Origin: Conexivisphaerales archaeon
Lineage (GTDB): Archaea > Thermoproteota > Nitrososphaeria > Conexivisphaerales > DTJL01
Reading direction: 5' to 3'
NCBI GenBank assembly: GCA_049509455.1
Contig: JBEKZX010000036.1
Location: 1-14,451 of the forward strand
Length of the DNA stretch: 14,451 nt
Made by a program: the position numbers and the translations under genes. The notes beneath the pieces were generated by a model. It saw only the letters and a program-made list of their open reading frames with translations. It had not been told where the DNA came from and ran no database searches. Positions 1 through 14,451 of the stretch are shown piece by piece (positions within the stretch are counted from its first letter, which is position 1; the number at the start of each line of letters is the position of its first letter).

Positions 1-72
1 TGGATCATATTGGCGATCATCTTCCTGATCGTGGTCACGAGCTCTACCTCGAAAAAGAAGAAGACGGCATGA
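1..72 (+). CDS. 3' end of a membrane protein gene (partial): C-terminal hydrophobic helix followed by a Lys-rich tail
   Basis: Frame +1 reads WIILAIIFLIVVTSSTSKKKKTA then TGA at 70-72. This is a hydrophobic stretch followed by a basic stop-transfer tail; the start lies outside the window. Confidence 0.5.
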   Translation, partial: WIILAIIFLIVVTSSTSKKKKTA

Positions 73-142
73 GACGGGCGAACGGTGCTTTACGGTTCAG
101 AAACAAAGCAAATAAAACGCTTTCCAGTGTAAGAGCCCGTAG

Positions 143-580
143 TTGTCGAACGCGCAGAGCGGGCTGACGATCATGAGGAGGGATCTTGATTCCATTATGC
201 GCCAGGGGAAGGCGGAGCTGCCGTCGGAATGTTGTGGCCTCATGATCGGGAGAAGAGAGGGGGAGAGATGCGTCTGCCACCACATCCGTCCCACCGGGAA
301 CGCCGACAAGTCTCCTTACAGCTTCACCATCGCACCGGAGGAACTCCTGAAAGGCTACCGTCATGCTGACGACGTGAGCATGGAACTCGTGGGGATCTAC
401 CATACCCACCCTGCCCGACCCTTCCCGTCTAGCGTCGACCTGGGGTTCATGAAATGGAGCGCACCGGTCTGGCTGATCGTCTCGAGCCTGAACTGGGCTT
501 ACGCCGCCTATGTGCTGGAGGGGGGACGGCCGGTCAAGGTCAACGTAACACTGGTCCAGCCAAGCTTTTATCGACAGTAA
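143..580 (+). CDS. JAMM/MPN+ (Mov34) family metalloprotease, desampylase/Mec-like
   Basis: Complete JAMM motif: Glu in PSECCGLMIG, then HTHP-x4-PS-x2-D (YHTHPARPFPSSVD). TTG start at 143; alternative ATG at 173. Confidence 0.9.
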   Translation: MSNAQSGLTIMRRDLDSIMRQGKAELPSECCGLMIGRREGERCVCHHIRPTGNADKSPYSFTIAPEELLKGYRHADDVSMELVGIYHTHPARPFPSSVDLGFMKWSAPVWLIVSSLNWAYAAYVLEGGRPVKVNVTLVQPSFYRQ

Positions 581-685
581 CGACCTATCCCTTGGAGGGG
601 ACCGGCTTTAGAACCTTGGTGGAACCGCAGAGACTTCAAGAAGCTTTTCGATGACCTCGATAAGGAGCCCGAAGACATTCTCGAA

Positions 686-1153
686 ATGTTCGAGAAGACG
701 TTGAAGTCGTTCGAGAAGTTCCCCGTCGATAGCGAGTTTGAAGGCTCCTTCTTCTATGGTTTTTCGATTACGCAGGGGCCGGAGGGCAAGCCAGTCATCA
801 GGGAGTTCGGGAACGTCAAGCCATCTGGCTATACCGTCGCCAGGTCGGAGGTTCGCGAGCCCATGGTGGATACCGTCTATGACCACAAACACAACGAGCT
901 GAGGGTCGTCGTCGATATGCCCGGCGTCGTCTCTGACGAAATTTCTTTCTCCGTCCGCCGGCGCGGCGTAAGCGTAAGGGCGTCAGACGGCGACCGGAGA
1001 TATGAGGCGGAGGTCCCTCTTGACGTGCCCGTGGAAAACAGGCCGCTGAGGAAGACCTTCAACAACGGCATATTGGAACTGGTCCTCAGACCCAAGCCGG
1101 AAGCACGAGGTCGGAGGGGTGCAGGGGCCAAGAAATCGAAGGCGCAGCGATAA
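686..1153 (+). CDS. hsp20: Archaeal small heat-shock protein Hsp20; the true N-terminus probably extends to about 608
   Basis: Archaeal Hsp20 signature YGFSITQGPEGKPVIREFGNVKP, and an alpha-crystallin domain with DMPGV and FNNGILEL. The frame stays open upstream with Hsp20-like EPWWNRRDFKKLFDDLDKE. Confidence 0.9.
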   Translation: MFEKTLKSFEKFPVDSEFEGSFFYGFSITQGPEGKPVIREFGNVKPSGYTVARSEVREPMVDTVYDHKHNELRVVVDMPGVVSDEISFSVRRRGVSVRASDGDRRYEAEVPLDVPVENRPLRKTFNNGILELVLRPKPEARGRRGAGAKKSKAQR

Positions 1154-1164
1154 CCTTTTTATCA
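1148..1164 (+). promoter_or_regulatory. Putative BRE/TATA of the tRNA-Tyr gene; the T-run may also terminate the hsp20 transcript
   Basis: GATAAC followed by TTTTTATC (1156-1163). Normal archaeal spacing would put the transcription start near 1184-1187, about 10-13 nt before mature position 1. Confidence 0.5.
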
Positions 1165-1205
1165 GGAGCTCAAGGAGCTTCAAACTGGTCCCGCGTCCCG
1201 CGGTA

Positions 1206-1233
1206 AGGACCTCCTTTCAGGGGGTTCCCGCAG
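1206..1233 (+). other. tRNA intron 1 (28 nt) at position 9/10 with a relaxed BHB motif
   Basis: Central helix GCGG(1200-1203)/CCGC(1228-1231); 3-nt bulges TA^A and AG^G; 8-bp intron helix 1207-1214/1220-1227 with two G-U pairs. There is no outer helix. Cutting after the second bulge nucleotide restores exactly U8-A9-G10. Confidence 0.85.
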
Positions 1234-1255
1234 GCTCAGCCTGGTAGAGCTTCCG

Positions 1256-1286
1256 ACATGGGCGGTTGCGACCGTCCGTGGGAGAT
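1256..1286 (+). other. tRNA intron 2 (31 nt) at position 30/31 with a full BHB motif
   Basis: Outer helix AG(1248-1249)/CT(1288-1289); central helix CTTC(1250-1253)/GGAG(1281-1284); bulges CG^A and AT^G; 10-bp intron helix 1257-1266/1271-1280 closing a TGCG loop. Confidence 0.9.
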
Positions 1287-1293
1287 GCTGTAG

Positions 1294-1339
1294 TGGTTGG
1301 CCCTGGCTGACCCGTCCAGCCTGCCAGGCATACACGGAA
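1294..1339 (+). other. tRNA intron 3 (46 nt) at the canonical position 37/38
   Basis: Central helix CTGT(1288-1291)/ACGG(1334-1337); bulges AG^T and AA^A. The outer helix is the anticodon stem. An internal hairpin GGCTG/CAGCC is present. Confidence 0.9.
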
Positions 1340-1418
1340 ACCGGAGTGTCGCAGGCTCAAATCCTGCCCGCGGGACCAACATAGCTCCCTAGGCTGGACC
1401 ACGATTCGAGAGCCGAGG

Positions 1419-2333
1419 TCAAAGCGCGGCCAGGACGTGGGCGGCGGCCTTGTCGGCGACCATCGCCAGGGACAGTATGAGGAGGTACAGCGCCGTGAAC
1501 TTGTAAGCCCTCCATGCCATGGCGGCCGAGTTCGTCACCATCAGGAGGTAGTCACTGAAGAGCAGGAGAGAGCCAAGGATGACCGCCACGCCAAGGTAGA
1601 CGTAGCCGAAGTAGCCGAAGGCGTAGAGGGAAAGAGAAGAAGCGACTAGAGCGACGCTGTTGATCATTATGGCCTTGGAGGTAGCCATGACGCCGGCGAC
1701 GACGGGCAGCATCGGAACGCCGGCCCCCTCGTACTGCTCGACGCCCTTTATGGCGAGCGCCCAGAAGTGGCTGGGGGTCCAGAGGAAGATGGCCATCCCG
1801 ATGAGGAAGGCTTCAAGGTTCACCGGGGCGACCGCTGTCCAGCCGGCCAAGAAGGCGAAGCTGCCGGAAGCGCCTCCGATGACTACGTTCCACGACGTCC
1901 TCCTCTTCAGAAGATAAGTGTATACAAAGGCATAGGTCACAAGCCCGGCCGCCACCATGGCCCCGCTCAATTGCGAAAGGCCGAAGAGCGCGACGCAGAC
2001 GCCGAGAGTTCCCATGACAATGCCAACGCTTAGGGCTTCCCTTGGGAGGACCTTCTTCGAGGGGATCGGGCGCGTGCTTGTCCGTTTCATCATCGCGTCG
2101 ATGTCCCTGTCGAAGTAGTTGTTCAAGGCGTTGGCCCCCGCCGTGGAGAGGAAGCCCGCCGCTGTCAAGAGGAGGATTCTGGGGGCGTCCACGGAGAGCC
2201 CTGACGCGAGAACGAGGCCGATGATGGATTCGGCCCACAGGAGGCTGAAGATCCTCAGCTTGAAGAGCGTGATGAAGGCTCTGAGCCTCTCCGATCCGGA
2301 GACCCTAGCGGCGACCGGGGCCTTAAGGGTCAA
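1419..2333 (-). CDS. cyoE: Protoheme IX farnesyltransferase (heme o synthase), UbiA family
   Basis: Motifs NNYFDRDIDAMMKRTSTRPIPS, YTYLLKRRT, GGASGSF and LWTPSHFWALAI. The probable start is TTG at 2333, overlapping the upstream TGA (TTGA), rather than the ORF-track start at 2369. Confidence 0.95.
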   Translation of the reverse strand: MTLKAPVAARVSGSERLRAFITLFKLRIFSLLWAESIIGLVLASGLSVDAPRILLLTAAGFLSTAGANALNNYFDRDIDAMMKRTSTRPIPSKKVLPREALSVGIVMGTLGVCVALFGLSQLSGAMVAAGLVTYAFVYTYLLKRRTSWNVVIGGASGSFAFLAGWTAVAPVNLEAFLIGMAIFLWTPSHFWALAIKGVEQYEGAGVPMLPVVAGVMATSKAIMINSVALVASSLSLYAFGYFGYVYLGVAVILGSLLLFSDYLLMVTNSAAMAWRAYKFTALYLLILSLAMVADKAAAHVLAAL

Positions 2334-2743
2334 TGGCCCGCCACCACGGTGATGCTGCCGACCATCCACAGATGATAGATGCAGTAGTAGCTGAACGTGC
2401 CCGTGGTGTTGAAGGTCACCGTGACCGACTGGCCGGCCAGGATGTCACCGGTGTTGAAGGATTTGTCCAACGCGGTGGCGGTGTGGACCGCAACGTCGTT
2501 GTTGTAGAACATGACGGTGCTGTTGACGCCCAGGACCAGCGTGATGTTCGCGGGCGAGAAACCCATGGATTGGTTGAAATACGCCCCGCTCACCATCACG
2601 ACGAGTACGCTGCCCGCCGGGGGCTTCGGGATGTTGCTGGCTGAGTAGAGGTGCGACGAGCCGATGTAGTCGAGGCCTCCGCCGATGCCGGCGGCCACCA
2701 GGAGGATTAGCGCGACGCCTGCTAGGGTACGGTTGACCTTCAA
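2330..2743 (-). CDS. Membrane-anchored type-1 blue copper protein (cupredoxin, plastocyanin-like), 137 aa
   Basis: N-terminal hydrophobic helix; FSPANITL strand; His in NDVAVHT; C-x2-H-x2-M loop (YCIYHLWM). The TTG start at 2743 overlaps the subunit I TGA stop. Confidence 0.88.
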   Translation of the reverse strand: MKVNRTLAGVALILLVAAGIGGGLDYIGSSHLYSASNIPKPPAGSVLVVMVSGAYFNQSMGFSPANITLVLGVNSTVMFYNNDVAVHTATALDKSFNTGDILAGQSVTVTFNTTGTFSYYCIYHLWMVGSITVVAGH

Positions 2744-4314
2744 ACGACGGGCACACCTCCAGCGGTCTCCTTCTGGGCGCGAATCACCTTGTAAAGGTTG
2801 TAGAGGAACGGAAGCTGGCCGATGCCAAGCACCAACGCGAAGACGAGCGCCAGGTCGAGCCATATGGCGTAAGTCGTCGTAAAGCCCAGCGTTTGAAGGA
2901 CCACGTTCGCCTCCCTCCTAGGCGCGCCCAGAAGGCCGAGCACCAAGAAACAGGTCGACATGCCGAAGCTGCCGATGAACGAAGCCCAAAAGTGTATCCT
3001 GCCCAGCACCTTACTGGGGAAATCGCGGTGAATGAGCAGCGGGAGGAGGAAGTAGAGGATGCCGAAGGAGGCCATCATGACCCCTGCCAGAGCGTTGAAA
3101 TGGAAGTGGGCCACAATGACGTAAGTGTTGTGCTGGTAGACGTCGAAGGCGACGGTGCCCGCCTCCTCCCCTATGAAACCGCCGATTATCCAGCCCGCGA
3201 TGCTGGCCACGATGAACATGGAGGGCGTGCTCCACCTGAACTTGCTCCTCCACATTACGGCGACCAGGGTGAAGACCGTCAGCCCAGACGCAAAGCCAAT
3301 CAGGTAGCTCATCGATTGCGAGAACAGGTTGATCCAGACCGGCTGGTTGACGTCCATGTACAGGTGATGGCTATAGACTCCTACACCGGAGACCAGGAGC
3401 AGCGGCCACGGAACTCTGGCCCAACGCTCGCTGGGAAGGGCTCTGTTGGCGAAGGTAGTCATGAGGTAGTAGTAGAGACCGATTACCATGAAGAAGGCGA
3501 AGTATACGATCGGGTGACCGTACAGCCAGAACAAGTTCTTGGCTAGGAGGGCGTTGACGTCGAAGGGAGGGGCGGTGATCTGGTAGAGGCCCAATATCTG
3601 TTCGATCATCACAGAAGGAGTGGAGAAGAGGAGGACGATGGTGGCGACCACGACACCGATGACGGGGATGGGGAGGGGTTCGAGCTTGTTCCAAGTTGAC
3701 GTAGGCATGTACGCGTCAAGGCCGATGCTCTGAATGAACCGGTAGAGGCTCGACTGAGTGTAGAACCTCTGTTGACTTGAACCGGGCATCTTGGTGGAGT
3801 AAACCGTCCTGAGCGCGACGTAGGCGAAGACTATGAATCCAACCTCGCTGCCTAGCGCCGACGCCAAGAATAGGGCCGTGGAGGCCGCTGTCCACGCGTT
3901 AGCCGAGTAGAACGGCAGGGGGTAGAGGTAGTACCAGCCAGCGGCGAACCCCATGCCGATGCTGACCAGCATCGCGTAGAAGCTGAACATGGTGATGACG
4001 CTAGCGGCTAGCGCCATCCTGTAGCTGTAGAGGGGCCTCTTCAGGAAATAGGCCAGGAGGAAGAAGGAGATACCGTAGGCGAACGGGAACTGCCAGCCTA
4101 CGAACATCCCCAAGCCGTGCGCCGTAAGAAGCTGGTAGAAGACCTGGGCTGTAGTGGCTGGGACGCCAGCCTGGTCCGTGCGCATCAACAATGCGAAGGA
4201 GCCAGCGATGATGAAGTTGATGAAGGAGATAACGATCAGGGCGAATGAGAGCCGGCGGATGTTGGCGGGAACCTCCCACTTGGTCTCCACCGACACCGCC
4301 GTCTCCTCGCCCAA
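2740..4314 (-). CDS. Heme-copper oxygen reductase subunit I, B-family (ba3-like)
   Basis: All six His ligands are present (TAHG, GHPIVY, SHH, AHFH) and the cross-link Tyr is retained. HPIVY replaces the A-family HPEVY. The helix VIII pattern ASGLTVFT matches the B-family K-channel analogue. Confidence 0.92.
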   Translation of the reverse strand: MGEETAVSVETKWEVPANIRRLSFALIVISFINFIIAGSFALLMRTDQAGVPATTAQVFYQLLTAHGLGMFVGWQFPFAYGISFFLLAYFLKRPLYSYRMALAASVITMFSFYAMLVSIGMGFAAGWYYLYPLPFYSANAWTAASTALFLASALGSEVGFIVFAYVALRTVYSTKMPGSSQQRFYTQSSLYRFIQSIGLDAYMPTSTWNKLEPLPIPVIGVVVATIVLLFSTPSVMIEQILGLYQITAPPFDVNALLAKNLFWLYGHPIVYFAFFMVIGLYYYLMTTFANRALPSERWARVPWPLLLVSGVGVYSHHLYMDVNQPVWINLFSQSMSYLIGFASGLTVFTLVAVMWRSKFRWSTPSMFIVASIAGWIIGGFIGEEAGTVAFDVYQHNTYVIVAHFHFNALAGVMMASFGILYFLLPLLIHRDFPSKVLGRIHFWASFIGSFGMSTCFLVLGLLGAPRREANVVLQTLGFTTTYAIWLDLALVFALVLGIGQLPFLYNLYKVIRAQKETAGGVPVV

Positions 4315-4872
4315 CTAGCCGCTCACCACTGTGAACGTCGTGACCATAAAGGGGTGTCCAAAGCCACAGTACTCGAGGCATCTTATCGTGTATACGCCAG
4401 GCTCCGTAAATGTGTATATGAAGTCGTTATCGTAGCCCGGCATCACCTGTTCCTGCATCAACAGAGTGCCGTTGGGGCTGTAGACCCCGAACCCATGGGT
4501 GACGTCCTTGGAGGTGACTATCCATTCGACGGGAGTGTTCGCTATGACCTTAGTGGAGTTGAGGGTCCAGCTGAACTGCTTAGCCACGACGGTGATCGCC
4601 TGGGTGGGCTGCAGCCTCCCGAAGGACAGCACGGGGATAAAGGGGAGGGTGAACGCCCAGAACCCTATGAATACGACGGCGATGGCCAGCACGTAGAGGC
4701 CCTTCTTGTGGTACCAGCCAGGCACCTTGTCGGCGTTCCTAGGATGGCGGGTGGTGTAGATGGCCCAGGCCATGAAGAACACTGCGATGCCTACGAGGAC
4801 CACGAGAAGACCTGCGAGGAAGTTGATTCCGAAGCCTACGTCTCCGGCCAGAGTGAAAACTGGTAGGGACAT
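4315..4872 (-). CDS. Heme-copper oxidase subunit II with a CuA centre, 185 aa
   Basis: Two N-terminal hydrophobic helices, DVTHGF, and an intact CuA motif CLEYCGFGHPFM. The probable start is ATG at 4872 (MSLPVF); the longer ORF runs through an AT-rich promoter region. Confidence 0.92.
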   Translation of the reverse strand: MSLPVFTLAGDVGFGINFLAGLLVVLVGIAVFFMAWAIYTTRHPRNADKVPGWYHKKGLYVLAIAVVFIGFWAFTLPFIPVLSFGRLQPTQAITVVAKQFSWTLNSTKVIANTPVEWIVTSKDVTHGFGVYSPNGTLLMQEQVMPGYDNDFIYTFTEPGVYTIRCLEYCGFGHPFMVTTFTVVSG

Positions 4873-4997
4873 TCGACCATCCGCTGAGTCTCGAGGCGAT
4901 TCATGGCTAATAAATGTGTTTGTCAGTATCCGTAAAAATTCTGATATTTGCGTTTCCTTCGTAAATCTTTTAAACAGTATTTCAATCATTAGCCATA
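4873..4997. promoter_or_regulatory. Divergent promoter region between the oxidase operon and the second cupredoxin
   Basis: The region is AT-rich. On the plus strand, CGTAAAT (BRE-like) precedes TTTTAAA at 4968-4974, 23 nt before GTG 4998 (leaderless spacing). On the minus strand, TTTATTA lies at 4914-4908. Confidence 0.6.
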
Positions 4998-5597
4998 GTG
5001 ACGGTATTGTCTAGCCAAACTACACCAATCGGTGTCTGGGTGGCGATAGGGATTTCTCTTGCGGCCCTCGTCTTTGCGATGGCGGTCTACACCGAAGTAG
5101 CGACCACGAACACCGTGACCTTACCTGCGAACATAAACCAACAGCTCACCAATATCCAGGCTTTGCTCGGCTCGTTGCCTGCCGTGAACCAGACCCCGAC
5201 GACGAGGAACGTGCTAGTCGAATGGGGGATAGACTATGCTGGGCTGGATAGCTTCTCCCCGACCTTGATCGTGGTCAACCAGGGAGACACCGTTGCTATC
5301 ACCTTCATCAGCAACGACACCGGTGACGGCCACACGTTCACTATCGACACGGGGCCCTACGACTTCCAAATCAACATTACGGCGCCAGGCCTGATGAACA
5401 CGCTCAACGGCCAGGAATTCACGACACCACCCACCAACAACTCGCCCGGCGTGAATGTGACGGGGTCCGCGGGAAGCCTGACGGGCACTGGAAGCTTCGT
5501 GGCGAGCGCGGCGGGCGTCTACGAGTACGTTTGTGTTTACCACCGCTATATGATAGGATATTTAGTGGTGCTTCCCAACTCGGCTTACTCGCCTTAG
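4998..5597 (+). CDS. Membrane-anchored type-1 blue copper protein (sulfocyanin/rusticyanin-like cupredoxin)
   Basis: N-terminal transmembrane helix; FSPTLIVVNQGDTV; His in DGHTFTI; C-x2-H-x2-M loop (YVCVYHRYM). Confidence 0.85.
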   Translation: MTVLSSQTTPIGVWVAIGISLAALVFAMAVYTEVATTNTVTLPANINQQLTNIQALLGSLPAVNQTPTTRNVLVEWGIDYAGLDSFSPTLIVVNQGDTVAITFISNDTGDGHTFTIDTGPYDFQINITAPGLMNTLNGQEFTTPPTNNSPGVNVTGSAGSLTGTGSFVASAAGVYEYVCVYHRYMIGYLVVLPNSAYSP

Positions 5598-5637
5598 GCT
5601 AGAAGCACGTCCGTGCAGCGGGCCTCTCTCGTTCGTT

Positions 5638-6039
5638 CTATTCTGCAACTGAAAGGAGGCCCTTCACGTTTCGGATGGCATCCTCCCTGTCCAAATAGGT
5701 AACGACTCTGATCGAAGGGGTGCCGGCGATGAGCCCAGAAACCCTCGAATCGGGGCGCCGGAGGCAGATGACCTTCTTCTCCTTGATCACAGCGAACTCC
5801 ACCTCCATCCCTACGCCATGGCTGGGAGTCGATATCTCGGCGACGATGGCGTCAGATGCCTCCAGGGCGTCGAAGTCGCGCTTGGCGACTTGTTCGAAGG
5901 TCAAGCCCCAGCTGGGGTCCCTATCGAGGACCCACTTGGACGTTATGCTGTGGCCTAGCTTCTCTATCACCTCAGCCAGAGCGCTCGCCAGCATTTGGTC
6001 CCTGTTATAGGCGAGCGGAACCGCGAGGTATATCTTCAT
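5638..6039 (-). CDS. Nucleoside 2-deoxyribosyltransferase / DNPH1 (Rcl)-like 2'-deoxynucleotide N-hydrolase
   Basis: MKIYLA (catalytic Tyr position), RDFDALEASDAIVAE, PSHGVGME (nucleophile Glu) and SGLIAG match the Rcl/NDT family pattern. A TATA-like TTTATAT lies on the minus strand at 6078-6072. Confidence 0.85.
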   Translation of the reverse strand: MKIYLAVPLAYNRDQMLASALAEVIEKLGHSITSKWVLDRDPSWGLTFEQVAKRDFDALEASDAIVAEISTPSHGVGMEVEFAVIKEKKVICLRRPDSRVSGLIAGTPSIRVVTYLDREDAIRNVKGLLSVAE

Positions 6040-6589
6040 GACTTTTCGCCGAAAGGGCTTCGCCTTCTCCGATATAAATGGAACATGGGAAGAATGCTCC
6101 GCGAAGGAGGGTGCTTCGACAGCGCCTCAGGACCTCTTCGGCATGGCCTACCGTGTCGTATGCCTGCCATACGTCCAGCACCACCTTCTCCTTTGAAATC
6201 AGGAAGGTGTATCGGTCAGAGAAGCCGTATGCGTTCCTCACGCCGTAGAGGGTGCTAGCTTCGCCATGTGGGTCGTGGCAGAGGGCAAGGGAGAGCCGTC
6301 TGCTGTCCTTCAGGGCTGCTGCTTCGGAAATGACCTCCGTGCTCACGCCGGCCAGCTTGACGCCCAAGGCGGCGAATTCGGCGAGGCGCCGGTCGAAGTC
6401 GACAATTTCGGCAACACAAGTGCTTCCTTGGTTGGTCGGGTAGAAGAAGAGGACCGTGGAGGAGTCCGCGTAGGGAAGCGCCAGCTCGGACGAGATTCCG
6501 CGGACGGTGATGGTGGGCGCGGCATCTCCCCTGGCGAGAGGCAACCCATCGTCGCAGCGGGCCGCGGGCCTTATACGCTCACCTGTCAT
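6005..6589 (-). CDS. BCP/PrxQ-like peroxiredoxin with an atypical active site; start uncertain (ATG 6589 or TTG 6544)
   Basis: GDAAP, VLFFYP-x6-C, GVSTE, YGV, RYTFLI and GHAEEVL follow the BCP/AhpC-TSA pattern. Confidence 0.75.
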   Translation of the reverse strand: MTGERIRPAARCDDGLPLARGDAAPTITVRGISSELALPYADSSTVLFFYPTNQGSTCVAEIVDFDRRLAEFAALGVKLAGVSTEVISEAAALKDSRRLSLALCHDPHGEASTLYGVRNAYGFSDRYTFLISKEKVVLDVWQAYDTVGHAEEVLRRCRSTLLRGAFFPCSIYIGEGEALSAKSHEDIPRGSARL

Positions 6590-6696
6590 TGACTCGGAAG
6601 TAGTTCTAAAAGACAGGCGATCGATGGAGGACGCTCGTGAGAATCGCGCAAGGCAGACGGCTGATCTCACTTGTATACCAGAACCTAGAAGGGCGG

Positions 6697-7317
6697 TCAG
6701 GAGATGACCAGGAAGACGAAGATGAGCTCGTCAAAGAGGACGTGCGAAACCAGGACGGGGAAGAGGTTTCCCAGCCTGTTGAACATATATCCCCAGAAGA
6801 GGCCACCGATGAGCGCCACCAGCATCAGGGAGGAGTTGAAGGTGGAGACGTGAATCAGAGTGTAAAGAGCGCTAGTCAACAGCAGGGCCCTGTTAGGAGA
6901 AACTGTGGTGTCTAGGTGCCGTTGGATGAACCCCCTCCAGTACAGCTCCTCAGTGGGGCCGATGGGGAAGAGCAGGGCGGCCGATATCAAAGTGATGGGC
7001 GTGCTTCCTCGGAGCTGGTACACCCAGTTGACCTGCTGTGAGAAGCCTGGGAAGCCCTTGACGATTTGAAACCCTCCCCAGAAGAAGGCGTAGATGAGCA
7101 GAGCGGATGCGACGCCTATCAGGAGGTCTTTCGCCGTGACCCTGATCTTTATAGAAGAGAATCGGATGAGCGAGAGGGAGAGGAGTATCAGCGCCGACAC
7201 CGTTAGCGTGGGCCAGAAGCCTCCGAGCACGGGGTCGTTGAAGACGAAGAACCAGAGGACGAAGGGCACTGGGAGGGTCAGCACTTCATAGCTGAGCTTC
7301 ATGGTTCTCCGCACCAA
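6697..7317 (-). CDS. CPBP (CAAX protease self-immunity/Abi) family intramembrane glutamic endopeptidase
   Basis: EE-x3-RG motif (TEELYWRG), His in LIHV, and SHVLFD, in a multi-pass hydrophobic protein. The start could be 7317, 7314 (GTG after GGAGG) or 7302. Confidence 0.9.
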   Translation of the reverse strand: MVRRTMKLSYEVLTLPVPFVLWFFVFNDPVLGGFWPTLTVSALILLSLSLIRFSSIKIRVTAKDLLIGVASALLIYAFFWGGFQIVKGFPGFSQQVNWVYQLRGSTPITLISAALLFPIGPTEELYWRGFIQRHLDTTVSPNRALLLTSALYTLIHVSTFNSSLMLVALIGGLFWGYMFNRLGNLFPVLVSHVLFDELIFVFLVIS

Positions 7318-7343
7318 GGTCCTCCGATGCAGTGTTCAATAAA

Positions 7344-8261
7344 CTATCGTGATGAAAAAATTCTCCCTGTCTTCTGGTTGTTCGCAACGGCGGTCCAGTT
7401 CTCCTCAATCGCCGCCATGAACCTCCCTCTCTCGTCCTCAGTCATCTTGGCGAACCTTCCTTGGGCCCTCAAGTAGAGTTCGATGGGCTTCCGTCTATCC
7501 TTGTTGACGAAGGGCAGGCTGGGCGTAGACAGCCTGTAAACGCCGTCTTCCACCTCGTAAACTATCCAAGAGCCGGTCTGGACGGCGAGGCGGCCCACCT
7601 CTATGGTCTTCTCCGAGGAGAACTTCCAACCCGGAGGACAGGGGGCCTGCAGATGGATGTACTTGAAACCTTGAATTCTAGCAGCCTTCCGTAGCTTCTC
7701 CACAAAGTCGAGCGGGAAAGCCAAGCTGGCCGTGGCTACGTACGGTACGTGATGCATCATCATTATGGAGGGGAGGTCCTTCTTGCCCTCCATCTTGCCG
7801 GTGACGGTGGTCGTTGTCCAGGCCCCGATGGGGGTCGAGCTGCTTCGCTGTATCCCCGTGTTCATGTAGGCCTCGTTGTCATAGCAGACGTAGATGATGT
7901 TCGCGTTCCTTTCGGCAGCCCCGCTGAGCGACGCCATGCCTATGTCCGAAGTGGCCCCGTCACCAGCCCATACCAGAACGCTGACGTCCTTGATGCCCCT
8001 CTGCTCCAGCGCCGCAGCTACGCCGGATGCGCTAGATGACGCGGCAGCGAAAGCTATGTTGAGGAGCGGCACGCGGGCTGATGTCTTGGGGAAGGCGCCC
8101 TGGATGATGGTGGCGCAGCCTGCGGGCACCACCATGATGGTCTTTGGCCCCAGCGCCTTCAGAGCGATGCGCAAGCCGATGGAAGCAGGGCAACCGTGGC
8201 ATGAGGGGTTGCCGCCCAGCCAGTATTCCTCGTTGGGAAGGTCTTTGATCTTCAATACCAT
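7344..8261 (-). CDS. porB: 2-oxoacid:ferredoxin oxidoreductase beta subunit (TPP-binding), POR/VOR family
   Basis: CHGC, AGC and PCP cluster cysteines; TPP motif GDG...DNEAYMNTGIQRS. ATG 8261 overlaps the alpha-subunit TAA stop (TAATG). Confidence 0.93.
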   Translation of the reverse strand: MVLKIKDLPNEEYWLGGNPSCHGCPASIGLRIALKALGPKTIMVVPAGCATIIQGAFPKTSARVPLLNIAFAAASSSASGVAAALEQRGIKDVSVLVWAGDGATSDIGMASLSGAAERNANIIYVCYDNEAYMNTGIQRSSSTPIGAWTTTTVTGKMEGKKDLPSIMMMHHVPYVATASLAFPLDFVEKLRKAARIQGFKYIHLQAPCPPGWKFSSEKTIEVGRLAVQTGSWIVYEVEDGVYRLSTPSLPFVNKDRRKPIELYLRAQGRFAKMTEDERGRFMAAIEENWTAVANNQKTGRIFSSR

Positions 8262-9439
8262 TACAGTATCTCCTCCCTGAGGTCGATCCATTCGTCTTGA
8301 CCCTCCTCGACCGACCTCGTGGTGACCAAGATGGCATTCTTGACGTCTTCGACAGTAATGTCTCTGCCGCCCAGCCCGGCGATGAACCCTTTGACGTGAG
8401 GGGGTCTCTTGAGCCCGTAGAGGGCGGAGGTGAGTTCCGCGCGAATAATGCCGCCGAGTCCCAGAGAGATGTCCCTATCTATTACCGCCACGCCCTTGAG
8501 GTTACCTAGGGCTGAGCGCAGAGCATCCTTGGGGAAGGGCCGTAGGACCCTGATCCTCGCCACGCCCGCGTCAATGCCCTGCGACCTCAGTTGGTCGACG
8601 GCCTCCATCGCTTCGCCCGCATGAGCCCCGGCGGCCACTACGGCATACTTGGCATCCTCCATGCGGTAGAGCTCGACTAGCCCGCCGTAGGACCTGCCGA
8701 AAGCCTTCTGGAACTTCCTGTCCACCTCGACTATCTTGCTCTCGGCCTTCTTCATCGCCTCTTCGGCGAGGTAACGGAACTCCATGTTCCATTCGGGGTA
8801 GGTCAAGTTCCCCATGGTCTTAGGCTCGTCAGTGTCTAGGAGGAAGCCTGGGACGCGATTCTTCGGGAGGAAGAAATCGACCGCCTCCTGCTCGGGGACG
8901 TCGACGGGTACGGCTGTATGCGACACGATGAAGGCGTCGAGTCCGATCATGGTCGGCAGCAGGATGTCCGGGTCCTCCGCGATCATGTAGGCTTGGATGA
9001 CGCTGTCGAGCGCCTCTTGGTTGGTTTGAACCATCAAGGTGATCCAGCCCGTGTCCCTCTGGGCTAGGATGTCCGTGTGCTCCGACCATATCCCCCACGG
9101 AGGGCCGATGGACCGCGTTATCACGGCCATGACCATGGGAAGCCGCGCATAGCCGGCCCAGAAGACCATCTCGTTCATGAACAAGAGGCCATGAGAGGAG
9201 GTCGCCGTGAAACAGCGTGCTCCGGCGGACGCCCCGCCGATGCAGGCAGCCAGGGCGCTATGCTCTGATTCGACCCTCACCAGCTTGGCCCTGAGTCTGT
9301 CGGTGTCAACCAGCTCTGACAGCTTCTCTACTACGGAGGTCTGAGGTGTGATGGGATAGGCGGAGACGAGCTCCACCCTGGAAAGCGCCGCGCCATACGC
9401 TATAGCGTAGTTCCCCGACATGACCTTGTACTTCGGCAA
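8261..9439 (-). CDS. porA: 2-oxoacid:ferredoxin oxidoreductase alpha subunit
   Basis: Motifs AYPITPQT, VESEHSA, TATSSHGL, RDTGW and GLGGRD. Confidence 0.95.
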   Translation of the reverse strand: MPKYKVMSGNYAIAYGAALSRVELVSAYPITPQTSVVEKLSELVDTDRLRAKLVRVESEHSALAACIGGASAGARCFTATSSHGLLFMNEMVFWAGYARLPMVMAVITRSIGPPWGIWSEHTDILAQRDTGWITLMVQTNQEALDSVIQAYMIAEDPDILLPTMIGLDAFIVSHTAVPVDVPEQEAVDFFLPKNRVPGFLLDTDEPKTMGNLTYPEWNMEFRYLAEEAMKKAESKIVEVDRKFQKAFGRSYGGLVELYRMEDAKYAVVAAGAHAGEAMEAVDQLRSQGIDAGVARIRVLRPFPKDALRSALGNLKGVAVIDRDISLGLGGIIRAELTSALYGLKRPPHVKGFIAGLGGRDITVEDVKNAILVTTRSVEEGQDEWIDLREEIL

Positions 9440-9442
9440 TTC

Positions 9443-9703
9443 TTATCCCTCCTTGACCATCGTTATCGCCTTGGGCGGGCACTCGTTCATGCAGATGCCG
9501 CAGCCCTTGCAGTACTGGTAGTCGATATAAACGACCTTCTCGCCGCGCAGAATAGAGCCCTCGGGGCAGTACATCCAACAGAAGAGGCAGTTGATACACT
9601 TCGCCTCGTCGAGAACGGGCCTCTCCGTCCTCCAGCTGCTGGTGTCGCCACCCGAGCCGAGCATCGGCGTCGAGAACGGGACGGCCTTAATCTTCAGTGT
9701 CAA
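9443..9703 (-). CDS. porD: 2-oxoacid:ferredoxin oxidoreductase delta subunit (2x[4Fe-4S])
   Basis: WRTERPV followed by two ferredoxin motifs, CINCLFCWMYCP and CKGCGICMNECP. Confidence 0.95.
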   Translation of the reverse strand: MTLKIKAVPFSTPMLGSGGDTSSWRTERPVLDEAKCINCLFCWMYCPEGSILRGEKVVYIDYQYCKGCGICMNECPPKAITMVKEG

Positions 9704-10266
9704 ATGGTTCTCGTCACATCCAAGAGCGCGAGATCGTAGGCCGTCCGCAGGGCGCTACAATTCTTCTCGCCCACCTCGCCCTTCCATGTGTCGGCGGTGG
9801 CCTGAAGCGCCGACTCCAACGAGGCCACACCGGTGGCCCTGATAACGGCGCCCACCATCGAAGCGTTGACGAAGGGAAAGCCGGATATCACGAGCCCATT
9901 ATCCAGAGCAATCTTCGTCGCGTCGACGGTCAGCACCCGGAACTTCCCGTCCGGAGACTCTGGGGCGTGAGAGGCGTTGAGGATGAGGAGACCGCCTTCC
10001 TTGAGTCCTGCCGTGACGTCCATGGTCTTCATCAGGTTGGACTCGAAGACGGCCACGACATCGGGGTCGCTGGACTGCCCGTGGATTAGCACGGGAGAGT
10101 CGGAGATGCGGACTGTCGCAGAGACCGTCGCTCCCCTCCTCTCAGCTCCGAAATACGGGGTGCTTTGCCCCCACTTCCCTTCGCGAAGGACGGCGTTGAC
10201 GATGAGCTCAGCGGCGGTGACGATCCCCTGACCGCCCCGCCCATAGAGCCGGATTTCAAGCAGCAA
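9700..10266 (-). CDS. porG: 2-oxoacid:ferredoxin oxidoreductase gamma subunit
   Basis: Motifs EIRLYGRGGQG, FGAERRGA, VDATKIA and NASMVGA. Confidence 0.95.
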   Translation of the reverse strand: MLLEIRLYGRGGQGIVTAAELIVNAVLREGKWGQSTPYFGAERRGATVSATVRISDSPVLIHGQSSDPDVVAVFESNLMKTMDVTAGLKEGGLLILNASHAPESPDGKFRVLTVDATKIALDNGLVISGFPFVNASMVGAVIRATGVASLESALQATADTWKGEVGEKNCSALRTAYDLALLDVTRTI

Positions 10267-10288
10267 TCCGCGTTACCTGTCCCATGAG

Positions 10289-10316
10289 GCGCTGATGGAT
10301 ATATAAGCCCTCCAGG
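10289..10316 (-). promoter_or_regulatory. TATA box of the oxidoreductase operon with an adjacent imperfect palindrome
   Basis: TTATATAT at 10296-10289 ends 22 nt before the TTG at 10266 (leaderless spacing). CCTCC-N8-GGAGG at 10299-10316 covers the BRE position. Confidence 0.6.
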
Positions 10317-10397
10317 AATCCGGAGGAATACATACGAAGCTTAGCTTGAACTGACACCACATGTCGAATTTATAGATGGGTGTCCCGCCGACCCCTG

Positions 10398-10670
10398 TCA
10401 GTGTCCGAAAGTGATCTCCGCCGGTTCGAAGTCCTGAAGCCTTCGATGATTGTACTCGTCGTAGGCGCTCAGATCGAGAAGGCCTTGGCCGCTCTGATTG
10501 AAGAAGATGGTCTTTTTCTCTCCCGTCCTCTTGCATTCCAAAGCTTCGTCGATGGCTAGCCTAATGGCATGCGAGGACTCCGGGATTGGGATGATGCCCG
10601 TGACCGATGCGAAGAGGCTTCCCGCTTCGAAGAATTCCGTCTGATGCACAGCCTTCGACTCGAGGCTAGT
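10398..10670 (-). pseudogene. trpB2: C-terminal remnant of a TrpB2 (tryptophan synthase beta-2 type) gene
   Basis: LESKAVHQTEFFEAGSLFASVTGIIPIPESSHAIRLAIDEALECKRTGEKKTIFFNQSGQGLLDLSAY matches the TrpB2 C-terminus as I recall it (PAPESxHAI...FNLSGHGLLDL). Only about 90 codons remain, and the PLP-binding Lys region is absent. Confidence 0.85.
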
Positions 10671-10712
10671 GGCGGAACAAGCATGTCGATTACATGGTGA
10701 CGTCCTCCGGCA

Positions 10713-11564
10713 TCATCCTGAAATGAGGGACCTGAACAGCAGTAGTATGTTCCTTCTCCTCTCTTTCATCCGCCTCATCCCATAAGGCAACCAGTTGGCG
10801 CCATACGGGAGGTATACGGAGAGGCGGTAGCCGTCACCGAGGAGCTTTCTTCCCAGCTCCTCTCTAACCCCTCTGAGCATCTGGAACTCGAAGCTGGAGC
10901 GGTCGCCGCCTGCAAGGGACTTCGCCTCGTCTTGGAGCTCGGCGTCATGAGTCGCGACGGCGAAGAACGCCTTCTGGGCGAAGAGCTTCTTCATCATCTC
11001 GCTATAGTTGTCCTTCACCTCCTTCTTGTCCTTGAACGCGACGGAAGCGGGCTCGTTGTAGGCGCCCTTGCAGAGCCTGATCTGTCCGCCCTCCTTGACC
11101 AGACGGTCGATATCGCCGGAGGTGCGCCGGAGGTACGCCTGTATGGCTATCCCCATTCGGTCATAGTCCTTGATCTCCTTCAGATAGAGCTCTATCGTCT
11201 GCTCGGTGTAGGGAGAGCCTTCCATGTCGACCCAGAGGTACGTGCCGGATTTCCTGGCCCGGTCCACTATCCTGTGGAGGTTCCCCTCGGCTCGCTCGAG
11301 GCCCATGGTCAGGCCCAGCTGGGTCAGCTTGACGGAAACGCAGCCGTCGACCTTGTTCCGGTCCATCTGGTCGAAGATGGAAAGGTACTCGATCATGGTC
11401 TGCTCCAGCTCCTTTTCGTCCTTGATCTCCTCTCCCAAGAAGTTGACGATGACCTTGAAACCACGGCTATTCATCTCCTTGGCGGTGGTCATGGCGTCTT
11501 CCAGATTGGCCCCCGCGATGAAATGCTTGGCGATGGGGAAGAAGAGGCTGTCAATAAGACCCAA
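10713..11564 (-). CDS. Monofunctional proline dehydrogenase (FAD-dependent)
   Basis: Motifs FIAG, LGEE, SVKLTQLG, VDMEGS, RLCKGAY, VATHD, FQMLRG, YLPYG and RRMKER. Confidence 0.95.
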   Translation of the reverse strand: MGLIDSLFFPIAKHFIAGANLEDAMTTAKEMNSRGFKVIVNFLGEEIKDEKELEQTMIEYLSIFDQMDRNKVDGCVSVKLTQLGLTMGLERAEGNLHRIVDRARKSGTYLWVDMEGSPYTEQTIELYLKEIKDYDRMGIAIQAYLRRTSGDIDRLVKEGGQIRLCKGAYNEPASVAFKDKKEVKDNYSEMMKKLFAQKAFFAVATHDAELQDEAKSLAGGDRSSFEFQMLRGVREELGRKLLGDGYRLSVYLPYGANWLPYGMRRMKERRRNILLLFRSLISG

Positions 11565-11710
11565 CTTGCTTCACTGGGTTCATCGACCTAGCTGTAGCTA
11601 GAAATACTTTGCTCGACGGAGAGAGACGAGAAGATTCTGAACGGGTTACAAGGCACTATTTAACCCAGTGACAATCCTGACAGAAATTCACGTCAACCGT
11701 TGCGCGGCGG

Positions 11711-11724
11711 GGAAAGGTTATTAT
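11711..11724 (+). promoter_or_regulatory. BRE/TATA of the Lrp/AsnC gene
   Basis: GGAAAG followed by TTATTAT (11718-11724), ending 21 nt before ATG 11746. Confidence 0.55.
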
Positions 11725-11745
11725 GGGATTTCACTGCATATTGCA

Positions 11746-12276
11746 ATGGCGACGGTGTTGGATAAGAAACACTTGGACAAGACTGAATTGGGCATCCTCC
11801 GAGTGCTTATCGACAATTCACGCGAGACCCTTTCGGCAATCTCCGAGAAGACAGAGACGCCGCTGAGCACGGTCAGGAACAAGTTCAACGGGCTTGCATC
11901 CAAGGGCGTCATAAAGGGATTCACTGCATTCTTGGACGTCAGGAAGATGGGGATGGTGGGCGCCGTCTTCCTAATCAGATGCGGGAGAAACTATGACAAG
12001 GTGGTTGACGCGGTGAAATCGCATCCCAACGTCGGGTGGGTCATGGAGCTGGTGGGGGAATACGACATCATCGGCGACGCGCTTTTCATGGAGATGGATG
12101 AGATCTCTGGCTTTAAGGAATGGCTCATGAAACACGATGGAGTCATGGACGTCAGGATGGAGGTGCTGAAGAACTGGGTATCGGCCCCCAAGTTCCCCAA
12201 GAGTCTTATCGACCAGTATCAGGATACATACTACGTCAGCCCGGCCCCGCTGGCGACGGAAGGCAAGCCTCAGTAG
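11746..12276 (+). CDS. Lrp/AsnC family transcriptional regulator
   Basis: N-terminal HTH (LDKTELGILRVLIDNSRETLSAISEKTETPLSTVRNKFNGLASKGVIKGF) and a C-terminal RAM domain (ELVGEYDII). The probable start is ATG 11746. Confidence 0.92.
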   Translation: MATVLDKKHLDKTELGILRVLIDNSRETLSAISEKTETPLSTVRNKFNGLASKGVIKGFTAFLDVRKMGMVGAVFLIRCGRNYDKVVDAVKSHPNVGWVMELVGEYDIIGDALFMEMDEISGFKEWLMKHDGVMDVRMEVLKNWVSAPKFPKSLIDQYQDTYYVSPAPLATEGKPQ

Positions 12277-12277
12277 C

Positions 12278-12658
12278 CTAGGACAGCTTACCCGTCATCA
12301 TGTAGGTCCCCAAGGCCTTAGCTACGAGCTGGCCGCTTTCGTCAGTCACTTCACATTGGACGAAGGCGAGGTGCTCACCCATCTTGTCGACCTTTGATGT
12401 CGCCGTCAGTATCCCTCTTCTGGCTGGCCGGACGAAGTCTATCTTGAACTCGACTGTGAGCAGCGGCCTCTGCGCCGCCACCAGGCAAGCAAGACCCATT
12501 GAGTTGTCCACGAGGGTGGCGATGGCGCCACCGTGTGCTAGCCCCAGCTGGTTCAAGTGCTTCTGCTCCAGCGGGAGAGTCACGACCACCTTGTCACCGA
12601 CGACGTTGTATCCCTTAAGGCCCACGAAGACAGCGAAGTTCGAAGGTTGGTCTGTCAT
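12278..12658 (-). CDS. PaaI family hotdog-fold acyl-CoA thioesterase
   Basis: NQLGLAHGGAIATLVD and TVEFKIDFVRP motifs. Confidence 0.92.
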   Translation of the reverse strand: MTDQPSNFAVFVGLKGYNVVGDKVVVTLPLEQKHLNQLGLAHGGAIATLVDNSMGLACLVAAQRPLLTVEFKIDFVRPARRGILTATSKVDKMGEHLAFVQCEVTDESGQLVAKALGTYMMTGKLS

Positions 12659-12746
12659 GAGATTACGAAGTCTTGCCCAATTAGCCTAGAATAAAAGTAT
12701 ATGCGGAATCCGATCCTCGGGTTTCGGCGCTAGCACATGAGTAACG

Positions 12747-12773
12747 TATGTGGTTCTTGAAAACCATATATAT
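12747..12773 (+). promoter_or_regulatory. Promoter of the acyl-CoA dehydrogenase/ETF operon overlapped by an inverted repeat
   Basis: GAAAAC (BRE-like) followed by ATATATAT at 12766-12773, 24 nt before ATG 12798. The inverted repeat TATGTGGTT-N6-AACCATATA spans 12747-12770. Confidence 0.6.
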
Positions 12774-12797
12774 CGTCAGGGCGCAAAAAGATGAGTC

Positions 12798-14009
12798 ATG
12801 GTATTCCCGCTGGGCGAGCTGGGGGACTACGAAATCAAGTTTAAACCAGAACACGAGATGTTCAGGAAGTTCATCAGGGAGTTCTTCGAGAAAGAGGTGG
12901 AGCCTAGAGTCTCGGAGATTGAAGAGAACGACGCGGTACCCGCCGACCTTTTGAAGAAGATGGGCGAGATGGGCTTTCAGGGAATTGCCGTCCCCCAGGA
13001 GTACGGAGGTCAGGGAGGCGACCAGATCTCCATGGCCATCTTCTCTGAAGAAGCGGGGCGCACCTACCCTGCCATAATGACGATCGTCGGCGTCAACGGG
13101 CTGTTCACCATCCCCATTCTCCTGTTCGGCACGGAAGAGCAGAAGAGGAAGTACCTCCCGCCCGTCGCTAGGGGAGAGAAGCATTCCGCCCATGCCACCA
13201 GCGAAGCAGGGGCAGGGAGCGACGTGGCCGGCGTGCAGACGAAGGCCGAGAGGCGGGGGGATAAATGGGTCCTCAACGGAAGGAAGGCTTTCATCAGTGG
13301 CGGTGACATAGCCGATTACTTCCTAGTCCTCGCTAGGACAAGCCCTCCTCCGAGCAGGAAGGAGCGCTGGAAGGGTCTCACGTTCTTCATCGTGGAGAAG
13401 GACATGCCCGGATTCTCCGTCGCTAAGAATATGAAGAAGTCAGGCCTGAAGGGGAGCTCCATCGTGGAGCTGCAGCTGGACAACGTCGAGGTCCCGGATT
13501 CCAACAGGTTGGGGGATGAAGGTGAAGGGTTCAAGATAGCCATGGAGACATTCGACCATGGAAGGATCGGGGTAGCTGCACAGGCGCTGGGGATAGCCCA
13601 AGCCGCTTTCGAGAAGAGCCTGAACTACGCTATGCAGAGGAGCACCTTCGACAGGCTGCTCATCCAGCAACAGGCCATCGACGACTACCTTGCCGAAATG
13701 CTGATGAAGCTGGTCACTTCCCGTCAGCTGGTGTATTGGGCGTCGTACCTAGCCGACTCCGGGAGGAAGGAGTACCTCATCGCCGCCTCCCTAGCAAAGG
13801 CCTACGCCACCGAAGCGGCCGAGTTCTGCGCGCTCAAGGCGATAAGCATCCATGGAGGAGTTGGGGTCGTTGTCGACTCACACATCGAGAGGATGCTGCG
13901 CGATGTTGAGATCACTAAGATATACGAAGGTTCGAATGAGATACAGCGGCTAGTCATTATCAGGCAGCTCATTAGGCAGACGATGGGCTTCGACCCGATG
14001 GGAATGTAA
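12798..14009 (+). CDS. Acyl-CoA dehydrogenase (short/medium/branched-chain type)
   Basis: TSEAGAGSD, LNGRKAFISGG, GEGFKIAM, GRIGVAAQALG and HGGVG motifs; the catalytic Glu lies in IYEGSNEIQ. Confidence 0.96.
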   Translation: MVFPLGELGDYEIKFKPEHEMFRKFIREFFEKEVEPRVSEIEENDAVPADLLKKMGEMGFQGIAVPQEYGGQGGDQISMAIFSEEAGRTYPAIMTIVGVNGLFTIPILLFGTEEQKRKYLPPVARGEKHSAHATSEAGAGSDVAGVQTKAERRGDKWVLNGRKAFISGGDIADYFLVLARTSPPPSRKERWKGLTFFIVEKDMPGFSVAKNMKKSGLKGSSIVELQLDNVEVPDSNRLGDEGEGFKIAMETFDHGRIGVAAQALGIAQAAFEKSLNYAMQRSTFDRLLIQQQAIDDYLAEMLMKLVTSRQLVYWASYLADSGRKEYLIAASLAKAYATEAAEFCALKAISIHGGVGVVVDSHIERMLRDVEITKIYEGSNEIQRLVIIRQLIRQTMGFDPMGM

Positions 14010-14041
14010 GAGTTTAGAGCTATTGGAAGGTTCCATCCCCC

Positions 14042-14451
14042 ATGCTCAACATGGCCGTCCTCGTAAAGCATGTCTACGATGAGAATCAGCTCAAGGTGGA
14101 CAGGGGGAGCGGAAAGATAAGCTTCGAAGGCGTGCCCGGTAAGATCAGCGACTTCGACCGGTGCGCCGTGGAGGCGGCCTTGGTGCTGAAGTCGGCCGGA
14201 GGCGGAAAGGTGACGTCGGTCACGTTGGGCCCGGAAGAGGCCATCAAGTCGTTGAGGGAGGTGATGGCCATGGGCGTCGACCAAACAATCTTGGTGAAGG
14301 AACAAGCGTTCAGCCGGCTGGACGTCGCGGCCACAGCCTCAGTCCTGATGAAGGCTCTGGAGAAGGCGGGCGGCTTTGACCTTCTAATTTGCGCTGAAGG
14401 CTCCGTCGATTCTTACACTTCCCTGCTCGCGCCCATGTTGGCCGAAAGGCT
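14042..14451 (+). CDS. etfB: Electron transfer flavoprotein beta subunit (EtfB/FixA), 5' part, truncated by the window end
   Basis: Not in the ORF track because it has no stop in the window. It translates as MLNMAVLVKHVYDE...ISDFDRCAVEAAL...LREVMAMGVD...FDLLICAEGSVDSYTSLLAPMLAER, the EtfB pattern, directly after the acyl-CoA dehydrogenase. Confidence 0.92.
   Translation, partial: MLNMAVLVKHVYDENQLKVDRGSGKISFEGVPGKISDFDRCAVEAALVLKSAGGGKVTSVTLGPEEAIKSLREVMAMGVDQTILVKEQAFSRLDVAATASVLMKALEKAGGFDLLICAEGSVDSYTSLLAPMLAER

Follow-up and report, generated by a model that had tools for sequence, protein, structure and literature searches.

On the current view, an intron in an archaeal tRNA gene survives only at a site where the tRNA around it is able to form the splice motif. 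Sites adjacent to the acceptor stem should be nearly closed to introns, because motif and stem need the same bases. Two kinds of precursor pairing are familiar: in ordinary pre-tRNAs, pairing between leader and trailer extends the intact acceptor stem and stacks on it, and in the processing stems of archaeal pre-rRNA the leader and trailer of 16S or 23S rRNA pair, with a bulge-helix-bulge (BHB) inside the helix. Non-canonical BHB introns have been described in archaeal tRNA genes (Thermoproteales and others), at positions such as 20/21 to 59/60 and 3/4 (PMC4090602, PMC4033280). The split tRNAs of Nanoarchaeum equitans and Caldivirga carry complementary leaders and trailers and are trans-spliced (PMC4090602, PMC3218864); leader and trailer belong to two transcripts, themselves form the splice motif and are cut off by the endonuclease. 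Pairing in cis between a leader and the 3' strand of the acceptor is undescribed in these three sources, in PMC3293823 and PMC12397907, and in the 2026 Asgard intron preprint. Our literature search returned no publication on a leader standing in for an acceptor strand; an earlier mention in Marck and Grosjean 2003 or Sugahara 2007 is conceivable. Here we describe a tRNA-Tyr gene of a Conexivisphaerales archaeon whose leader is likely to act in cis as a stand-in acceptor strand, enabling the splicing of an intron placed directly behind the acceptor stem.

The window analyzed is the whole 14,451-nt stretch of contig JBEKZX010000036.1 (assembly GCA_049509455.1). An intergenic gap, with flanking ORFs ending at 1153 and 1419, holds a tRNA-Tyr(GTA) gene with three introns and tRNA position 1 at 1197. 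Because of these introns, neither ARAGORN nor Rfam found a tRNA in the window; we set the exon and intron borders manually and against intron-less orthologues. Joined, the exons make up a normal tRNA-Tyr(GTA) of 77 nt, encoded CCA included. The gene is adjoined by a run of minus-strand ORFs (1419-5597), the first of which spans 1419-2369 and encodes 316 aa. The features of the locus are as follows.

1156 to 1163, forward strand: putative TATA-like promoter box (TTTTTATC), the best box upstream of the gene.
1186, forward strand: leader base T opposite A76, the tenth complementary base, probably incidental.
1187 to 1195, forward strand: anti-3' leader (candidate stand-in acceptor strand), GGT and then a copy of tRNA positions 1-6, complementary to tRNA positions 67-75.
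1196, forward strand: unpaired spacer (base T) between the leader element and tRNA position 1.
1197 to 1205, forward strand: exon 1, tRNA positions 1-9; G4-G7 (1200-1203) are one strand of the intron 1 central helix.
1206 to 1233, forward strand: intron 1 (9/10), 28 nt, assigned by geometry, with boundaries fixed by intron-less orthologues.
1234 to 1255, forward strand: exon 2, tRNA positions 10-30, D arm and 5' anticodon stem, assigned by exon joining.
1256 to 1286, forward strand: intron 2 (30/31), 31 nt, assigned by exon joining and intron-less orthologues.
1287 to 1293, forward strand: exon 3, a 7-nt micro-exon, positions 31-37 with the anticodon GTA, assigned by exon joining.
1294 to 1339, forward strand: intron 3 (canonical 37/38), 46 nt, assigned by exon joining.
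1340 to 1378, forward strand: exon 4, positions 38-76, with the 3' acceptor strand at 1368-1374, discriminator A at 1375 and CCA at 1376-1378.

The whole anticodon thus sits on the micro-exon at 1287-1293, between the 30/31 and 37/38 introns.

The first-pass annotation of this DNA had reported a perfect 10-nt complement between the leader and the 3' end of the tRNA. The leader stretch TGGTCCCGCG (1186-1195) is indeed the exact reverse complement of CGCGGGACCA (1369-1378, tRNA positions 67-76) at 10/10 bases, and is followed by the spacer T1196 and then the tRNA. Nine of these pairs are kept in the genus and one is not: the base equivalent to 1186 is C in four other genomes of the genus, and the pairing of T1186 with A76 is probably incidental. 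The conserved leader duplex predicted for the window's genus is accordingly 9 bp (1187-1195 with the target 1369-1377 in exon 4). The same region can be read alternatively as a perfect tandem 7-mer (1189-1195 and 1196-1202). Pairing of the leader with the 5' strand was also considered; it is possible for Tyr only, whose acceptor is near-palindromic, and fails in the other tRNA families described below.

This arrangement shares traits with each of the known systems and departs from all of them. Like ordinary leader-trailer pairing, it engages the discriminator and the bases that follow, but it contains an inserted copy of the 5' strand, through which the leader competes against the acceptor stem and takes its place. 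In the acceptor-extending register (-1/-2 with 73/74) just two pairs are possible, whereas the register with 9 bp takes up positions 67-72 and is incompatible with an acceptor stem, so we rejected an ordinary acceptor-extending leader. As in split tRNAs, extra sequence outside the mature tRNA would pair for splicing and then be discarded. Unlike in split tRNAs, however, the leader lies in cis, pairs with mature sequence and is predicted to be removed by RNase P; a leader of the split-tRNA type was rejected on finding a single gene with one promoter and a perfect 9-bp helix free of bulges. With the pre-rRNA stems the locus has in common a 5' leader whose partner is the 3' end of its own transcript in an endonuclease-dependent maturation, yet here the helix is bulge-free and would only free another strand for the motif.

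That motif belongs to intron 1. Its central helix joins G4-G7 (1200-1203) to CCGC at 1228-1231 with 4/4 Watson-Crick pairs, flanked by two 3-nt bulges (U8-A9-A1206 and A1232-G1233-G10) and an 8-bp inner helix h' (1207-1214 with 1220-1227); the outer exon helix h cannot form, which makes the intron HBh' in type. Joining the exons restores the intron-less orthologue sequence across positions 1-13. The central helix is present in the minimum free energy (MFE) fold with the leader, and this fold draws the 3' bulge differently from the exact 3-nt form. By its geometry, intron 1 appears to be an ordinary non-canonical BHB intron, for which cleavage is predicted. It resembles the described members of that group in its 4-bp central helix, two 3-nt bulges, inner helix and the presence of two EndA paralogues, and multi-intron genes that include 30/31 and 37/38 introns, as tRNA-Tyr does here, are typical of them. 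It differs in its site, where motif and acceptor stem are in competition, and in being accompanied by a dedicated leader. The genome of the window (G000) encodes two EndA paralogues, at G000:C130:25169-25402 and G000:C108:22430-22684, and a full-length archaeal RNase P RNA (186 bits), a gene content that fits a heteromeric endonuclease of broad specificity and removal of the leader by RNase P.

We surveyed leader complementarity across all tRNA genes of G000 (2.05 Mb, 58% GC, 140 contigs). Merging Infernal, ARAGORN and our own scan for T arms and acceptors gave 43 candidates, of which 41 were credible; this catalogue is probably a few genes short of the full set. ARAGORN reported 25 genes (false calls included) and Infernal 33, against an actual number of at least 41. 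ARAGORN false positives (G000:C72:7066-7228, G000:C69:11589-11693 and a C80 call with a 1333-nt 'intron') were dropped. Each 25-nt leader was scored by its best duplex with positions 66-76 of its own tRNA. The scores were bimodal: 5/41 genes had a leader duplex of 8-10 bp ending 1-4 nt before +1, and all others reached 6 pairs or fewer. Among the latter, the 6-bp match of G000:C1:113739 is an Infernal boundary artefact in which the matching stretch is the real 5' acceptor strand, and that of G000:C75:950 lies 10 nt from +1, at chance level. The tRNA-Arg-like genes at G000:C75:950-1037 and G000:C132:4681-4756 have an A3.C70 acceptor mismatch (6/7 pairs).

A first intron at 8/9-10/11, with a central helix on acceptor bases 3-8, is present in precisely these five leader genes and in no others (5/5 genes with a 5'-proximal intron vs 0/36 others):

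tRNA-Tyr: leader is the window element, pairing with 67-76; first intron 9/10; central helix 4-7.
tRNA-Gln(CTG): leader GGTAGCCC, pairing with 68-75; first intron 9/10 or 10/11; central helix 5-8.
tRNA-Met: leader TGCCGGGA, pairing with 66-73; first intron 8/9; central helix 3-6.
tRNA-Thr(GGT): leader GAGCCCCGG, pairing with 66-74; first intron 8/9 or 9/10; central helix 3-6 with one mismatch.
tRNA-Asn: leader GCGCTGCCG, pairing with 66-74 with one G.U; first intron 8/9; central helix 3-6 with one mismatch.

The tRNA-Asn gene has the same three-intron layout as surrounds 1287-1293 in Tyr (8/9, 30/31 and 37/38), and tRNA-Met combines introns at 8/9 and 30/31 with one in the variable region.

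The five leaders differ in sequence, each family having its own, and the five 5'-proximal introns are mutually unrelated. Introns of G000 at 13/14, in the D-loop, at 24/25, 30/31 and 37/38 and in the variable region come without a leader; the nearest control (G000:C60:86-204) has an intron at 13/14 with its central helix on U8-U11, just outside the acceptor stem, and no leader. When the 25-nt leaders of the 41 genes were shuffled, 0.019 genes were expected to show at least 8 Watson-Crick pairs ending at most 5 nt from +1, compared with four observed; a fifth gene has 9 pairs, one of them G.U. In a swap control, every leader fitted its own 3' end only.

Promoter spacing suggests that these elements are transcribed. 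In ordinary G000 tRNA genes with a good TATA-like box (n = 31), box end and +1 are separated by 27 nt in the median (quartiles 26-29, minimum 23). The five leader genes have 30-36 nt between box end and +1 and only 20-23 nt between box end and element; for Tyr the values are 33 nt and, to the conserved element, 23 nt. Since genes spaced at 23 nt must start at or before +1, transcription should begin within ~24 nt of the box end; for the window this puts the start at 1187 or earlier. That position agrees with the first-pass proposal that the transcript starts at the leader. The box-to-element spacing of 20-23 nt, compared with the median of 27 nt, further indicates that the element is an insert at the 5' end of the transcript. 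Its place at the predicted start site, and the 5-7 bp that the copy can form with the 3' strand, would also be expected if the upstream copy were the true 5' acceptor strand, as an alternative exon 1, or a promoter or initiator element acting at the DNA level. We regard this explanation as the most remote of those considered. The copies are partial (5-7 nt), lack positions 8-9 behind them and have no splice motif to the D arm, which rules out a true exon 1, and a sequence that differs between tRNA families and tracks its own acceptor is unlike a protein-binding element.

A leader that serves intron 1 should alter the fold of the precursor. We computed RNAfold partition functions (37 C) for the five leader genes with and without their leaders. 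With the leader, the probability that the acceptor stem (1-7) forms was 0.00 in 5/5 genes, compared with 0.86-1.00 without it. The central-helix bases were paired into the intron with probabilities of 1.00 (Tyr), 0.90 (Gln), 0.54 (Met), 0.74 (Thr) and 0.25 (Asn) in the presence of the leader, and 0.00-0.13 in its absence. The acceptor is therefore predicted to open in all five genes and the splice helix to form in 4/5, in line with the switch between the two that the first-pass annotation had anticipated. The weaker cases are Thr and Asn, whose central helices each contain one mismatch, with Asn pairing at 0.25. The trend persists at 70 C, with the exception of Asn, where central-helix pairing stays near zero. 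Removal of intron 1 or of all introns did not reverse the switch in this two-dimensional energy model: the leader duplex was still favored (-43.0 vs -39.6 kcal/mol with the acceptor forced, a preference of ~3.4 kcal/mol), with a probability of ~0.01 for the acceptor stem. The earlier suggestion that branch migration could restore the acceptor stem is thus at odds with the model, and the return to the cloverleaf is unexplained by secondary structure alone. Release of the leader would need tertiary folding, RNase P binding or another factor.

To trace leader and intron through related genomes, we searched 40 of them with each of the five leader genes and parsed the orthologues. In ~114 orthologue rows (including a few spurious duplicates) leader and 5'-proximal intron always occurred together, without exception. 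These genomes are non-independent, and counting gene-level events gives ~8 independent co-occurrences in all, not the 39 instances scored below, with no counter-example. As the first-pass annotation had expected for tRNA-Tyr, the leader is present in all relatives that have the 9/10 intron and in none of the intron-less ones: both features occur in each of the nine f1 genomes (ten loci), and both are missing in the other families recovered. The Tyr element is unchanged in five genomes of genus g1, and other f1 genera keep a form of 8-9 nt. Near-identical Tyr loci also occur in MAGs labelled Nitrososphaerota or Nitrososphaeria, and the Tyr pattern gave no further cases in 400 other sampled Thermoproteota genomes.

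The other tRNA families follow the same rule. Both features occur in all eight f1 orthologues recovered for Gln (none was recovered from G001, which is 59% complete) and in all eight recovered for Thr (none from G002); in one Thr leader a C-to-T change keeps a G.U pair. For Met, intron and leader are restricted to genus g1, with neither in three other f1 genera, and this pattern points to a separate gain. For Asn, f1 has both features, G001 (of the window's genus) excepted: its Asn gene (L250) has neither the 8/9 intron nor the leader, although its 30/31 and 37/38 introns are retained along with a homologous upstream region. Compared with L245-L248, L250 lacks an 11-nt leader insert as well as the 8/9 intron. 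From the sequences, this state would need either two separate precise deletions or a conversion event.

Substitutions within families preserve the pairing. In Gln of G006, the acceptor is followed by A-T-C and the leader reads GAT, whereas the others have A-C-C and GGT; the leader pair with position 74 is thus A-T vs G-C elsewhere, a compensatory change. In Asn, the acceptor pair 5:68 is U:A in G006 and G007 and C:G in g1, and the leader base opposite 68 is T and C, respectively; G005 has a mismatch at that leader base. A leader complementary to positions ~68-74 of its own tRNA and ending 0-6 nt before +1 was found in 39 instances from six tRNA families, for which we scored pairing by column. 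Columns 68-73 are paired in 97-100% of instances, with two or three Watson-Crick pair types in 5/6 columns; column 70 has C:G and U.G only. Column 73, the discriminator, lies outside the copied 5' strand and is paired in 100% (U:A, A:U and C:G). Covariation of the leader with the 3' strand, sought by the first-pass annotation, thus extends across the five other tRNA families as well as within families. Its proposal that a leader UGGU masks the terminal ACCA from RNase P could hold in part at best: column 74 is paired in 90% of instances, so that masking would reach C74 at most, and sometimes C75 (64%), and the pairing of A76 is not conserved (49%).

The perfect tandem repeats, a 7-mer in the window (1189-1202) and an 8-mer in the Gln gene of G005, raise the question of whether the leader is a functionless scar of tandem duplication or intron insertion. 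We consider this very unlikely. The Tyr spacer between TATA box and element (21-23 nt) has no sequence shared across family f1, and the base equivalent to 1196 is T, A or absent with both flanks constant; the element stays constant while the adjoining spacer diverges fully. The complement reaches positions 73-75, outside the copied strand, and later substitutions are compensatory or give G.U pairs. The element recurs in six tRNA families and two phyla and was lost jointly with the intron in Asn of G001. Moreover, both copies are upstream of the intron and adjacent to each other, whereas a target-site duplication would place one on either side of it. We conclude that the complementarity is genuine, under selection and specific to introns invading the acceptor stem, and we are nearly certain that leader and 3' strand pair.

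The second phylum is Hadarchaeota. Among the matches listed for a 17-base Tyr pattern in named genomes, most were chance hits in GC-rich bacteria and four archaeal ones were usable. Two Hadarchaeia MAGs have a Tyr leader designed as in the window and an intron of unrelated sequence; overall, 4/66 Hadarchaeota genomes have the Tyr design, with T, G, C or A as the spacer base and both flanks constant. In Hadarchaeum G041 we parsed 30 tRNA genes. The two with an anti-3' leader are the only two with 5'-proximal introns (2/2 vs 0/28): Tyr, with an intron at 9/10, and a further gene, with an intron at 8/9. Both introns are unrelated in sequence to that of the window. The second gene was parsed as follows.

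L306 (G041): leader TGGCGCCGG, pairing with 68-76; acceptor starting GCCGG; intron 8/9; central helix C3-G6.

Many intron-less tRNA genes of Hadarchaeota also carry GGT directly against +1. In G041 (e.g. L284, L287, L294, L308), (T)GGT abuts +1 opposite an encoded ACC(A), and the same holds for the intron-less Gln genes of families f2 and f5 (L163, L164, L176, L177), opposite ACC(A). Judged by sequence, transcripts with a (T)GGT leader could have a fully paired, extended acceptor end. Pairing between leaders and 3' ends may have a general role on this evidence, and the leader might serve end processing or protection, either keeping nucleases off the displaced 3' strand and the CCA or placing splicing before RNase P and RNase Z. 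In 90-100% of instances the discriminator and C74 lie within the duplex, whose predicted persistence after splicing would block RNase P. On its own, such a role is nevertheless unlikely to be the explanation, although it has better prospects than a scar or an alternative exon: the copy of the 5' strand accompanies solely introns at 8/9-10/11 and never those at 13/14, in the D-loop, at 30/31 or at 37/38, and the predicted folding switch directly concerns the splice helix. End processing and the enabling of splicing are compatible and may coexist.

We therefore return to the stand-in acceptor strand, for which we propose the following course. The first 9-10 nt of the tRNA-Tyr primary transcript, GGU and a copy of positions 1-6, would pair with the 3' acceptor strand, the discriminator and C74-C75 (9 bp), outcompeting the 7-bp acceptor stem. 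The true 5' strand would be left free, so that G4-G7 could pair with CCGC at the 3' end of intron 1 and build the BHB for endonuclease cleavage at 9/10. Once intron 1 is removed, the true 5' strand would displace the copy, and RNase P would remove the leader. A role of the leader in enabling splicing is probable, and thermodynamic prediction suggests that splicing may depend on it. The splice motif may also form co-transcriptionally, before the 3' strand exists, in which case the leader would be helpful rather than required.

As to its origin, the element likely arose when the 5' acceptor strand was duplicated in tandem downstream of a short leader already able to pair with ACC. In Gln of G005 (L159, around 1507-1522) the 5' acceptor strand is repeated as a perfect tandem 8-mer behind TGGT, and this repeat, together with the 7-mer of the window, would point to an origin in one step. 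The (T)GGT that abuts +1 in other genes may represent the ancestral state before the duplication. More broadly, we give even chances to the generalization that stand-in leaders are a general, undescribed class of archaeal cis RNA elements, required for introns that invade the acceptor, imposing splicing before RNase P, and born by tandem duplications that admit introns at 8/9-10/11.

Standard annotation of the window's lineage will miss multi-intron tRNAs, and the leader signature could help to find hidden tRNA genes and to fix their true 5' ends. With a stand-in leader, pre-tRNAs would gain a new functional part beyond the mature sequence, and their processing steps would be expected to follow an obligatory order. 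Such a leader would explain how introns are tolerated beside the acceptor stem. If the generalization to a class holds, both the tRNA body and the flanking transcript would limit the positions at which archaeal tRNAs can carry introns.

Follow-up and report, generated by a model that had tools for sequence, protein, structure and literature searches.

Archaeal tRNA genes contain up to three introns, Pyrobaculum and Thermofilum being the source of most reports of this maximum (PMC4033280, PMC3218864, PMC8450103). The multi-intron tRNA genes of the Thermoproteales were found with SPLITS and tRNAscan-SE (Sugahara et al. 2007, 2008, cited in PMC4033280), and closely spaced introns may need ordered removal (PMC8450103). 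Thaumarchaeal genomes hold 107 non-canonical introns (PMC8450103), and in ‘Candidatus Caldiarchaeum subterraneum’ 13 of the 45 tRNA genes carry introns, three of them more than one (PMC3293823). An α2β2 ((αβ)2) splicing endonuclease of broad specificity has been assigned to the Thaumarchaeota (PMC4090602). In the split and permuted tRNA precursors of Nanoarchaeum, Caldivirga, Thermofilum and Cyanidioschyzon, pairing between leader and trailer builds the splice motif (PMC4090602, PMC3218864).

The window analysed here, a stretch of 14,451 nt from the metagenome-assembled genome of a Conexivisphaerales archaeon, contains at positions 1197–1378 of the plus strand a tRNA-Tyr(GTA) gene of four exons and three introns (Table 1). 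This is very probably the functional, and apparently the sole, tRNA-Tyr(GUA) gene of a genome belonging to the Nitrososphaerota (Thaumarchaeota in the broad sense), from whose transcript three endonuclease-type introns would be removed by leader-aided, ordered splicing. A three-intron tRNA gene is of a kind already known; distinctive in this case are the lineage, the single-copy essential tRNA with three obligatory splicings, the anticodon exon of 7 nt, two introns whose acquisition can be dated, and the leader. The initial annotation described three introns in one gene as rare, which is a fair description of the archaeal maximum, reported mostly from the two genera named above.

As in the multi-intron tRNAs of the Thermoproteales, canonical and non-canonical intron positions are combined, the bulge–helix–bulge motifs are strict or relaxed, ordered removal is predicted, and more than one EndA subunit is encoded. 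Unlike those cases, the host is a member of the Nitrososphaerota, the introns have no paralogous copies, the origin of the two additional introns is datable to a single family, and the acceptor-proximal intron is accompanied by a dedicated leader complement. The tRNA introns of Thaumarchaeota and Aigarchaeota are closer in lineage (the same phylum-level group) and likewise occupy non-canonical sites, in the D, V and T arms, with an (αβ)2-type endonuclease assumed (PMC4090602). Multi-intron tRNA-Thr(GGU), tRNA-Leu(UAA) and an anticodon-CUG tRNA are common to those reports and to the present material. However, the genes in those reports have two introns and do not include tRNA-Tyr, whereas three introns are present here; no report of a three-intron tRNA in the phylum of the Thaumarchaeota group was found in the partial literature covered.

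Table 1. Features of the tRNA-Tyr(GTA) locus, in window positions; tRNA numbering is used for ‘positions’ and ‘bases’ in the last column
Feature	Coordinates	Strand	Description
TATA-like box	1156–1163	+	TTTTTATC; A/T-rich, putative archaeal promoter, read from the sequence
5′ leader	1187–1196	+	Bases 1187–1195 of the window are the reverse complement of 1369–1377 (acceptor 3′ strand, A73, C74–C75)
Exon 1	1197–1205	+	Positions 1–9: acceptor 5′ strand, U8, A9
Intron 1	1206–1233	+	28 nt, position 9/10
Intron 1 motif	1200–1203 with 1228–1231		Central helix (bases 4–7 with CCGC of the intron); bulge UAA; inner hairpin 8–9 bp; outer helix none
Exon 2	1234–1255	+	Positions 10–30: D arm, position 26, anticodon stem 5′ strand to G30
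Intron 2	1256–1286	+	31 nt, position 30/31
Intron 2 motif	1250–1253 with 1281–1284		Central helix (bases 25–28 with GGAG); bulges CGA and AUG; inner hairpin 10 bp
Intron 2 outer helix	1248–1249 with 1288–1289		2 bp (bases 23–24 with 32–33)
Exon 3	1287–1293	+	7 nt: G31, C32, U33, anticodon G34–U35–A36, G37
Intron 3	1294–1339	+	46 nt, canonical position 37/38
Intron 3 motif	1288–1291 with 1334–1337		Central helix (bases 32–35 with ACGG); bulges AGU and AAA; outer helix is the anticodon stem
Intron 3 interior	1295–1301 with 1306–1312; 1317–1329		7 bp hairpin; conserved block
Exon 4	1340–1378	+	Positions 38–76: anticodon stem 3′ strand, variable loop, T arm with C54, acceptor 3′ strand, A73, CCA

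The joined exons amount to 77 nt and are called by ARAGORN as tRNA-Tyr(gta) with a regular cloverleaf. The coordinates and lengths that the initial annotation had proposed for the three introns proved exact, as did its figure of 105 intronic nucleotides out of 182 (28, 31 and 46 nt) and the 7 nt length of the anticodon exon. The 7 nt strand at the start of the gene is fully complementary to 1368–1374, which is followed by an A and by a CCA encoded in the DNA (1376–1378). Archaeal TyrRS recognizes C1–G72, A73 and the GUA anticodon as identity elements; all three are found in the spliced sequence, along with G37 and a short (5 nt) variable loop. Across the 21 orthologues from the order, the anticodon, C1–G72, A73 and the short variable loop are invariant. 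The T loop of the spliced tRNA has an unusual C54. The four exons are colinear within 182 nt of a single strand, thus the gene is neither split nor permuted. The locus is intergenic, lying between an unannotated ORF that ends at 1153 and a UbiA-family gene on the opposite strand (1419–2369, −). The latter is heme O synthase-like and is the first gene of a heme-copper oxidase cluster.

Splice motifs were defined by a 4 bp central helix and two 3 nt bulges, with cleavage after the second base of the bulge. The central helices of all three introns are 4 bp long and fully paired, and this pairing is complete (100 %) throughout the nine family genes. The initial annotation had placed each intron between 3 nt bulges on a 4 bp helix; the helices hold for every intron, but intron 1 has a relaxed motif that lacks an outer helix. 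Its 3′ cut site is located in a multiloop, forming a relaxed bulge–helix–loop rather than a closed 3 nt bulge, and RNAfold pairs two of the bases at this site. Since both the outer helix and the closed 3′ bulge are absent, cleavage of intron 1 would depend on an enzyme of broad specificity. The motif of intron 2 is near-strict. That of intron 3, in which a single contiguous inner pair beside the bulge is followed by the intron's own hairpins, is strict only after intron 2 has been removed: the anticodon stem that serves as its outer helix is interrupted by intron 2, and bases 32–33 are needed by both motifs. The motifs of introns 2 and 3 are therefore mutually exclusive and the order of splicing is obligatory. 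The three motifs cannot all be present simultaneously, a second respect in which the initial description is slightly too tidy.

Splice sites shifted by one base in either direction were considered and rejected, as such shifts would turn A9 into G, break the G31–C39 pair or change the invariant A38, and are ruled out by the orthologues. Inspection of intron 3 for a guide RNA of the C/D or H/ACA type revealed neither a box C nor a suitably placed box D. BLAST of each intron against the genome returned only chance 12–13-mers and no paralogous intron copies, so there is no sign of intron transposition of the Thermoproteales type within this genome.

The three-intron layout, with identical intron positions, is present in all nine genomes of the family that were examined, which represent four genera. 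In the remaining three families of the order, all 12 orthologues have the 37/38 intron alone. A class-level outgroup (L141, an AT-rich genome of 1.62 Mb) likewise has this one intron, its exon 2 running directly into exon 3, although its acceptor and T stems differ in sequence. Intron 3 is homologous to the sole intron of these 12 orthologues and of the outgroup gene. The 12 single-intron orthologues, which score 51–56 bits as tRNA in Rfam, are colinear with the predicted exon joins, and their exon sequence runs uninterrupted through the sites of introns 1 and 2; the intron boundaries are thus fixed independently of the motif rules. The spliced 77-mer differs from several of these orthologues by one base only, T54C. 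These comparisons identify the 37/38 intron as ancient and shared across the class. Because orthologues outside the family have a single intron, they also date the introns at 9/10 and 30/31, read as insertions, to fixation in the ancestor of this one family.

Within the family the exons are invariant except for one compensated T stem in one genome, and the intron loops and flanks diverge. The intron hairpins vary in sequence and length (20–28 nt for intron 1 as a whole) with pairing retained. Covariation was evaluated on an alignment of the nine three-intron genes over seven helices, namely the T stem and, for each intron, the central helix and one hairpin. Of the cells in these helices 98.8 % are paired, compared with 37–48 % when the controls are slid. 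Compensatory changes on both sides were seen for nine pairs, and none of 500 shuffles reached the observed values. Five pairs of the intron 2 inner hairpin have changed on both sides. Pairing of the leader and of the intron 1 hairpin was scored per sequence, the MAFFT alignment being out of register there. One genome of the family carries two copies of the tRNA-Tyr gene, one of which is identical to the gene of another genome.

Immediately upstream of the gene, the leader repeats the acceptor 5′ strand in tandem and is complementary to the 3′ end of the tRNA, with a perfect complement of 10 bp when counted from 1186. Its 8 nt core (1187–1194) is invariant in nine of nine three-intron tRNA-Tyr genes, separated from the gene by a spacer of 0–2 nt, and is absent from all 12 single-intron orthologues. 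Within the genome, a perfect 8–10 bp complement between leader and 3′ end is found in exactly four tRNA genes, tRNA-Tyr, tRNA-Gln(CTG), tRNA-Met and tRNA-Thr(GGT), where it ends 1–3 nt before +1. The same four genes carry introns at 9/10 (Tyr), 10/11 (Gln) or 8/9 (Met and Thr), with central helices that use acceptor-stem bases. In 34 other tRNA genes called by ARAGORN the complement is at most 6 bp, mostly 2–4 bp. Likewise, in tRNA-Gln(CTG) both the intron and the leader are present in eight of eight family genes, and neither occurs in six of six orthologues from outside the family.

TATA-like boxes similar to that in Table 1 are found 5′ of all the tRNA-Tyr orthologues. The distance from the end of the box to +1, measured by eye, is 29–33 nt in the three-intron genes and 22–25 nt in the single-intron genes. 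Taken with known archaeal promoter spacing, the longer distance would put the transcript start of the three-intron gene at approximately 1185–1188, fitting a start at the leader element.

A route through the precursor can be proposed on this basis. Transcription would start a few bases before the leader, an 8–10 nt duplicate of the acceptor 5′ strand, and the leader would pair with the 3′ acceptor strand and ACC, keeping the GC-rich, near-palindromic acceptor stem from forming. With the acceptor stem blocked, bases 4–7 would be free to pair with the CCGC of intron 1 and generate the bulge–helix–loop. The motif of intron 2 would be offered in the same conformer, through bases 25–28 and an outer helix of bases 23–24 with 32–33. 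That of intron 3 would form only once intron 2 is gone, as it needs bases 32–35 and an intact anticodon stem. Loss of introns 1 and 2 would regenerate the ancestral single-intron precursor, which could then be spliced canonically. Cleavage would be carried out by the splicing endonuclease, for which there are two EndA paralogues, joining by RtcB, and removal of the leader by RNase P.

The folding models give the picture of such an ordered cascade. Folding was done with ViennaRNA at 37 °C and describes secondary structure only, leaving aside tertiary contacts, proteins and growth temperature. In the primary transcript with the leader, the leader helix has a probability of 1.0 and the acceptor stem of 0, with the intron 1 helix at 1.0, the intron 2 helix at approximately 0.4 and the intron 3 helix at 0. 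When the leader is left out, the acceptor stem forms at approximately 1.0 and the helices of introns 1, 2 and 3 drop to 0, 0.07 and 0.03, respectively. Formation of the intron 1 helix is, in the model, entirely leader-dependent. The minimum-energy fold with the leader (−101.1 kcal/mol, versus −92.4 kcal/mol with the acceptor stem enforced, a cost of about 9) contains the helix between leader and 3′ end, the T arm, and the central helix of intron 1 together with the UAA bulge and the hairpin of that intron. With introns 1 and 2 removed and the leader kept, the intron 3 helix is predicted at 0.89 and the anticodon stem at approximately 0.93, the leader helix remaining at 0.99 and the acceptor stem at 0.01.

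It is possible, if a little short of probable, that the leader has evolved as an RNA switch acting in cis, an ‘anti-acceptor’ clamp that four or more tRNAs of the family acquired along with their acceptor-proximal introns. Such a clamp would be needed for the intron 1 motif and, combined with the incompatibility between the motifs of introns 2 and 3, would impose a fixed three-step cascade running in the reverse of the order of intron gain. A parallel exists in the split and permuted precursors, in which a flanking leader likewise pairs elsewhere in the precursor so that the endonuclease substrate forms, as is modelled here. In contrast to those precursors, the present leader is outside the bulge–helix–bulge, would not be removed by the endonuclease, and would sequester the 3′ acceptor strand in cis. 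Two other roles, supplying intron 1 with its outer helix or contributing to a second motif for cleavage at the 5′ end, were considered for the leader and rejected, the bulges falling on the same strand and the register being unconserved between genera. No description of such a leader device was found in the literature searched, of which coverage was partial. A second layer may exist in addition: the 37/38 intron contains a complement to the D loop that is conserved throughout the class and covaries, suggesting that the precursor passes through a programmed non-cloverleaf state.

The main alternative accepts a real, triply spliced gene and holds that the leader is no splicing switch. It would instead have been left behind, as a neutral relic, by a tandem duplication that copied the acceptor strand when the intron arose, or would serve as another signal, in transcription start, RNase P kinetics or 3′-end protection. 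Such a relic would look like the leader, which duplicates the acceptor 5′ strand in tandem, and in one Gln orthologue the leader is a perfect 8 nt duplication. The 3′ end of tRNA-Tyr never varies, so no covariation with the leader can be seen within Tyr. In addition, the persistence of the leader helix after splicing in the model is awkward both for a transient switch and for access of RNase P to the true 5′ end. However, the core has been kept across four genera in which the neighbouring bases and the spacer vary. The leader is also strictly linked to acceptor-proximal introns, in four unrelated tRNAs of one genome and in two orthologue series, and the modelled intron 1 helix depends on it wholly. 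Moreover, one tRNA-Gln(CTG) gene has a 3′ end of A-TC in place of A-CC and a leader with GA in place of GG, a compensatory change. On these grounds a leader without a switching role is considered unlikely.

Far less probable is the proposal that the locus is a decaying tRNA pseudogene with insertions, the real tRNA-Tyr being in an unassembled part of the genome. The assembly (2.05 Mb) is in 140 contigs and 95.5 % complete, C54 is atypical, and the standard finders fail on the gene: on the unspliced window ARAGORN, with and without its intron mode, reports no tRNA, and Rfam at gathering thresholds no family. The last result bears out the expectation of the initial annotation that the gene was liable to be missed. 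A custom, SPLITS-like scan searched the genome for tRNAs with an uninterrupted T arm and acceptor stem. It anchors on these two elements, enumerates all candidate splice motifs and removes up to two of them; ARAGORN is then run on the spliced candidates and can call one canonical intron in addition. The scan recovered the tRNA-Tyr gene with the identical three introns and no other tRNA-Tyr in the 95.5 %-complete assembly. BLAST of the exons against the genome found no second copy, the only similarity being to the T arm of tRNA-Phe. Whether this is the only tRNA-Tyr of the genome, a point raised at the outset, can be answered in the affirmative for the assembly by scan, ARAGORN and BLAST together. 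Eight other genomes of the family, some of them 95–99 % complete, have no other Tyr-like gene either, which speaks against a functional copy hidden in an assembly gap. The insertions, furthermore, are exactly where cutting restores the orthologous sequence, and in a decaying gene neither invariant exons nor splice helices kept through nine genomes and four genera would be expected beside diverging loops and flanks.

That the three-intron structure is an artefact of assembly or binning (a chimeric contig or collapsed repeats) is scarcely credible, even for a metagenome-assembled genome and with the duplicate copies seen in one family genome, since the same architecture, with lineage-specific substitutions, is found in nine independently assembled genomes and the gene occupies a normal intergenic site, with coherent flanking genes, in a 14 kb contig.

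Two further matches of the genome searches were examined and set aside. A second ‘Tyr’ called by ARAGORN (C53:5033–5122) is a mis-spliced tRNA-His(GTG). Its G-1 is encoded, it has C73 and the loop CUGUGG, and a 16 nt intron lies at 37/38; spliced by the bulge rule, it yields tRNA-His(GTG). A tRNA-Arg(CCT) match of the scan, on contig C13, looks spurious, being poor in sequence and apparently inside coding DNA. Since the three-intron gene is invisible to ARAGORN and to the Rfam tRNA model, genomes of the family will seem to lack tRNA-Tyr or, where ARAGORN labels tRNA-His as Tyr, to gain a false one.

The locus extends three-intron tRNAs beyond the hyperthermophilic Thermoproteales, the home of nearly all known cases. 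It also belongs to a natural series, in which an outgroup and three sister families have one ancient intron and one family has two more and a new leader. This series makes approachable how a new intron becomes fixed in an essential single-copy tRNA gene, and how a splice motif that dismantles the acceptor stem is presented to the endonuclease. If the switch reading of the leader is true, the ‘anti-acceptor’ clamp would be an undescribed class of pre-tRNA processing element.

The genome encodes the machinery that the proposed route calls upon. Each of the two EndA paralogues has both Pfam domains. The closest PDB chains to the 181 aa EndA are 3p1z_B, 3ajv_B, 2cv8_A and 2zyz_B, which we take to be crenarchaeal catalytic subunits. 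The 269 aa EndA, encoded next to RtcB, has an N-terminal extension of approximately 100 aa and is closest to 1a79, presumably the Methanocaldococcus enzyme; from its sequence it looks like an α subunit of the Methanocaldococcus type, not a recognizable crenarchaeal β subunit. By analogy with the thaumarchaeal assignment (PMC4090602), an (αβ)2 architecture and broad specificity may be expected in this host. RtcB is encoded in an open frame of 995 aa, and the splitting of its Pfam match by about 1.3 kb suggests that the frame contains an intein. An RNase P RNA (186 bits) and two class-Ib synthetase genes are also encoded.

The canonical intron of the tRNA-Tyr gene, intron 3 at position 37/38, is recognisably homologous between the window (1294–1339) and the single-intron tRNA-Tyr gene of the class-level outgroup (L141, G038:C1:1140060-1140330), the first hairpin and a CAGCCT.C.AGGC block being common to both. 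This homology reaches across the family and the order to which it belongs, and on to the outgroup, whose AT-rich genome (1.62 Mb) is from another order of the same class. Sequence conservation this deep is unusual for a tRNA intron. The D loop and 3′ D-stem have their complement in the conserved 3′ portion of this intron, over 8–11 bp in 21/21 tRNA-Tyr orthologues from four families, and the same intron block is present in the outgroup. One lineage shows a joint change on both sides of the complement, reading AGCTTGGCA in the D loop and TGCCAAGCT in the intron. The pairing predicted from sequence would run across the anticodon stem, and the D stem would have to be open.

Features of the tRNA-Tyr gene, its surroundings and other tRNA genes of the genome carrying the window (G000)
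Feature	Location	Strand	Remarks
JAB/MPN-domain protein gene	window 143-580	+	flanks tRNA-Tyr
Heme-copper oxidase cluster (subunits I and II, UbiA-family heme O synthase-like gene)	window 1419-4989	-	flanks tRNA-Tyr
D-loop/intron complement	window 1239-1247 with 1321-1329		same positions in tRNA-Tyr loci L006-L015, L101-L114, L141
tRNA-Gln(CTG)	G000:C75:45295-45444	+	21-nt intron at 10/11
tRNA-Met	G000:C53:29564-29700	+	intron at 8/9
tRNA-Thr(GGT)	G000:C53:53974-54100	+	intron at 8/9

Upstream of +1 (loci L001-L015; window 1156–1196), the TATA-like box lies 29–33 nt from the mature 5′ end in three-intron genes, versus 22–25 nt in the single-intron orthologues, whose transcription may be almost leaderless. 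The additional upstream bases of the three-intron genes are essentially the anti-acceptor element, the leader segment complementary to the 3′ acceptor strand. Comparable leaders precede tRNA-Gln(CTG), tRNA-Met and tRNA-Thr(GGT) in the same genome, each a perfect 8–9 bp complement of its own 3′ end. For tRNA-Gln(CTG), intron and leader are specific to the family and show one compensatory change.

All tRNA-Tyr genes of the family (9/9) carry C54 (T loop CTCAAAT; window 1356), and all other orthologues carry T54, which is also kept in those other tRNAs of the window genome that were examined. One family genome (G006) has two three-intron tRNA-Tyr genes. Over 173 nt plus leader, the second (L105, G006:C13) matches exactly the gene of another genome, which belongs to a different genus (L009, G007:C4); it may represent bin contamination, not a true duplicate. 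In three families of the order the tRNA-Tyr genes encode CCA, and in the fourth they do not (3′ ends of L011, L013 and L109-L113 versus the others).

A further apparent tRNA-Tyr(gta) at G000:C53:5033-5122 (+) was rejected, as ARAGORN had misplaced the intron; by the bulge rule the gene is tRNA-His(GTG), in which G-1 is encoded, C73 is present and the intron at 37/38 measures 16 nt. In automated annotation a false Tyr could thus be reported and His overlooked.

Among the splicing enzymes, RtcB is encoded in a 995-aa open frame (G000:C108:22430-25716, -) in which some 1.3 kb, probably an intein, splits the Pfam match. The longer EndA paralogue (269 aa) lies directly downstream, so that endonuclease adjoins ligase.

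Farther along from the genes flanking tRNA-Tyr are 2-oxoacid:ferredoxin oxidoreductase subunits, proline dehydrogenase and acyl-CoA dehydrogenase; together with the oxidase cluster, this gene content suggests an aerobic heterotroph.
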